Part shown: piece after piece, positions 1-64,000 of the stretch
Position numbering within the stretch: position 1 is the first letter of the stretch
Layout of the letters: every line of letters begins with the position of its first letter
Assembly (NCBI GenBank): GCA_028705565.1
Contig: JAQWDH010000002.1
Coordinates: 40,262-104,261, forward strand
Length of the DNA: 64,000 nucleotides
Source of the DNA: Patescibacteria group bacterium
GTDB lineage: Bacteria > Patescibacteriota > Patescibacteriia > Magasanikbacterales > GWA2-37-8
Direction: 5' to 3'
Position numbers and translations under genes: made by a program
Notes under the pieces: generated by a model
Databases searched by the model: none
Told to the model about the DNA's origin: nothing
The model's input: the letters and a program-made list of their open reading frames with translations, nothing else

Positions 1-90
1 TTCACTTTAACAACAATCGTCTTGTTCATCTTATTTGAAACAACTTCGCCTGTAAATTTTTTGTTAATTGTTTTTTTGATGTTTTCCATA
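1..90 (-). CDS. rpsQ: 30S ribosomal protein S17, N-terminal part (gene runs off window start)
   Basis: The reverse complement of 1-90 translates to MENIKKTINKKFTGEVVSNKMNKTIVVKV, the S17 N-terminal hallmark. It sits directly downstream of rpmC in canonical S10-operon order. Confidence 0.75.
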
Positions 91-96
91 TGCTTA

Positions 97-297
97 TTAT
101 TTGGACTTTTCTTCTTTCTTTAAAATTAAAACCGTGTTGATTTGCGCGATTACTCGTTTAACTTCTTTAATTTTATTCCAAGATTTCAACTGTTTATTTT
201 TGGATTTAAACCTCAAAGAACGCGCCTCTTCTCTATTTTCGGCGAGTATTTTTTTTAATTCTTCCGCGGTTTTATTTTTCAATTCTGTAAAATCCAT
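97..297 (-). CDS. rpmC: 50S ribosomal protein L29
   Basis: 66 aa with the ELR..L..EL...LRF pattern typical of L29. It lies between rplP and rpsQ. Confidence 0.85.
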   Translation of the reverse strand: MDFTELKNKTAEELKKILAENREEARSLRFKSKNKQLKSWNKIKEVKRVIAQINTVLILKKEEKSK

Positions 298-300
298 ATT

Positions 301-714
301 TTAAATTTTCTTCACGAATTTAGTTAAAACGCTGAGTTTGTATCCGGTTAATTTTATCGCTTCTTTCGCGACCGATTCTTCCATGCCGGCGATTTCAAAA
401 ATAACGGTGCCCGGTTTGACAACCGCCACATAATGATCCGGAGACCCTTTGCCTCCGCCCATAGGAACTTCATTTCCTTTTTTTGTGACCGGTCTGTCAG
501 GAAATATTCTTATCCAAACTTTGCCGTTGCGTTTCAAAAAATGCGTTAAAACGCGTCTTGCCGCTTCTATCTGGCGGCTTGAAATCCACCCGTGTTCTTC
601 ACTTTTAATGCCAAATTCACCAAAAACAACCCTATTTGTGCGGGTAGCAACGCCTTTTTGACGTTTACGGCCTTTCTGCCATTTTCTGTGTTGTACTTTC
701 TTTGGTAAAAGCAT
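301..714 (-). CDS. rplP: 50S ribosomal protein L16
   Basis: 137 aa, MLLPKKVQHRK...GKGSPDHYVAVVKPG, conserved L16 sequence. Operon position matches. Confidence 0.95.
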   Translation of the reverse strand: MLLPKKVQHRKWQKGRKRQKGVATRTNRVVFGEFGIKSEEHGWISSRQIEAARRVLTHFLKRNGKVWIRIFPDRPVTKKGNEVPMGGGKGSPDHYVAVVKPGTVIFEIAGMEESVAKEAIKLTGYKLSVLTKFVKKI

Positions 715-723
715 AATTATAAA

Positions 724-1404
724 TTATTTTTTGTTGCTCTTTTCGGTTTTTTCAAATTTATCGCGGCGGCTGAAAGTTTCGCCATGATAAATCCAAACTT
801 TTATTCCTATTTTTCCGTAAATCGTCTGCGCTTCGGCGATTGCGTAATCAATGTCGCTGCGAACCGTAATTAAAGGCATCTTGCCGGCGCTAAGCATTTC
901 ACGGCGGGCGATTTCAACTCCGTTCAAACGTCCGGCCATATTTATTTTTACGCCCTTCGCTCCAGCGCTGGTAACTCTTTCAATGATTTGTTTCATCACC
1001 CTTCTGAACGGCATGCGTTTTTCAATATCCATAGCCGCGCTTTGCGCCACAACTTGCGCGGACAAAGCCGGTTGCCTTACTTCCTGAACATTTATTTTTA
1101 CTTTTATTTTAAATTTTAAAATATTTTTTTCAATAAATTTACGCAAATCTTCAAGTCCTTGGCCGCCGCGTCCTATAATCACTCCGGGTTTAGCCGCCAA
1201 AATCGTAACAGTGGCTTCTTTCGGGCCGCGCTCAACACCGATTGAATCAATGCCGGCGTCTTTTAATTTTTTCGTTAAAAAATCACGTATTGCGACTTCT
1301 TCCTGCAAAAAAACAGGCATATCTTTTCTTTTCGCGTACCACTTTGAATCCCAAACGTAAATCTGCGGAATGCGATAAATTTTCGGATGGACTTTATGAC
1401 CCAT
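724..1404 (-). CDS. rpsC: 30S ribosomal protein S3
   Basis: 226 aa, MGHKVHP...GIKVWI, S3 KH and C-terminal domain motifs. Located between rplV and rplP. Confidence 0.95.
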   Translation of the reverse strand: MGHKVHPKIYRIPQIYVWDSKWYAKRKDMPVFLQEEVAIRDFLTKKLKDAGIDSIGVERGPKEATVTILAAKPGVIIGRGGQGLEDLRKFIEKNILKFKIKVKINVQEVRQPALSAQVVAQSAAMDIEKRMPFRRVMKQIIERVTSAGAKGVKINMAGRLNGVEIARREMLSAGKMPLITVRSDIDYAIAEAQTIYGKIGIKVWIYHGETFSRRDKFEKTEKSNKK

Positions 1405-1430
1405 ATTAAATTAAAATCAAATGTTTAGAA

Positions 1431-1823
1431 TTATTTCTTTTCTTTAATTTTTTCTTTTTTTTCTTCTTTGCCTTTCTTTTCTTCTTTACTGCCGACTAAA
1501 ACCAAGCTTACGTGGGACGTTCTTTCACGAACAGGCGTGGCGCTGCCGTGCGCCTTTGGCATGGATCTTTTAAGCACCCTGCCTCCGTCAACCATCGCTG
1601 TTTCAACTCTTAAGCTTTCAATCGGCAAAGAATAATTATTCTTGGCGTTGGCAATCGCGGAATTTAAAAGTTTTAAAACAGGTCTGGCGGCTTTTTTATT
1701 CAATAAAGACAATGTATCAATCGCGGTTGTAACTTTGCGTCCGCGTATTAAATCAATAACCAGCCGCACTTTGCGCGGACCCATTCTTAAAAAATTCAAT
1801 TTTGCGGTCACTCTTTGTTCCAT
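1431..1823 (-). CDS. rplV: 50S ribosomal protein L22 (with lysine-rich C-terminal extension)
   Basis: L22-like sequence MEQRVTAKLNFLRMGPRKVRLV..., in operon order. Confidence 0.9.
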   Translation of the reverse strand: MEQRVTAKLNFLRMGPRKVRLVIDLIRGRKVTTAIDTLSLLNKKAARPVLKLLNSAIANAKNNYSLPIESLRVETAMVDGGRVLKRSMPKAHGSATPVRERTSHVSLVLVGSKEEKKGKEEKKEKIKEKK

Positions 1824-1834
1824 ATGAAATTAAA

Positions 1835-2170
1835 TTATTTTTTCTTCGCTTCAGCCGCGGCAGGAGCGGCTCCGGCAGTAGCTGTCTTGGCGGTTTCTTG
1901 TTCTTTCGCCATCTTTCCTCCGTGTCTCACAAATTTACGGCTTGGAGAAAACTCACCCAGTTTATGACCAACCATATTTTCATCAACCAAAACGGAAATA
2001 AAATCTTTTCCATTGTGCACCAAAAAAACCATTCCGACCATTTCCGGAGAGATGGCGCAAGCGCGCGACCATGTTTTAATCGGTTCGCGTTTGCCGACCT
2101 CCCTCATTTTTAAAACTTTCTTTAAAAGTCGGGGGTCAACATACATTCCTTTTTTCAAACTTCTTGACAT
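1835..2170 (-). CDS. rpsS: 30S ribosomal protein S19 (Ala-rich C-terminal tail)
   Basis: Contains HNGK.F..V....MVGHKLGEF..(T/S)R, the S19 core. Confidence 0.9.
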
Positions 2171-2187
2171 AATTGATTGATTTAAAA

Positions 2188-3039
2188 TTATTTACCTTTT
2201 TTGGATTTACGGCGCGATTTAATAATGAACTTGTTGCTCCACTTGCCCGGCTTTCTTGTTTTTACGCCTCTTGCCGGTTTGCCGTAAACGGTTTGCGGAC
2301 CGCGTTTCTGACCTATCGGGCTGTGCCCTTCTCCGCCTCCGTGCGGGTGGTCAACAGGATTCATATTTTTACCCTTTACTCTCGGTTTTATGCCTCTGTG
2401 GCGCATACGACCGGCTTTTCCCCATCTTATCAAACGGAAATCTGAATTTCCCAAAATACCTACGCTGGCTGAACATTCTTTCGCGATTGACCTGATTTCA
2501 CCGGACGGCAGTTTGATTTGCGCGTATTTGCCTTCAAATCCTACCAACTGCGCCGACATTCCTGCTCCTCGCACCATTTGTCCGCCTTTTTTAGGAGTAA
2601 GTTCTATGTTATGAATAAATAAACCTATCGGAATATATTCCAAAGGCATACGATTGCCCATTTTCGCTTCCATGTTTTTGTCATCCGACATAACTTTATC
2701 ACCGACTTTCAAATTGTCTGGACATAAAATATACGATTTTACCCCGTCTGTGTATTCAATCAAAGCGATTCTCGGCCCTCTGTTCGGGTCGTATTCCACG
2801 GCTTTAACGACAGCTTCAATTCCGTATTTTTGTTGTTTAAAATCAACCAAACGATAATATTTTTTAGCTCCTCCACCCTGATGGCGAACGGTAATCACGC
2901 CTTGATTATTGCGTCCGGATTTTTTCTTTAAAATTTTCACCAACGATTTTTCAGGTTCAAATTTTGTTACATCTGAAAAAGTGTCCGCGCTTGATTTGCG
3001 GCGTCCTGCGCTCGTTGGTTTGTAAACTTTAATCGACAT
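2188..3039 (-). CDS. rplB: 50S ribosomal protein L2
   Basis: 283 aa with L2 motifs including the HPHGGGEG box. Confidence 0.97.
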
Positions 3040-3111
3040 AAATTATTATTATAATTTGGACTATGTTGGACTGTGTTTGACTTTAAACTATGGACTATAG
3101 ACCGTAAACCG

Positions 3112-3543
3112 TTATACTCCTTCATGGATATTTATCGTCTTTCCTGCGGGCAAAGCGACAATCGCTTTTTTATAATCAGATCTGCGTCCCGGAATTCCGC
3201 GGCTTTTTAAAACGCGTCCGTCAATGTTGACTGTGTTCACACTCTCGGGTACTACTCCGTAAACATCATTCATAGCTTTCTTGATTTGTTTTTTATTCGC
3301 TGAACGGCTTACGACAAAAGTATATTTATTCACGCTCTCGGCTATCGCGGCTTTTTCAGTTACCAAAGGATAAAGCAAAATTTTATAAGCCGCGCTTTGC
3401 AAATTTGTTTTGGTTAATTTGCGCGCGACAGGTTCTTTATCCGCGATTTTTTGCGTACTCTCAACAGCTTCCTTTTTTGACGGAGTTTCATTCTTTTTGC
3501 TTTCTTCTTTCTTCTTTTTTAACAAACGGTCTATTAAACTCAT
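3112..3543 (-). CDS. rplW: 50S ribosomal protein L23 (with N-terminal extension)
   Basis: C-terminal 90 aa match L23 (LLYPLVTEKA...). Located between rplD and rplB. Confidence 0.85.
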   Translation of the reverse strand: MSLIDRLLKKKKEESKKNETPSKKEAVESTQKIADKEPVARKLTKTNLQSAAYKILLYPLVTEKAAIAESVNKYTFVVSRSANKKQIKKAMNDVYGVVPESVNTVNIDGRVLKSRGIPGRRSDYKKAIVALPAGKTINIHEGV

Positions 3544-3544
3544 A

Positions 3545-4174
3545 TTATTTTCCTAAAATTTCTTCTAATTTAGCCACGCCTTCCTTGTTTATAATTACAA
3601 CCGGTTTTGATAAAATTTCCACGACATTCAAATCTTCGGCTTGCATGGTTTTCGCTTTCGGCAAATTTCTTGTCATTTGCAAAACATTTTCATTTTTTCC
3701 GGCTGTCAAAATTAAAACTCTATCGTCTTTTGCCGGCAATAATTTTAAAAAATTCGCGAAAAGTTTGGTCTTTGGTTCAATAAAATTAAAATCTTCCACC
3801 ACCATAAAACCGTTATTCGCCACTTTGTCAGACAAACACATTTTCAAAGCCAAACGGCGAATTTTTTTGTTTATTTTACCTTTATAATTTCTGGTTGAAA
3901 GAGGACCGAATGCCACGCCGCCGCCTTTCCATATCGGCGACCTGATAGAGCCGTGTCTGGCACGACCTGTGCCTTTTTGTGGCCACGGTTTTTTTCCGCC
4001 TCCGCTAACTTCGCCTTTTCCTTTCGTGTCGGCCCACGGTTGGCGCGCTATATTTCTTAACGCCACAAAAACTTGATGGACAGTATCCTGTTTCACCGGC
4101 ACATTAAAAACCTTATCCGACAAATTAATTTCGCCGGTTTCTTTTCCTTCCAAATTGTAGACTTTTACTTTCAT
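3545..4174 (-). CDS. rplD: 50S ribosomal protein L4
   Basis: 209 aa L4/L1e family sequence. Operon position matches. Confidence 0.9.
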   Translation of the reverse strand: MKVKVYNLEGKETGEINLSDKVFNVPVKQDTVHQVFVALRNIARQPWADTKGKGEVSGGGKKPWPQKGTGRARHGSIRSPIWKGGGVAFGPLSTRNYKGKINKKIRRLALKMCLSDKVANNGFMVVEDFNFIEPKTKLFANFLKLLPAKDDRVLILTAGKNENVLQMTRNLPKAKTMQAEDLNVVEILSKPVVIINKEGVAKLEEILGK

Positions 4175-4177
4175 ACT

Positions 4178-4909
4178 TTAAATGGTTTCTTTTTCTTTTT
4201 TGTCTTCTTCTTTTTTTTCTTCCGGCTTTTCTTCAATTATCAATTCGGATGTCGGTTCGGACACATTTTGTTCAACAGGTTGCGGGGCTGTTTTTATTTT
4301 CAATTCTCCGTCTCCGATGATGACGATCAATCCGTTTCTGCCGCCCGGTACCGCTCCTTTTATATATAACTCGTCGGTTTCAGGATGAATTTCAACAATT
4401 TCCAAATTTTTTACTGTTACTTGATTTCCTCCCATTCTTCCTGCCATGCGCATTCCTTTAAAAACTCTCTGAACGCCACCGGCTCCGATTGAACCAGGCG
4501 CGCGCAAATCATGTTTGTGACCGTGTGAAGCCGGAGCTCCGGCAAAATGATGTCTTTTAACAACGCCTGCAAAACCCTTGCCTTTTGATTCTCCAAACAC
4601 ATTAACCTTGTCTCCAATGGAAAAAGTTTCCACGGTTATTTCGTCTCCGCGTTTTATGTTTCCAACCGATTCAACCGCGAATTCTTTAATCCATTTTGAT
4701 TGTTTTAAATCTTTAAGGTGTCCGGATTGCGGTTTTGGCAAACTGTCTTTTTTTGCTTCTCCCAAACCTATCTGCACGAATTTTTTATTTTCATCGTTCA
4801 CTTGCGTTATCTGGCAAGGTCCGGCTTGCACCCTTGTCACAGGCACAACTAAACCGTCTTCTTTGAAGACCTGCGACATACCAATTTTTTTTGCTAAAAT
4901 AAATTTCAT
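4178..4909 (-). CDS. rplC: 50S ribosomal protein L3 (acidic C-terminal extension)
   Basis: 243 aa matching L3 core motifs, in operon order. Confidence 0.9.
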   Translation of the reverse strand: MKFILAKKIGMSQVFKEDGLVVPVTRVQAGPCQITQVNDENKKFVQIGLGEAKKDSLPKPQSGHLKDLKQSKWIKEFAVESVGNIKRGDEITVETFSIGDKVNVFGESKGKGFAGVVKRHHFAGAPASHGHKHDLRAPGSIGAGGVQRVFKGMRMAGRMGGNQVTVKNLEIVEIHPETDELYIKGAVPGGRNGLIVIIGDGELKIKTAPQPVEQNVSEPTSELIIEEKPEEKKEEDKKEKETI

Positions 4910-4964
4910 ATTTGAGAGGGTAATCCAAAACTGTCACCTTTCGTAGTTCGTATATAATATAAAA

Positions 4965-5014
4965 ACTAGAAGCGACAACATTGAACATTTTAAAATTCAA
5001 CCCTGTCGCTTCTA
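4965..5014 (-). terminator. 12-bp perfect inverted repeat hairpin (ctagaagcgaca/tgtcgcttctag, 26-nt loop) followed on the minus strand by a T-run; terminator- or attenuator-like, upstream of rplC
   Basis: Read directly from the sequence. It lies in the unusual 345-bp rpsJ-rplC spacer. Confidence 0.45.
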
Positions 5015-5254
5015 GCCTTCTCAAAAAAAGAACGGCTAAATTTTATCAATCAATTTTAATGTTTTTTCTCCTTCGTTATACGCGTCCTCACATAAATGTT
5101 TTTTGTTTCTTCCCCGCGTTTTGGCGGAAAGCCACAAATCTTATTTAGCCGGACGCAAATAACAATTTGAATAGTATCTACACACTACTATAAAACGATT
5201 TTTTTGTCAATAACCCTAAATTCGCTGATTCGTTTTAACGCGAAACGCGCAATT

Positions 5255-5644
5255 TTACATTTTAATTTCTATATCCACGCCGGTCGGCAAATTCAAACTC
5301 ATTAAAGCGTCAACGCATTTCGGGGTAGGATTCAAAATGTCAATCAAACGTTTGTGCACGCGCATTTCATATTGTTCGCGCGCGTTTTTATGCACGAAAG
5401 TTGAACGATTAACAGTAAATTTGGAAATTTCAGTCGGCAACGGAATAGGTCCGATAACTTTGGCATCGTTGCGTTCAGCAGTATCAATAATCGTTTTGCT
5501 TGCTTGGTCTATTATTTTCGTGTCGTAAGCGCGAATTTTTATTCTGATGCGGTTCACGGTTTCAGCGTTTTTTTGAATCGCCTGCTCCGATGTTTTAGCC
5601 GGTTCCGTTGTTTTTTTAGCAGTTGTAGTTTTTTTAGTAACCAT
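5255..5644 (-). CDS. rpsJ: 30S ribosomal protein S10 (N-terminal extension)
   Basis: C-terminal 100 aa match S10 (IRIKIRAYD...[11 protein letters not shown]). Confidence 0.9.
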
Positions 5645-5665
5645 AAGAAAGAACTTTCATAGGAA

Positions 5666-5692
5666 AGGGGGCGCTAATAATAACGCCCCCTT
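5666..5692 (-). terminator. GC hairpin (agggggcg...cgccccct) between tuf and rpsJ; possible attenuator or terminator
   Basis: Inverted repeat read from the sequence; a moderately T-rich tail follows on the minus strand. Confidence 0.35.
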
Positions 5693-5699
5693 CGCCTAC

Positions 5700-6890
5700 T
5701 TATTTTAATATTTTAATTACGACGCCTGCGCCGACGGTTCTGCCGCCTTCGCGAATGGCGAAGTTCATTTTTTCTTCCAAAGCCACCGGTGTAATCAATT
5801 TGACGTTCAAATTGACAGTGTCTCCTGGCATAACCATTTCCGTGCCGGCGGGCAATTCAACTTCGCCGGTAACATCCGTGGTGCGAATATAAAATTGCGG
5901 TTTATAACCTTTGAAAAACGGTTTGTGGCGTCCACCTTCTTCTTGATTCAAAACATAAACCTGCGCTTCAAAATCAGTATGAGGAGTAACGCTACCCGGC
6001 TTGGCCAATACCATACCGCGTTCAACTTCATCTTTCTTTGTGCCGCGTAAAAGTATACCGGCGTTATCTCCTGCCACGCCCTCTTTCAATGTTTTGTTAA
6101 ACATCTCAATGCCGGTAACCACTGTCTTTTGCGGTTCTTCTTTCAAACCGACTATCTCCGCATCATCGTTCACGTGAACAACGCCTCGGTCAATACGACC
6201 GGTCACGACTGTTCCGCGACCTTCAATGGAAAAGACATCTTCAATCGCCATAAGAAACGGCTTGTCAATGTCGCGTTGCGGATCAGGAATATACTCGTCC
6301 AAAGTTTTGAGCAAATCCAAAACCGGCTTTGACGCTGTTTCATCAGAAGGATTCTGAAGCGCCTGTAAAGCCGAACCGCGGATAATCGGAGTGGTATCTC
6401 CTGGAAATTTATATTTTTTAAGCAAATCGCGCACTTCAGCTTCCACCAAATCAATCAATTCCGGATCTGATACTTGGTCAACTTTATTCAAGAAAACGAT
6501 AATATAAGGCACGCCTACCTGACGAGCGAGCAAAATATGTTCGCGTGTCTGAGGCATCGGACCGTCTGCGGCGGAAACAACCAAAATAGCGCCATCCATC
6601 TGTGCCGCGCCTGTTATCATGTTCTTTACGTAATCGGCATGACCAGGACAATCCACATGCGCGTAGTGCCTCTTTTCAGTTTCATACTCAACGTGAGCGG
6701 TAGAAATGGTGATACCGCGAGATTTTGATTCCGGAGCTTTGTCCAAATCATCAACGCCTTTTTTCTGGGCGGTCATACCGCGGGCGTTCATGACCTGCAG
6801 AATGGCTGCGGTCAAAGTTGTTTTACCGTGGTCAACGTGGCCAATGGTACCAACATTGACATGCGGTTTGTTTCTTGCAAACTCTGCCAT
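5700..6890 (-). CDS. tuf: elongation factor Tu
   Basis: 396 aa with [17 protein letters not shown] and NKVD GTPase motifs. Confidence 0.98.
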
Positions 6891-7006
6891 AAACTTATTT
6901 TTTGCGGCACTGCTCCGAGTGGTCGGCGCAGATTTTTAACCAGCCGCTTCTGTTTTTTTTATAAAAAATTATATTTTCGCTTATTTCTTTTTTACGATAA
7001 GCTTCT

Positions 7007-7035
7007 ACATTATAGCATATATTCAAAATTTTGGC
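7007..7035 (-). promoter_or_regulatory. sigma70-type promoter TTGCCA-17bp-TATAAT driving tuf
   Basis: On the minus strand, -35 TTGCCA (7030-7035) and -10 TATAAT (7007-7012) are separated by exactly 17 bp, about 115 nt upstream of the tuf ATG. Confidence 0.6.
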
Positions 7036-7052
7036 AAGAGCCGGTAAAAACT

Positions 7053-7514
7053 TTACGCTACCGGCTCCAAATAATACCTGTCCTCTTCTTCGTCCGGAGC
7101 GTCGCTCGGAATATCGGCTAAACTTTCTTCTGTCTCTTCCGGCTGAATTTTTTCAATTTCTTTTTCTTCTTCTATCAAATCTTTTTTAAAATCATTGATA
7201 TCAACATCTCCAAAATTTTCAAAATTTTCGCCGTCTTCTTCGTTCTTTTTTATATGTTCGTCTTTGATTTCAAAACTTTTCGCTTCTTCTTTTTTTTCAT
7301 GTTCCGAACGCCAAACCGATATATCCCTATTTATTTTATTTAACATTTCTTCTTCATTCAAATCGCGTATGGTTTCTTTTTCGTCAAGCAATTTTTCATA
7401 TTCGCCAATGCTCATCATCATAAAAGCGCTGTCCGTATCTTTATCCAAAATCGCGCATCTGTCTCCTGTGCGGCGAATCAATTTCAAAATTTTATTTAAT
7501 TGCGGATCTGTCAT
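7053..7514 (-). CDS. hypothetical protein with a Phd/YefM-antitoxin-like N-terminal region and a highly acidic C-terminal tail
   Basis: The N-terminus KILKLIRRTGDRCAILDKDTDSAFMMMSIGEYEKL resembles the YefM/Phd core ([22 protein letters not shown]). The C-terminal half is D/E-rich. It is inserted between fusA and tuf. Confidence 0.4.
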   Translation of the reverse strand: MTDPQLNKILKLIRRTGDRCAILDKDTDSAFMMMSIGEYEKLLDEKETIRDLNEEEMLNKINRDISVWRSEHEKKEEAKSFEIKDEHIKKNEEDGENFENFGDVDINDFKKDLIEEEKEIEKIQPEETEESLADIPSDAPDEEEDRYYLEPVA

Positions 7515-7546
7515 ATTTTTTTAAAAAATATAAAAATTAGTCGGGT

Positions 7547-9619
7547 TTATTTTTGCTTGCCGGAAATTATATCTTGCGCGATATTGTTCGGCACTTCGGC
7601 GTAATGTCCGAATTCCATCGTTGAACTCGCGCGCCCTTGAGAAATACTGCGCAAAGAAGTGGCATAACCGAACATGCTCGCCAAAGGCACGATGGCTTTC
7701 ACGACTTTCATCTGCGCCCTGTCAAACATTTTCTGTATTTGGCCCCTTTTGGAATTCAAATCGCCGATTACTTCACCCATAAATTGTTCCGGCGTTACGA
7801 CTTCAACTTTCATAATCGGTTCCAAAATCGCCGGACGCGCTTTTTTACAAGCGGCTTGAAAAGCCATTGAACCCGCTATTTTGAAAGCGGCTTCCGAAGA
7901 ATCAACTTCGTGATAAGAACCGTCAAAACAACTTACCTTGATATCAACCACCGGATAACTCGCTTGGATACCGCGAGTAACGGCTTCTTTGACACCCTTT
8001 TCAATGGCCGGCAAATATTCTTTCGGAATAACACCACCTTTGATTTCATCAACGAATTCATAATTGCCGTCTGTTTTCGGTTCCACTCTCAACCAACAAT
8101 GGCCGTATTGTCCGCGACCGCCTGATTGTTTTATGTATTTCCCTTCGGCTTCGGCCATGGCGGTGATTGTTTCTTTATAAGCAACTTGCGGTTTTCCGAC
8201 ATTGGCGTCAACTCCGAATTCTCTCTTCATTCTGTCCACGATTATGTCCAAATGCAATTCTCCCATTCCGGAAATAATGGTCTGTAAAGTTTCTTCATCT
8301 GTGTGAACTTTAAATGTCGGGTCTTCTTCCATAAGTTTTTGCAAAGCCATGCTGATTTTTTCTTGGTCAGCTTTTGTTTTCGGTTCAATGGCAATAGAAA
8401 TAACAGGTTCCGGAAATACTATTTTTTCTAAAATCAACGGATGATTTTCGTCGCACAAAGTATCACCGGTGACAGTGGCTTTAAGACCTATCGCGGCCGC
8501 GATTTCTCCAGCATACACTTCTGCCACATCTTCGCGATGATTCGCGTGCATGCGCACGATGCGGCTTAAACGCTCCTTTGTTCCATTGGAAGAATTAAAA
8601 AGATAACTGCCGGCGGAAATATGGCCCGAGTAAACGCGGAAAAATATAAGACGGCCGACAAACGGATCGGTTGCAACCTTAAAAGCCAAAGCAGAAAAAG
8701 GTTCTTCATCGCTCGGTTTCCGTAATTCCTCAACATCATTGTCCGGATTTATTCCTTTTACAGGCAACAAATCAGTTGGAGCCGGCAAATACCAGGCAGC
8801 TGCGTCCAAAACCAATTGAACACCCATGTTCGCAAGCGCGGAACCGCACAATACCGCAAAAAAATCTCCTTTAATCGTCAAGGCGCGTATTGCTTTTTTT
8901 ATTTCATCAACTGTTAAAATTTCGCCGTTTAAATACCTTGCCATATATCCATCGTCTGCTTCAACAACTTTTTCCATCAATTTTGCCCTGTATTCTTTTA
9001 CCTTGTCTTTCATATCGTCAGGAATTGGAATTTCCACTATTTTTTCTCCGTTCTGGCCTTCAAATTTAAACGCTTTTTCTTCTATTAAATCAATGATGCC
9101 GGAAAATGTTCCTTCCGCGCCGATTGGCAATTGAACGGCGTAAGCGTTTGAAGATAGTCGTTCATTGATTGAATCCAAACTCATATAAAAATCCGCGCCC
9201 ATTTTATCCATTTTATTTACAAAACAAACTCGCGGCACATTGTATTTGTCCGCTTGATGCCAAACCGTTTCAGATTGCGGTTCAACGCCCTGCGAACCGT
9301 CAAACACGGCCACAGCTCCATCCAAAACGCGGAGAGACCTCTCTACTTCCACGGTAAAATCCACGTGCCCCGGAGTATCAATAATGTTTATTCTGCAACC
9401 TTTCCAAAAACAAGTGGTCGCGGCGGAAGTAATGGTGATGCCGCGCTCTTTTTCCTGTTCCATCCAATCCATTTCAGCGGCGCCTTCATGCACTTCGCCG
9501 ATTTTATGTTTTTTTCCTGTATAAAATAAAATACGTTCGGTGGCAGTGGTCTTGCCCGCGTCAATATGCGCCATGATGCCTATGTTACGCGTTTGTTCCA
9601 AAGAATATTCTCGTGACAT
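7547..9619 (-). CDS. fusA: elongation factor G
   Basis: 690 aa with [17 protein letters not shown] and full EF-G domain layout. Confidence 0.98.
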
Positions 9620-9644
9620 ACGAAAAAATTTTAAATTTTATCAG

Positions 9645-10121
9645 TTATTTTGAAAACCTCGCGAAATGCGCGAACGCTTTATTCGCGTCGGCCATGCGAT
9701 GCACTTCGTCTCGTTTTTTAACGGCGTCGCCCATACCTTGTGAAGCTTCAAAAAGCACGGTGGCTAATTTTTCGCGCATCGGCTGTCCTTTTTTATTTCT
9801 TGCCGCTTCAACTATCCAACGGAATGTCAAAGCGGTTTGTCTGGCGCTTGAAACAGGCAACGGCACCTGGTAATTTGCGCCTCCGACGCGTCTGGAACGG
9901 ACTTCAACCTGCGGTTGAACATTTTTAACAGCTTCTTCAAAAACTTTTAACGGGTCGCTCTTTGAAATTTGAGCCATTTTTTCAAATGCGTCATATACAA
10001 TACCCTGCGCCACGCTTTTCTTTCCGCCCTTCATAATGAAATTTATAAACTTGGCGAGAGGAACATTGCCGTATTTGATATCTGGCTTTATAATTCTTTT
10101 TTCAACTTTTTTTCCACGCAT
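9645..10121 (-). CDS. rpsG: 30S ribosomal protein S7
   Basis: S7 core sequence. The start is moved to the internal Met (MRGKKVEKRIIKPD) at 10121. The longer ORF would overlap rpsL by about 80 nt. Confidence 0.85.
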   Translation of the reverse strand: MRGKKVEKRIIKPDIKYGNVPLAKFINFIMKGGKKSVAQGIVYDAFEKMAQISKSDPLKVFEEAVKNVQPQVEVRSRRVGGANYQVPLPVSSARQTALTFRWIVEAARNKKGQPMREKLATVLFEASQGMGDAVKKRDEVHRMADANKAFAHFARFSK

Positions 10122-10158
10122 AAAATAAATTTTAATTTTGAATTTTTTGATTTTTAAA

Positions 10159-10587
10159 TTATTTTTTTGCGGCTTTTGGCCTCTTTGTGCCATACACGCT
10201 TCGGCCCCTGCGGCGCGTTTCAATTCCTTGCGTATCATAAACGCCGCGCACTATATGATAGCGCACGCCCGGCAAATCTTTCACCCTTCCGCCGCGAATG
10301 AGCACGATGGAGTGTTCCTGCAAATTATGTCCTTCGCCCGGGATATAAGCTATAACTTCAATTCCGTTACTAAGACGAATTTTTGCGACTTTTCGCAAAG
10401 CCGAATTCGGTTTCTTCGGGGTAGTCGTATAAACCTTTACGCACACGCCCCTTTTAAATGAAGCGCCCTTCGGCAATTCATTTTTTTTACGGTGTAAATT
10501 ATCCACCGAAAGCTGTAAAGCCGGCGTTTTGCTTTTGCGAACCTTGTTTGTTCTGCCCTTGCGGACCAATTGGCTTATAGTAGGCAT
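10159..10587 (-). CDS. rpsL: 30S ribosomal protein S12
   Basis: 142 aa, [12 protein letters not shown]...[10 protein letters not shown], nearly invariant S12 sequence. Confidence 0.98.
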
Positions 10588-10605
10588 ACTTTAAAATAAT
10601 TTTTA

Positions 10606-10621
10606 ATTCCTGCCAACAGGC
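10606..10621 (-). promoter_or_regulatory. 5' UTR hairpin or palindrome CCTGCC-N4-GGCAGG immediately upstream of the rpsL start
   Basis: Perfect 6-bp arms. The same motif recurs upstream of another gene start at 36858-36873 and inside repeat elements. Confidence 0.4.
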
Positions 10622-10786
10622 AGGTTATAAATTTTAATTTTTAAATTAAGTAAAAAAAATACTGAACGGAAAGCTCAGCCACGAGTTTATATCTGATACG
10701 TTCTAAATAAGAGTATACTTGAAAACGAAAATTATGTCAAGAGCCGAAAAGAACCCGAGAAAACCGAATTATTTTTCGGTAATTTT

Positions 10787-11158
10787 TTAGATTATTTCAA
10801 CGCGGTCGCACCCTAATTGCTTGAGTTTATCTTGTATTTTTGATATTACATTTTGTTTTTGCCGCGATATTTTTTCAATCTTTAAAATTCTTTCCGAGTC
10901 ATCATCCTCTTGCGCTGTTTGTTTGGCTTCTTCTACCATTCTATCAAATTCACTTCCGTCAATTTTAAATATCCCATTCTCTAAAACGACCATGCTGCTT
11001 GGCCAAATAGCTTCGCCATGTGGATCGGCTTCTTCGTTAATGAATTTATTTAGCAACTGATTAATTTCCGGATCGTAGTCAAGTTGATTATATATTGATT
11101 CAAGATTAATCTTATTCCTCTCTTGCGGAGAAATTGTGTCTTTAAATTTTTCTGCCAT
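10787..11158 (-). CDS. hypothetical protein (acidic, 123 aa)
   Basis: ORF with no recognisable motif. Confidence 0.4.
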   Translation of the reverse strand: MAEKFKDTISPQERNKINLESIYNQLDYDPEINQLLNKFINEEADPHGEAIWPSSMVVLENGIFKIDGSEFDRMVEEAKQTAQEDDDSERILKIEKISRQKQNVISKIQDKLKQLGCDRVEII

Positions 11159-11299
11159 AATATTTTGGTTAAATTTAAAACAATTAAATTATACCGCAAG
11201 TTGCGCCGACCGTAAAGTATTATAAAAATTTTCGGATATAACGCATAACGTACGCATAAATGAGGTGCCGCCTTAACAATATGGGTGGAGCGAAGCGAA

Positions 11300-11420
11300 A
11301 CCGAATACACGCTGTTAGGCGATGCAAAATTTTACGCTTTTTGTTTTTTTCGCTCGCCATTAAATCTTGAGTGGCAGGGGGGGGGCGTCGATCACTATGG
11401 CGAAGGGGATGGCCCCTCGT
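11300..11420. repeat. Repeat element copy A with a G9 homopolymer tract. It shares ~75 nt (gctgttaggcg...ttttacgctttttgttttttt...G-tract...cgtcgatcactatggcgaagggg) with copy B at 14590-14745.
   Basis: Direct sequence comparison of the two regions. The G-tract is striking in an AT-rich genome. The copy overlaps the last codons of the 11395..13401 ORF. Confidence 0.6.
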
Positions 11421-13401
11421 TGTAACTTGCCGTGTTTATCCAGGTATGCTCATTTTTATTCCACAAAATTTTATTATTAATTTGCGCGCTACTTACGGTT
11501 ATTTCAGAAGTATTTTTTAAATATTCATCTCTTATTTCACAAATTATTTTTTTTGTTCCGCTTAATATTAAATCAGAATTACCATCTTTATTTGTATCTT
11601 TATATTCACTCGCCAATTTATCATTGGAAAAAATTTCTCCGCAATTACCGTATCCGTATTTTTTAAAATTGTCAGGCGACCATTTGATATCAGGGTTGAT
11701 GTCAACTGCATGGGTTTCAAACAATAAATTTAGCTTATCATTTTTAATTTCATAAATATATAAAGAACCATGACCAACATGCGTTAATCCATAAATCTCC
11801 ACTAATGGATTACCAAAACCTTCTAAACTAATAAATCTTGCCGATAAAATAGCCTGCTCACCAGGTAATTTATCTATTGGCAGCCAATTTATATTTTTAT
11901 TCTTGACATTACCAACTTTTATTTCTTCCCACCAGTCTCTCTCCCATTCTATTTGCGCCAAAAAATATTTTTTATTTTGGCTATATGTTAATTCAATGTC
12001 TTCCAGTTGTTCACTTTGCCCTTTCACAATTTGATCTTTTATTTTATTCTCCAATGAATAGACAATACTGCCATTCAAAAATAACGGCAATATCATGATT
12101 AATAAAATTGACCAAAGGCGAATTATTCCTAGCTTTTTGTCTTTTTTTACACCTTTCTTATATATATTCCAAACATTATCTACGTATTCTTGTTTACCAG
12201 GGCCGTATTTTAAGACAGCTTCTTGCCATGATTTCCAATATCTTTTATTATCAGGGGTTATACCTTGAGCTTTGTGATAAAGCCATCTTACACCCCAATT
12301 AATACTGTCCTTGACTGTTTCCACCTTAGCATCATATTTTAAAAGTATTGTTTTACCATTATGAATCCAATATTCCGGAAGCTCTCCTCTTAGGGTTAAT
12401 ATTGACGGATCACCTCCATTTCCAACTTGCATGACATTTGATCCAGCCATTTTATCAAACCCCACTCTGCTTTCTTGGTACATTATCGCCTTCACTAAAT
12501 TAGGATCTAAAAATTCGCTGGGTGGATCAGTATCTTTCAAAAATTCATTATTCCAGTAAGTGACCGCTTCTGCTATTATCGCGTCATATCGGTTATAATC
12601 TTCCTTGCACCCAACACCCCCGCATGTATAAAGTCTAGTAATTGCTTCATTATTTTCGCCATTACTATTATTAGTAGCCAAAACCATTATTTCAATCTTT
12701 TTTAAAGTTGGACTTTTGTCCGCCCACAGCTCAATAAAATGTTTTCCTTTCCCCAAATTCAACTCTTTTGTATATTCCCTTTCATTCCCTTTTAACATTT
12801 TTCCACACCAATACCAATCTTTATGCGAATTTTTATTTTCGTTTTCTTCTACTTTGCCGTCAACAACCACTTTAATATCATCGTCATCTCTTTTTAATTT
12901 ATTCGCGCTTGCAACGATATGGAGTTTTTTAATGGCTAAATTTTGTAAAACATAATTTATCCATGGCCTCCTGTCTCCTTTTTCTGGTGGATTATTATTT
13001 AATGGAGAATAAATTATTGTTTGGTTATCCATTTCTTCCAATTCCATTATATTGATGCTTTCTAAACTTGGACTTTGGTCAGGCCGCAATCGAAGAGTGT
13101 GCCCGCCTTTCTTTAAAATGGTGGCAACCAGTACTATTTTTGATAATCCTTTTAACTCATTGCCGTTCCAAATTGCTTTAACATCAATGTCCTTGCTGTT
13201 TGAAGTAAAAATTTCAGTATTGTCTAAATACAAAATTATATCATCATCTTTAAAAAAAGATCTAAAACTTTTAAAGTTTTGCCACCAGCTTTTTGCTTTG
13301 GCTATTACTTCAATCAAATAAACACCCTCATTTGTTTCAAAAAAATAAAAAAAATCTTCTTTTATTTCTTTGTTTATTTTTTGGCTATGAAGTAATTTCA
13401 T
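11395..13401 (-). CDS. large multidomain protein with two internal repeated modules, a lytic-transglycosylase (SLT)-like motif (AIMYQESRVGFD), a central transmembrane helix and a C-terminal domain
   Basis: The ES-containing motif resembles the SLT catalytic glutamate region. A hydrophobic segment LGIIRLWSILLIMILPLFL is present. The C-terminal residues read into repeat element A. Confidence 0.5.
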   Translation of the reverse strand: MKLLHSQKINKEIKEDFFYFFETNEGVYLIEVIAKAKSWWQNFKSFRSFFKDDDIILYLDNTEIFTSNSKDIDVKAIWNGNELKGLSKIVLVATILKKGGHTLRLRPDQSPSLESINIMELEEMDNQTIIYSPLNNNPPEKGDRRPWINYVLQNLAIKKLHIVASANKLKRDDDDIKVVVDGKVEENENKNSHKDWYWCGKMLKGNEREYTKELNLGKGKHFIELWADKSPTLKKIEIMVLATNNSNGENNEAITRLYTCGGVGCKEDYNRYDAIIAEAVTYWNNEFLKDTDPPSEFLDPNLVKAIMYQESRVGFDKMAGSNVMQVGNGGDPSILTLRGELPEYWIHNGKTILLKYDAKVETVKDSINWGVRWLYHKAQGITPDNKRYWKSWQEAVLKYGPGKQEYVDNVWNIYKKGVKKDKKLGIIRLWSILLIMILPLFLNGSIVYSLENKIKDQIVKGQSEQLEDIELTYSQNKKYFLAQIEWERDWWEEIKVGNVKNKNINWLPIDKLPGEQAILSARFISLEGFGNPLVEIYGLTHVGHGSLYIYEIKNDKLNLLFETHAVDINPDIKWSPDNFKKYGYGNCGEIFSNDKLASEYKDTNKDGNSDLILSGTKKIICEIRDEYLKNTSEITVSSAQINNKILWNKNEHTWINTASYNEGPSPSP

Positions 13402-13527
13402 ATTTTATATTAATAAGAAATAATCTAATAGACCTTAGCATGTCTTTAAACTGCTTTTTTTATTTGTCAAAAAATCGTTCTGAAAAAAAACAAAAATATT
13501 TCTTTAAAATTTCAACTAACGTTATTC

Positions 13528-13692
13528 GGGACTGTCGCCGAATATGTTTGTCATTCCCGCCCCGTCATCCGACGGGGTAAACTCCAATTATTGTCATTCC
13601 CGCGAAAGCGGGAATCCATGTAATCGAACGATGGATTCCCGCTTTCGCGGGAATGACATAATAAACGATTTTTGTTATTCGGCGACAGTCCC
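13528..13692. mobile_element. MITE-like palindromic element (~165 bp) with 16-bp terminal inverted repeats (ggactgtcgccgaata / tattcggcgacagtcc) and internal gtcattcccgcgaaagcgggaatcc palindromes
   Basis: TIRs and internal palindrome read from the sequence. Other copies are at 46030-46165, inside tgt at 20351-20417, and as fragments elsewhere. Confidence 0.65.
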
Positions 13693-13820
13693 TATTCATA
13701 TCTGAAGTTTTTACGGAACGTAGCGAGGCAAAAATTTGGGTGGAGGCTCGCCAGAGGCGAACCGTAACCAGGTATGAGTTGTTGGGAGAGGCTTTAGCCC
13801 TTGATTTTGAATTTTAGCCA

Positions 13821-14412
13821 TCAATCCAAATGCTCCTTGCAATTAAAGACACACGTTTTATGATTTTTATCTTCATCAATTTCAAAAATACAGATACTCG
13901 TATTGTGTAAGTTTTCAATTGATTTTATAGCATCAGGCGTTTTATTTGTTATTACAGCTATTAATGCCTTGTTTATGCTATTATGTCCTGCAAATAAAAC
14001 GGTGTCTTTTGAATGTTTTGTTAAAATGTTATACAAGAACTTTTTAGCGCGATTGAATAATTCTTCAAATGTTTCGCCATCTTTGGGAGAAATTCCCGCA
14101 ATACTTAGAGTTTTTGGGAATCCAAGTTCAGTTTTACTTTTGCCTTGCCATTCTCCTAAATATTTTTCTCTCAATTCTTTAACAAACTCAATCGGAACAG
14201 TTAAATGAAATTTTGCAATTTCTTTCGCGGTATCTGAAGTTCTTGCCAAATCACTTGAATATATAAAATCAATTTTTTCATCTTTTAATCTTAACGCGAC
14301 TTTCTTTGCTTGAACAATGCCTATATTTGAAAGTTTGCCAGGCAAGTGCCCTTGAATAATTCCAGCGGCATTTTCTTCTGTTTCGCCATGTCTTGTGATA
14401 ATGAGTTTCATA
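13821..14412 (-). CDS. histidine phosphatase superfamily protein (phosphoglycerate-mutase-like)
   Basis: RHGE catalytic motif (MKLIITRHGETEEN). Start set at the internal Met at 14412. Confidence 0.7.
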
Positions 14413-14589
14413 CAGGGAAGATAAAAATCATAAAATGTATGTCTTTTGTAATCGCATTTGGATTGATGGCCAAAATTCAAATTTCGCCTAACGTTCGCCG
14501 ATATGCGCTGTTTCGCACATTCCATTAAAATTAAATTTGTGCGAAATATGGGTGAGAGAAAAAGTGTATCCGCTGAAAATTATTTACAC

Positions 14590-14745
14590 TTTTTCTTGAA
14601 CCGCATATCGGCTGTTAGGCGTTGTAAAATTTTTACACTTTTTGTTTTTTCGTTCACTCACGGGGGGGGTAGGGGGGGGGCGTCAATCACTATGGCGAAA
14701 GGGGGTAGAGGCCTGCCGGTAGGCAGGGGTAAGGGTGAATGCCCC
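14590..14745. repeat. Repeat element copy B with two G8-G9 tracts and a gcctgccggtaggcagg palindrome; related to copy A at 11300-11420
   Basis: Sequence comparison with copy A. It lies between the Fic gene stop and the phosphatase start. Confidence 0.6.
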
Positions 14746-14765
14746 CTGTAGTAGCCATCATTTTA

Positions 14766-15821
14766 TCAGTTGGCAATGTAGGCGGTGGTTTTTCCTTTTC
14801 CTGTTGCTTTAATCATTTTAATTTTCTTTAATTTTTGTAATTGTAATTGTGCGGATCGGCGCGGGCAAGATAAAATGTCCTCGACATCTTTAACGGCGAT
14901 GCGACCGACCTGATCTAAAAAGTCAATAATTTTTAGTTGTTCGGGAGTAAGGTAAATTTGTGATTTGATTTTTCCATCAACATTACGGGTGGATAATGGC
15001 AGGACTTTGTTTTTTACCTCATCAATTTCTTTTTTGAACCCTTTTACAAAATATTCCAACCACGATGTAATGTCTGTGCGTCGTTCATCATAAGTTTTGC
15101 CTAAGTTTATGGCGTTATAATATGACTGGCGGTCAGTGTTATAATAATCCTCTAAAGCAAACAAACGCCGAAAATCATATCCGCGCTGATAAAGTATTAA
15201 GGTGGCTAAAGCGCGAGCCGTACGGCCGTTGCCGTCGTTAAATGGGTGAATGGCGGCAATTTCCATGTGAGCAATAGCAGCTACAAGCACGGGGCTTATT
15301 TCTTGCATTTCGCTTTCTGTAAGCCATGCCACAAACTCAGACATTAGTTGGGGTACCTTTTTGGCCTCTGGCCCGGTATACAAGGTTTCTTGGGGTATAC
15401 CCAAACGACGGCGGACAACAAAAATTGGTCCGGGTCGGTAATGGCCACAGAATTGAGGTGCTAAAGTTTTATTGGCGACTAATTTATGTATTTTTAAAAT
15501 TATTTTTTCAGTTATTGGTTTATGTTCAGTTACAACTTTTTCAATAAAATTAAGAGCATTGAGATAATTTTTTACTTCGTAAATATCCCGGTCGGGCGCG
15601 TCTATTTTTTTCTTGGCATAAAGCGCCTCTACTTGCCCCATGTTTAATTTATTGCCCTCAATCTCGGTGGAGTGGTGGGTCATGCGGATAATCGCTTGTC
15701 GGCGCAATTTTATCTCTTGTTGTGGTAAAATTTTAGCACGATCAATAATGCCTTTTGCCTCGGCGATAGCAGTAAGGTCGCGTAAAATTTTATTGGTGTG
15801 TTTGTATTTGGGGGCAAACAT
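14766..15821 (-). CDS. Fic/Doc family protein (Fido domain, C-terminal winged-helix)
   Basis: Contains the canonical Fic motif HPFNDGNGRTAR. Confidence 0.85.
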   Translation of the reverse strand: MFAPKYKHTNKILRDLTAIAEAKGIIDRAKILPQQEIKLRRQAIIRMTHHSTEIEGNKLNMGQVEALYAKKKIDAPDRDIYEVKNYLNALNFIEKVVTEHKPITEKIILKIHKLVANKTLAPQFCGHYRPGPIFVVRRRLGIPQETLYTGPEAKKVPQLMSEFVAWLTESEMQEISPVLVAAIAHMEIAAIHPFNDGNGRTARALATLILYQRGYDFRRLFALEDYYNTDRQSYYNAINLGKTYDERRTDITSWLEYFVKGFKKEIDEVKNKVLPLSTRNVDGKIKSQIYLTPEQLKIIDFLDQVGRIAVKDVEDILSCPRRSAQLQLQKLKKIKMIKATGKGKTTAYIAN

Positions 15822-16103
15822 ATTATAAAATAATGGTGTTTAAGTTACACTGGCATTATACCACAAAACAGCGATTCGCGCAAGATTCGCGCAAGATTCG
15901 CGCAAAGAAAATTGCTTTTTTGGTAGAGCGGATAGATGGTGGCAAACGTCCGTGTTTCTAATATCACATTTCATACTTAATCATTACTGTGTCGCTAACT
16001 TACTAAATAAATTTGATAGCCACAAGAAAAATCGCTTAATTAATGATATTTTCTGTGGTTGTTGTTCCGGTGTGGATGAGACATTTTGAGTTGATGAAGT
16101 GTT

Positions 16104-16510
16104 TTATTTAATAACAACGGATTCTTGCTGCGGAGACACCTGCGGTTGGTCAGTAGTTTTTTGCGTATTTTGGTTTGGTGTGGGTGTAACAAGATTACTG
16201 TTTTCGTCAACATTTGGAATAAACAATTTTAGAGAGCCGAGTTTTTTTAAATCTATGTCTTCCAAAACTGAAACGCGAGAGTAATTGTTATTAGTGTTGC
16301 CAGAAGCAACAGCTGAATTATTAAGCCACGCTCTGATTGTATTTATAGATAAGATGTAGCCCATTGCGTTGAGTTCGCCTTTGACTACAGCAGACGGTAT
16401 GCCAATGTATGTGCCATTTTTTAGATAAACGCCACCACCGGAATTACCATATTCAAGTATGGCGGTAGTTTTTAGGTAGCCACCATCATTTGTGTAACCA
16501 GATATTTGGT
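16104..16510 (-). pseudogene. Remnant of a trypsin-like (S1/HtrA-type) serine protease; only the C-terminal part with the GNSGG active-site serine box is present
   Basis: The open frame from 16510 translates to ...GYTNDGGYLKTTAILEYGNSGGGVYLKNGTYIGIP.... An in-frame stop lies at 16511-16513. No upstream His/Asp catalytic region is seen. Confidence 0.4.
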
Positions 16511-16673
16511 GTTAGACGATGTGCCGAACTCTTTATTTTCTTTCGGCATTTCATCTAACTATTAATAAACGAACTCTTGGCGATATTGGCGGAGAGATGC
16601 TAAAATTTTATCATTAACTTTAATTCAGAACGGACAATGGGCTACGGACGATAGACAATGGACAAATGTCCGT

Positions 16674-16940
16674 CTATTGTTTCGTTTTGTTTTTCATTTG
16701 CGATTCAATATCCGACAAACTTTTTTCTAGATTTTCTTTTTCTTTTTGTTTTTGAATATACATTTCTTTTATACTTTCTCCTGTGCCAATCACCCTCTGC
16801 CTTCCGCCTAAAAATTCATCTATTTTGCCGATTTTTTTCTTAACTTCTTCACTTTTATTTTTAAGAGCGATAAACTCTTTCAGCTCTTCATTCTCCGGCG
16901 CGTTCAAATCCATTATTATTGTTTTGTTTGCGTTTTCCAT
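16674..16940 (-). CDS. hypothetical small coiled-coil protein
   Basis: ORF only; K/E-rich. Confidence 0.35.
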   Translation of the reverse strand: MENANKTIIMDLNAPENEELKEFIALKNKSEEVKKKIGKIDEFLGGRQRVIGTGESIKEMYIQKQKEKENLEKSLSDIESQMKNKTKQ

Positions 16941-16997
16941 ATTTTTTATTTTTAAATAAGTTACTATTTTTTATATAATACAACCTATTTTTTAAAA

Positions 16998-19145
16998 TTA
17001 CAAATCGTCTAAATCGCGCAAAAAATTTCCCTTTTTTATTTTAGGCGCGTCTTCAGACACATAATGCATGTCTTCTTCGTCGTCATTTAGCGCGAGCGAG
17101 GAATGCGGAGATAAAAAAGAAGAGTCGCGCAGAAATTCCGGACTTATTTCTTCCAAAAACAAACTCGGTCCGCTCGCCCCTCCCCACCCGCCGCCGCAAA
17201 GCGGATATGTGAGGCAAAGATGTTTTTTTGCGCGCGTGACAGCGACATAAAAAAGCCGACGTTCTTCTTCCAAACCGTTTTCTTCACGCAACGCCATATC
17301 GCTCGGAAACGCCCCGCGCGATAAATTGATTATGAATACCGCCGTCCATTCCAGCCCTTTCGCTTGGTGAATGGTGGAAAGAATAATTTTACCGCCACTT
17401 CCGCTTTTTGCTCCAACCAATTCAGACTCCAATGCCCCTTTTGTTTGTTCTTTATATTGGGACTGCCTGTTTCCCAAATTAAACGATTCAAACAAGCTCG
17501 CTTCGGACAAAAACAAATTCAAATCATCGTATTTTTTCGCGAACTCGGCAAGTTGGATAATATCGTCCAATCTTTCTTTGCCATCAGTGAATTCCGATAA
17601 AACATACTCTTTGTATCGCGAATCCAAAAGCGCGAAAACGAGTTCTGACGGATTTTTAATTTCAACGGCTGAAAGCAAATCCAGAATCGCGGTAAAACTC
17701 ACCCAACCCTCCTTGGCTTTTTCGCCCAAAATTTCAAATCCGATATTTTTTATTTCTTCAAGAGCGTTTTCTCCCTCCGTAATTTCAACTGCGGAATCGC
17801 TGTCTTCTTTTTTATTCGCTCCGACGCGCGCCGACACGATTTTAATTGCTTCAATTATTTTTTCCGCCGTAACCGGACCGATGCCTTCTTGTTTCAACAG
17901 CACTCTCAACCACGCGGCTGCGTCCGCGATATTATTCATCACTCTTAAAAAAGCCAAAGCATCTTTAATGTGCGCCCGCTCAAAAAAACGCATACCTCCG
18001 CGATAATCATACGGAACGCCGGATTTCATAAGTTCCATTTCCAACGGCTGTGAATGGTGGGAAGCGCGAAAAAGCACCGCGATTTCCTCTGGTAAAGTTC
18101 CCGCCCCCAAAAGCTCCCTGATTTTTTTGGCGACAAAAACAGCTTCGTTTTCTTGGTCATAATGCGGTTTTAATTCGGGTTTGATTCCTGTCGGCGACGA
18201 CGCGCTTTTCAATTCTTTTTTAAATTGCCTGCGATTATTATTTATAGATTCGTTCGCCAAATCCAAAATCTCAGGCGCGGAGCGGTAATTCGTCGTTAAT
18301 TTGAAAATTTTAGCGCCAGGATAAATTTTTTCAAATCTTAAAATATTCTGGATGTCTGCCGCGCGAAAAGAATAAATGCTCTGAGCGTCATCGCCGACCA
18401 CAAAAATATTATTGTGTTTTGAAGCCAGCAACCGAACAATCTCGGCTTGAATTTTATTCGTGTCTTGAAATTCATCAACTAAAATATACTGGAATTGGTC
18501 CGCGAATTTTTCCAAAACACCGCGCTCTTTTTCAAATAAAATTTTCAAATTTATCAACAAATCGTCAAAATCCATCGCCTGCGCTTCTTTTTTCTTCATT
18601 TTATAATCAGACGCGACTGTTTTTATCGTTTCCGCCAAATGCGACCATTGCGGATATTTAAAATCCAGCGCGTCTTCAATTGTCGTGTCCGAGTTTCTCG
18701 CATAACTTATCGCCGATAACAAAACCGAAGCCGAAGGAAATTTTGTTCCTGAATCCGGTCTTGTATTTTTGACGCTCAATTTTATCAAACTCTCGCTGTC
18801 GCCGCTGTCTAAAATGGAAAAATTATTTTTATATCCGAGTTTTGGAGCGTAAATTTTTAAAATTCTGTAAGCGATATGGTGAAATGTTCCAGCCCAGGGC
18901 AATTTTTCTTCCATGCCAGTTATTCTTTTAACGCGCCCAATCATCTCTTCCGCCGCTTTGTTTGTAAAAGTAACCAATAAAATATTTTCCGGCTTGATTC
19001 CTTTTTCCAAAAGATAAGCCACGCGAAAAGTGATAACTCGCGTTTTACCGGTGCCAGCGCCCGCCAAAACTAAACACGGTCCGTCTCCGAGACGAACCGC
19101 TTCAAATTGTTCTTTGTTTAATTCTTTTTCAAAATCAATCGCCAT
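16998..19145 (-). CDS. pcrA: UvrD/PcrA/Rep-family ATP-dependent DNA helicase
   Basis: 715 aa with Walker A GAGTGKT and UvrD family N-terminus (LNKEQFEAV...VLAGAGTGKTRVITFRVAYLL). Confidence 0.85.
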   Translation of the reverse strand: MAIDFEKELNKEQFEAVRLGDGPCLVLAGAGTGKTRVITFRVAYLLEKGIKPENILLVTFTNKAAEEMIGRVKRITGMEEKLPWAGTFHHIAYRILKIYAPKLGYKNNFSILDSGDSESLIKLSVKNTRPDSGTKFPSASVLLSAISYARNSDTTIEDALDFKYPQWSHLAETIKTVASDYKMKKKEAQAMDFDDLLINLKILFEKERGVLEKFADQFQYILVDEFQDTNKIQAEIVRLLASKHNNIFVVGDDAQSIYSFRAADIQNILRFEKIYPGAKIFKLTTNYRSAPEILDLANESINNNRRQFKKELKSASSPTGIKPELKPHYDQENEAVFVAKKIRELLGAGTLPEEIAVLFRASHHSQPLEMELMKSGVPYDYRGGMRFFERAHIKDALAFLRVMNNIADAAAWLRVLLKQEGIGPVTAEKIIEAIKIVSARVGANKKEDSDSAVEITEGENALEEIKNIGFEILGEKAKEGWVSFTAILDLLSAVEIKNPSELVFALLDSRYKEYVLSEFTDGKERLDDIIQLAEFAKKYDDLNLFLSEASLFESFNLGNRQSQYKEQTKGALESELVGAKSGSGGKIILSTIHQAKGLEWTAVFIINLSRGAFPSDMALREENGLEEERRLFYVAVTRAKKHLCLTYPLCGGGWGGASGPSLFLEEISPEFLRDSSFLSPHSSLALNDDEEDMHYVSEDAPKIKKGNFLRDLDDL

Positions 19146-19160
19146 AACCTATTCCGCGCG

Positions 19161-19802
19161 CTAAACTTTATGTTGCCCTTTTTCTAAAAATTTATTAAGT
19201 TTTTTACAAACATCATCAATCGTTCCTTCAAAATCGGCTTCTTTTCCTATTGGTTGATTATTTTTGTCATTAATAGGAAAAAGAACAAAACTATAACTTT
19301 CTTTTTGTTTTTTTCCATTCTTATACACCGCTCCTCCAGCTATTTTTTTCAATTCAAATTTGCGTGAACATCCATATTTATTCAATAATGTCTGCACCCT
19401 GTCTTTCGCCGTGCCTTCTATTTTTTCTTGAAATCCTCTTTCTTTGACTTTTTTTTCTTTTTTATTTATTTCTTCTTTTTTTTGAATTTGTTCAATAATA
19501 TGAGCCGTGAGCGCCGATGGCTGATGGTTTTTTTCTAAAAAATTCAACATCTGTTCTTTTTCTTTTTTCCCTTTTTCGGTCAAATTACCATCCTTGTCTA
19601 TCAAACCGTTTTTTAAAGCGTCAAGCAAATCCGCGTTATATTCATCAGCTATGCCCCATAAAGTTTTCAGGTCTTTCACAATTTTAAAACCGGAAGGCCT
19701 TCCGTCTTCATCATATAATTCAATATATTCTTTTTGTTCTTCTTTTTTATTTTCCTCCTCTTTTTTATTTAAAAAATTTTCTCCTTTAAAATTTTCGGGC
19801 AT
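19161..19802 (-). CDS. hypothetical lysine/glutamate-rich protein
   Basis: ORF only; low complexity. Confidence 0.35.
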   Translation of the reverse strand: MPENFKGENFLNKKEEENKKEEQKEYIELYDEDGRPSGFKIVKDLKTLWGIADEYNADLLDALKNGLIDKDGNLTEKGKKEKEQMLNFLEKNHQPSALTAHIIEQIQKKEEINKKEKKVKERGFQEKIEGTAKDRVQTLLNKYGCSRKFELKKIAGGAVYKNGKKQKESYSFVLFPINDKNNQPIGKEADFEGTIDDVCKKLNKFLEKGQHKV

Positions 19803-19930
19803 AAAATTAAAATTAAACAGACTATAGACTAAGGACTATTGACCATTGTCGCGGACTGTGAATCAATTGTCCAATAAATACACAATACCACAATCTTGCT
19901 TTTTGAGTCAAAAAATGATATATATACGAG

Positions 19931-21238
19931 ATGCGAAATTATATGAAATTTTTTGAGACAATTCACCAAGACAAAAAAAGCCGCGCGCGAGCCGGCATAA
20001 TCCGCGCTGAACACGGCGATATTGAAACGCCGGTTTTTATGCCTGTCGGAACGCAGGCTGTCGTAAAAACTTTGGATAGCGAAGATTTGGAAAAAATCAA
20101 CGCGCAAATTATTTTGGGAAACACATATCATCTGCATCTTCGGTCCGGAGAAGATTTAATCGCGGAAATGGGCGGGCTTCACAAATTTATGAATTGGAAC
20201 AAACCGATTCTCACCGACTCGGGCGGTTTCCAAGTTTTCAGTTTAGGAAAATCATTATTACGACCCACATCTTGTAGAGAGTTGGGATACACCTCAAACA
20301 ATACAAAAATGGATTACAAATCTACCAACAAGGCAGATGGGAATTTCAACTGTCATTCCCGTGAAAACGGGAATCCAGACAATTTGGCGATGGATTCCCG
20401 CCTGCGCGGGAATGACAATACAAAATTGGTAAAAATTGACGACGATGGAGTGTCGTTTCGCTCGCACATTGACGGTTCAAAACATCGCTTTACTCCGGAG
20501 TCGGCGACTGAAATTCAAAATAAGCTCGGCGCTGATATTATTATGGCTTTTGACGAATGCACGCCGGATGAAGCGCCATACGAATACGCGCGGAAAGCGT
20601 TAGACCGCACGCACGACTGGGCGAAAAGATGCTTGGATTTTCATCAAAAAAACAAAAAAAACGAAAAACAATTTTTATTTGGCATCATTCAAGGCGCGAA
20701 GCATAAAGATTTAAGAGAAGAATCCGCCCATTTTATTTCTTCGCTTGATTTTGACGGCATTGCCATAGGCGGAGAATCAATCGGTTATAATATGGAGGCC
20801 ACAAAAGAAATAATGGATTGGGTAACGCCGATTATTCCGGAAAATAAACCGCGCTATACCATGGGTGTCGGACTTGACCCCGCTGATTTATTGCAAGTTG
20901 TGGAAAGCGGAGCAGATATGTTTGATTGCGTCGCCCCAACGCGATTAGCAAGGCATGGTGTGCTGTTTATCAGCGATAAAGCGGACTGTAAACATCGCCT
21001 AAACATTACCAACGCTCAATACACAAAAGACGCGAGTCCGATTGATGAAAAGTGCGAATGTCCTGTTTGTCTGAAATATACTCGCGCTTACATCCATCAT
21101 CTTTTTTTAGCCGATGAAATGACCGGCATGCGCCTCGCTTCAATCCATAACCTGTATTTTATGCTTGATTTAATGCGTAAAACCCGACAGGCGATTTTGG
21201 AAGACAATTTTATGGAATTTAAGAAAAAATGGAAATAA
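19931..21238 (+). CDS. tgt: queuine tRNA-ribosyltransferase carrying an in-frame ~60-aa insertion derived from a palindromic repeat element
   Basis: Tgt motifs are present (PVFMPVGTQA, DSGGFQVFSLG, FDEC, zinc site CxCxxC...H). Compared with E. coli Tgt (SLGDIRKITEQGVHF), the insert is KSLLRPTS...NCHSRENGNPD...MDSRLRGNDN...; the genuine start may be Met5. Confidence 0.85.
   Translation: MRNYMKFFETIHQDKKSRARAGIIRAEHGDIETPVFMPVGTQAVVKTLDSEDLEKINAQIILGNTYHLHLRSGEDLIAEMGGLHKFMNWNKPILTDSGGFQVFSLGKSLLRPTSCRELGYTSNNTKMDYKSTNKADGNFNCHSRENGNPDNLAMDSRLRGNDNTKLVKIDDDGVSFRSHIDGSKHRFTPESATEIQNKLGADIIMAFDECTPDEAPYEYARKALDRTHDWAKRCLDFHQKNKKNEKQFLFGIIQGAKHKDLREESAHFISSLDFDGIAIGGESIGYNMEATKEIMDWVTPIIPENKPRYTMGVGLDPADLLQVVESGADMFDCVAPTRLARHGVLFISDKADCKHRLNITNAQYTKDASPIDEKCECPVCLKYTRAYIHHLFLADEMTGMRLASIHNLYFMLDLMRKTRQAILEDNFMEFKKKWK
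20351..20417. repeat. MITE-family palindromic core (tgtcattcccgtgaaaacgggaatcc ... ggattcccgcctgcgcgggaatgaca) embedded in-frame in tgt
   Basis: Sequence identity to the internal palindromes of the MITE at 13528-13692. Confidence 0.7.
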
Positions 21239-21242
21239 AAAT

Positions 21243-21722
21243 ATGCTTAATATAACTTTAATAACTCTCGGAAAACTCAAAGAAAAATACTGGCGCGACG
21301 CTGAAGCTGAATATATGAAACGATTGAAGCCATACGCCAAAATCACGATTCGCGAATTGAAAGAAGAATCTTTTTCCGAGAAAGACAACCATGAAACGAT
21401 AAAAAAGAAAGAAGCGGAAAAAATCGCGCGCGCTTTGAATTCATTAAAAAATAATTTTATTATTATCTTGGATGAACACGGACAAGAGTCTCCTTCTTTT
21501 GACTTCGCGCGAAATTTTGACGACGCGATGTCAAAACAATCCGGCAACGCCGTGTTTATCATCGGCGGACCTCTTGGATTGGACGAATCAATTTTAAAAC
21601 TCGCTCATCTCAAATTATCGCTATCCAAAATGACATTCACGCACCAAATGGCGAGAGTGTTTCTTTTGGAACAAATTTATCGCGCGATGATGATAAAACA
21701 AGGCAGAAAATACCATTATTGA
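21243..21722 (+). CDS. rlmH: 23S rRNA (pseudouridine1915-N3)-methyltransferase RlmH (SPOUT)
   Basis: Collinear with E. coli RlmH, including the C-terminal ...THQMARVFLLEQIYRA....HY. Confidence 0.8.
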   Translation: MLNITLITLGKLKEKYWRDAEAEYMKRLKPYAKITIRELKEESFSEKDNHETIKKKEAEKIARALNSLKNNFIIILDEHGQESPSFDFARNFDDAMSKQSGNAVFIIGGPLGLDESILKLAHLKLSLSKMTFTHQMARVFLLEQIYRAMMIKQGRKYHY

Positions 21723-21893
21723 CGGACGACGGACGTAATTGTCATTCCCGCGAAAGCCATGCCTACCGGCAGGCAGGCGGAAATCCAGAAACTTTGCTAA
21801 ATGACAATTGAAATGACAATCAAAATTATAGACAATCCCTTTAAAATCATCTACACTAAACATATCGCGAGACATTAAATATACAATATAAAT

Positions 21894-22871
21894 ATGCAAC
21901 GCATTTTATCCGGCATACAGCCGACAAACAAACTTCATCTCGGAAATTACCTGGGGGCCATAAAAAATTGGGTTAATTTGCAAAATCAATTTGAATGCTT
22001 TTTTTTCATTGTTGATTTGCATGCCATCACGGTAAAACAAGACCCAAAAATTCTGCGCGAAAACACATTGGATGTGATAAAAACATACATCGCTTTGGGC
22101 GTTAACCCGAAAAAATCCATAATTTTCGTTCAATCGGATATAAAAGAACACGCCGAACTCGCATGGATTTTAAATACCATCACAAAAATATCCGAATTGG
22201 AAAGGATGACTCAATTCAAGGATAAATCGCGCCAACACGCTGAAAACATTAATGTCGGGCTTTTTGCTTATCCGGTGTTGATGGCCGCGGATATTTTGCT
22301 TTATAACACAAATCTTGTGCCGGTTGGGGAAGACCAGACACAACATTTGGAGTTGTCTCGTCTTCTCGCTAATAGATTTAACCAATTATTCGGCGACACT
22401 TTCATTATTCCGGAACCGTTTATCGGAAAACAAGGAGCTCGCGTGATGGGTCTGGACGACCCGACAAAAAAAATGAGCAAAGGCGCTTCCTCGCCAAATA
22501 ATTATATCGCGCTTTTGGATGACCCGGATGTCGCGAGGAAAAAAATAATGAAAGCGGTAACCGACTCCGGCTCGGAAATTAAAGCGGCGGATAACAAACC
22601 CGCGCTCGCGAATCTTTTAACGATTTATTCTCTGCTCGCGGATAAAACAATCAAAGAAATTGAAAAAGAATACGCCGGACGCGGATACGCGGATTTTAAA
22701 AAAGGGCTGGCTGAAACTACTGTAAAATTCCTCGCGGATTTTCAAAAAAAATTCAACTCCATCGGCGACGCGGAGGCGAAAAAGATATTAAAAAGCGGAG
22801 CTGAAAAAGCGCGCTCTGTCGCATTTAAAAAAATGAAAGAAATTAAAGAAAAAATCGGCTTGGGTTTTTAA
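21894..22871 (+). CDS. trpS: tryptophanyl-tRNA synthetase
   Basis: Class I motifs HLGNY (HIGH-like) and KMSKGAS (KMSKS), about 325 aa. Confidence 0.9.
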   Translation: MQRILSGIQPTNKLHLGNYLGAIKNWVNLQNQFECFFFIVDLHAITVKQDPKILRENTLDVIKTYIALGVNPKKSIIFVQSDIKEHAELAWILNTITKISELERMTQFKDKSRQHAENINVGLFAYPVLMAADILLYNTNLVPVGEDQTQHLELSRLLANRFNQLFGDTFIIPEPFIGKQGARVMGLDDPTKKMSKGASSPNNYIALLDDPDVARKKIMKAVTDSGSEIKAADNKPALANLLTIYSLLADKTIKEIEKEYAGRGYADFKKGLAETTVKFLADFQKKFNSIGDAEAKKILKSGAEKARSVAFKKMKEIKEKIGLGF

Positions 22872-22882
22872 TTTAAAAAAAT

Positions 22883-23284
22883 ATGAGTGAAAGAGAAAAT
22901 TTTAATTTTGAAAAAGAAAAATATAAAAAATTTCCGATAGACGAAATCGTTGATATTTTGGAAGAAACAAAAGAAATGAACGGAAAAACTGAAAAAGAAA
23001 TTATACGGCTCGCGAAAAATTACATTAAAGAATTGAGCGGCGGAAAAAAAATTGAAGAAATTTTGAAAGAAGCCAAGGAAATGATTGACCCGCGCGACCG
23101 CGAACATCCGGATAATGACGGCTCGCTCATGGCGGAAATTGAGATAATCCCTTTTAAAAATAAAGATATAAATGACACCACGGCGTCTTTTTTACTGCGT
23201 GAAAAAAATAATCCTCGGTTTAATGTCCAAAAAAATAAAGGATATATAATTATGGAAATTCCATACAACGATTTGCTTGATTGA
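22883..23284 (+). CDS. hypothetical protein
   Basis: ORF only. Confidence 0.35.
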   Translation: MSERENFNFEKEKYKKFPIDEIVDILEETKEMNGKTEKEIIRLAKNYIKELSGGKKIEEILKEAKEMIDPRDREHPDNDGSLMAEIEIIPFKNKDINDTTASFLLREKNNPRFNVQKNKGYIIMEIPYNDLLD

Positions 23285-23352
23285 ATTTTATCGGGTTAAT
23301 TATTTAAATTTTTCAATTAAAATAGGCCCGCCGAAACGGCAGGCCTTTTTTG

Positions 23353-24024
23353 TTATTTAAAATATTCCAGATAATCCGGAATTTTCGTTACAGGATTATC
23401 TGAAATAAATTCTTTGTCTTCCTCTTTTTCCGGAAGCCAGCAATTTTTAATTATTTTAATTTTTTTTCTTATTAAAATTTCTTTCAAAATACACTTAAGT
23501 TCCGAAGGGCTGTACGCTCCTCTCTTTATCCCTTCGTTTTTTATCAGATGTTCCATTAAAAAATACACGAATTTGTTGGCTTTTTTATCTTTATCTGTGT
23601 TTACGCCTTCTTTTTCCATTTTTTCCAACTCAATTAATTTTTTTTCAAGATAGAGAACTTCCGTCCCGAAAATGACACTCCAATAATATTCAAAAACATT
23701 ATTATCCTTATTACCCTTTGTAATTTGGGAGAATGTCCTTTCCCTAACGAGGTTTTCCACCTCAAATGGCGTTAGGTCGTACGACAATGGCGTTAGGTCA
23801 TACAACCACACCTTGAACAACCCGTGCCACGCCATATGGTGGCCTAAAAAAACTTCAATTATATTTTTTTTTGAATTTATTCCACCCCTGCACAACGGAA
23901 CACAATGATGTTCCGTTATAGTAGAGAGAAACCGCGGGATACTTACTTTTTTACGCTCTGGGCTTTTATTCTTCTTTGGTTTTTTTCTTCTACGCGTCAT
24001 CATTTTCCTCCTTTTCATTTTCAA
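23353..24024 (-). CDS. HNH-endonuclease-like protein with a highly basic N-terminal tail
   Basis: Motif EHHCVPLCRGGINSKKNIIEVFLGHHMAWH matches the HNH pattern HH..P...GG...N......H...H. The gene contains a 21-bp tandem duplication (YDLTPLSYDLTP). Confidence 0.5.
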   Translation of the reverse strand: MKMKRRKMMTRRRKKPKKNKSPERKKVSIPRFLSTITEHHCVPLCRGGINSKKNIIEVFLGHHMAWHGLFKVWLYDLTPLSYDLTPFEVENLVRERTFSQITKGNKDNNVFEYYWSVIFGTEVLYLEKKLIELEKMEKEGVNTDKDKKANKFVYFLMEHLIKNEGIKRGAYSPSELKCILKEILIRKKIKIIKNCWLPEKEEDKEFISDNPVTKIPDYLEYFK

Positions 24025-24509
24025 TCAAAAATTTTAAATTGTAGATAGTCCTCCAATACCTTTCCAACAACTTCAATTTTATTATCTGCCATAAATAACT
24101 TCCACCTTTTTTTAATCCCACTCTCCATATCAAATTCAATATGTCCGCCTGAAAATCCGATCCTCAAAATTAATCCGTCTTTCCCGTTTTTTTTGATATC
24201 CGCTAAAACATCGGTATTAACCATCTTCTCCGAGGAATATACTACATAAGAAACCACAGAAGAGCAGAAATCAGAAAAAAATTTCTCCACTTTAAAAATT
24301 TCTCCGTTCTGTTTGCCTACTGGCACTGAACAGCGAATTTCTATTTTTTTTCCGACAATTTCATTTAATTTCTTAAATTTTTTATTTGTTATTTCATTCA
24401 AAAACTCTACCAAAAATTTCTCCAGATCCTCGTTTTGTGATTCTTTGTTTTGTTCTTTTTTCATTTTTTCCTCCAATTTTTGTCCGCCTTCAGCGGACTG
24501 ATTTTTCAA
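24021..24509 (-). CDS. hypothetical protein; its stop overlaps the start of the HNH-like gene by 4 nt
   Basis: ORF with a 4-nt start/stop overlap, suggesting a two-gene operon. Confidence 0.4.
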   Translation of the reverse strand: MKNQSAEGGQKLEEKMKKEQNKESQNEDLEKFLVEFLNEITNKKFKKLNEIVGKKIEIRCSVPVGKQNGEIFKVEKFFSDFCSSVVSYVVYSSEKMVNTDVLADIKKNGKDGLILRIGFSGGHIEFDMESGIKKRWKLFMADNKIEVVGKVLEDYLQFKIFD

Positions 24510-24611
24510 AGTTCTTCCTCCTTATTCGTTTCTAAACTTACACTGTATCGCGGATTGTGTCAATACAAGCCCTTGATTTTTTTATTTTTTCTGGTATTAT
24601 TTAATGGACGA

Positions 24612-24685
24612 TAGGGGGTTCGTATAGTGGCAGTACAGCGGTCTCCAAAACCGTTAGCGCGGGTTCGATTCCTGCACCCCCTGCC
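24612..24685 (+). tRNA. tRNA-Trp (anticodon CCA), CCA end encoded
   Basis: Manual cloverleaf: acceptor agggggt/accccct, anticodon loop ctCCAaa, T-loop ttcgatt, 74 nt. Confidence 0.85.
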
Positions 24686-24690
24686 AATCA

Positions 24691-24725
24691 AAAAACCGTC
24701 CGGTAGAATGACCGGACGGTTTTTA
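24691..24725 (+). terminator. rho-independent terminator (aaaaccgtccgg...ccggacggtttt + T-run) after tRNA-Trp
   Basis: 12-bp stem followed by a T-rich tract. Confidence 0.7.
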
Positions 24726-24751
24726 GATTTTTACTTATTTTCTTCCGCTTC

Positions 24752-25303
24752 TTAAAATTTTTTTATTCTATTTCTAACCGATTCAACCACATCTTGAAAA
24801 TCCTTTTCTTCTTTCTCCTCGTCTCTTTTCTTTTTTTCTTCCGTTTCTTTTTGCGCTTCATTTTTTCTCTTGTCTTCCTCGTCTTTCTTTTTCTTTATCT
24901 CAATAAACGCCTCTTCTATCGCGTCTTCATCCGACTTTTCCGCTTCTTCCGTTTTTTTGTTCGCTTCTTCGGCTTGCCGCGCTTCATCTCTTAAAGAAAA
25001 ATTTTTTTCATTTTTTGTTTTATCTTCAAATAAAATACCAACATCGTCGCTTTTTTTTTCCAATCTCGGGTAAGATTTAAGCGGCCCGCCGATAATTTCT
25101 TCCACCTCTTTTTCTTTGGCGATTTTTTCCTCGGCTTTTTCCGCTTTTATTTTCATCGCCAATTTATCAGCTATTTCTTCCACGCTTTCCTCGGCTCTTA
25201 CGCCAACGCGTTTGTCATCTTCTTTTTGCGCGCCCATCATTTCTTTATCTTTTTTGCTTAAAAACTTTTCCAATCCCCTGTTTAAAAATTCTCCTATGGA
25301 CAT
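24752..25303 (-). CDS. hypothetical highly charged (K/E-rich) protein
   Basis: ORF only; low complexity. Confidence 0.35.
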   Translation of the reverse strand: MSIGEFLNRGLEKFLSKKDKEMMGAQKEDDKRVGVRAEESVEEIADKLAMKIKAEKAEEKIAKEKEVEEIIGGPLKSYPRLEKKSDDVGILFEDKTKNEKNFSLRDEARQAEEANKKTEEAEKSDEDAIEEAFIEIKKKKDEEDKRKNEAQKETEEKKKRDEEKEEKDFQDVVESVRNRIKKF

Positions 25304-25348
25304 ACTTTTATGGATTAAAAATAAATTATTCGTTGAATTCCATACAAT

Positions 25349-26191
25349 TTACTCGCCTAACTTATTAACATTTTTTAGCCCCTTCTTTTCATCGGATTTC
25401 AGTTTCCTATCAACTTTTTTTATATCTTCCTCAGCCGGTAAATTTTCCGGATAAATGCCTCTGGAAATTAAAGTTTTTCTAACCGACCGGCTGTTTGTAA
25501 TGTGTTCATCGGAAATTTGCATTTCGCTATTCAAACCTTTTTCTTTGGAATTAAAAATAGTAATCTCGGTGGCGAAATCTTTGGCTTTTAAAATAATGGT
25601 CGGCTGAAAATCAGCTAATGCTCGGCTGTCTGGAATTCCCAACCTATTTTTCATTTCTTGCGTGGTATAACCAAACAATGCCTTGTCGCCTTTGCTCCTG
25701 ATTAACCCAAAATTTTTATCGCTTCCGGTTTACTGGAAAATTACGCCTGAAAGTTCTTTTTCTGTTTCAGATAACTTTTGTCGCGCCAGCAACCGTTCCG
25801 AGTCCTGTATTCTTTTCTCTATAATCTCAAACTTTCTGGTTTGGACGGCAAAATATGTCTGAGCAAAGGCAATCTCTTCTTTCCGTGGGTCGCCATTTTG
25901 AGCTATGAGATAACAGGCATACCTGGTAAGCATTACATCAAGCACCTCTTTTTCCGCAGTTTTAGGCATTTTTATCGTTTTCCCGACATCGGCAAAATGA
26001 TCGGAGGTGGTCTGCCCGGATATTTCACAAGCCGTTTTCGCTTTAAAAATAACCTTCAAAAAATTATCCCACTTATCATATCCTAAAAGGTGTTGCAGGT
26101 CGCGCGCAAACCAAAATTCAATGCCATTTTCTGTCTTATTGATAAAAGATTCAAAATTTTGCGTTAGTGATTGTATGATTTGATGTTCCAT
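25349..26191 (-). pseudogene. dinD: DNA-damage-inducible protein D (DinD) homolog interrupted by one in-frame TAA (25730-25732); both halves are in the same frame
   Basis: The N-terminal half (EFWFARDLQHLLGYDKWDNFLKVIFKAKTACEISGQTTSDHF...TRYACYLIAQNGDP...QTYFAVQTR) is collinear with E. coli DinD. The C-terminal half continues in the same frame after the stop (...IFQ*TGSDKNFG...). Confidence 0.6.
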
Positions 26192-26319
26192 GCTATTTTG
26201 ATTTCAAAAATAATTTTAAAATAGCGAAGGTAATCCGCAGTCCGCAGTCCGTTATTTATAATTCCTAGCGAGCCACAGGCGAAAGTTTACTTTCATCTGG
26301 GGCGAGCGACGGAATTTCA

Positions 26320-26346
26320 AGTGATGTCACGCGCCGTGACATCACT
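26320..26346. promoter_or_regulatory. Perfect 11-bp inverted repeat (agtgatgtcac-N5-gtgacatcact) just upstream of the rplA promoter in the divergent dinD/rplA intergenic region; candidate operator
   Basis: Read directly from the sequence. Confidence 0.4.
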
Positions 26347-26360
26347 TATATTACACAATC

Positions 26361-26389
26361 TTGACAAAATCCGCAAACTGCGGTAAAAT
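26361..26389 (+). promoter_or_regulatory. sigma70-type promoter TTGACA-18bp-TAAAAT upstream of rplA
   Basis: Consensus -35 at 26361-26366 and -10 at 26384-26389. Confidence 0.55.
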
Positions 26390-26463
26390 TAAACAAATAA
26401 TAAAATCAATAAGTGTGGGATCCCGACCATTCGGGAGTTTGCACCACTAATAAATTTAATAAT

Positions 26464-27141
26464 ATGTCCAAAAGAATGGATGCCTTAAGGGCAAAAATAG
26501 ACCAAAGTAAGGTCTATTCAATAGACGAGGCCGTAAAACTCGTCAAAGAAACATCCGGCGTTAAATTTGACGCGAGCGTTGAAGCGCACGCCAAACTCGG
26601 AATTGACCCGAAAAAAGGCGAACAGCAAATCCGCGCGAGCGTTAAACTTCCGCACGGCACTGGAAAAACCAAAAAAATCGCGGCTTTCGTTTCCGCTGAA
26701 AAAGAAAAAGAAGCGAAAGAAGCCGGGGCCGATTTGGTTTGCGGAGAAGAAGAAATTAAAAAAATAAAAGACACGGGCAAAATTGATTTTGAAATCGCCG
26801 TGACTACTCCGGATATGATGCCAAAAATGGCCGCCATCGCGAAAGTTCTTGGCCCGAAAGGTCTTATGCCGAGCCCAAAGACGGAAACCGTTAGCGCGAA
26901 TATCAAAAAAATGATTGAGGAATTGAAAAAAGGCAAAGCGACTTTTAAAAATGACGACTCCGCGAATATTCATCAAATTATAGGCAAGGTTAGCTTCTCG
27001 GAAAACCAACTAAAAGAAAACCTGGAAGCTTTCTTGGAAGCTTTAAAGAAAGCCAGACCGGCCACGACAAAAGGAACATATATAAAAAATTTGGTTATTT
27101 GTTCCGCGATGGGACCGTCAATAAAAATCTCAGCAAATTAA
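26464..27141 (+). CDS. rplA: 50S ribosomal protein L1
   Basis: L1 sequence MSKRMDALRAKIDQSK...; start set at the internal ATG at 26464. No rplK, rplJ or rplL is adjacent. Confidence 0.9.
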   Translation: MSKRMDALRAKIDQSKVYSIDEAVKLVKETSGVKFDASVEAHAKLGIDPKKGEQQIRASVKLPHGTGKTKKIAAFVSAEKEKEAKEAGADLVCGEEEIKKIKDTGKIDFEIAVTTPDMMPKMAAIAKVLGPKGLMPSPKTETVSANIKKMIEELKKGKATFKNDDSANIHQIIGKVSFSENQLKENLEAFLEALKKARPATTKGTYIKNLVICSAMGPSIKISAN

Positions 27142-27258
27142 AGTTTTTATTACTCAACAAAAACAACTCCCGAAAATAATTCGTGGGTTGTTTTTTTTAT
27201 GTATTTTTTTTAAAATATGATATAGTATCTTAAATTATTATTTATCTGATTAAAAAAT

Positions 27259-27744
27259 ATGACAACCAAACAAAGGGAGGATAACATCTCCTGGGATGAA
27301 TGCTTTATGCGCATGGCGCATGTTATCGCCGGACGCTCAAAAGACCCTTCCACGCAAGCCGGCGCGGTTTTAGTTGACCAAAACAATGTGGTTTTCGGCC
27401 TCGGTTACAACGGATTTCCGCGTGGAACTGACAGTAATGCTTTTCCATGGGAACGTGAAGGAAATTTTTTGGACACCAAATATCCGTATGTCTGCCACGC
27501 CGAAGAAAACGCCGTTTATAATTCGCGAACCTCGGTTCACGGATGTAAAGTTTATTGCACTCTTTTTCCATGCAACGAATGCGCAAAGACGCTTATTCAA
27601 AACCATATCGTGGAAATTATTTTTGAAAGCGACAAACACCACGACCAAGATTCTTACATCGCTTCACGCAGGCTTTTGGATGCCGCCGGAGTAAAATACA
27701 GACAATATGTCTGCGCTTGGGAGAAAAAAATTCATAACTCATAA
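27259..27744 (+). CDS. dCMP deaminase (cytidine/deoxycytidylate deaminase family)
   Basis: Zinc-binding motifs CHAEENA and PCNECAK. Confidence 0.8.
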   Translation: MTTKQREDNISWDECFMRMAHVIAGRSKDPSTQAGAVLVDQNNVVFGLGYNGFPRGTDSNAFPWEREGNFLDTKYPYVCHAEENAVYNSRTSVHGCKVYCTLFPCNECAKTLIQNHIVEIIFESDKHHDQDSYIASRRLLDAAGVKYRQYVCAWEKKIHNS

Positions 27745-27762
27745 TTCATTTCGCAAACGACT

Positions 27763-28338
27763 ATGCAAAAAATAATTTTGGGTTTTGTCGGCGACTTAGC
27801 GGCCGGCAAAGGCGCGATTTGTAAATATCTCAAAGAAAAATACGGCATAAATTCTTATCGCTTTTCCACTCCACTGCGCGATGTTTTGGACCGTCTTTAT
27901 GTTGAAAAAAATCGCGAAAATTTACAAAAACTTTCCACCGTGATTCGCGAAAATTTCAGCCAGGACATATTGAGCAAGATAATAGCGGAGGACGCTGTTA
28001 ATGATAAAAACGAAATTGTCGCCGTGGAAGGCATACGTCGGCCGAGCGATATAGTTTATTTGGAAAAAATAGACGGATTTCACCTTGTTTATATCACGGC
28101 GGAATCAAAACTGCGATGGGAACGTTTGGTAAAAAGAAACGAGAACCTTGGAGACGACAAAAAAACTTACGAAGAATTTTTGCGAGACGAACAAGCGGAG
28201 GCGGACCGACTGATTAAAGAACTCGGAAAAAAATGCGAATTTACAATCAACAATAATGGCAACTTCGGAGAACTTTATGAAAATTTGGAAAATATTTTAA
28301 ATTCTTTGAGAAAAAACGATTATGAAAATAAAAATTAA
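27763..28338 (+). CDS. P-loop nucleotide kinase-like protein (family uncertain)
   Basis: Walker A GDLAAGKG at the N-terminus. Embedded in the nucleotide-metabolism cluster. Confidence 0.45.
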   Translation: MQKIILGFVGDLAAGKGAICKYLKEKYGINSYRFSTPLRDVLDRLYVEKNRENLQKLSTVIRENFSQDILSKIIAEDAVNDKNEIVAVEGIRRPSDIVYLEKIDGFHLVYITAESKLRWERLVKRNENLGDDKKTYEEFLRDEQAEADRLIKELGKKCEFTINNNGNFGELYENLENILNSLRKNDYENKN

Positions 28339-28759
28339 AAAACTTCGGGCTGATGCCGCCATGCCGACATACGCGCGGCCCGGGGATGCCGGTCTTGATT
28401 TATATTCGCTGGAAAATTACGAACTCCGACCGGGCGAAAGAAAAATTTTTGACCTCGGTTTTGCAATGGAATTTGAATTCGGATACGCCGCGATTATCAA
28501 AGACAAGGGTAGTTTGCCTAAAAACGGCGGTATCCACACGATGGGCGGAGTTTTTGACGCAGGTTATCGCGGAGAATACAATGTCCAATTGATAAATTTG
28601 GGAAACGAACCTTATAAAATTGAAAAAGGACAAAAAATCGCCCAGCTGATAATTTACCCGATTATTATCGCTGATTTGGAAGAAACCGATGAATTGTCGG
28701 AAAGCATTCGCGGAGACGGCCGTTTTGGCAGCACAGGAAAAAAAATTAACCAAAATTGA
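28322..28759 (+). CDS. dut: dUTP diphosphatase
   Basis: dUTPase motifs GDAGLDL, DAGYRGE and RGDGRFGSTG. Confidence 0.9.
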   Translation: MKIKIKKLRADAAMPTYARPGDAGLDLYSLENYELRPGERKIFDLGFAMEFEFGYAAIIKDKGSLPKNGGIHTMGGVFDAGYRGEYNVQLINLGNEPYKIEKGQKIAQLIIYPIIIADLEETDELSESIRGDGRFGSTGKKINQN

Positions 28760-28988
28760 CAAAACGCTAAAAATATGCTATAATTATGTTATATGGCTCA
28801 AACAGATGACAATATTAAAGAAAAAATCGCTGAACTGGAAGAGGCGTTGAAGGAATTTAAACAAAAAAACGCCGAGATAAGAAAAAAATGCCAAAATATC
28901 ATCAAAAAAGCGTATGGTGAGATTGATAAACAAAAAAAGGAGGATTTGGCCAAAAAAATAAAAAATTTATAAATATTATTTTAAACAT

Positions 28989-30068
28989 ATGCCAAATAAA
29001 GAAAAATTTACCGGAAATGAAATGCCGGAAGAACAAAAAATAGAACTTTCTAAAAGTTACGTCGGGGAAATAAAAAAATACGAAAAAGAAAAAGAATCCG
29101 AGCAAGCGCAGACAGAAGCGTTTTTGGCGAGAACAAAAAAAGCCGCGGAAGCGTCTGGAAAAGAAGAACTGAAAAAAGAAGCCGAATCGCTTAAAGTAGA
29201 GTCCGTTTCGGCGTGGAGCAAATTTAAAAATAAAATGAAATCCATATTCGGCGGCGAAAAAGAAAAAATAGACGAACCGGCTGAAGTGAAAAAAATCAAA
29301 GAGCCGTTGCTTGAATTGTTAAACAATTTGAAAAAAAATTATGGCATTCGCTCGGAAATAGACGGTGATGGAAATGTGATAATAAAAGACGGCGACAAAT
29401 ATGAAAAAGCTTTGGACGAAAATGAAGAAGATTTTAAAAAAATGACAACTAAAATAAACGAGCTGGAAATTGCTTTACTTGAAATAACAAAACCGGCTCT
29501 TGTGTCCCCCGGAAGATACACGACTACATACGAAAAAGGCGGCATTGCCGGTGTCGGAAATTTGCCGCAAGCAGCAAGAACTCCTGTTGCTCGCCGTTCG
29601 GAAAGATATAGGAACGCAAAAAATATCGAGAAAGAAACAGATGTCTCGGAAACAGAACAGGCCCCAAAGAAAAAAACATTGGTTGAAATAGCGGAGGAAG
29701 ATTTCGCAAAAATAAAAAAAGAAAAAATCGGCGTTAAAAACGAGCTTTGGAATTTAAAAACAGCGGCCGCGAGATTGTCGGATAAAGAAAATTTTCCTCA
29801 ATTTGAAAAAATTTTTGATTTCAAAAATTTTAAAAAAGACATAAAAGTCATTGATGAGCTCCTGGAATCCAAAACAACAGAGTCCGCAAAATTCGCGCGC
29901 ATTAAACTTGATGGACTTAAAAGAACCCTGTCCGACTATTTAAAAAAAGAAAAAGAAGCGCTGGAAAAAACGAACAAAAATTTTCCCGACAGCGATAAAT
30001 ATCTCGCACAAAAAGCGATACTAAAAAATAAAATAAAAGCGCGCGAGGAAATTCTCGAAAAATTATAA
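28989..30068 (+). CDS. hypothetical K/E-rich coiled-coil protein
   Basis: ORF only. Sits between dut and thyX. Confidence 0.35.
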   Translation: MPNKEKFTGNEMPEEQKIELSKSYVGEIKKYEKEKESEQAQTEAFLARTKKAAEASGKEELKKEAESLKVESVSAWSKFKNKMKSIFGGEKEKIDEPAEVKKIKEPLLELLNNLKKNYGIRSEIDGDGNVIIKDGDKYEKALDENEEDFKKMTTKINELEIALLEITKPALVSPGRYTTTYEKGGIAGVGNLPQAARTPVARRSERYRNAKNIEKETDVSETEQAPKKKTLVEIAEEDFAKIKKEKIGVKNELWNLKTAAARLSDKENFPQFEKIFDFKNFKKDIKVIDELLESKTTESAKFARIKLDGLKRTLSDYLKKEKEALEKTNKNFPDSDKYLAQKAILKNKIKAREEILEKL

Positions 30069-30162
30069 AAAACCTTTTAAAACATCCCGACCAAATCGGG
30101 ATGTTTTAGTTTGCGGAAAAAAAACCAAAAAGGTATAATAACCGAAAATTAATAACATATCT

Positions 30163-31611
30163 ATGGAAACCAAATCAAACCAACTTTCCGTTTATACGTT
30201 GGACAATTTAAAACCTGAGGTCGTGGCCGTGGCTTTCGCCAAATGTTCCCGCTCTCCGGAATCGTTTCGGGATATAGCCGACGAGCTTACAGATGAAAAA
30301 TCCGCGGATTTTCATGAAAAATGGGTGGTCGGCTACGGGCACGGCAGTGTCGCAGAACACGCCAACCTGCATCTTGCGATTGAAAATATTTCCATTCTCG
30401 CTACCAAAACGATTGAAGATAACCGACTTTGTTCATACACGGAAAAATCAACTCGTTATCAAGTTTTTGACAAAACGAAATATTACAAACCGAAAAAAAT
30501 AATGGAATCGCCTTTGGGCGCGGAATACGAAAAAACGATGGATGAAATTTTTGACGTTTACTCGTCGCTTAACGCGCCGATGAAAGAATTTATTTTGAAA
30601 AAATATCCGCGCCAACCGGAAGAAAACGAAAAAATATACAACGCGACAATTAAAGCGCGGGTATGCGACAATGTGAGATATATTTTACCAACCGCGACTC
30701 TCACAAATCTCGGCATGACCGCCAACGCGCGCGCGCTTGAACACGCGATTGCCAAACTTCTTTCGCATCCTTTGATAGAAATGAATGAAATCGGGGAAGC
30801 GATAAAAAAATCAGCCATGGAAATCACTCCAACTCTCATAAAATACGCTGAGAAAAACAAATATATTCAAGAAACCGACGAAGTTTTAAAAAAACTAAAC
30901 GATAATTTGACTCAACAATACACAGACGCCGTTTCACCGGTGGAAATTGTTGATTATGACAAAGACGCGGAAGACAAATTAGCAACCGCCTTGCTTTATA
31001 AAAACTCCGATTTACCTTACAAACAAATTATGTCCGCCGTGAAATTAATGAATGGCGAACAAAAAGAGAAAATAATTGACGAGGCGATAGCGAGGCGAGG
31101 CAAGGGAGACCAACCACCGCGCGAATTTGAACATATTTATTACACTTTTGACATTCTCATGGATTATGGCGCTTTTCGCGACATACAACGGCACAGAATG
31201 TGCACGCAAACAAACCAAAAAATCACGATCAAACACGGTTTTGAAATTCCGGAAGAAATAATTGAAGTCGGTTTGGAAGAAATTTTCAAACAAACAATGA
31301 AAAAAGCCGAATCGCTTTATAAAAAAATCCATATTGTTTTTCCGGAAGAAGCGCAGTATATTCTACCGCTGGCTTTTCGCAAACGAACTCTGATAACATG
31401 GAATTTGCGCGAGCTTCATCATTTTATTTCTCTTCGTAGCGGACCAAAAGGCCATATTTCCTACCGCCGTATCGCTCAAGCGTGTTGGAAAAAATTAAAC
31501 GAAATACACCCATTGCTCGCGAAACATATCAATGTTAATATGACCGGGGGGTCGGATTCCTGGGCATCCACGCTCCATAACCCGAAATATAATTATAAAC
31601 CGAGCAAATAA
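30163..31611 (+). CDS. thyX: FAD-dependent thymidylate synthase ThyX, apparently tandem two-domain form (482 aa)
   Basis: First half has HGSVAEHANLHLAIENIS and NRLCSYTEKSTRY (ThyX RHR-x7-S-x4-RY-like). Second half carries RHR (DIQRHRMCTQ). Confidence 0.7.
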   Translation: METKSNQLSVYTLDNLKPEVVAVAFAKCSRSPESFRDIADELTDEKSADFHEKWVVGYGHGSVAEHANLHLAIENISILATKTIEDNRLCSYTEKSTRYQVFDKTKYYKPKKIMESPLGAEYEKTMDEIFDVYSSLNAPMKEFILKKYPRQPEENEKIYNATIKARVCDNVRYILPTATLTNLGMTANARALEHAIAKLLSHPLIEMNEIGEAIKKSAMEITPTLIKYAEKNKYIQETDEVLKKLNDNLTQQYTDAVSPVEIVDYDKDAEDKLATALLYKNSDLPYKQIMSAVKLMNGEQKEKIIDEAIARRGKGDQPPREFEHIYYTFDILMDYGAFRDIQRHRMCTQTNQKITIKHGFEIPEEIIEVGLEEIFKQTMKKAESLYKKIHIVFPEEAQYILPLAFRKRTLITWNLRELHHFISLRSGPKGHISYRRIAQACWKKLNEIHPLLAKHINVNMTGGSDSWASTLHNPKYNYKPSK

Positions 31612-31626
31612 TTTTGAATTTATTCT

Positions 31627-32337
31627 ATGTTTATCATGATAGACGGAATTGACGGCTCCGGAAAAAGCACCGTCATTCAATCTTGGAAAGATTGCCTCGC
31701 GAAAGAAGGCAACGCCATCTTTGATTTAAAAAATTATTGGCTGGAAAAACGCGGCGAATTTCCGGATTTGTCGGAATTAAAATCATACGATTTTGTCTTT
31801 TCCTGCGAACCGACATACTCCCCTATCGGAAAAACAATCAGGGAAGAACTAATAAAAAATGGAGAAAAATATCCGCCGCGCGCCATTGCCGAGGCATATT
31901 CCTTGGACCGTTTGATTTTATACAATAAAATAATTATTCCTCTTCTTAAAACCGGCAAGTGCGTGATTCAAGACAGAGGCATCAGTTCATCTCTCGCTTA
32001 TCAAAATTTGCAAGGTTTGAGTTTGAAAGAAATATCGCGATTGCCGGGAAACGAACTCGCTTTAAAATACAGGCCTGATTATTTGGTTTTCATGGATTTA
32101 AAACCCGAGGAAGCCATAAAACGGCTTGGTTCGCGCGCGGAAAAAAAAGATGATTCCATTTTTGAAAAAGAAAAATTCTTAAAAAAACTCGCCAAACAAT
32201 TCAAATCGCGCGAATTTCAAAACATCTTTTTAAAAAAAGGAACAAGAATTCATCGCTTGAAAACGGATGTTAAAATTGATATAATGAAAAGAGACGCGAC
32301 AAACTTGCTAACCGCGATTTTAAACCGCAATGGATGA
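31627..32337 (+). CDS. tmk: thymidylate kinase
   Basis: P-loop IDGIDGSGKST and overall Tmk-like layout. Confidence 0.75.
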   Translation: MFIMIDGIDGSGKSTVIQSWKDCLAKEGNAIFDLKNYWLEKRGEFPDLSELKSYDFVFSCEPTYSPIGKTIREELIKNGEKYPPRAIAEAYSLDRLILYNKIIIPLLKTGKCVIQDRGISSSLAYQNLQGLSLKEISRLPGNELALKYRPDYLVFMDLKPEEAIKRLGSRAEKKDDSIFEKEKFLKKLAKQFKSREFQNIFLKKGTRIHRLKTDVKIDIMKRDATNLLTAILNRNG

Positions 32338-33125
32338 AAATTTATTTTGTTTTTAAACATAATCATATGCTTTTGACAGTCGGGGAAATAATTCAAAACA
32401 GCTGGGAATTATGCAAAAAAAATTGGCGTGTTTTCGGGACTTACGCCATTCTTTTGCTTTTGCCGAGCATAGCGCTTACCGCGGTTGGATTCATAAACAT
32501 TTTCCTCACGGCCAACTTTCCGTCTTTTACAGCGATAAATAACATCATTTCGCTCGCTCTTTTCGCGGCGAGTTTGGTTTTCGGTTTTTGGGTGGCTGTC
32601 GCGCTTTCAATTTCAATTAAAAACGCTTTGGAAAATAAAATTACAGAATGGAAAAAAACAATGAAAGATAGCTTGAAAATAATCTGGCCGGCTTTGTTGA
32701 TTACCGTCCTGTCGTCTATTATCATCGGCGCGGGCATTCTGCTGCTCATAATACCCGGCGTGATATTTATGGTTTGGTACGCTTTCAGTTTTTATGAAGT
32801 TATTTTTGAAAACAAAAAAACGGTTGAATCTTTGCGCGCAAGTAAAAATTTGACGGTCGGACGCTGGTGGTCGGTGGCATTAAGATTGGCCGCGCCGTCA
32901 TTATTCTACGGGCTTATCGCGATGCTAATCGGCTACGCTCTTATTTCCATTTTACAGCTTATCACGAATTATCCTTTAGCTGTAGATATCGGCATTCAAT
33001 TTATCAGCAATGCCATCAATGTTTTATTCGCGCCGATTACTTCCGCGGCCATTATTATTCTTTATAAAAACATAAAAGAAAATCCTGTCGCTTCTTCCGC
33101 GATTGCTGAACCGCCGAAAATTTAA
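32334..33125 (+). CDS. hypothetical integral membrane protein
   Basis: Multiple hydrophobic helices. Overlaps the tmk stop by 4 nt. Confidence 0.45.
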   Translation: MKIYFVFKHNHMLLTVGEIIQNSWELCKKNWRVFGTYAILLLLPSIALTAVGFINIFLTANFPSFTAINNIISLALFAASLVFGFWVAVALSISIKNALENKITEWKKTMKDSLKIIWPALLITVLSSIIIGAGILLLIIPGVIFMVWYAFSFYEVIFENKKTVESLRASKNLTVGRWWSVALRLAAPSLFYGLIAMLIGYALISILQLITNYPLAVDIGIQFISNAINVLFAPITSAAIIILYKNIKENPVASSAIAEPPKI

Positions 33126-33126
33126 T

Positions 33127-34680
33127 ATGCCAAAATATATTCCAATAATCGGAATGGAAATTCATGTTGAGCTTAAAACCGAAAGCAAGATGTTTTGCGG
33201 TTGCAAAAACGACCCTTACCGCTCCGAACCGAACGCTAATATCTGCGAAATTTGCCTCGCGCACCCGGGATCGCTTCCAGTGCCGAATAAAACCGCGATT
33301 GAATGGGCCGTTAAAATCGCGAAAGCGCTAAAATGTCGCGTGTTGGATGAAAGTAAATTTGACAGAAAAAACTATTTTTATCCTGATTTGCCGAAAGGTT
33401 ATCAAATTTCCCAATATGACCGGCCAATCGGAGAAAACGGTTTAATTGAATTGGAATTTTTGCCTGGAAAAAATATCCGCGAAAAAGCGAAAATCGGAAT
33501 TACGCGCGCGCATCTTGAAGAAGACACCGCGAAACTTGCTCATAGCGCGAACGGAAAAGAAACATTGGTTGATTTTAATCGTTCCGGCGTGCCATTGGTG
33601 GAAATTGTGTCAGACCCTGATATTCAAAGCGCCGCCGAAGCCAAAGCGTATTGCCAAGAATTACAGACGATTCTAAGATATCTGAATGTAAGCGAAGCGG
33701 AAATGGAAAAAGGGCAAATGCGATGTGAAGTGAATATCTCCTTACAGGAAGAAAATAAATTTTCCATAAAAAACGGAATTGTTGAACCAGCAAAAGGTTA
33801 TAAATTAAATCCGAAAGTTGAAGTTAAAAATATAAACTCTTTCCGCGCCGTTGAAAAATCCGTCGCTTTTGAAATAAAACGGCAAACGGAAATGCTGGAA
33901 AAAGGAGAGATATGGCAACAAGAAACCCGCGGTTGGAATGAAAATAAACAAGCGACAGTGTGGCAAAGAATAAAAGAAACATCGGCAGATTACAGATATT
34001 TTCCGGAACCAGACATTCCGCCGTTCAACCCTTTAAAAATTACCAGCGATGTTGATTTGCCGGAGATGCCGGCTGAAAAAAGAATTCGTTTCCGCGAAGA
34101 ATACGGATTTTCTTTCGCCGACACTGATATTTTAACTTCTGATATTAATTGGGCGAATTACGCGGAAAGAACTATGAGTGAACTCGCTGATTGGCTGCAC
34201 ACGCTTCCGGAAACCGAATCCGACACGGATAAAATTATTCAAAACAAAAAAAATCAGATGGCGCGGCTCGCCGGAGGGTGGATTACTTCCAAGCTGATGG
34301 GCGCGATGGCTGAAAGAAAAATTGACATACGGATTTTAAAAATAAAACCGGAAAATTTCGCGGAGCTTGTCGCGCTTATTTACGCAAACCGCGTCAATTC
34401 CACGAACGCGCAAAAAATATTATCCGAGATGCTGGACACTAATGTTGATATGGACCCTACGCATATTATGGAAGAAAAAGGGTATGGACAAATAAGCGAT
34501 GAAGGAAAACTCGCCGAAGCTGTTGAAGAAGTGATTAAAAATTATCCCGCGCAAGTGGCGCAATACAAAGCCGGCAAAGAACCGCTTTTACAATTTCTAA
34601 AAGGAATGGTGATGAAAGCCACGGAAGGTTCCGCCGACCCGCAAGCGGTGGAAAAAATATTGAGAGAAAAATTGCGATAA
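33127..34680 (+). CDS. gatB: Asp-tRNA(Asn)/Glu-tRNA(Gln) amidotransferase subunit B
   Basis: GatB N-terminus MPKYIPIIGMEIHVELKTESKMFCGC. Start set at the internal ATG at 33127. Confidence 0.9.
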   Translation: MPKYIPIIGMEIHVELKTESKMFCGCKNDPYRSEPNANICEICLAHPGSLPVPNKTAIEWAVKIAKALKCRVLDESKFDRKNYFYPDLPKGYQISQYDRPIGENGLIELEFLPGKNIREKAKIGITRAHLEEDTAKLAHSANGKETLVDFNRSGVPLVEIVSDPDIQSAAEAKAYCQELQTILRYLNVSEAEMEKGQMRCEVNISLQEENKFSIKNGIVEPAKGYKLNPKVEVKNINSFRAVEKSVAFEIKRQTEMLEKGEIWQQETRGWNENKQATVWQRIKETSADYRYFPEPDIPPFNPLKITSDVDLPEMPAEKRIRFREEYGFSFADTDILTSDINWANYAERTMSELADWLHTLPETESDTDKIIQNKKNQMARLAGGWITSKLMGAMAERKIDIRILKIKPENFAELVALIYANRVNSTNAQKILSEMLDTNVDMDPTHIMEEKGYGQISDEGKLAEAVEEVIKNYPAQVAQYKAGKEPLLQFLKGMVMKATEGSADPQAVEKILREKLR

Positions 34681-34684
34681 AAAA

Positions 34685-35260
34685 TTATTTAATCGTTTTT
34701 AGAGCTTCTTTAATCAATTGTTCGCGCGTTTTATTTCGCGCGTCTATTTTTTTTACGGTTTCTCGCGCGTCGGAAACCGAATATCCCATCGCCACCAACC
34801 CGTCAATCACGTCGCTCAACGCGCCGCTGTCTTCTCTTTCATTATTGTTAAATTCAAAATTCTTAATTTTTGATTTCAATTCAACTAAAATTCTTTCCGC
34901 GATTTTTCGTCCGATTCCGCTTACTTTTGTAAGATATTCTATATCTCCGCGTCCGATAGCTCTATTTATTTCCGAAACAGCGCCAAGAGATAAAAGATGC
35001 AGGGCGGTTTTCGGACCAATTCCGGAAACCGACAGAAACATAATAAACAATTCTTTTTCGCTCTCGCTCGCCAAACCATACAAATCCAATGTGTCTTCGC
35101 GCGCGACCAAATGAGTCAAAATTTCAGCTTCAGAACCGATAGGCCATTTATCCGCGTTCGCGGGGTTATACGCGATTTTATATCCAACTCCGCCGGCGGT
35201 TAAAATTGACATCTCCGCGCCATTATTCGCGATAACTTTGCCTTTAATAAAAGAAATCAT
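34685..35260 (-). CDS. ruvA: Holliday junction DNA helicase subunit RuvA
   Basis: RuvA sequence MISFIKGKV...LVAREDTL.LYGL...GIGPKTAL. Start placed at the internal Met to avoid overlap with the upstream gene. Confidence 0.85.
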   Translation of the reverse strand: MISFIKGKVIANNGAEMSILTAGGVGYKIAYNPANADKWPIGSEAEILTHLVAREDTLDLYGLASESEKELFIMFLSVSGIGPKTALHLLSLGAVSEINRAIGRGDIEYLTKVSGIGRKIAERILVELKSKIKNFEFNNNEREDSGALSDVIDGLVAMGYSVSDARETVKKIDARNKTREQLIKEALKTIK

Positions 35261-35274
35261 ATTTTTGACATAAT

Positions 35275-36240
35275 TCATTTTTTGTTTATTCTTTTTACTC
35301 TTATCAAACCTCCGCAAGTAATAACTTCCACTCCTTTTTTCTCCAATTCATCCAAAAATAAATTCATTCCAAGAGAGTCCGAAGAAATATGTCCGGCTAC
35401 CACAACATTCATATGCTGTTCGTTCGCTTTTTCAGTCGCGTCTTCTTTCATGTGCATTCCCACGATTGTGCTGATGCCCGCGCGCGAAAGCGCCTCATAC
35501 ATTTTATTGGATGGATTCGTTCCACCGGTCATTTCCAAAAGATATTTGCCAACATGGTGATCTGGACTTCCAGCAAAAATTTTTGGACCGGCTCCACGGA
35601 AACGCGCTTCCTGATATTCCGGAATTTCCAATAATTTATCCATTAAATCCTTGACTGTTTCCGGTTTGTTTTTATCCAAAAATTTTTTAAGAAAAGAATG
35701 CACGAGATTGTCAGTGGCGGTATGGATATTAAAAAGATTGATTTTTAAAATCCGCGCCATATCAATAATCTGAAAATGGTTTGTCGGATGAACTCCGCGG
35801 CTTACTTCTTTTACTCTTTCTTCCATAATTTTTTCCGCCACATGCACCGGCACTCCGTTTTTTTCATAAACTTCAACAGCCATATCCATAACGCCGTGCA
35901 GACACGCCAAGCTTCCTCCTATCGGATGGTGCGAGATAACGAGGTCAATCTGTTTACCGCGTTCATTGAGCTGGCTCGCGAGTATCACTTCGCCGGAACC
36001 GATATCAATACCGGCTAAAACGCGCTTGACCGACGCGTCAGGATTGCCAGTGTGCACGCGGCTGTCGTCATAAGGATTTTCCAACTTGTTTTTGTCAAAA
36101 TATTTTTTGTCTTCCAAATTGGCGTTTTCGTATTCTTTTTTAGCGCGCGACAGATATTTTTTCACGCCCTGAACCCCGCGAGGGTCCGCCTCCACGCCCA
36201 TTTTTAAAGCCAAAGCGAAAATTTGTTTTACTGTAATCAT
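35275..36240 (-). CDS. Nif3-like (YqfO/YbgI, DUF34) dinuclear metal centre protein
   Basis: About 320 aa with HHP and AGH motifs typical of the NIF3 family; call is tentative. Confidence 0.5.
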   Translation of the reverse strand: MITVKQIFALALKMGVEADPRGVQGVKKYLSRAKKEYENANLEDKKYFDKNKLENPYDDSRVHTGNPDASVKRVLAGIDIGSGEVILASQLNERGKQIDLVISHHPIGGSLACLHGVMDMAVEVYEKNGVPVHVAEKIMEERVKEVSRGVHPTNHFQIIDMARILKINLFNIHTATDNLVHSFLKKFLDKNKPETVKDLMDKLLEIPEYQEARFRGAGPKIFAGSPDHHVGKYLLEMTGGTNPSNKMYEALSRAGISTIVGMHMKEDATEKANEQHMNVVVAGHISSDSLGMNLFLDELEKKGVEVITCGGLIRVKRINKK

Positions 36241-36344
36241 AAAAAATATTTAATTATTCTTATTGAAGTGTAGCCGTTGCGAACAATGTTTGTCAAGCGT
36301 TAAAATTAAAATACGTCCCGACCAAGCCGAGACGTATACTATAT

Positions 36345-36848
36345 TTAAGGGTAATCAAACCTCCCGCTTTTCATTTTATTGATTTTTTCCTGAATTTCCT
36401 TTTTTAAAATATCAACGTCGTCAAACGCGACGCTTCGCGCGCAGTCAATATGGAATCTTTTATCCTCTAAACACCATGCGCGCAAAAATTTTTCTCTGCA
36501 ATACATATCCATGACCATTAGAACCGTAAACGATTCTTTTGCGCTTTTGTATATAAACACAAAAGCGACGTCTCCGCTCGCTATTTTTTTTCTGTCCTCA
36601 GGCGCAAGTAATATTAAAATCGTTTTTTGTACCGATGTATTTGTATGAGATCCATGTATACAAGCAACGGGACAAAGAGCGGGTGTGTGTTTGTGTACAA
36701 TGGGGCTTTTCTTTTTTTGCTTTTTGTCGCACGAACCGCCACTTCCGCAATTATGCTGGCCACTTCCAGAGCAACCGCTTCCGCAATTGCCGCCACTATT
36801 GTTTCCACAGTTTCCTCCGCAATTTCCTTTTTTTGGATTAACTTTCAT
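36345..36848 (-). CDS. hypothetical protein with a Cys/Gly-rich N-terminal low-complexity region (CGGNCGNNSGGNCGSGCSGSG...)
   Basis: ORF with repetitive GGNCG units at the DNA level. C-terminal ~90 aa form a globular domain of unknown family. Confidence 0.4.
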   Translation of the reverse strand: MKVNPKKGNCGGNCGNNSGGNCGSGCSGSGQHNCGSGGSCDKKQKKKSPIVHKHTPALCPVACIHGSHTNTSVQKTILILLAPEDRKKIASGDVAFVFIYKSAKESFTVLMVMDMYCREKFLRAWCLEDKRFHIDCARSVAFDDVDILKKEIQEKINKMKSGRFDYP

Positions 36849-36857
36849 TTTTTCCTC

Positions 36858-36873
36858 CTTTTCTGCCTGTTGG
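36858..36873 (-). promoter_or_regulatory. 5' UTR palindrome TCTGCC-N4-GGCAGA between the SD and the upstream region of the 36345..36848 gene; same motif family as at 10606-10621
   Basis: Read directly from the sequence. Confidence 0.35.
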
Positions 36874-36965
36874 CAGACCTTTACATTTTTAAAGAACCAA
36901 TAATTTATATATGGACAGAGATCCCTCTCCGCCCCGAGCGGATCGGGATGACAACCATTAAATTG

Positions 36966-39900
36966 TCATTCCGAAATAATCTTAACAAAAATACGCTTTT
37001 TGTCAACCTCCGCTTCCGTAAACCCGTCTTTTACTTCCGTTATTTTTATTTCTTTTGCTAAAACGCTCTTGCCGATTTCTTCGGCAAACTCAACCAAAAC
37101 GGATTTTAATAATTCGTCGTCTGTCGCGATTTTCACAGCCACCTTGTCTTTCATGGTTAATTTTTTATCCTTTCTTATTTGGTTTATCGCGCGCGTGATT
37201 TCACGAGCCAATCCCTCTTTTTTTAATTCCAAAGTTATTTCAATATCCAAACCGATTTTTAAATCGCCGTCCTCTTTCCAAATCGCGTTTTCCTCTTCAT
37301 CCGCGTATTCAACGATTTTGACATTTAATTCATCGGCTATTATATTTTTAAATTCTTCCGGCAACACGCAATCTTTAACATATAATTTTTGCAACGGCTG
37401 TTTAACTTTGATTTCTTTTTCCGCGCGAATCGCTAAGCCGATCTCCACAATTTTTCTCGCCATATTCATCTGTTCCAAAATTTCTTTGTCGCTCGGACAT
37501 TCATCAGCTTCGGGCCAATCTTCCAAATGAACACTCTCTTTAAATTGATTTTGCCCACGATCAGCTACTTTTATTTCCCGATACACTTTTTCAGCTAAAA
37601 ACGGCGTGAACGGAGCGATTACTTTTGACAAAATTAGCAAAACTTCTCTTAAAGTCGCGATAGCTGCGTTTTTATCTTCTTCATCATCCCCTTTGAAACG
37701 GTCGCGTGAACGACGCACATACCACTGGGACAGTTCGGTAATAAAATCCAAAATAGGACGGCTCGCGTCCGCCAGCTTATATTCTTCCATGCCTTTTGTG
37801 GTTCCTTTGATTAAAATTCGCAATTTCGCCAAAATCCACTTATCAAGAATATTTTTGGGCATCGGTCTATTGTCCGTAGTCCGTTCACTGAACATCTTCC
37901 AAAATTCAACAACATTCCACAGAGTATTTACAACTTTATTATACATTTCTCGCGCGCCGGCTTCGGAAAAATTCAACGACTCCGCTTCCATTACCGGCGA
38001 TGTCGCGAAATAATAACGCAAAGCGTCAGCGCCGTATTTTTCCAAAATCAAATCCGGCTCCGGATAATTTTTCAACCGTTTGCTCATTTTTTTGCCGTCC
38101 TCGGCCAAAACGATGCCATTCACTATCACATTTTTAAAAGCAGGAGAAGATTCTTTTACCGCGATTGACGGTTTCGCGCCTGATGTGAGAGCCGTTGCCA
38201 AAACATGCAAAGTATAAAACCATCCCCTCGTTTGGTCCTGTCCTTCGGCGATAAATTCCGCCGGAAAACCGTTCTCAAATTTTTCTTTATTTTCAAAAGG
38301 ATAGTGCGCTTGTCCGTAAGGCATTGAACCCGATTCAAACCAGCAATCCAAAACTTCCGGAACACGCCGCATTTTACCGCCGCATTTTTCACACTTGAAT
38401 TCAATATCATCTATTTTATGTTTGTGCAAATCAACAATTTTTTGTCCTGATAATTTTTCCAATTCCTCCACCGAACCAACCGCGACCATATTGTCGCATT
38501 TACTGTTTTGGCTCTCATTGAAAATTGAAAATTGGTAATTGGTAATTCCGGTTTGGCAAAGCCAAACCGGCAACGGTGTTCCCCAATAACGATTGCGCGA
38601 AATCGCCCAGTCGCGCGCGCCTTCCAGCCATTTGCCGAATCTGCCTTCCTTGATATGTTCCGGCACCCAATTTATTTTTTCATTATTTTTTAAAAGTTGT
38701 TTTTTAAAATCATCGTCAATTTTAACGAACCAACTGGCGGTCGCGTAATTTAAAAGCGGCGCGTCGCAACGCCAGCATAATGGATAGCTGTGCGTTATAC
38801 TTTCTTTACTGAAAAGTTTGTTTTCTTTCGCGAGCCATTTTATTATTTCCACATCGGCTTTGCTCGGGTCGTCTTTCGGTTTAACTTCCATACCGGCAAA
38901 ATCAACGACTTCAGGCGTAAATTTTCCTTCCATTGTCACATGCTGAACCAACGGCGTATTTTCGCGCCGTCCGACATTATAATCATCCTCGCCGAAAGCT
39001 GGAGCAATGTGCACAACGCCAGTTCCTTCTTCAGTGGTCACAAAATCCGCGTCAACGATTTTAAACGCTCTCGGCGTATTTTTAAAATACGAAAAAAGAG
39101 GGTCGTATTCCAAACCTATTAAATCCGAACCGTCAATTTCTTTTATAATTTTGTATTCTTTATTTTTTAAAATTGCTTCAGCCCTGTCTTTCGCCAAAAT
39201 AAAATTTTTATCTTCGCCATCAATGCTTACTATTTGATATTTTATATTTTTGTTCACAGCCAACAAAACATTCCCGGGCAAAGTCCACGGCGTAGTTGTC
39301 CAAGCGAGTATATATATCGGTTTATCATTTAAAATTTGCGGTTTGGAATTTATTTGTGATTTAAAATTTGTAATTTGAAATTTTACAACAACCGATATAT
39401 CTTTCATTTCCTTGTAATTCTGCGTCACTTCAAAATTTGAAAGCGGAGTGGCGCAATGCGGACAGATGTGCATCGCTTTGTGTCCTTGATAAATCAAGCC
39501 CTTGCTCCAAAGTTCTTTGAATACCCACCAAACGCTCTCCATAAAATTTATATCCATCGTTTTGTAATCGTTTTCCATATCAACCCACCTGCCCATTCTC
39601 CGAATCGTTTTTTTCCATTCATTCGCGTATTTCAAAACCGTCGCGCGGCACGCCTCATTAAATTTTTCTATTCCGCATTCTTCAATGTCTTTTTTATTTT
39701 CCAATTTCAATTCCTTTTCAATTATATTTTCAACCGGCAATCCGTGGCAATCCCAACCCCATCTCCGTTCAACTCTAAAACCGCGCATGGTCCAATAGCG
39801 CGGAACAATATCTTTCATCAACGAAGCGACAATATGCCCGTAATGAGGCAAGCCAGTGGCAAAAGGCGGGCCGTCGTAAAAATGATACGGTTTGTCTTCC

Positions 39901-39998
39901 GGACGATTTTTCACCGACTTTTCAAAACACTTGTTTTTATCCCAAAAATCAAGTATTTCTTCTTCGTTTTTTTTCGCGTCGTAAAGCATAGGTTGCAA
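36966..39998 (-). CDS. ileS: isoleucyl-tRNA synthetase (type 2-like)
   Basis: 1010 aa with HYGH (HIGH) and KMSKRLKN (KMSKS) motifs and editing-domain architecture. Confidence 0.95.
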   Translation of the reverse strand: MQPMLYDAKKNEEEILDFWDKNKCFEKSVKNRPEDKPYHFYDGPPFATGLPHYGHIVASLMKDIVPRYWTMRGFRVERRWGWDCHGLPVENIIEKELKLENKKDIEECGIEKFNEACRATVLKYANEWKKTIRRMGRWVDMENDYKTMDINFMESVWWVFKELWSKGLIYQGHKAMHICPHCATPLSNFEVTQNYKEMKDISVVVKFQITNFKSQINSKPQILNDKPIYILAWTTTPWTLPGNVLLAVNKNIKYQIVSIDGEDKNFILAKDRAEAILKNKEYKIIKEIDGSDLIGLEYDPLFSYFKNTPRAFKIVDADFVTTEEGTGVVHIAPAFGEDDYNVGRRENTPLVQHVTMEGKFTPEVVDFAGMEVKPKDDPSKADVEIIKWLAKENKLFSKESITHSYPLCWRCDAPLLNYATASWFVKIDDDFKKQLLKNNEKINWVPEHIKEGRFGKWLEGARDWAISRNRYWGTPLPVWLCQTGITNYQFSIFNESQNSKCDNMVAVGSVEELEKLSGQKIVDLHKHKIDDIEFKCEKCGGKMRRVPEVLDCWFESGSMPYGQAHYPFENKEKFENGFPAEFIAEGQDQTRGWFYTLHVLATALTSGAKPSIAVKESSPAFKNVIVNGIVLAEDGKKMSKRLKNYPEPDLILEKYGADALRYYFATSPVMEAESLNFSEAGAREMYNKVVNTLWNVVEFWKMFSERTTDNRPMPKNILDKWILAKLRILIKGTTKGMEEYKLADASRPILDFITELSQWYVRRSRDRFKGDDEEDKNAAIATLREVLLILSKVIAPFTPFLAEKVYREIKVADRGQNQFKESVHLEDWPEADECPSDKEILEQMNMARKIVEIGLAIRAEKEIKVKQPLQKLYVKDCVLPEEFKNIIADELNVKIVEYADEEENAIWKEDGDLKIGLDIEITLELKKEGLAREITRAINQIRKDKKLTMKDKVAVKIATDDELLKSVLVEFAEEIGKSVLAKEIKITEVKDGFTEAEVDKKRIFVKIISE

Positions 39999-40182
39999 AT
40001 TTTGACGATTTAAGATGGACGATGGACCATAAATTATAGACTATAGACCGCAGACCATAAACGATAAGACCTTCGCCCATCCTTGAAATTTTAATTTAAT
40101 TCACCCAAAATGTCAATTTTATGTATTGCTAAAAATATGCTATACTAATTTAAGCTTATTTATTCATAATTTTAATAAATTT

Positions 40183-40626
40183 ATGTTATACATCGCCTCG
40201 GACCACGCCGGTTTTCAACTCAAAAATTACATCACCAATTTTCTTAAAAATCAAACAAGCTCCGTGTTTAAAGATCTGGGACCAAAGGTCTTTAAAGAAG
40301 ACGACGACTATCCTGATTTTGCCTTTGCTTTGACAAAAGAAGTGGCTAAAAATAAAATTCACAAAGGAATTTTAATTTGCGGTTCAGGCCATGGAATGTG
40401 CATCGCCGCGAACAAAACCAAGGGCATCCGCGCGATTGAAGGATACAACATTCAAGGCACGGAAATGGGACGCAGGCACAATGACGCGAATGTGCTTTGT
40501 TTAGCAGGAAGAATTTTAAGCAATGAGCACGCCGCCGCCATTGCGCGCATATTTTTAGAAACAGAATTCGCTAAAGACCACCGATTTATGAGAAGAAATA
40601 AAAAAATCGCTGATTACGAAAAATAA
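40183..40626 (+). CDS. rpiB: ribose-5-phosphate isomerase B
   Basis: RpiB/LacAB motifs IASDHAGF and ICGSGHGM. Start set at the internal ATG at 40183. Confidence 0.85.
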   Translation: MLYIASDHAGFQLKNYITNFLKNQTSSVFKDLGPKVFKEDDDYPDFAFALTKEVAKNKIHKGILICGSGHGMCIAANKTKGIRAIEGYNIQGTEMGRRHNDANVLCLAGRILSNEHAAAIARIFLETEFAKDHRFMRRNKKIADYEK

Positions 40627-40628
40627 CT

Positions 40629-41294
40629 ATGATAATTCCGGCAATTCTTGTCAACACTTTCGGCGAATTTGAAACGCAAATAAAAAAAATGGAAAAAATT
40701 TTTACTCGCGTTCAAATTGACGTTATGGACGGTAAATTCACGCCGAACAAATCTTTCGCGGACGCGAAAAAAATTAACGGATTGAAAACAAAAATGAAAT
40801 ACGAGCTGCATTTGATGGTTGATAACCCTCTCGCGGAAATTAAAAAATGGAAAAAAGTAAAAAAAATTTATCGCGTCGTTTTTCACATTGAATCAAAAAG
40901 CTCCACGGAAAAAACAATTTCCGCTATTCGCAAACGCGGCTGGCAAGTCGGGATCGCCGTCAATTCGGAAACCCCGCTTGACAAAATCAAGCCATATCGC
41001 GGATTTGCTGATTTAATTTTATTTATGACAGCGCGTCCCGGCCGCCAAGGCGCGAATTTTTTGCCAAAAATGAAAGAAAAAATAAATAAATTTAAAAAAT
41101 TTTTAAACGAGCGAACGACCGAAAAAAATTCCAAAACTCCGGCAATTGCGGTTGACGGAGGTATAAAAAAGAGTAATATTGGTGATATAAAAAAGAGCGG
41201 AGCGGATATTTTTTACATTGGCAGCGCGCTTTCAATGGCGAAAGACGCGAAGCTCGCGTATAATACTCTTAAAAAAGAGCTCGCTAATTCGTAA
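40629..41294 (+). CDS. rpe: ribulose-phosphate 3-epimerase
   Basis: TIM-barrel Rpe pattern (DVMDGKFTPN, LHLMV, FH.E). Confidence 0.8.
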   Translation: MIIPAILVNTFGEFETQIKKMEKIFTRVQIDVMDGKFTPNKSFADAKKINGLKTKMKYELHLMVDNPLAEIKKWKKVKKIYRVVFHIESKSSTEKTISAIRKRGWQVGIAVNSETPLDKIKPYRGFADLILFMTARPGRQGANFLPKMKEKINKFKKFLNERTTEKNSKTPAIAVDGGIKKSNIGDIKKSGADIFYIGSALSMAKDAKLAYNTLKKELANS

Positions 41295-41304
41295 TTCAAT
41301 TTTT

Positions 41305-42255
41305 ATGCACGATCTTATTATTATCGGCGCGGCGGCGGCCGGAAACAGCGCGGCAATTTACGCGGCAAGAAGAAAACTGAGTTTTAAAATTATAACCGAC
41401 AATATCGGCGGCGAGGTCGCTTTGTCCGGAGTAATTAATAACTGGCCCGGTATGCCGGGCGTAAAAGGATACGAACTCGCGCAAAAATTCGCGGAACACG
41501 CCAAATCTGCCGGAGCGACAATTGATGTCGGCTGGAAAGTTGAAAAAATTTATCAGGAAAAAAATTATTTGGCGGTCGCGGCAAAAAACGCGATAGGCGA
41601 AGAAAAAATTGAATACGCGAAATCAATAATTATCGCCAGCGGCGTGCGTCCGCGCAAACTTATGGTTCCTGGTGAAGCGGAATTAAACCGTAAAGGCGTG
41701 ACATATTGCACTGTTTGCGACGGTCCTCTTTTCAAAAATAAAATAACCGCTACCGTGGGTTCCGGAAACGCCGCTTTGGAATCCGCTTTAATGATGGATA
41801 AAATCGCTAAAAAAGCTTATTTGATAAGCAAATATCCAAATACCAAGGAATCAAAAGGCGGTTTTCCAAAAGGCGAAGATGTCTTAATAGAAAAAGTAAA
41901 ATCGCTCGCGAATGTGGAAATAATTTATGGAGCGATAACAACCGAGATTATCGGAAAAGAAAAAGTTGAGGGTCTGAAATATAAAAATGAAATCGGCGAA
42001 GAAAAAACAATCGCTTTGGACGGAATTTTGACACACGCCGGTCAAGTTCCTAATTCGCAATTTATTGATTGCGCTGAAAAAGATAAAACCGGACAAATAA
42101 TAATTGATGAAAAATGCCGGACTTCTTGTCTCGGAATTTTCGCCGCCGGAGACGTAACGAATGTTCCATACAAACAAATCGGAATCGCCGTAGGTCAAGG
42201 CATCATCGCCTCCCTCGCGGCAATTGAACATATCAACAAGTGGCGGGATTCATAA
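41305..42255 (+). CDS. trxB: thioredoxin-disulfide reductase-like FAD/NAD(P) oxidoreductase
   Basis: N-terminal GAAAAG FAD motif and redox-active CTVCDG. Start set at the internal ATG at 41305. Confidence 0.75.
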
Positions 42256-42322
42256 ACTTTTATTATTCGCCTTGGGATTACCACTCTTCGCTCGCAATGA
42301 CATTATTCATAATTTATAAACT

Positions 42323-42643
42323 ATGTCTCCACTTTCTTCTCTATTTTATTTTCTTCCGCTGCCGATTATTGATGTCGTGATGAATATCACGGCCGGACTC
42401 GGGGCGGTGCTTATCGCTTACGCTATTTTTTTGGAAGCCGAACGCCGGCAAGACGCGATTTTAACAATCGGAGCTGGTTGTCTTTTTATTTACGCGCTTT
42501 GGATAGGAAACAAAATTTTTACAGTCGCGATGGGCGGTATGGCAATAGCGGCATTCCTGGAACTTTTAGAAATTATGCTGGGACGACACGAGCACAGTGT
42601 GGAAATGGTGGAAGATTATAAAAAACCAAGCGGAAAACTTTAA
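42323..42643 (+). CDS. hypothetical small membrane protein
   Basis: Three predicted hydrophobic helices. Confidence 0.4.
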   Translation: MSPLSSLFYFLPLPIIDVVMNITAGLGAVLIAYAIFLEAERRQDAILTIGAGCLFIYALWIGNKIFTVAMGGMAIAAFLELLEIMLGRHEHSVEMVEDYKKPSGKL

Positions 42644-42662
42644 ATGGATAAATCTTATTTTT

Positions 42663-43649
42663 ATGTTTAATTTGATCACTATCGGCGATATTGTAATTGA
42701 TACTCACGTTAAAATTGATGACGCTTCCATAGAATGCGATTTAAGCCATATCAGTTGCAAACTTTGCCTTAATTACGCGGCAAAAATTCCCATTACTGAC
42801 AGTTTTCAATCTCTTGGCGGAAATGCCGCTAATGTTGCTGTCGGAGCGTCAAAACTCGGTTTGAAAACCGCAATTTTAAGTTCAATCGGCAAAGACAGCA
42901 ATGGAAAAACGATTTTGCAAGAATTAAAAAAACTAAAAATCAATACCGGCTTTGTAACCGAATACGCGAACGTAAAAACCCGCTACGCCGTGATTTTAAA
43001 TTTCAAAAGTGAGAGAACCATTCTTTCTTTTCATCAAAAAAGAAACTACGTCATGCCGAAAAAAATGCCGGCTTCAAATTGGATTTACTACACGAGTTTA
43101 AGCGAGGGGTTTGAAAACTTGCAGGACAAGCTTGTTGAATTTTTAAACAATCATCCGACCGCGCGTTTGGCTTTTAACCCCGGGTCTTTTCAGATAAAAA
43201 ATAATTTAAAAAAAGTCAAAGAAATTCTCCCAAAAACAGATTTGCTTTTCGTGAATTTGGAAGAAGCTGAAAAAATATCCGGAACGACTTTAAAAAAAGA
43301 AAAAGCTGAAGCTTCTTTAATAAAAAAACTTTTGGCAACTGGCGCGAAAGAAATTGTTATTACGAACGCCGAACGAGGCGCGTGGGCCGGCAATAAAGAA
43401 AAAATTTGGCATTTGGACAGCTACCAAGTAAAAGTTATCGCCAAAACCGGAGCCGGAGATTCGTTTTCCGCCGGATATCTTTCCGCGCGTTTTTACGGAC
43501 GCGATATTTCCGAAGCGTTAAAATGGGGTATGGCAAACAGTTCAAGCGTCATCGGACAGGTTGGCGCGCAAAAAGGTCTGCTGAATAAAAACGGAATTAA
43601 AAAAATGACGGAAAAATTCTCCGCCATAAAACCGATTGAGCTTGTTTGA
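42663..43649 (+). CDS. PfkB-family carbohydrate/nucleoside kinase (ribokinase-like)
   Basis: GGNAANVAVG and C-terminal GAGDSF motifs. Confidence 0.7.
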   Translation: MFNLITIGDIVIDTHVKIDDASIECDLSHISCKLCLNYAAKIPITDSFQSLGGNAANVAVGASKLGLKTAILSSIGKDSNGKTILQELKKLKINTGFVTEYANVKTRYAVILNFKSERTILSFHQKRNYVMPKKMPASNWIYYTSLSEGFENLQDKLVEFLNNHPTARLAFNPGSFQIKNNLKKVKEILPKTDLLFVNLEEAEKISGTTLKKEKAEASLIKKLLATGAKEIVITNAERGAWAGNKEKIWHLDSYQVKVIAKTGAGDSFSAGYLSARFYGRDISEALKWGMANSSSVIGQVGAQKGLLNKNGIKKMTEKFSAIKPIELV

Positions 43650-44165
43650 TTACAAAATTTTTAAAATTTCTTTTCCCCACGCTTCCGCTGACTTTGGTCC
43701 GTCGGCAGTAATGATTTTTCCATCCTTCACAACCGGTTCGCGTATATATTCCGCGCCGGCGGCATATAAAATTTTATCCAGTTCATTGTCGCCGTTCCAG
43801 CCTGCGGCTTTTTTGTTTTTTAAAACACCGGCATTCGCCAAAATGCGCGTGGAAATACAAATTGCCCCAAACGCTTTTCCGGAGGAGGAAGCTTCGCGTA
43901 AAATTTTATACGATTTTTCGTTGTCCAAACAATCCATCGCGCCAGGACCGCCAATAAAAAAAACGCCGTCGTAATCCGCGGCGCGCGCGTCTTCTAAAAG
44001 TATATCCACTTCGGCTTTATCGTTCGTATAAGCGGCTTTGGCAATACCGACTTTATCGCTCGCGGTGTAAACCAGCGTTCCGTTTTCTTCCAAAATCCTT
44101 TTCGTCATGCCATATTCAATCGGCTGAAAATCTTTTGAAGAAATAACGAGCAACGCTTTTTTCAT
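43650..44165 (-). CDS. DJ-1/PfpI family protein
   Basis: About 170 aa with a DJ-1/PfpI-like layout, including a nucleophile-elbow cysteine context (GAICIS). Confidence 0.6.
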   Translation of the reverse strand: MKKALLVISSKDFQPIEYGMTKRILEENGTLVYTASDKVGIAKAAYTNDKAEVDILLEDARAADYDGVFFIGGPGAMDCLDNEKSYKILREASSSGKAFGAICISTRILANAGVLKNKKAAGWNGDNELDKILYAAGAEYIREPVVKDGKIITADGPKSAEAWGKEILKIL

Positions 44166-44172
44166 AATAAAT

Positions 44173-44898
44173 TTAATCAAAAAAATTCATTTTCGCTGGC
44201 AAATGTATTCCTCTCATTCTGTTTAAATCCTGTTTGCGACCCAAAAAAAATTCAACTGACTGTTTTACGTCTTCACAACGGACATCCGGCCCGAGGCAGC
44301 AAAGCCCCTGCTCAAATTTTTCTATCACGGACAAAATTTCATTTTTAACCGTTTCATGTTCTGCCTCTTGCTCTGCCAAAAAACGCAACTTTTCCAAACC
44401 GCTTTTTATTTCTTCCAAAGCCGCTTCATACTCATTTACTTTCTTTTCGTATTTTTGACGCTCCAAACCCTGCACCGCTCTTTTGGAATATTTGCGCAGC
44501 TTTCTTCGCGTATCTATCAAAGCCGGCGTCAATTCCATTCTTTCCGCTTCGGTAAAAAACACAGCCGGTCCGCCGGTAATCAAATCTTCAAAAGTCCCTC
44601 CATACAATTTGAATTCCGCGTATTTTTCACGTAAATCCGAAGAAAGCATTGGGAGTAAAAAATTTTCGCCGGCCTGTTTTTCCGTCGCGGATAAAAATTC
44701 CTCATACGCTTTTTTCCACGGCCAAAAATGATAACCGAATTCCATCAATTCGTTTTCAATATTAATTGAGTTCACTCCGCCTGACGGACTGTCAAGATAC
44801 GCCAAAACAACCCGCGCCCGTTTTGTTTTTTCCGGCGGAAATAAAGGCGGCAATTCTGAAAATATTTTACGAAAAATTAAAGCGGTTGAATTGGACAT
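44173..44898 (-). CDS. hypothetical protein
   Basis: ORF only. Confidence 0.35.
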   Translation of the reverse strand: MSNSTALIFRKIFSELPPLFPPEKTKRARVVLAYLDSPSGGVNSINIENELMEFGYHFWPWKKAYEEFLSATEKQAGENFLLPMLSSDLREKYAEFKLYGGTFEDLITGGPAVFFTEAERMELTPALIDTRRKLRKYSKRAVQGLERQKYEKKVNEYEAALEEIKSGLEKLRFLAEQEAEHETVKNEILSVIEKFEQGLCCLGPDVRCEDVKQSVEFFLGRKQDLNRMRGIHLPAKMNFFD

Positions 44899-44901
44899 GT
44901 G

Positions 44902-45360
44902 TTATAAAATTACATACATCGCTATACCGGCGGCGACGCTTACATTTAAGCTGTTCTTTTTTCCGCGCATTGGAATTTCAATTGAACCGCCGCAATATTT
45001 TAACAAACTTTTCGGCACGCCTGTTTTTTCATTGCCTACCACCAAAGCTAAAGGAAATTTTGGCTTAAAACGAAATAAATCAACGCTGTTTTTCGTTTGT
45101 TCCAATGCAATTATATTATACCCTATTTTTTTCAATTCTTTAAGCAAGGTTCCGGCGCGTTTGCAATACTCCCATTTTATCCATTTTTCAGCGCCTAAAG
45201 AAACCTTGTCCACCTGCGGATGCGGTGGACACGGCGTATAACCGGTCAAAAACAACTTGTCCGCTCCTACACCGTCGGCTGTCCTGAAAATCGCTCCGAC
45301 ATTATGTCCGCTGCGTATATTAGGCAAAACCAAAACAAACTTTTCGGTAATTTTTTTCAT
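44902..45360 (-). CDS. SpoU/TrmH-family RNA 2'-O-methyltransferase
   Basis: SPOUT motifs (VGAIFRTA, LVVGNEKTG, IEIPM.G...SLNVSVAAGI). Confidence 0.75.
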   Translation of the reverse strand: MKKITEKFVLVLPNIRSGHNVGAIFRTADGVGADKLFLTGYTPCPPHPQVDKVSLGAEKWIKWEYCKRAGTLLKELKKIGYNIIALEQTKNSVDLFRFKPKFPLALVVGNEKTGVPKSLLKYCGGSIEIPMRGKKNSLNVSVAAGIAMYVIL

Positions 45361-45422
45361 AATTTTTTTTCATTTTTTCGTTTCGTATTTTCGTACCTTT
45401 GGTAGTTCGCGCATTATTTATA

Positions 45423-45950
45423 TTATTTTAATTTTCTAATCCACCAGCTCTGCGCTGAACAAAAAGCCGCGGCAAGCGCGTCAGCCGCGTCATCGGATTT
45501 TATTTTTTCTTTTATTCCCAAAGTAATCGCTGTCATTTTTTGCATTTGCGATTTTTCCGCCCGACCATACCCTGTTATCGCCTGTTTTATCTGTAAAGGA
45601 GTAAATTCGTCCACGGAAACGCCGTTTTCAACCGCCGTCAATAAAATAACGCCTCTGGCTTCGCTTACTTTTATAGCTGTTTTTAAATTTTTGAAAAAAA
45701 ATAAATCCTCCACTGCGATTCGCGCTGGTTTATATTTTTTTATGATGCGTTCCAATTCCAAATGAAGTTCCATTAGCCGGTCTTTAAAATCTTTTTTCGC
45801 GGAAGTTTCAATACAGCCATAGTCAACCGCCTTCCATTGCCCTGCGGTTTTGCGGATAACCCCGTATCCGGTTCTCCCGAAACCGGGGTCAATGCCTAAA
45901 ATAACTTCCGGAGTTTCAGTTCCGCGCGTTCGTAATTTTTGCGAAGGCAT
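45423..45950 (-). CDS. ruvC: crossover junction endodeoxyribonuclease RuvC
   Basis: RuvC N-terminus ILGIDPGFGRTGYGVI and catalytic acidic residues. Confidence 0.85.
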   Translation of the reverse strand: MPSQKLRTRGTETPEVILGIDPGFGRTGYGVIRKTAGQWKAVDYGCIETSAKKDFKDRLMELHLELERIIKKYKPARIAVEDLFFFKNLKTAIKVSEARGVILLTAVENGVSVDEFTPLQIKQAITGYGRAEKSQMQKMTAITLGIKEKIKSDDAADALAAAFCSAQSWWIRKLK

Positions 45951-46029
45951 AACTTGTTTTTAATTTTAAAATCCAAATTTTAAAATAATTTTTAATTTTA
46001 TAATTTTTAATTTTATAAATAAATCTTTC

Positions 46030-46165
46030 CGCCCCATCATCCGACGGGGTAAACTCCAATTGTTGTCATTCCCGCGAAAGCGGGAATCCATCGTCCGATT
46101 ATATGGATTCCCGCTTTCGCGGGAATGACAGAATGAACGATTTTCGTTATTCGGCGACAGCCCCT
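46030..46165. mobile_element. Second MITE-family copy, 5'-truncated, carrying gtcattcccgcgaaagcgggaatccat...atggattcccgctttcgcgggaatgaca and the right TIR
   Basis: Near-identical to 13560-13692. The spurious ORF 46037..46342 is its translation (IPAKAGIH...IPAFAGMT). Confidence 0.65.
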
Positions 46166-46193
46166 CAAAATGACAACTGCATCCATCGTCCGC

Positions 46194-46916
46194 CTACTCC
46201 GCGTTGGTAAAATAATTGTCCACGTCTTCGTTCGCTTCCAGATCGCCAAATAATCTTTCCAATTTCTCGCGGACATCATCGGATACCGATATTTTTTCTT
46301 TTGCCACCCATTCCAAACCGGATTCCGCGACTTCCATTCCAAATTCTTTAATTTTATTTAAAACTTTTTGAAAATTTTCCGTCTTAGTTCTTACTTCAAC
46401 AAATTCTTCGTCTTCAATAATGTCCTCGGCTCCACTCTCTATCAAACCCAATTCTTTTTCTTCTTTATTTTCCAAAAAACGCGCTCGGCTGATTTTCACG
46501 ACGCCCAAAAGACGGAACATCCATTGAACGCTGCCGGCGCCGCCCATTGAACCGACGTTATCGGAAAGAATGTGTTTAATATCGGAAATTGCGCGATTTT
46601 TATTATCGGTCAAAACTTTTATCAAAATTGCCACGCCCCCCGGACCGAATGCCTCATACATTATTTCTTCAATCTGCGCGCCCTCCAATTCTCCTGTGCC
46701 GCGTTTTATCGCCCTTTCAATATTTTCTTTGGGCATATTGTTTTCTTTGGCTTTCTCAACCGCCAAACGCAAAGAAAAATTGGAGAGAATGTCTCCGCCG
46801 CCGGCGCGCGCTGTGATGGAAATCGCTTTTCCTAATTTAGTGAATAAATTTCCGCGCAAAGCGTCTTGTTTTCCTTTCCGCGCCTGTATATTGTGCCACT
46901 TGGAATGACCTGACAT
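46194..46916 (-). CDS. yebC: YebC/PmpR family DNA-binding transcriptional regulator
   Basis: MSGHSKWHNIQ..KGKQD, the YebC N-terminal signature. Confidence 0.85.
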   Translation of the reverse strand: MSGHSKWHNIQARKGKQDALRGNLFTKLGKAISITARAGGGDILSNFSLRLAVEKAKENNMPKENIERAIKRGTGELEGAQIEEIMYEAFGPGGVAILIKVLTDNKNRAISDIKHILSDNVGSMGGAGSVQWMFRLLGVVKISRARFLENKEEKELGLIESGAEDIIEDEEFVEVRTKTENFQKVLNKIKEFGMEVAESGLEWVAKEKISVSDDVREKLERLFGDLEANEDVDNYFTNAE

Positions 46917-47052
46917 AATTCTGATTTAATTTTTAAATTTTAAATTTTTGTTCATTTTGTCATTGGACATTGGTCATTGGAACTTGATTATTACTCTCCC
47001 GCTTAGGTGGGCGAGTATATTATATCTTTTCCAGCTGAAAAATCAAGAAACA

Positions 47053-47080
47053 AAAAATCCCGATTTAATCGGGATTTTTT
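47053..47080 (-). terminator. rho-independent terminator downstream of rpoC (aaaaatcccgattt/aatcgggatttttt)
   Basis: Perfect hairpin flanked by A- and T-runs; bidirectional. Confidence 0.7.
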
Positions 47081-47088
47081 GCTTAAAA

Positions 47089-50000
47089 TTATTTTTTAAA
47101 GCCAGTTCCGACAGGAATCAAACGGCCGATAATCACGTTTTCTTTCAATCCTTCCAAATAATCAACCTTGCCGGTGATTGCGGAATTTATCAACACCCTC
47201 GCTGTTTCCTGAAACGAAGCCGCGGAAAGAAAACTCTGCGTGGACAAAGCTACTTTACTTACACCCATAAACAATTCGCGTCCGACCGCCTTGTGTCCGT
47301 TGTTCTTTGCCGCCAATCTGTTCGCGTATTCCAACTGCGCTTTTTCCAAAACTTCTCCCGGCAACAAATCCGTGTCGCCGGCATCTTCAATATAAACCCT
47401 GCTGAACATCTGACGAATCAAAAGCTCAACGTGTTTGTCATTCACTTTCTGTCCTTGCGAAGAATAAATATTTTGGACTTCTTTCAAAATATATCTTTGG
47501 ACTTCAGCGCGGCCTTTAAGTTCAAAAAGTTGATTAAGATTGATACTGCCATCGGTCAAACAGTCGCCTTTTTCCGCCATCTCTCCATCTTTAACAATTA
47601 ATTTATATTCAAGAGGAATAATATATTCGCGCGTGTGAGGGCCGGTATAAGCCAATGTGATGGTGTTTTTTCCGACCTTCACTTTACCGTTGTATTTGGC
47701 TTTGATTTCTTCGCCATCGCTGCCTCTCACAAGCATCACCTGTCCCTCAACAACATCATCGCCGTCTTTTACGGTGATTTCATCAACGGCCGCGAATTTT
47801 ATCTTCATTTCGTCCATGCCTTCAAAATGTATATGAACGATTTTTTGTCCGCGTCGTCCTTCAAAAATTTTCTTGCCTGCCGGAGAAGTGATAATCTTTC
47901 CGTCCGCGTCTTCAATTTCAACTTTGCCGGACACATCGGTTAAAACAGCGGCGTATTTCGGATTTCTGGCTTCAAATAATTCTTCAACGCGAGGCAAACC
48001 TTGCGTGATATCTCCGCCTCCGGCGACGCCACCCGTGTGGAAGGTTCTCATTGTAAGCTGAGTGCCGGGCTCGCCGATGGATTGCGCGGCGATGATGCCG
48101 ACAGCAGTACCGATTTCCGCCGGCTTGTTATAAGCCAAATTATTTCCGTAACATTTGCGGCAAACGCCCTTATTCATTTTACATTGCAAAACGCTTCTCA
48201 CATGGACTGATTTTATTTTATGATCTTCAATCGCGCGCGCCGATTGATCGTCAACTATTTCTCCGGCTTTCACGATTATTTTATTTCCGTCTTTTACTGT
48301 TTCCAAAACATATCTGCCCCACACGCGGTCTGATAATTTTTCCCCCATAATTTCCGACTGTTCGGCGGTAAATATCTCGCCTATCGCGTCTCCACAATCA
48401 TCTTCCAAAACAACCACATCTTGAGAAACATCAACCAAACGGCGGGTAAGATAACCGGCGTTTGCTGTTCGCAAAGCTGTATCAGTGAGACCTTTTCTTG
48501 TGCCGTGAGAAGATATAAAGTATTCCAACACGTCAAATCCTTCTTTAAAATTACCTTTTACAGGCAATTCAATAATGTCTCCCGAGGGAGATGCCACCAA
48601 CCCTTTCATACCGATAACTTGCCCGAGCTGTCCCCAACTGCCTCTCGCGCCAGAATCAATCATCGCGAACACGGAACTGTTTTTGTCCAAAACATTTTGA
48701 CTGTTCGCGACTATCCTGTTTTTTCCTTCTGTCCAAACTTCAATAATTTTCGCGTAGCGTTCGCTTTGGGTAAGCAAACCCTCTTGATACTGCTCTTCCA
48801 CGAGTTTTATCATTTCTTCACATTCTTTCAAAATGGCCGGTTTCTCTATATTTGCCGGGAAGTCGTCCATTCCGAGAGAATATCCTGATTTTGTGACATA
48901 TTTATATCCCAAATTTTTAAGCTCGTCCAAAAATTCCGCGACTTCTTTTTGGCTGTAAAGTTCAAGACAAAGCCGGATGATGTGCGCCAATTTTTTAACA
49001 TTTATAACCTCGTTAAAAAATGGAAGTTTGGACGGAATAATTTCATTGAATAAAATTCTGCCCGCTGTCGTCTCTATCATCGCTTCCTGATTTTCCGGAA
49101 ATTTTTCCAAATTGCCGAACCTTACTTTGATAGGTTCGTGAATTTCAATTTGGCGTTTTTTATAAGCCAACAACGCTTCCTTTTCAGAACCGAAATATTT
49201 TTTCGTTTCACCGGTCTTTACGCCATTTATTAGTTTCGTGAGATAAAAACACCCGAGAGCAATGTCCTGTTTCGGAGTGATAACAGGGTGGCCGGTGGCC
49301 GGTTTGAGAAGATTTTTTTCCGCAGCCATAAAATTTTCCGCCTCTTCTCTCGCCTCCAAAGTCAAAGGCAAATGCACCGCCATTTGGTCTCCGTCAAAGT
49401 CGGCGTTAAAAGCCGTGCAGACCAAAGGATGCAATTGTATGGCCTTGCCTTCAATAAGCCGAGGATGAAACGCTTGAATGCCGAGACGATGCAAAGTCGG
49501 AGCGCGGTTTAAAAGCACGCGCGTTGTCTTGGTCAACTCTTCCAATATATTCCAAACCTCGTCGCATTCCGACTCAATGACACGGGACGCGCTGCGAACA
49601 TTATGCGCCAAATCCATTTTAATTATTTTACTGATGATAAACGGTTTAAAAAGTTCCAACGCCATCCGTTTCGGCAAACCGCATTCATCTATATTCAAAT
49701 TCGGACCGACCACAATAACTGAACGGCCGGAATAATCCACGCGCTTGCCAAGAAGATTCTGACGGAAACGACCCTGTTTGCCTTTTAATATATCGGCCAA
49801 AGAACGCAGTTGTCTCTTCTGCCCCGTGGAGGCGGTAACGGTTTTTGAATGACGGGCGCTGTTGTCTATAAGCGCATCCACAGCTTCTTGAAGCATTCTT
49901 TTTTCATTGCGACAAATAACCTCCGGCGCGTTTAATTCCATTAAACGGCGCAATCTGTTGTTGCGGTTAATCACGCGGCGATATAAATCGTTCAAATCCG

Positions 50001-50958
50001 AAGTAGCGTAACGTCCGCCTTCCAAGGCGACCATCGGACGCAAATCCGGAGGAATAACCGGAATAATTTTTAAAACCATCCACTCCGGTCTTATTTTATT
50101 GACAAACAAACTTTTTAATAATTTTTTTCTTCGTATCATTCTTTCCAATTTTGACCCTTTGGCGCTCTCTTGCTCTTCCCCGAGTTTCTTAATTGTTTCT
50201 TCCAAATTCACTCTTTCCAAAAGCCCGTGTATCGCCTCCGCGCCGATTGAAGCCGTAAATAAATGCCCGAAACGCAAAGATAATTCTTGGTATTTGTTTT
50301 CGGAAACAACTCTCAAAAGTTGTATGTCTTTCAATTCTTTATCGGCTTGCTGGAAATCTTCTTCCAATGCTTTTTGTTTTCGCTCGCTTTCGGTTTGTAT
50401 TTTTTCTAAAACTTTCATTCCGGCTTTTTTATCATTCGCTTCTTTTATTTCTTTTTCACAATCCTTTTCAATCTGTTTCTTCTTTGTTTTATATTCCTGA
50501 CGCAACGCTTCAAATGTTTCTTTTTTTCCTTCTTCATCAACATGTGTGATTATAAAAGAAGCGAAATACATCACTTTTTCAAGCGCCTGCACCGACAAAT
50601 CCAAAATCAAACCGATTTTTGAAGGCACGGAACGAAGAAACCAAATATGAGCGACTGGCACAGCGAGCGTGATATGACCCATTCGTTCGCGACGAACCAA
50701 AGAATTGGTGACTTCCACTCCGCATTTGTCGCAGACGATTCCTTTGTAGCGAATTTTTTTGTATTTTCCGCAATAACACTCCCAATCCTTGGAAGGACCG
50801 AATATTTCTTCGGCGAAAAGTCCGCCTTTTTCCGGTTTTTGAGTGCGATAATTTATCGTCTCCGGCTTATTCACTTCTCCGTGCGACCAAGAAATAATCG
50901 CTTCCGGCGAAGCCACTTTCAATCTCATGGCGTTAAAATCTTCAGTGTTGCGGTTCAT
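47089..50958 (-). CDS. rpoC: DNA-directed RNA polymerase subunit beta'
   Basis: 1289 aa with NADFDGD catalytic motif and zinc-binding cysteines. Confidence 0.98.
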
Positions 50959-51006
50959 ATTTTTTTCAAATTAATTATTTTAAAATTATTTAATCTTGTC
51001 TTTCTT

Positions 51007-54000
51007 TCAATCCTTTCTGTATTTCGGTTCGTTATCGCTTGCTGTTTTTTCTTTTACCACTTCGTATTCGCCATTTTCATTTCGCGACAACAATTCAACA
51101 TCCATGCACAGACCTTTAAGCTCACGCACTAAAACATTGAATGATTCCGGAACATTGACTTTCTTGATTTCTTCATTTTTGATTATTGACTCATACGCCT
51201 TTGAACGACCCGGCACATCGTCGGATTTGATGGTTAAAATTTCTTGCAAAGTGTGAGCCGCGCCGTATGCCTCCAAAGCCCAAACCTCCATTTCTCCGAA
51301 TCTCTGTCCGCCGAATTGCGCCTTGCCTCCCAACGGCTGTTGAGTTATCAAGCTGTAAGGCCCGACCGAACGTTGGTGTATTTTATCCTCAACCATATGG
51401 TTGAGTTTCAGCATATAATTGTATCCGACTGTTATTTTGTTATCAAATGACTCGCCGGTGCGTCCATCAAAAAGCGTCATTTTTCCATCAGTCGGAAAAC
51501 CGGCTTTTTTCAATTCTTCTTTGATTTGTTCTTCCGAAAGCCCGCCGAAAACCGGGGCCGCCACTTTATATCCCAACGCGTTCGCCGCGAGACCCAAATG
51601 AGTTTCCAAAATTTGCCCCAAATTCATGCGGGACACTACTCCGAGCGGAGATAAAATAATATCAACCGGAGTGCCGTCTTCCAAGAAAGGCATATCCTCA
51701 ACCGGAACGACTTTGGAAATAACGCCTTTGTTTCCATGTCGGCCGGCCATTTTGTCTCCTACTTGAATTTTACGAATATCAGCCACCATCACCTGCACCT
51801 GTTTTATAACTCCGGGCATCAATTTATCTCCATTTTCAGAAGAAAAAACTTTTACCCCGATGACTTTGCCGTGTTCGCCGTGTTCAAGATAAAGAGAAGA
51901 ATCGCGAACATCTCTGGCTTTTTCACCGAATATGGCGCGCAACAATCGTTCTTCCGCGGAAAGCTCGGTTTCTCCTTTCGGACTGATTTTTCCGACCAAA
52001 ATATCTCCGGATTTTACTTCAGCGCCGATTCTGACAATACCCTCGCTGTCCAAATTACTCAACTTTTCTTCGCTGATATTCGGAATATCGGCTGTTACCA
52101 ATTCCGGCCCGAGTTTTGTTTCGCGAACATCAACAGTATAATCTTCAATGTGAATTGACGTAAATCTGTCCTGGCTTACGAGCCGTTCAGAAACAATAAT
52201 CGCGTCTTCATAATTATATCCATGCCAAACCATATATGCCACCAATATATTTTGACCTAAAGCCAACTCATGATTTTTAATTGAAGGCCCATCAGTGAGA
52301 GGGTCGCCTTTTTTCACTTTTTGTCCGGCTTCAACCGTTATGTGCTGGTTAATGCAAGTTGAAGAATTGGAACGGACGAATTTTTTTAAATCGTAAACAT
52401 ATTCTTTGCCGTGTTTATCTTTCAAAATTATATGCTTTCCGTCAGCTTCGGAAATTACTCCGTCAGCGTCCGCCAAAATCACATAACCGGAGTTTAAAGC
52501 CGCCTTATATTCAATGCCTGTGCCGACCATTGGAGGGTCCGGATTGATACACGGCACGGCTTGCCTTTGCATGTTTGTTCCCATGAGAGCCCTGGTCGCG
52601 TCATTGTGTTCCAAAAAAGGAACGCAGGAAGTCGCAACGCTCACGATTTGATTGGAAGCCACATCCAGATATTCTATTGAGGAAGATTGCACCACTGACG
52701 GTTCGCCGCGCACGCGAGCCGAAGAAAACTCTTCAGTAAAATATCCGTCCGTGTCAACTTTGGTCGTCGCCATGGCCGTGATGACTTTTTCTTCCTGAAA
52801 AGCGTCCAGATACACGACTTCGTTTGTCGCGCGCGGACGCACGGATATTTTTTCCTGTTTTAATTTTTCCAATTTTTTGGCGATTTCGGAAGTAATTTTT
52901 GTTCCGTCCTTAATACCGCCGGCATCGCCTCTTAAAATTTCACCTTCCGTAAATTTCGCTTCATTCGGAACTTCGCGCAAAACTTTACAATAAGGAGTTT
53001 CAATAAAACCGAACTCGTTCACTCGCGCGAAACATGAAAGATGATTCACCAAACCGATATTCGGACCTTCGGAAGTTGATATCGGACAAATACGTCCGTA
53101 GTGAGTGGTGTGCACATCGCGCACTTCAAAACCGGCTCTGTCGCGGGAAAGACCTCCTGGACCGAGAGCGCTTACGCGCCGTTTGTGTTCCAATTCGGAC
53201 AACGGATTCGTTTGGTCCATAAATTGGGACAGCTGCGAACTCATAAAAAACTCGCGAATTGCTCCCACAACCGGACGCGCGTTGATAAGTTTGCTTGGAG
53301 TGAGGCCTTCCATCTCATAAGTGCTCATCCTGTCTTTTACAATTCGTTCCATTCTCGCGAGACCGACACGAAAACGATTTTGCGCTAACTCGCCCACCGC
53401 GCGCACGCGGCGATTTCCCAAATGGTCAATGTCATCCGGCGTTTCCTGCGTCACATTCAAACGAACGACTTCTTTTAAAACCAAAAGCAGTTTTTCCGCG
53501 GTCAAAATGCGGTTTTCCTTTTTTTCAAAATCTTCCGGTTTGAGACCTAAACCGAATTTACTGTTAAATTTGTAAACACCGACTTTGCCCAAATCGTATC
53601 TTTCAAAATTTGTGAACATCGCCATGATTAAACTTTTCGCGTTATCGGAAGTTGCCAAATCGCCGGGTCTAATTCTTTTGTAAACTTCAATCATTCCTTC
53701 GTCGGTATTCTTTGCCAAGTCCTTTTTAATTGTCGCGTCAATATAATCCGCGTTCGGATGATTATTTACATCCTTGAATAATTCGGTTATTTCTTCACTG
53801 GAACTATAACCAAAAGCGCGCAACAAAGAAGTGGCCGCCACTTTGCGCTTGCGGTCAACCTTAATCCATATCACATTGTTCATGTCTGTTTCAACTTCAA
53901 TCCAAGCGCCTCTGTTCGGAATAATCTTGCCACCGTAATAATAACGACCGCGAATATTTTCAGCGCTGAAAAATGCGCCCGCGCTTCTGATAAGCTGTAA

Positions 54001-54405
54001 GACCACGGCGCGCTCAATTCCGTTGACGACGAAAGTGCCTCGCGGAGTCATTACCGGAACATCGCCCAAATACACTTCCTGCGATTTTGAAGCTCCTGTG
54101 CGTTTGTTGAAAAGCCGAATGGTAACATGCAGAGGCGCTTCAAAAGTCAAATTTCGCTCGCGGCAAATTGTTTCTTGAAATTTCGGCTCATCCAAATAAT
54201 AACTGTCAAAATACAATTCCAAATCGCGGCCGCTAAAATCCGTGATTGGAGAAATTTCATCAAACAATTCTTTAAGGCCGAATTTAAAAAACCAATCATA
54301 AGAATTTTTTTGGACTTCAATAAGGTCCGGCAAAGGCATCGCGTCCCTTGTTTTTGTAAAAAATTTTCGTTCTAAACTTTTTAGCGGCTGTCTTTTAAAA
54401 ATCAT
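51007..54405 (-). CDS. rpoB: DNA-directed RNA polymerase subunit beta
   Basis: 1132 aa with conserved beta-subunit blocks. Confidence 0.98.
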   Translation of the reverse strand: MIFKRQPLKSLERKFFTKTRDAMPLPDLIEVQKNSYDWFFKFGLKELFDEISPITDFSGRDLELYFDSYYLDEPKFQETICRERNLTFEAPLHVTIRLFNKRTGASKSQEVYLGDVPVMTPRGTFVVNGIERAVVLQLIRSAGAFFSAENIRGRYYYGGKIIPNRGAWIEVETDMNNVIWIKVDRKRKVAATSLLRAFGYSSSEEITELFKDVNNHPNADYIDATIKKDLAKNTDEGMIEVYKRIRPGDLATSDNAKSLIMAMFTNFERYDLGKVGVYKFNSKFGLGLKPEDFEKKENRILTAEKLLLVLKEVVRLNVTQETPDDIDHLGNRRVRAVGELAQNRFRVGLARMERIVKDRMSTYEMEGLTPSKLINARPVVGAIREFFMSSQLSQFMDQTNPLSELEHKRRVSALGPGGLSRDRAGFEVRDVHTTHYGRICPISTSEGPNIGLVNHLSCFARVNEFGFIETPYCKVLREVPNEAKFTEGEILRGDAGGIKDGTKITSEIAKKLEKLKQEKISVRPRATNEVVYLDAFQEEKVITAMATTKVDTDGYFTEEFSSARVRGEPSVVQSSSIEYLDVASNQIVSVATSCVPFLEHNDATRALMGTNMQRQAVPCINPDPPMVGTGIEYKAALNSGYVILADADGVISEADGKHIILKDKHGKEYVYDLKKFVRSNSSTCINQHITVEAGQKVKKGDPLTDGPSIKNHELALGQNILVAYMVWHGYNYEDAIIVSERLVSQDRFTSIHIEDYTVDVRETKLGPELVTADIPNISEEKLSNLDSEGIVRIGAEVKSGDILVGKISPKGETELSAEERLLRAIFGEKARDVRDSSLYLEHGEHGKVIGVKVFSSENGDKLMPGVIKQVQVMVADIRKIQVGDKMAGRHGNKGVISKVVPVEDMPFLEDGTPVDIILSPLGVVSRMNLGQILETHLGLAANALGYKVAAPVFGGLSEEQIKEELKKAGFPTDGKMTLFDGRTGESFDNKITVGYNYMLKLNHMVEDKIHQRSVGPYSLITQQPLGGKAQFGGQRFGEMEVWALEAYGAAHTLQEILTIKSDDVPGRSKAYESIIKNEEIKKVNVPESFNVLVRELKGLCMDVELLSRNENGEYEVVKEKTASDNEPKYRKD

Positions 54406-54503
54406 ACGATAAGTTTTAAAAATTTAATTCATTTATAATTTTAAAATAAAAACAAAAAATTCCGCCCTTTGTTTCAAAGCCGGTTTTTCAGAAGACGATT
54501 TTA

Positions 54504-54545
54504 GTTAAAAAAAGCAAGGATAACATGATTTTTTTATTACCTTGC
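54504..54545 (-). terminator. Attenuator-like hairpin (gcaaggtaat...attaccttgc) plus U7 run in the rpoB 5' leader
   Basis: Stem-loop followed by seven T on the transcribed strand, about 100 nt upstream of the rpoB ATG. Confidence 0.4.
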
Positions 54546-54647
54546 ATACAGCGTGATGCTTTCGTGTGAAAGCCAGCCGTACATCTTTGGCTTAAATAAG
54601 CCAAATTAAAAGCTTTTGTTTACTCTCAAAAATTCAAAAGCACAATA

Positions 54648-54676
54648 ATTATAGCAAACTACGGCGATTTTGTCAA
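54648..54676 (-). promoter_or_regulatory. consensus sigma70 promoter TTGACA-17bp-TATAAT for rpoBC
   Basis: Exact consensus hexamers on the minus strand, about 240 nt upstream of rpoB. Confidence 0.6.
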
Positions 54677-54849
54677 GAGGCGTTTATGCACAGGTTGTTG
54701 GCGCTACCGAACCATAGGATTACCTGCCTGCATACCTACGGTATGTAAACCGGTAGGCAAGCTTCGTTTCCACCCAGGGCGGATCGCAATGACAAACAAC
54801 TGTCATTGTGAACGCGGGCGGCAGGCAGGGGATTTAAAATTTTAAAAAG

Positions 54850-54898
54850 TTATCCACAACTTCGTTCCTTGACTATACGCGTGGATAAATTAAAATTA
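54850..54898. promoter_or_regulatory. Two DnaA-box-like 9-mers in inverted orientation (TTATCCACA at 54850-54858; TTATCCACG on the opposite strand at 54890-54898)
   Basis: Matches the TTATNCACA consensus. An AT-rich tract follows. Confidence 0.3.
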
Positions 54899-55150
54899 TA
54901 TATATACGACAAAGTTTTCCTTCGTCAAGCTGCGATAGAGTCGATGTGTTCAAGGGAACAGATTAATGAAACTACTCTATTTTTTGGACATTTATTTGTT
55001 CAAGGAGGCGTTTACAAAACTAATTTGTTCCATTATTTAACACTTGCGCCTCTTTTCGCAGCTTGAGGGAGGAAAACGTAAAATTATAACCCCTTGCTTC
55101 AAAAAAACGGGGGCTGTATCACGGCTACAACTACAAAATTTATAACAAAC

Positions 55151-55171
55151 AACGCCAAAAAATTTGGCGTT
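55151..55171. terminator. Hairpin aacgccaaa-aaa-tttggcgtt immediately 3' of tRNA-Pro
   Basis: Perfect 9-bp inverted repeat. Confidence 0.5.
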
Positions 55172-55182
55172 GTTTGTATTTG

Positions 55183-55256
55183 TCGGGGCGACACGACTTG
55201 AACGTGCGGCCTCCTGCTCCCAAAGCAGGCGCTCTAGCCAACTGAGCTACGCCCCG
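55183..55256 (-). tRNA. tRNA-Pro (anticodon UGG)
   Basis: Manual fold: acceptor cggggcg/cgccccg, anticodon loop ttTGGga with G37, T-loop ttcaagt, 74 nt, no encoded CCA. Confidence 0.85.
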
Positions 55257-55921
55257 AAATTTTTTGAAATACCGCTAATCCATCCTTTAATTTTATTCAG
55301 TAAAATCACATCGTTTATTCTAATTCTTAAAGTTCCAAAAGGCAAATTATTTTTTCTTTTTAATTTGCTTGACTTGCTTAATTGAAAAGACGGGGAAAGG
55401 AATTGTTTTTTTTGTAATTTTAGTATTTTTGACCAATAATGCAAAGCGTTTTTGAAAGATATGTTTTTATGAATCTGTATTTGAATTTTAATTTTTTCTT
55501 TCGGTATAAAACAAATTTCAGTAAAAAAACGCATCATTATTTTGTTTATAAATGGATCGGAATTTGAAAATATAACATTCCAATTTCCTCTTTTATATCC
55601 CTCCGCCCAATATAAAGAATTTCCAATAAAAAATAAATCTTTTTTTGTTATTTTTTGTATTTGTTTTTCTGATTTTTTTTGTATGGAGACCCATCTTTTA
55701 CGGGCTACCACAGATCTATTTTTGTTATAAGCTGTTATATTTTGAGCCCACTGAATCTTAGCCTTTTTAATATTTTGTTGTTTTATAATTTCAAATTTTT
55801 TTATGTTTTTAAACCAATAACTTAATGTCCCTTTTGGTATATTAAGTTTTTGTGAAATTTCATTATAAGAATATCCATTTTTGCGTAGCTTTGTAGCCAA
55901 ATTTTTTATTTTTTTTTCCAT
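55247..55921 (-). CDS. hypothetical HTH-domain protein (N-terminal resolvase-type HTH; possible homing-endonuclease-like fold, unverified)
   Basis: N-terminal YSYNEISQKLNIPKGTLSYWFKN. Lies between tRNA-Pro and the intron-containing tRNA-Phe; the 3' end overlaps tRNA-Pro by about 10 nt. Confidence 0.4.
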   Translation of the reverse strand: MEKKIKNLATKLRKNGYSYNEISQKLNIPKGTLSYWFKNIKKFEIIKQQNIKKAKIQWAQNITAYNKNRSVVARKRWVSIQKKSEKQIQKITKKDLFFIGNSLYWAEGYKRGNWNVIFSNSDPFINKIMMRFFTEICFIPKEKIKIQIQIHKNISFKNALHYWSKILKLQKKQFLSPSFQLSKSSKLKRKNNLPFGTLRIRINDVILLNKIKGWISGISKNFGA

Positions 55922-56006
55922 AAATTAAAACCCGTGATAATTATAACAATTTTATTATATCACGGGTTTTAATTTCATGCAACTTTCAAAACAAAAGTCA
56001 GCTTTG

Positions 56007-56320
56007 TGCCGAGGGCGAGGATTGAACTCGCGACGCAAGGATTTTCCTTATATTTTCTTTGGTTTTCCAAAGGATCGGACTATATCTTCACCCCAATAAT
56101 ATCGGGGGCAGGGCGCTATTTGCGAGATTATTGTTGGCACTCACTCGCTAGTCTCTACGCCTTCCGAAGAACTTTTATGCCTCTTCGGCTTGGTTCGGAG
56201 TTGCCTTGTCCATTTTAATTAAGGATTTAGGTTTCTCCGAGTTCACCCTGTTTTTAATTCTGAATTACTTCAGAATGGACCGAAAACCAGTCCTTCGCTC
56301 TACCACTGAGCTACCTCGGC
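56007..56320 (-). tRNA. tRNA-Phe (anticodon GAA) interrupted by a 242-nt group I intron in the anticodon loop (exons 56289-56320 and 56007-56046)
   Basis: Joined exons give a canonical 73-nt tRNA: GCCGAGG-UA-GCUC-AGUGGUA-GAGC-G-AAGGA-cuGAAaa-UCCUU-GCGUC-GCGAG-UUCAAUC-CUCGC-CCUCGGC-A. Confidence 0.8.
56047..56288 (-). ncRNA. group I self-splicing intron (candidate) inserted after U33 of tRNA-Phe
   Basis: P1 pairs exon GGACU with intron GGUCC, giving a U-G pair at the 5' splice site. P2 hairpin is auucugaa/uucagaau. Conserved R/S-like elements GACUA and AAGAUAUAGUCC form P7. Terminal hairpin is cuuugg-aaaa-ccaaag. The 3'-terminal G sits before exon 2. Confidence 0.7.
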
Positions 56321-56328
56321 TTTATTAG

Positions 56329-56401
56329 TGGACCGACGGGGAATCGAACCCCGGACCTCCGCCTTGCAAAGGCGTTGCTCTACCAGCTGAGCTATCGGCC
56401 C
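56329..56401 (-). tRNA. tRNA-Ala (anticodon UGC)
   Basis: Manual fold of 73 nt: anticodon loop uuUGCaa, G3-U70 wobble and A73 (Ala identity elements), T-loop ttcgatt. Confidence 0.8.
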
Positions 56402-56505
56402 GCATTTCGTTTCCCAAATGTCTAAAAACAAAAATAGCATACCAAAAATTCACAAAAAAGTCAACTGGTGATATAATACAATAAATTTATTAACTTAAAA
56501 TTTTT

Positions 56506-56910
56506 ATGCTTGACTTAATTTATTTTGCCCAAATCGTCTATGCGTCTTTCCTCGGCGCGATTTTGGGGTGGCAAAGAGCGAGGTGGGGCAAATCAGCCGG
56601 CTCGCGCACTTACGCGCTTGTTACCGCAGGTTCCGCGCTTTTTACTTTGCTTTCAATCAACGCTTTCGGTTTAGGAAGCGATGTTAGCCGCGTGGCTTCG
56701 CAAATAGTCGTCGGCATCGGCTTTTTAGGCGCCGGCACGATACTCCATAAAGAAAATCGCGTGGAAGGTCTTACCACCGCCGCCGGCCTCTGGATAGCCG
56801 CCGCAATCGGCATGGCGGTCGGAACCGGATATTACACTCTCGCCGCCGCCACCACCGCCCTTATGCTCATAATCCTGTTTTTAGACAGAAGCAAAACAGA
56901 AGAAAAATGA
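56506..56910 (+). CDS. mgtC: MgtC/SapB family membrane protein
   Basis: MgtC N-terminal domain pattern (GWQRA..GKSAG.RT..LV..GSALFT) with 4 TM helices. Confidence 0.75.
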   Translation: MLDLIYFAQIVYASFLGAILGWQRARWGKSAGSRTYALVTAGSALFTLLSINAFGLGSDVSRVASQIVVGIGFLGAGTILHKENRVEGLTTAAGLWIAAAIGMAVGTGYYTLAAATTALMLIILFLDRSKTEEK

Positions 56911-56955
56911 CACACCGCGGAACTACGCCATCAGTGTGTCATTGGTCATTTGGAT

Positions 56956-57342
56956 TTATCGCACATGATAATCCCTCAAAACTTCCACTTCTTCCACTAT
57001 GACTTTCAAAAGCCCGACAGTCGCGGCTTGCGCTTCCAATTCCGTTTTGCTGTTCACAAATTTTTGCCATTTGTCCAAAATTTTAGGATTATTAAGCTCG
57101 CGCACATTGTTTTCTAGTTTCAACCGCGTTTCAAAATCAACTTCGGACTTCGTTTCCAAAACTTTCTCAACGAACATTTTATAAAATTCCAAAATTTTGG
57201 TCACATCGGTCCTTTTTTGCAAATATGACTGCGCCACCGACAGCTCGCTTTTTAACATTATGGCTCGGCAGGCGAAATAAATATTTCCCGCGACCAACAA
57301 GGCGATAATTACCGCTAACAACACAATTTTCTTTTTTGACAT
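56956..57342 (-). CDS. hypothetical membrane-anchored protein
   Basis: N-terminal TM helix, then a coiled-coil region. Confidence 0.4.
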   Translation of the reverse strand: MSKKKIVLLAVIIALLVAGNIYFACRAIMLKSELSVAQSYLQKRTDVTKILEFYKMFVEKVLETKSEVDFETRLKLENNVRELNNPKILDKWQKFVNSKTELEAQAATVGLLKVIVEEVEVLRDYHVR

Positions 57343-57399
57343 ATAATATATAAATTATGGAATTATGAATTTTGGAATTTCTTAATACCATTCTGCCCG

Positions 57400-59811
57400 C
57401 TACGTCGTTCCTCTCTTCCTGTCCTTATAAAAATTAAACGCCAAAAGCATCGCAACCAAAATCAACGAGCAAGTTTTCCAATCAAGCATTTTTAGCCACC
57501 AATTTTTTGTCTTCATTTCAATATTGAAATGCACACCGCTTCCTTCTTTTACTTCAAATGGCCTGCCTTCATACGACAAATAACCTGGCGCTTCGGCGCG
57601 CACGTAATAAGTTCCTTCCGGCACGAGGAACGAGTATTTACCTGTAATATCCGTGATTTGCGGGTTGTCCTGTTGATAATCTTTTGCCGGCCACAATTCG
57701 TATTGATGTGTTGACGGATTAAACCAATTTATCGTCACGATAACACCCGGGATGCGGGCTTCTTTTCCGGCCATTTTTTCAAAAACATAACCTTCCGGGT
57801 CAATAACCGCGATCAACCGGATTTGTCTCTTGCCTAGATCAGGGTCAATATAATCCATCACTGTTATAATTTCATATTCGCCTTCCATAACAGGCGCCTG
57901 GATGACGGCAGTATAGATGCCGTCTTTTTCCGGGTCAGCATAATCAAATTCTTGTAAAACCAATTTTTCTTCCAATCTTACCGGCTGTTCTTCCGGCTGC
58001 GCCAACGCTGGATTTTGGAAAATGATTGAACCGATAACCGAGCTGAACGGTATTTCGCTGATAAATTTTTTAATGAAAGATTCTTCTTTGGCTTCCGCGA
58101 CAGGAATACCGAACAAAGCATTTTTAATTGTCATGGCAAATCCATTGTCCATCGTCTGTTGACTAACCGACTGTCTCTTTGACCTATACACCAAATACCC
58201 CTTCACCCCCCTCACTTTTCCATCGGGTTTTACGATAAGAGTAATTTCTTTTCCGGCAATCGTTGTTATTTTTTCTTCGGCTCTGCCTGAATTATCCACA
58301 GACAAAATCATATTAAAATCAATCAGCTCTCCGCCGGATTTTGCGAAAATAATTTCGGACGGAAGTTTATTTTTTTCCGCCTTGTTCAATTTTGCCAAAG
58401 GCAGTCCTTTCAAAAATCCAAACTCTTTAACATCCATTCCGGTTTTAGGAGTCGCGACTGTTTCGCTGAATCCAGGCAAAGAAAACGCTATTTCATTCAA
58501 ACGGGAAACATCGGACATTCTTTTTATGCCCAATTTGTTAAATGTGTCGCTCAAACGAGGAAAACTTTTTGCCAATTGGCTGATGCTTTTTGGCAATGGC
58601 GCGAAAACGAATTGGCGAATCTGTTTTTCAGGCATCAAAACATATTTTCCGCGCATTGAATACGGAGGAATTTTGGAAACCATTTTTTCTATCGGAACTA
58701 TTTCTTCATGCGTAGGTAATTTCGGTTTTAAAAACCCGGGCAAAATCGGCGATAAAATCTCGCGTATTCTTTCCAAGATGGTTTTTTCTTTCGGAGTTGT
58801 TGGAGCAACAGGTTTTTCTTCAACCGGCGAGGTTATTATTTCTTCTTCCACATCTTCGGTCGGAACGACAAGACGGAAAATTATTGAATCCGAATAAACA
58901 TCGGATGTCCTTCCCCATTGGGTATAAAATTTCGCGTAAACCGAACACTCAATATCGTTTGGCGGAACGACCGATGAATCCCTGTATGCTTTCCAGATTT
59001 GTTCCAAATCCACTGTTCCGGATTCTTGCCCTTTATATTTGCAGTTCATAAGAGTCCAAGGAATTTCATTTTGAAAAGGCAATAAATTCGCGCCAACAAA
59101 ATCGGATGTGTTGGAAATCGCCACTCTATCCGTATCGGTTCCGGCTGATAATTTTAAAACGACCATATCGCTGTCGGTGTAAACATCGCCATTATTAATT
59201 ACAATTGATAAATCCGCCACGCTCGGCGAACTGTAAGCCGCGGACGGGATATTTCCTCCTCCGCTGCTGTCTGTCTCATCAGTGTCGGTAAGCGAATCGC
59301 AACCGCTGTCAGACGGATAATCTATTTTGCCGTCTCTATCATCATCGGTTGAATTATTACAAGCCGGCCTCGCGGTTCTCGGACGCCAATCCGTGCGCGT
59401 ATCGCAATTATCGCAATCAAAAGTCAGGGTTCCGATCACATCGCCAGTCGCTGTTCCGCCAAATTTTCCGCTGGAATTTATTGTTACGCCGGAAAAATCA
59501 ATCCAACCGACATTTTCTCCCCATGCATTGCCAGACAAAGTTCCGTTATTATTATTTTTAACTCCGCTTTTAGTCGGATTCAAATTTATCCAACCGTAAT
59601 TTTCGCTCCACGCGTATCCGCTTAATTCAGAATCTGTAATGCTCACAGCGCCATTCGTATTTCCGAAATTTATCCATCCGATTCTGTCAGACCAGCCGTA
59701 TTTATAAGACGAATCAACAGTTCCGCTGGTGGAAGAAGCAAAAACAAAACCCGGGCTTAACAGCATAGCAAAGCCGATGAGAAATATAAGTTTTAATTTA
59801 TTTTTTAACAT
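57400..59811 (-). CDS. large secreted or surface protein (signal peptide, GWINF repeat units, carboxypeptidase-regulatory-like beta-sandwich, C-terminal TM anchor)
   Basis: Signal peptide MLKNKLKLIFLIGFAMLLSPGFVFA. Repeated YGWINL/VGWIDF units. C-terminal hydrophobic segment plus basic tail. Confidence 0.55.
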   Translation of the reverse strand: MLKNKLKLIFLIGFAMLLSPGFVFASSTSGTVDSSYKYGWSDRIGWINFGNTNGAVSITDSELSGYAWSENYGWINLNPTKSGVKNNNNGTLSGNAWGENVGWIDFSGVTINSSGKFGGTATGDVIGTLTFDCDNCDTRTDWRPRTARPACNNSTDDDRDGKIDYPSDSGCDSLTDTDETDSSGGGNIPSAAYSSPSVADLSIVINNGDVYTDSDMVVLKLSAGTDTDRVAISNTSDFVGANLLPFQNEIPWTLMNCKYKGQESGTVDLEQIWKAYRDSSVVPPNDIECSVYAKFYTQWGRTSDVYSDSIIFRLVVPTEDVEEEIITSPVEEKPVAPTTPKEKTILERIREILSPILPGFLKPKLPTHEEIVPIEKMVSKIPPYSMRGKYVLMPEKQIRQFVFAPLPKSISQLAKSFPRLSDTFNKLGIKRMSDVSRLNEIAFSLPGFSETVATPKTGMDVKEFGFLKGLPLAKLNKAEKNKLPSEIIFAKSGGELIDFNMILSVDNSGRAEEKITTIAGKEITLIVKPDGKVRGVKGYLVYRSKRQSVSQQTMDNGFAMTIKNALFGIPVAEAKEESFIKKFISEIPFSSVIGSIIFQNPALAQPEEQPVRLEEKLVLQEFDYADPEKDGIYTAVIQAPVMEGEYEIITVMDYIDPDLGKRQIRLIAVIDPEGYVFEKMAGKEARIPGVIVTINWFNPSTHQYELWPAKDYQQDNPQITDITGKYSFLVPEGTYYVRAEAPGYLSYEGRPFEVKEGSGVHFNIEMKTKNWWLKMLDWKTCSLILVAMLLAFNFYKDRKRGTT

Positions 59812-59995
59812 GTTTTTTATTCATTTATAATCAATCAGCGATTTGGAAGTAGTTTCTTTTTTTTCGCTGATATAAGCTAAAATTTTTTTGATGTATCTGT
59901 ACGCATATATAGTTGATAGTTTATTATCAACTATAAACTACCGCATTTAAATTAAAGCTGTCAATTTTGTCTGTCCGTTGTCCATTTACTCACTG

Positions 59996-61183
59996 TCATT
60001 CCGACCTGTCTATCGCCTGCCTGCCGGGTAACAAATTTTTACTGGATACTCCTTTTGTCAAAAATTTCTGATAGTTTTCTCTATCAATCACTTCGTAGCC
60101 CGCTTCCGTGTAAGTTTTCAGCCAATCGGCCGGCGGTTTGGTTTTTTTCGCCGACCACTTAAATTCATATCCGAAAAGTTTTCCATCTCTTTCTTCAACC
60201 AAATCAATTTCTTTTTGGTCATAAGTCCGCCAAAAATAAAAATTCGCGTGTGTCTGTTCATTGTTTGCTCTTTTCATCTTTTCCACAACAAGCCAATTTT
60301 CAAACAATTCTCCGTAATCGGAACGTAATCGTAATGGATTAAAATTTCGTATCAAAGCGTTTCTTAAACCGATATCCGCAAAATAATACTTGGATGTTTT
60401 GCTAATTTCTTTACGCAAATTTCTGCTAAACCCTCGCAAATTTACAACCACGAACATTTTTTCCAATACATCTAAATAATTTTCCACTGATTTTTGGGAA
60501 ATGGACAAATTTTGCGCCAATTCCGACACGGAAACTTCCTTGCCTATCTGTAAAGCCAATAGAGCCAAAAGGTCAACCGCCTTTTTCGGTTTTCTTACAT
60601 TTTCAAAGGTTAAAATATCCTTATATAAATAATTATTCAAAAGTTCATACAAATAATTCTGTTTTTCTTCTTCACTCGCGAGCGTATGAATTTTCGGATA
60701 CATGCCAAAACGCAACATTTCTTCCAGAGCCGACTCAGGCGACATCATCTGAAAATTTTTTTTCAATTCTTTATATGATAAAGGAAATAATTGAAATGTG
60801 CTTGTTCTGCCGGTAAGCGGTTCATTTATTCTGTTTGCTATATCAAATGAAGATGAACCGGAAACAAGTATGGTAATAGGGAGATTGTCAACTAATAATT
60901 TCAACGAAAGACCAATATTTGGTATTCTTTGCGCTTCGTCAATTATCAATAATTTTTCTTCGCCCACTGTTCTTTTCAAAATTTCCAATTCATTTTTACC
61001 GAATAATTCCTGCGTGTACAAATCATCTCCCGTATAATACGGCGGTTCGTTTTTAAAATTTGAAATAATTGCTTTTATCAATGTTGTTTTTCCAGCTTGT
61101 CGAGGACCGTAAAGAATCACAACTTTTTGTTTTTCTTTTAAAGAATTTTCCACTTTTTCTTTTATAGTTCTATCAAATAGCAT
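59996..61183 (-). CDS. AAA+ ATPase with a DUF4143-like C-terminal domain
   Basis: Walker A GPRQAGKTT and Walker B LIIDEAQ. Confidence 0.7.
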   Translation of the reverse strand: MLFDRTIKEKVENSLKEKQKVVILYGPRQAGKTTLIKAIISNFKNEPPYYTGDDLYTQELFGKNELEILKRTVGEEKLLIIDEAQRIPNIGLSLKLLVDNLPITILVSGSSSFDIANRINEPLTGRTSTFQLFPLSYKELKKNFQMMSPESALEEMLRFGMYPKIHTLASEEEKQNYLYELLNNYLYKDILTFENVRKPKKAVDLLALLALQIGKEVSVSELAQNLSISQKSVENYLDVLEKMFVVVNLRGFSRNLRKEISKTSKYYFADIGLRNALIRNFNPLRLRSDYGELFENWLVVEKMKRANNEQTHANFYFWRTYDQKEIDLVEERDGKLFGYEFKWSAKKTKPPADWLKTYTEAGYEVIDRENYQKFLTKGVSSKNLLPGRQAIDRSE

Positions 61184-61258
61184 AAATTGGTCAAATCATA
61201 GTTATATCTATTTAGCTAAATAGATTATACCATAAATCTATACTTTATGTCAAATTAC

Positions 61259-63910
61259 TCAAAACGATCTCACTGCTCTGACATGTCCCCCCCCATAGCC
61301 TTTATCATCCGCATACTCCAAATCGCTATCAAAATACCTGTCCCATGATTGATACGCATTACTCTCTGACGAACTCCAATACCAACTGGTGAGGGAGAAA
61401 CCGCCAATAGCCACTCGGTTTAGATAAAGTTTGTTCAATTCATTTCTGCTTGGCAAATACCAATCGCTATAACCTCCCGATACCAGGTCATCGCATAACT
61501 TTGCGGCGCTGGTTGTATGACCAGCTTGACCCACGATAGCCGTTGTATTTGCCTGACCTGTTCCTATTGCGTCTGATGTTCCGGCTAACTGGTCTACTAC
61601 ATTGCTCCACGCCGTACCGACGCTTTGATCGCTCGCCATGGCTATTAAACCATGCTGTGTATTAGCGTCATAACCTGTGTCTCCTTCCGCTAAAATATAA
61701 GCCACTACGCCTCCTTGATAACTATCGCCAACAGCGACAGGAGTTGCCGATGCGGCACGAATTTTACCTCCGCCAAGCGCGTAAAGCTGTTTTATTTCGT
61801 TCAAAGACAAGGCGCGATTGTAAATGCGGATATCGTCTAAATTTCCTTTAAATTTATAACTGTCTGCATATCCACCAAACCTGCCAATCGCAACGCCATC
61901 AGTTGTCCCTCCGTTTGGGTTGGTTGTTATTGTGTCAGTTTTATCTAAAACGCCATCAATATAAATACTTTCTACCCAATTTCCAGAAGAACCGGAACGT
62001 GTTACGGCAAAATAATGCCAATAATTATCCGAAATAGAACGGTTGGAAATTATATTTGGACTATCAGCCGTATTCCAAAGACCTAATTTGTAATCGTTAT
62101 AACCAAAAACCAATGCATAATTTGCAACAACACCAGTAGAGTTTGTTATGATAGATTGAGATGAAGTATAATCTCCATTCAATTTAAACCAACCTGAAAG
62201 GGTCAAACTTCCTTGTTGGTTTAATGTTGTTTGAGTTCCAAGGTCTATATAATCATTACTCCCGTCAAACTTCCCCGCCTGACCGATTTTACCAGAAGAT
62301 ACAGCCACGCCGCCATTTCTTGTTCCATTATTTCCCTGTCCGCTTTTATCAAACACGGTCGTCGCGTTCACATCCTTGCCGTCAAATGTCCACCAACCCA
62401 CGAGACCGGATTTTAGATTATTATTTGTGGTTGGGGCGTTTTGAAGCGAGGATGCCTGTTTTGCTCCGCCAAGCGCGTAAAGCTGTTTGATTTCATTCAA
62501 AGACAAAGCGCGGTTGTAGATGCGGACATCGTCCAAACCTCCTTTCCACCAATCAACACCTAATGCGTCATTTCCAATATAAAAAGCACTGCTATTATCT
62601 GAAATTGCTGTATAACTTTGGCAAGTTCCCGCGGCAATGCCATTTCTGTATCCGCATGTTTGCGTTCCATCTGATACTAAAACTATATGCGTCCATTTGC
62701 CTCTATAATTTTCCATGTCCGTAAATATAATTTTCCCGCTTCCGCCGTCCAAAGCTATATATAAATTTCCAGCACCATATATTTCTATTTGATAACCCGG
62801 GTAAGGACTCCCACCCATTTTATGCATTATCGGCTGATAATTTGTGCCACCACTTTCTCTTTTTAACCAAAATGACCACGACATTTTCGCACCTGTGCCG
62901 GAGCCATCCAATGAGCCGTTTGTGGAAGCGTCTAAAATATAATTTCTGTCATTCACTCCATCAAACTTCCCCGCTTGACCGATTTTACCGGTTCCCATCG
63001 CCACTCCTCCATACCTTCCTACATTATTTCCCTGTCCGCTTTTATCAAACACGGTCGTCGCGTTCACATCCTTGCCGTCAAATGTCCACCAGCCGACGAG
63101 ACCGGATTTTATATTATTGTTTGGAGTTGGAGCATTTTGGAGCGAGGTCGCCTGTTTCGCTCCGCCAAGCGCGTAAAGCTGTTTTACCTCTGAAACGGAC
63201 AAAGAACGATTATACACACGAAAATCATCCAGAGAACCATTAAAAAAATTTGGTGTTGGTCCGCCTATTATTTCCGCGCCACTGGTCATGGCGGAAAACG
63301 AACAACTGCTGTCGCTGTCTTTTAAGACATTATCAACATACAAACGGTAACTACTGGCGTCCCAAGTAAAAACAATGTGTTTCCAAGCTTTTGGAAAAGT
63401 CCACGCAACTCCATTACTATATTCTCCGCTGTCTGGCATTCCTGTTGAACCTGCCCAATAAACATACATTGCTCCGCTGTTATGCACATATATTCTTGGT
63501 TTATTATCGCTAAACGAAATCAATGAACCATAATGAGAAATATTTGAATTTATCCAAAAACTTACTGTCCCACCAGTATTACTTACCACAGTGGAAAGGT
63601 CCGGGACTGACACCCGGCTACTTGACCCGTTTAACTTTCCGGCTTGCCCTATTTTACCGGCAATCGGTGTAATCGCAGTTTTGGTTCCATCTTTTCCGCC
63701 ACCGCTTTTATCAAACACGGTCGTCGCGTTCACATCCTTGCCGTCAAATGTCCACCAGCCGACGAGGCCTCTTGTTAAATTATTATTTGAGGTTGAAACA
63801 GCGGTGTTGGAAGAATTGATGATTGAAGATTGGACAGTAAAAAAAGGCCAGAGAAAGAGACCTGAAATTATAATGAAATATAAAAATTTTTTAGGGATTA
63901 TGTGGAGCAT
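61259..63910 (-). CDS. large surface protein with three tandem LamG/concanavalin-A-like lectin domains and a C-terminal DUF1566-like domain
   Basis: The unit LVGWWTFDGKDVNATTVFDKSG...LDD.R.YNRALS..E.KQLYALGG is repeated 3 times with near-identical DNA. The C-terminus has SDWYLPSRNELNKLYL. N-terminal signal/TM segment present. Confidence 0.6.
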   Translation of the reverse strand: MLHIIPKKFLYFIIISGLFLWPFFTVQSSIINSSNTAVSTSNNNLTRGLVGWWTFDGKDVNATTVFDKSGGGKDGTKTAITPIAGKIGQAGKLNGSSSRVSVPDLSTVVSNTGGTVSFWINSNISHYGSLISFSDNKPRIYVHNSGAMYVYWAGSTGMPDSGEYSNGVAWTFPKAWKHIVFTWDASSYRLYVDNVLKDSDSSCSFSAMTSGAEIIGGPTPNFFNGSLDDFRVYNRSLSVSEVKQLYALGGAKQATSLQNAPTPNNNIKSGLVGWWTFDGKDVNATTVFDKSGQGNNVGRYGGVAMGTGKIGQAGKFDGVNDRNYILDASTNGSLDGSGTGAKMSWSFWLKRESGGTNYQPIMHKMGGSPYPGYQIEIYGAGNLYIALDGGSGKIIFTDMENYRGKWTHIVLVSDGTQTCGYRNGIAAGTCQSYTAISDNSSAFYIGNDALGVDWWKGGLDDVRIYNRALSLNEIKQLYALGGAKQASSLQNAPTTNNNLKSGLVGWWTFDGKDVNATTVFDKSGQGNNGTRNGGVAVSSGKIGQAGKFDGSNDYIDLGTQTTLNQQGSLTLSGWFKLNGDYTSSQSIITNSTGVVANYALVFGYNDYKLGLWNTADSPNIISNRSISDNYWHYFAVTRSGSSGNWVESIYIDGVLDKTDTITTNPNGGTTDGVAIGRFGGYADSYKFKGNLDDIRIYNRALSLNEIKQLYALGGGKIRAASATPVAVGDSYQGGVVAYILAEGDTGYDANTQHGLIAMASDQSVGTAWSNVVDQLAGTSDAIGTGQANTTAIVGQAGHTTSAAKLCDDLVSGGYSDWYLPSRNELNKLYLNRVAIGGFSLTSWYWSSSESNAYQSWDRYFDSDLEYADDKGYGGGHVRAVRSF

Positions 63911-63924
63911 GTGGTATGGGGAGA

Positions 63925-64000
63925 AATTTTTAATTTTTAATTTTATAAATAAATCTTTCCGCCAGCAAAGACGAGTAAAAAATTCAAATTTTTAAATTAT
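63925..64000. repeat. Repeat boundary shared with 45995-46032 (aatttttaattttataaataaatctttccgcc); probably the edge of another MITE-family copy cut off by the window end
   Basis: About 40-nt near-identity between the two loci. Confidence 0.4.

What the first reader, a model, noticed from the sequence alone, without database searches (positions are those of the whole stretch)
56007..56320. tRNA-Phe(GAA) split by a 242-nt group I intron in the anticodon loop
The two exons (56289-56320 and 56007-56046, minus strand) join into a textbook tRNA-Phe with anticodon loop cuGAAaa. The intervening 242 nt carry group I hallmarks. P1 pairs exon GGACU with intron GGUCC, placing a U-G wobble exactly at the 5' splice site. 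A clean P2 hairpin is present. The conserved R/S-type elements ...gagaGACUAg... and gAAGAUAUAGUCCg form P7. There is a cuuugg-aaaa-ccaaag terminal hairpin, and a G sits as the last intron nucleotide. Bacterial tRNA group I introns are documented for Leu(UAA), fMet, Ile(CAU) and Arg(CCU); I know of none in tRNA-Phe or in CPR-like lineages. Insertion after U33 rather than within the anticodon is also atypical. Because a G follows the intron, the junction could in principle be placed one nucleotide later; the P1 U-G pairing favours U33|G34.
Basis: partly seen in the sequence, partly recalled or inferred. Interest (0 to 1): 0.9.

Follow-up and report, generated by a model that had tools for sequence, protein, structure and literature searches.

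The report
Group I intron splitting tRNA-Phe gene
A Patescibacteria (CPR) tRNA-Phe gene really is interrupted by a 242-nt self-splicing-type group I intron, but this kind of intron was published in 2026 and turns out to be common in that phylum; the less expected part is a homing-endonuclease-like gene that usually sits right next to it.

Summary
On the minus strand, exon 1 (56320-56289) and exon 2 (56046-56007) join into a 72-nt cloverleaf tRNA-Phe(GAA). The 242 nt between them score 58.8 bits against Rfam RF00028 (gathering score 50). They show P1 with a U·G wobble at the 5' splice site, a 5-bp P10, P2-P9, a P3/P7 pseudoknot and a terminal G.

I collected 126 distinct homologous tRNA-Phe introns, all inserted at U33|G34 and mostly from Patescibacteria. 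On 45 of them the structure is 93% paired, and 55 of 86 pairs carry compensatory changes. A contig from the same metagenome carries the exact intron-less allele, which is exon 1 plus exon 2.

The novelty claim fails. Nakagawa et al. 2026 (PMC13011429) already list a homologous Phe(GAA) 33/34 intron in a Doudnabacteria genome, and 33/34 is the classical tRNA-fMet insertion site.

The parts
56289..56320 (-). tRNA-Phe exon 1 (acceptor 5' strand, D arm, anticodon-stem 5' strand, C32, U33)
   Evidence: Identical to L098 695-726, the intron-less allele.
56047..56288 (-). Group I intron, 242 nt, no ORF
   Evidence: RF00028 58.8 bits, E=1.7e-14. ARAGORN i(33,242). Covariation.
56007..56046 (-). tRNA-Phe exon 2 (G34 A35 A36 through discriminator A73; no encoded CCA)
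   Evidence: Identical to L098 727-766.
56277..56286 (-). Internal guide sequence 5'-UUUUC-GGUCC-3'. GGUCC pairs with exon-1 GGACU (P1, with U·G at the splice site). UUUUC pairs with exon-2 GAAAA (P10).
   Evidence: The guide sequence covaries with the exon type in 126 homologues. Pairs 29-43, 30-42 and 36-278 show compensatory change.
56257..56276 (-). P2 hairpin, 8 bp with a GUAA (GNRA) loop
   Evidence: All 8 pairs show compensatory changes (helix 5).
56244..56250 (-). P3 5' strand (CAGGGUG), pairing with 56109-56115
   Evidence: 100% of cells paired, 3 pairs with compensatory change (helix 6).
56109..56115 (-). P3 3' strand (CGCCCUG)
56195..56240 (-). P4 (56235-56240 with 56195-56200) enclosing J4/5, P5/P5a (56204-56231) and J5/4. 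The junction adenines are invariant.
   Evidence: helices 7-9
56160..56193 (-). P6 (CC/GG) and P6a (8 bp)
   Evidence: All 8 P6a pairs show compensatory changes, 96% paired (helix 11).
56149..56153 (-). P7 5' strand GACUA (pseudoknot partner of 56078-56082; expected site of guanosine binding)
   Evidence: Invariant in all homologues, but the search pattern required it, so it gives no covariation information.
56078..56082 (-). P7 3' strand UAGUC, within the conserved GAAGAUAUAGUCC (J8/7-P7)
56122..56148 (-). Extra hairpin between P7 and P3' (P7.1-type): GCGAG-17 nt-CUCGC
   Evidence: All 5 pairs show compensatory change (helix 13). A similarly placed stem with a UGAG-initiated loop is in a tRNA-Ile2 intron that the paper labels IA1.
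56091..56107 (-). P8 hairpin (7 bp)
   Evidence: Length is variable in homologues and only 70% of cells pair in the MAFFT alignment (helix 14).
56057..56072 (-). P9 hairpin CUUUGG-AAAA-CCAAAG
   Evidence: 98% paired with 5 pairs showing compensatory change where present. Absent from about a third of homologues, including the published Doudnabacteria intron.
56047..56047 (-). Terminal G, the last intron nucleotide
   Evidence: G in 126 of 126 homologues.
56328..56401 (-). tRNA-Ala(UGC), 7 nt upstream, probably co-transcribed with tRNA-Phe
56436..56464 (-). Promoter-like site TTGACT-17-TATGCT (TG-extended) upstream of tRNA-Ala
   Evidence: consensus match only
55247..55921 (-). ORF224: N-terminal HTH, a long helix and a LAGLIDADG-like domain (motif LYWAEGYK). 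It starts 86 nt downstream of tRNA-Phe, and its 3' end overlaps tRNA-Pro by 10 nt. Candidate free-standing homing endonuclease linked to the intron.
   Evidence: fold; adjacency statistics. Absent from the intron-less haplotype L098.
55922..55975 (-). Long hairpin directly upstream of the ORF224 start codon, containing an extended -10-like TGATATAAT (55954-55962)
   Evidence: Comparable hairpins appear in most of the 22 spacers printed. A TGnTAnnnT-like motif is present in 48 of 79 distinct spacers.
55182..55256 (-). tRNA-Pro(UGG), the next gene of the tRNA array

Best explanation
Window 56007-56320 (minus strand) is a tRNA-Phe(GAA) gene interrupted between U33 and G34 by a 242-nt ORF-less group I intron. 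It belongs to a large family of homologous tRNA-Phe introns in Patescibacteria.

Inferred mechanism, the standard group I pathway:
1. In the tRNA-Ala/tRNA-Phe precursor, the 5' strand of the anticodon stem plus C32-U33 (GGACU) pairs with the intron guide sequence GGUCC instead of its tRNA partner. This forms P1 with the U33·G wobble at the cleavage site.
2. A free guanosine bound in the P7 pocket attacks after U33.
3. The adjoining guide bases UUUUC hold exon 2 (GAAAA, P10).
4. The terminal G (56047) replaces the free guanosine in P7, and the exon-1 3'-OH attacks after it.
5. The exons are ligated to give anticodon loop CUGAAAA, so the anticodon stem can form.

Shown here: the sequence, the fold supported by covariation, the exon-guide complementarity, the exact junction (a natural intron-less allele) and the family's distribution. 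Inferred: catalytic activity and splicing in vivo.

The intron is very probably kept, and possibly spread, together with the neighbouring LAGLIDADG-like gene ORF224. That link is statistical only.
For: - Rfam RF00028 scores 58.8 bits against a gathering score of 50, full length.
- ARAGORN in intron mode calls Phe(gaa) i(33,242).
- The spliced product is a canonical cloverleaf.
- All helices P1-P9 and P10 can be drawn without a mismatch.
- On 45 diverse homologues (all pairs below 80% identity), 93.4% of cells pair, against 77.3% in shuffles and 34-50% with slid partners. 55 of 86 pairs carry compensatory changes, and 0 of 500 shuffles reach any measure.
- In 126 distinct homologues a contiguous 10-nt guide sequence pairs with 5 nt of each exon and changes with the exon type. 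Examples: GGACU|GAAAA with UUUUC-GGUCC, GCCCU|GAAGA with UCUUU-GGGGC, GGAUU|GAAAA with AUUUC-GAUCC. The U before the splice site and the terminal G are present in 126 of 126.
- L098, from the same JGI sample 3300029288, has flanks 98.7-99.6% identical to the window. It carries an uninterrupted tRNA-Phe identical to exon 1 plus exon 2.
- A homologous Phe 33/34 intron is published. [quoted passage not shown]
Against: - There is no RNA-level evidence for this locus: no transcriptome and no splicing assay.
- P7 and much of the core are invariant partly because my search pattern required AGAGACTAG and GATATAGTC, so they carry no covariation information.
- P5, P5a and P8 pair in only 70-75% of alignment cells. 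This is probably MAFFT misalignment of variable-length hairpins.
- The P9 loop here is AAAA rather than GNRA.
- A 64-kb window cannot show that this is the genome's only tRNA-Phe gene.
- Dependence on a protein cofactor cannot be excluded.
Confidence: 0.9

Rival explanations
1. The intron is real but needs a protein. ORF224, a LAGLIDADG-fold protein encoded 86 nt downstream, would act as a maturase that helps the intron fold, as LAGLIDADG maturases do for some organellar group I introns (my own background knowledge). It would not be, or not only be, a DNA endonuclease.
For: - ORF224 homologues lie within 300 nt of the intron-bearing tRNA-Phe in 45 of 68 informative species-representative loci.
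- They are adjacent in 59 of 80 loci anchored on the ORF.
- Both the ORF and the intron are absent from L098.
Against: - 23 of 68 informative intron loci have no ORF224 homologue nearby and no substitute gene. The intron family therefore persists without it.
- The RNA has a complete compact core of a kind that the same paper shows self-splices in vitro for related Patescibacteria tRNA introns.
- 7 ORF homologues sit next to intron-less tRNA-Phe genes, and distant members sit next to intron-less tRNA-Tyr, tRNA-Thr and tRNA-Val genes. A dedicated maturase would have nothing to do there.
Confidence: 0.12
2. The interrupted gene is a dead relic. The intron no longer splices, and tRNA-Phe is supplied from another locus.
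For: Splicing was not measured, and only 64 kb of the genome is visible.
Against: - There are no broken pairs in any core helix.
- The guide sequence matches both exons perfectly (5 + 5 bp), and it tracks exon changes across the family. That requires ongoing selection for splicing.
- Patescibacteria complete genomes typically carry a single tRNA-Phe gene, including the one with the published Phe intron (Table S2 of PMC13011429).
- In the sister haplotype L098 the same tRNA array holds the tRNA-Phe gene.
Confidence: 0.04
3. The splice junction is shifted by one base (G34|A35). The exon-1 end would be G and the intron would end at 56046. This gives the same mature tRNA.
For: The first intron base and the first exon-2 base are both G, so the spliced product cannot tell the two placements apart.
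Against: - The shifted placement puts G, not U, before the 5' splice site and destroys the U·G wobble.
- U·G is present in 80 of 80 and 45 of 45 aligned sequences.
- About a quarter of the aligned homologues have an intron that starts with A (AU at that P1 pair: 20 of 80, 11 of 45; e.g. L001 CCCT|AAAC...TTCG|GAAG), which leaves only U33|G34.
- Exactly one placement with U before the splice site and a terminal G exists in 126 of 126.
Confidence: 0.02
4. The structure is an assembly artefact or chimera joining a tRNA gene to an unrelated intron fragment.
For: The window comes from a metagenome-assembled genome.
Against: - The same sequence across both junctions appears in independent assemblies: JGI Ga0265297_10124315, ENA ERZ27247363 and Logan SRR22315502, at 99.8-100% identity.
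- 125 other distinct loci have the same architecture.
Confidence: 0.01

Closest known systems
Patescibacteria tRNA-Phe(GAA) 33/34 group I intron (Doudnabacteria GCA_016699995.1; Nakagawa et al. 2026, mSystems, PMC13011429, Tables 1 and S3)
   Same: Same tRNA and the same insertion site (U33|G34), with U before the splice site and a terminal G. The cores are alignable: gggtgaactcgg, ccgagccaagcc, ggaaggYgtagagactag, the P7.1 hairpin with its ccaacaataatc loop, atagcgccc and gatatagtcc. No ORF inside the intron.
   Different: 211 nt against 242 nt. The published copy lacks the P9 hairpin and has a shorter P5. It has a different anticodon stem (ACGCC) and a matching guide sequence. The paper did not report how common this intron is, and it did not examine genes next to the tRNA.
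Classical bacterial tRNA group I introns of subgroup IC3: cyanobacterial and plastid tRNA-Leu(UAA) 34/35, cyanobacterial tRNA-fMet 33/34, Azoarcus tRNA-Ile(CAU) and Agrobacterium tRNA-Arg(CCU) 36/37
   Same: Small ORF-less ribozymes (about 200-300 nt) in the anticodon loop. P1 is built from the anticodon-stem 5' strand. The P4-P6 and J6/7-P7 sequences are very similar (compare the IC3 tRNA-Leu rows of Table S5). tRNA-fMet uses the same 33/34 position.
   Different: The host tRNA differs. This family carries an extra hairpin between P7 and P3', which the IC3 introns in Table S5 lack and the IA1-labelled entry has. Nakagawa et al. assign no Patescibacteria tRNA intron to subgroup IC. I did not run subgroup covariance models.
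Patescibacteria tRNA-Asn and tRNA-Asp 35/36 introns, self-splicing shown in vitro (Nakagawa et al. 2026)
   Same: Same phylum, same kind of element, similar size, missed by standard annotation.
   Different: Insertion at 35/36. Some tRNA-Asn copies carry an internal HNH endonuclease gene, whereas the Phe family has none inside.
[quoted passage not shown] Examples are the cyanophage S-PM2 psbA intron with F-CphI and the phage Aeh1 nrd intron with a mobE-type gene (Zeng et al. 2009; Bonocora and Shub 2009; reviewed in Hausner et al. 2014, PMC3984707)
   Same: An ORF-less intron in a conserved gene, with a separate endonuclease-like gene immediately beside that gene. Alleles lacking both exist in the same population.
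   Different: Those systems are in phage protein-coding genes, their nucleases belong to other families, and cleavage of the intron-less allele at the insertion site has been demonstrated. Here the host is a bacterial chromosomal tRNA gene, the protein is LAGLIDADG-like only at fold level, and no nuclease activity or target is known.

Membership tests
Group I intron (Rfam RF00028) | Covariance-model score at or above the curated gathering score | tested here: met
   58.8 bits against 50, E=1.7e-14, model positions 1-253 of 253. Found only when a short stretch is scanned; the 64-kb scans lose it in the filters.
Group I intron (Rfam RF00028) | P1 helix between the 5' exon end and an internal guide sequence, with U·G wobble at the 5' splice site | tested here: met
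   GGACU|G pairs with CGGUCC. U·G in 80 of 80 and 45 of 45 sequences. Compensatory changes at 4 of 6 P1 pairs.
Group I intron (Rfam RF00028) | Terminal G as the last intron base, and P10 pairing of the guide sequence with the 3' exon | tested here: met
   G at 56047. UUUUC pairs with GAAAA, 5 bp. Terminal G in 126 of 126. Pair 36-278 alternates U-A (25) and C-G (19).
Group I intron (Rfam RF00028) | Conserved core: P3-P8 and P4-P6 domains with the P3/P7 pseudoknot | tested here: met
   All helices are drawn. P3, P4 and P6/P6a pair in 96-100% of cells, with compensatory changes. P7 is invariant, so it is uninformative.
Group I intron (Rfam RF00028) | Guanosine-dependent self-splicing activity | not testable with these tools
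   Needs an in vitro transcript with GTP and Mg2+. Related Patescibacteria tRNA introns self-splice (abstract of PMC13011429).
tRNA-Phe | The spliced product folds as a cloverleaf with anticodon GAA and matches an uninterrupted tRNA-Phe gene | tested here: met
   It is 100% identical to the intron-less tRNA-Phe of L098, which ARAGORN calls without intron mode.
Published Patescibacteria Phe(GAA) 33/34 intron class | Same insertion site and homologous intron sequence | tested here: met
   Alignment A3. My pattern, derived from both sequences, retrieves 79 species-representative genomes with intron-split tRNA-Phe.
Group I subgroup IA versus IC3 | Match to subgroup-specific covariance models, and peripheral elements such as P7.1/P7.2 | tested here: inconclusive
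   One P7.1-type hairpin is present and supported by covariation. A similarly placed hairpin is in an entry labelled IA1 and is missing from the IC3 entries of Table S5. Subgroup models were not available to me.
LAGLIDADG homing endonuclease (for ORF224) | Match to the Pfam LAGLIDADG sequence profiles | tested here: not met
   No LAGLIDADG family hit at E<=10 for ORF224, at E<=1 among the 25 families listed for the 45 aligned members, or at E<=0.01 for 10 long relatives. No PDB sequence hit outside the HTH.
LAGLIDADG homing endonuclease (for ORF224) | LAGLIDADG fold, with a conserved acidic residue at the end of the motif helix | tested here: inconclusive
LAGLIDADG homing endonuclease (for ORF224) | Site-specific DNA cleavage | not testable with these tools
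   Needs purified protein and target DNA.
Collaborative (trans) homing unit | An ORF-less intron with a free-standing endonuclease gene adjacent to the interrupted gene | tested here: met
   45 of 68 informative intron-anchored loci. 59 of 80 ORF-anchored loci carry the intron-split tRNA-Phe. 'Met' refers to adjacency only; the endonuclease nature of the ORF is not established.
Collaborative (trans) homing unit | [quoted passage not shown] | not testable with these tools
   A candidate recipient allele exists (L098 695-767).

The most novel reading that the evidence does not exclude
The tRNA-Phe intron would be half of a two-part mobile element. ORF224 would be a free-standing homing endonuclease with an HTH and a LAGLIDADG-like domain, from a very large family with no Pfam model for that domain (about 1,500 clusters at 50% identity with E<=1e-30). 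It would cut intron-less tRNA-Phe genes in or near the anticodon stem-loop. The intron would split that target and so protect the carrier. Break repair would copy the intron and the ORF together into naive alleles such as L098.

If true, this would be collaborative homing in bacterial chromosomal tRNA genes. It would overturn the published inference that Patescibacteria tRNA introns have 'limited autonomous mobility' because they lack internal endonuclease genes.
Probability: 0.35. Interest if true: 0.65.

Novelty: new member of a known kind. Interest (0 to 1): 0.35.

Why it matters
As submitted, the finding is a correct call of an element class that is already published. Its practical value is for annotation:
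- Default ARAGORN and whole-contig Rfam scans both miss this tRNA-Phe gene. Genomes like this one would be scored as lacking tRNA-Phe.
- The class is far more common than the single published case suggests. I found 126 distinct sequences, with at least 79 GTDB species representatives hit by one strict pattern.

If the link to the neighbouring LAGLIDADG-like gene is functional, it would change how persistence and spread of introns in reduced CPR genomes are explained. It would also offer a natural donor and recipient pair of alleles (the window and L098) for testing collaborative homing outside phages.

Tried and rejected
- Whole-window Rfam scans, at gathering and at E-value thresholds, did not report the intron. 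Only a 471-nt scan did. This is a filter effect, not evidence against the intron.
- A regex scan of the window for a second AGACUA...AUAGUC core found only this one. My first regex was wrong.
- MAFFT Q-INS-i was not installed. I used L-INS-i and the tool's MAFFT, so variable hairpins (P5a, P8) are imperfectly aligned.
- For ORF224, Pfam, NCBIfam, PHROGs and PDB sequence searches gave only weak HTH hits.
- Foldseek against PDB and BFVD gave nothing significant. The afdb50 library was unavailable.
- I looked for an alternative endonuclease gene next to the 21 examined intron loci without an ORF224 homologue nearby. Their neighbours showed no similarity to ORF224; the six I read looked like ordinary genes (one resembles the window's MgtC), and many are followed directly by the next tRNA.
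- Williams 2020 (bioRxiv 10.1101/2020.01.27.920355) reports 21 tRNA/site classes, but its table is an image. I could not confirm that Phe is among them.
- Table S5 of Nakagawa et al. is cut before the Patescibacteria rows, so I could not read their subgroup label for the Phe intron.
- I considered the G34|A35 junction, a pseudogene and an assembly chimera, and rejected all three (see rival explanations).
Full report
**Observation.** Reading the minus strand, 56320-56289 (32 nt) and 56046-56007 (40 nt) join into GCCGAGGUAGCUCAGUGGUAGAGCGAAGGACU|GAAAAUCCUUGCGUCGCGAGUUCAAUCCUCGCCCUCGGCA. This folds as a canonical cloverleaf with anticodon loop CUGAAAA. The intervening 242 nt (56288-56047) begin GGUUUUCGGUCC and end AUAUAAG. 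ARAGORN as normally run sees only tRNA-Trp, tRNA-Pro and tRNA-Ala. With introns allowed it calls tRNA-Phe c[56006,56320] (gaa) i(33,242). Rfam at gathering threshold on the whole window, and even at E-value threshold on the whole window, reports no intron. A scan restricted to 55950-56420 gives RF00028 Intron_gpI at 58.8 bits (gathering score 50), E=1.7e-14, covering model positions 1-253.

**Anatomy.** I drew the structure by hand from the Rfam alignment and the MFE fold and verified every helix by script. Pre-tRNA index i corresponds to window coordinate 56321-i.
- P1: 28-33 with 39-44 (GGACUG/CGGUCC, with U32·G40 at the splice site).
- P10: 35-39 with 275-279 (UUUUC/GAAAA).
- P2: 45-52 with 57-64, GUAA loop.
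- P3: 71-77 with 206-212.
- P4: 81-86 with 121-126.
- P5 and P5a: 90-92 with 115-117, and 96-98 with 110-112.
- P6 and P6a: 128-129 with 160-161, and 133-140 with 150-157.
- P7: 168-172 with 239-243 (GACUA/UAGUC), forming a pseudoknot with P3.
- An extra hairpin between P7 and P3': 173-177 with 195-199.
- P8: 214-220 with 224-230.
- P9: 249-254 with 259-264.
- The terminal G is at index 274.

The guide sequence 5'-UUUUC-GGUCC-3' is thus a contiguous complement of both exon ends. No core pair is broken.

**Relatives and covariation.** I derived one strict pattern from this intron and the published one: AGAGACTAG N40-70 GATATAGTC N9-39 GGAARA. It hit 97 loci among GTDB species-representative genomes. 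ARAGORN called an intron-split tRNA-Phe(GAA) in 79 of them. By record title, most of the named ones are Patescibacteria lineages: Doudna-, Falkow-, Magasanik-, Uhr-, Morani-, Yanofsky-, Kerfeld-, Saccharibacteria, Gracilibacteria and Paceibacterota. Many other titles say only 'bacterium', and some read 'uncultured Gammaproteobacteria ... binchicken', Bdellovibrionales or Nitrospirota. I did not verify those submitter labels. With 58 more copies from metagenomes there are 128 distinct pre-tRNA sequences, 81 of them below 80% pairwise identity.

In 126 of the 128 there is exactly one junction placement with U before the 5' splice site and a terminal G, always U33|G34. The other two had no such placement within the shifts tested. 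Intron length runs from 198 to 320 nt, median 237. The 10-nt guide sequence tracks the exon type:

| Exon ends (exon 1 \| exon 2) | Guide sequence | Copies |
|---|---|---|
| GGACU\|GAAAA | UUUUC-GGUCC | 37 |
| GCCCU\|GAAGA | UCUUU-GGGGC | 23 |
| CGCCU\|GAAGA | UCUUC-GGGCC | 5 |
| GGAUU\|GAAAA | AUUUC-GAUCC | 2 |

On a 45-sequence alignment (A2), the structure with pseudoknot, P10 and three tRNA stems pairs in 93.4% of cells, against 77.3% in shuffles and 34-50% with slid partners. 55 of 86 pairs carry compensatory changes, and 0 of 500 shuffles reach any measure. P2, P6a, the P7.1-type hairpin and P9 are the most informative. P7 is invariant, partly by construction of the search pattern.

**A natural intron-less allele.** Looking up the MgtC protein next door returned L098 (JGI sample 3300029288, Ga0265297_10009786, 12 kb). 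Its flanks are 98.7-99.6% identical to the window. L098 695-767 is an uninterrupted tRNA-Phe identical to exon 1 plus exon 2. This fixes the junction at the DNA level. It also shows that intron-plus and intron-minus alleles coexist in one community: window-type contigs from the same sample and from ENA and Logan assemblies are 99.8-100% identical to the window. The two haplotypes differ in more than the intron. In L098 the Ala-Phe-Pro tRNA array is inverted relative to its flanks and ORF224 is absent. A 93-aa GIY-YIG ORF, bracketed by a duplicated 60-nt tRNA-Pro 3' end, and a Gp49/HTH pair lie before MgtC. A simple recent insertion or deletion therefore cannot be inferred.

**Literature.** Nakagawa, Amikura, Omae and Suzuki (mSystems 2026, PMC13011429) surveyed 95 complete Patescibacteria genomes. 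Their Table 1 lists 'GCA_016699995.1 Phe (GAA) 33/34', detected by their pipeline, by ARAGORN and by tFind. Table S3 gives the sequence, which aligns with this intron, including the extra hairpin. They state that 33/34 (fMet), 34/35 (Leu) and 36/37 (Arg) are the common classical sites, and that introns occur at nearly every anticodon-loop position. [quoted passage not shown] Williams 2020 had already expanded the four classical classes to 21. The claims 'none in tRNA-Phe or CPR' and 'U33 insertion is atypical' therefore do not hold. This locus is a new, unannotated member of a published class.

On subgroup, the hairpin between P7 and P3' is absent from the IC3 tRNA-Leu rows of their Table S5. 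A similarly placed hairpin is present in a tRNA-Ile2 intron they label IA1. I could not run subgroup models.

The adjacency is striking:
- Among the intron-anchored loci, 45 of 68 with enough flank have a homologue within 300 nt. 33 are directly downstream on the same strand, 7 upstream on the same strand and 5 divergent.
- Among 80 metagenome loci chosen only for encoding an ORF224 homologue (36-61% identity), 58 have the intron-split tRNA-Phe beside them, plus one truncated copy. 7 have an intron-less tRNA-Phe in the same place, and most of the rest lack the flank needed to tell.
- For comparison, 1 of 95 complete Patescibacteria genomes carries a Phe intron in the published survey.

More distant family members abut intron-less tRNA-Tyr/tRNA-Thr or tRNA-Val genes. 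The family is very large, with 1,478 clusters at 50% identity at E<=1e-30. Nakagawa et al. counted only endonuclease genes inside introns and concluded 'limited autonomous mobility'. They do not mention adjacent genes, and a literature search found no description of this link. The arrangement resembles collaborative or trans homing as reviewed by Hausner et al. 2014. No nuclease activity or target is known, and joint vertical inheritance or a maturase role remain open.

**Verdict.** The mechanism is the ordinary group I pathway: sequence, fold, junction and selection are shown, while catalysis is inferred. The finding as stated is a new member of a known kind. The intron-ORF224 linkage is the only part a specialist might not expect, and it is a lead rather than a result.

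Noticed in passing
window 55247-55921 (-): ORF224, an HTH plus LAGLIDADG-like protein, lies directly downstream of the intron-bearing tRNA-Phe. Homologues are adjacent to intron-split tRNA-Phe in 45 of 68 and 59 of 80 sampled loci. The family is very large and its C-terminal domain has no Pfam model.
   Followed up: yes
L098 1-2444 (JGI 3300029288 Ga0265297_10009786), corresponding to window 54605-56943: A sister haplotype in the same sample has an intron-less tRNA-Phe, no ORF224, and the Ala-Phe-Pro tRNA array inverted relative to its flanks. It also has a 93-aa GIY-YIG ORF (882-1163) followed by a duplicated 60-nt tRNA-Pro 3' end (1158-1217), then a Gp49/HTH toxin-antitoxin-like pair before MgtC. 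The tRNA array looks like a hotspot for selfish elements.
   Followed up: partly
window 55922-55975 (-): A long hairpin immediately upstream of the ORF224 start codon contains an extended -10-like TGATATAAT (55954-55962) in its 5' arm. Comparable hairpins appear in most of the 22 spacers printed, and a TGnTAnnnT-like motif occurs in 48 of 79 distinct tRNA-Phe/ORF spacers. It may act as a terminator for the tRNA operon, as translational or promoter control of the ORF, or both.
   Followed up: partly
window 1-64000: Method caveat. Rfam cmscan on the full 64-kb window misses a 58.8-bit RF00028 match at both thresholds and finds it only in a 471-nt scan. Other filter-sensitive RNAs in the window could be missed in the same way.
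   Followed up: yes
L119, L125, L132-L134, L145, L152: Seven ORF224 homologues sit 70-82 nt downstream of intron-less tRNA-Phe genes. Their anticodon stems are A/U-rich (e.g. CUUCU-CUGAAAA-AGAAG), unlike every intron-bearing allele. Several also have unusual T arms (e.g. GCCGG-CGCACGU-CCGGC).
   Followed up: no
L184-L189: Distant ORF224 relatives (27-30% identity) are wedged against intron-less tRNA genes (Tyr/Thr, Val). Their stop codon abuts or overlaps the 5' end of the next tRNA, as ORF224 overlaps tRNA-Pro here.
   Followed up: partly
window 54406-55181: There is a gap of about 776 nt without a convincing ORF between rpoB and tRNA-Pro. It contains a long imperfect hairpin (arms 54914-54935 and 55056-55077, which gave spurious miRNA-precursor hits on both strands) and a perfect 15-bp hairpin at 55145-55177. 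Contig L101 lacks 87 nt (54732-54818) of this region.
   Followed up: no
P0135, P0139, P0150, P0153, P0160 (representative library): Some relatives of ORF224 are 440-580 aa long and match the profile in two or three separate stretches (fused or duplicated copies). Only HTH domains are recognised by Pfam.
   Followed up: no
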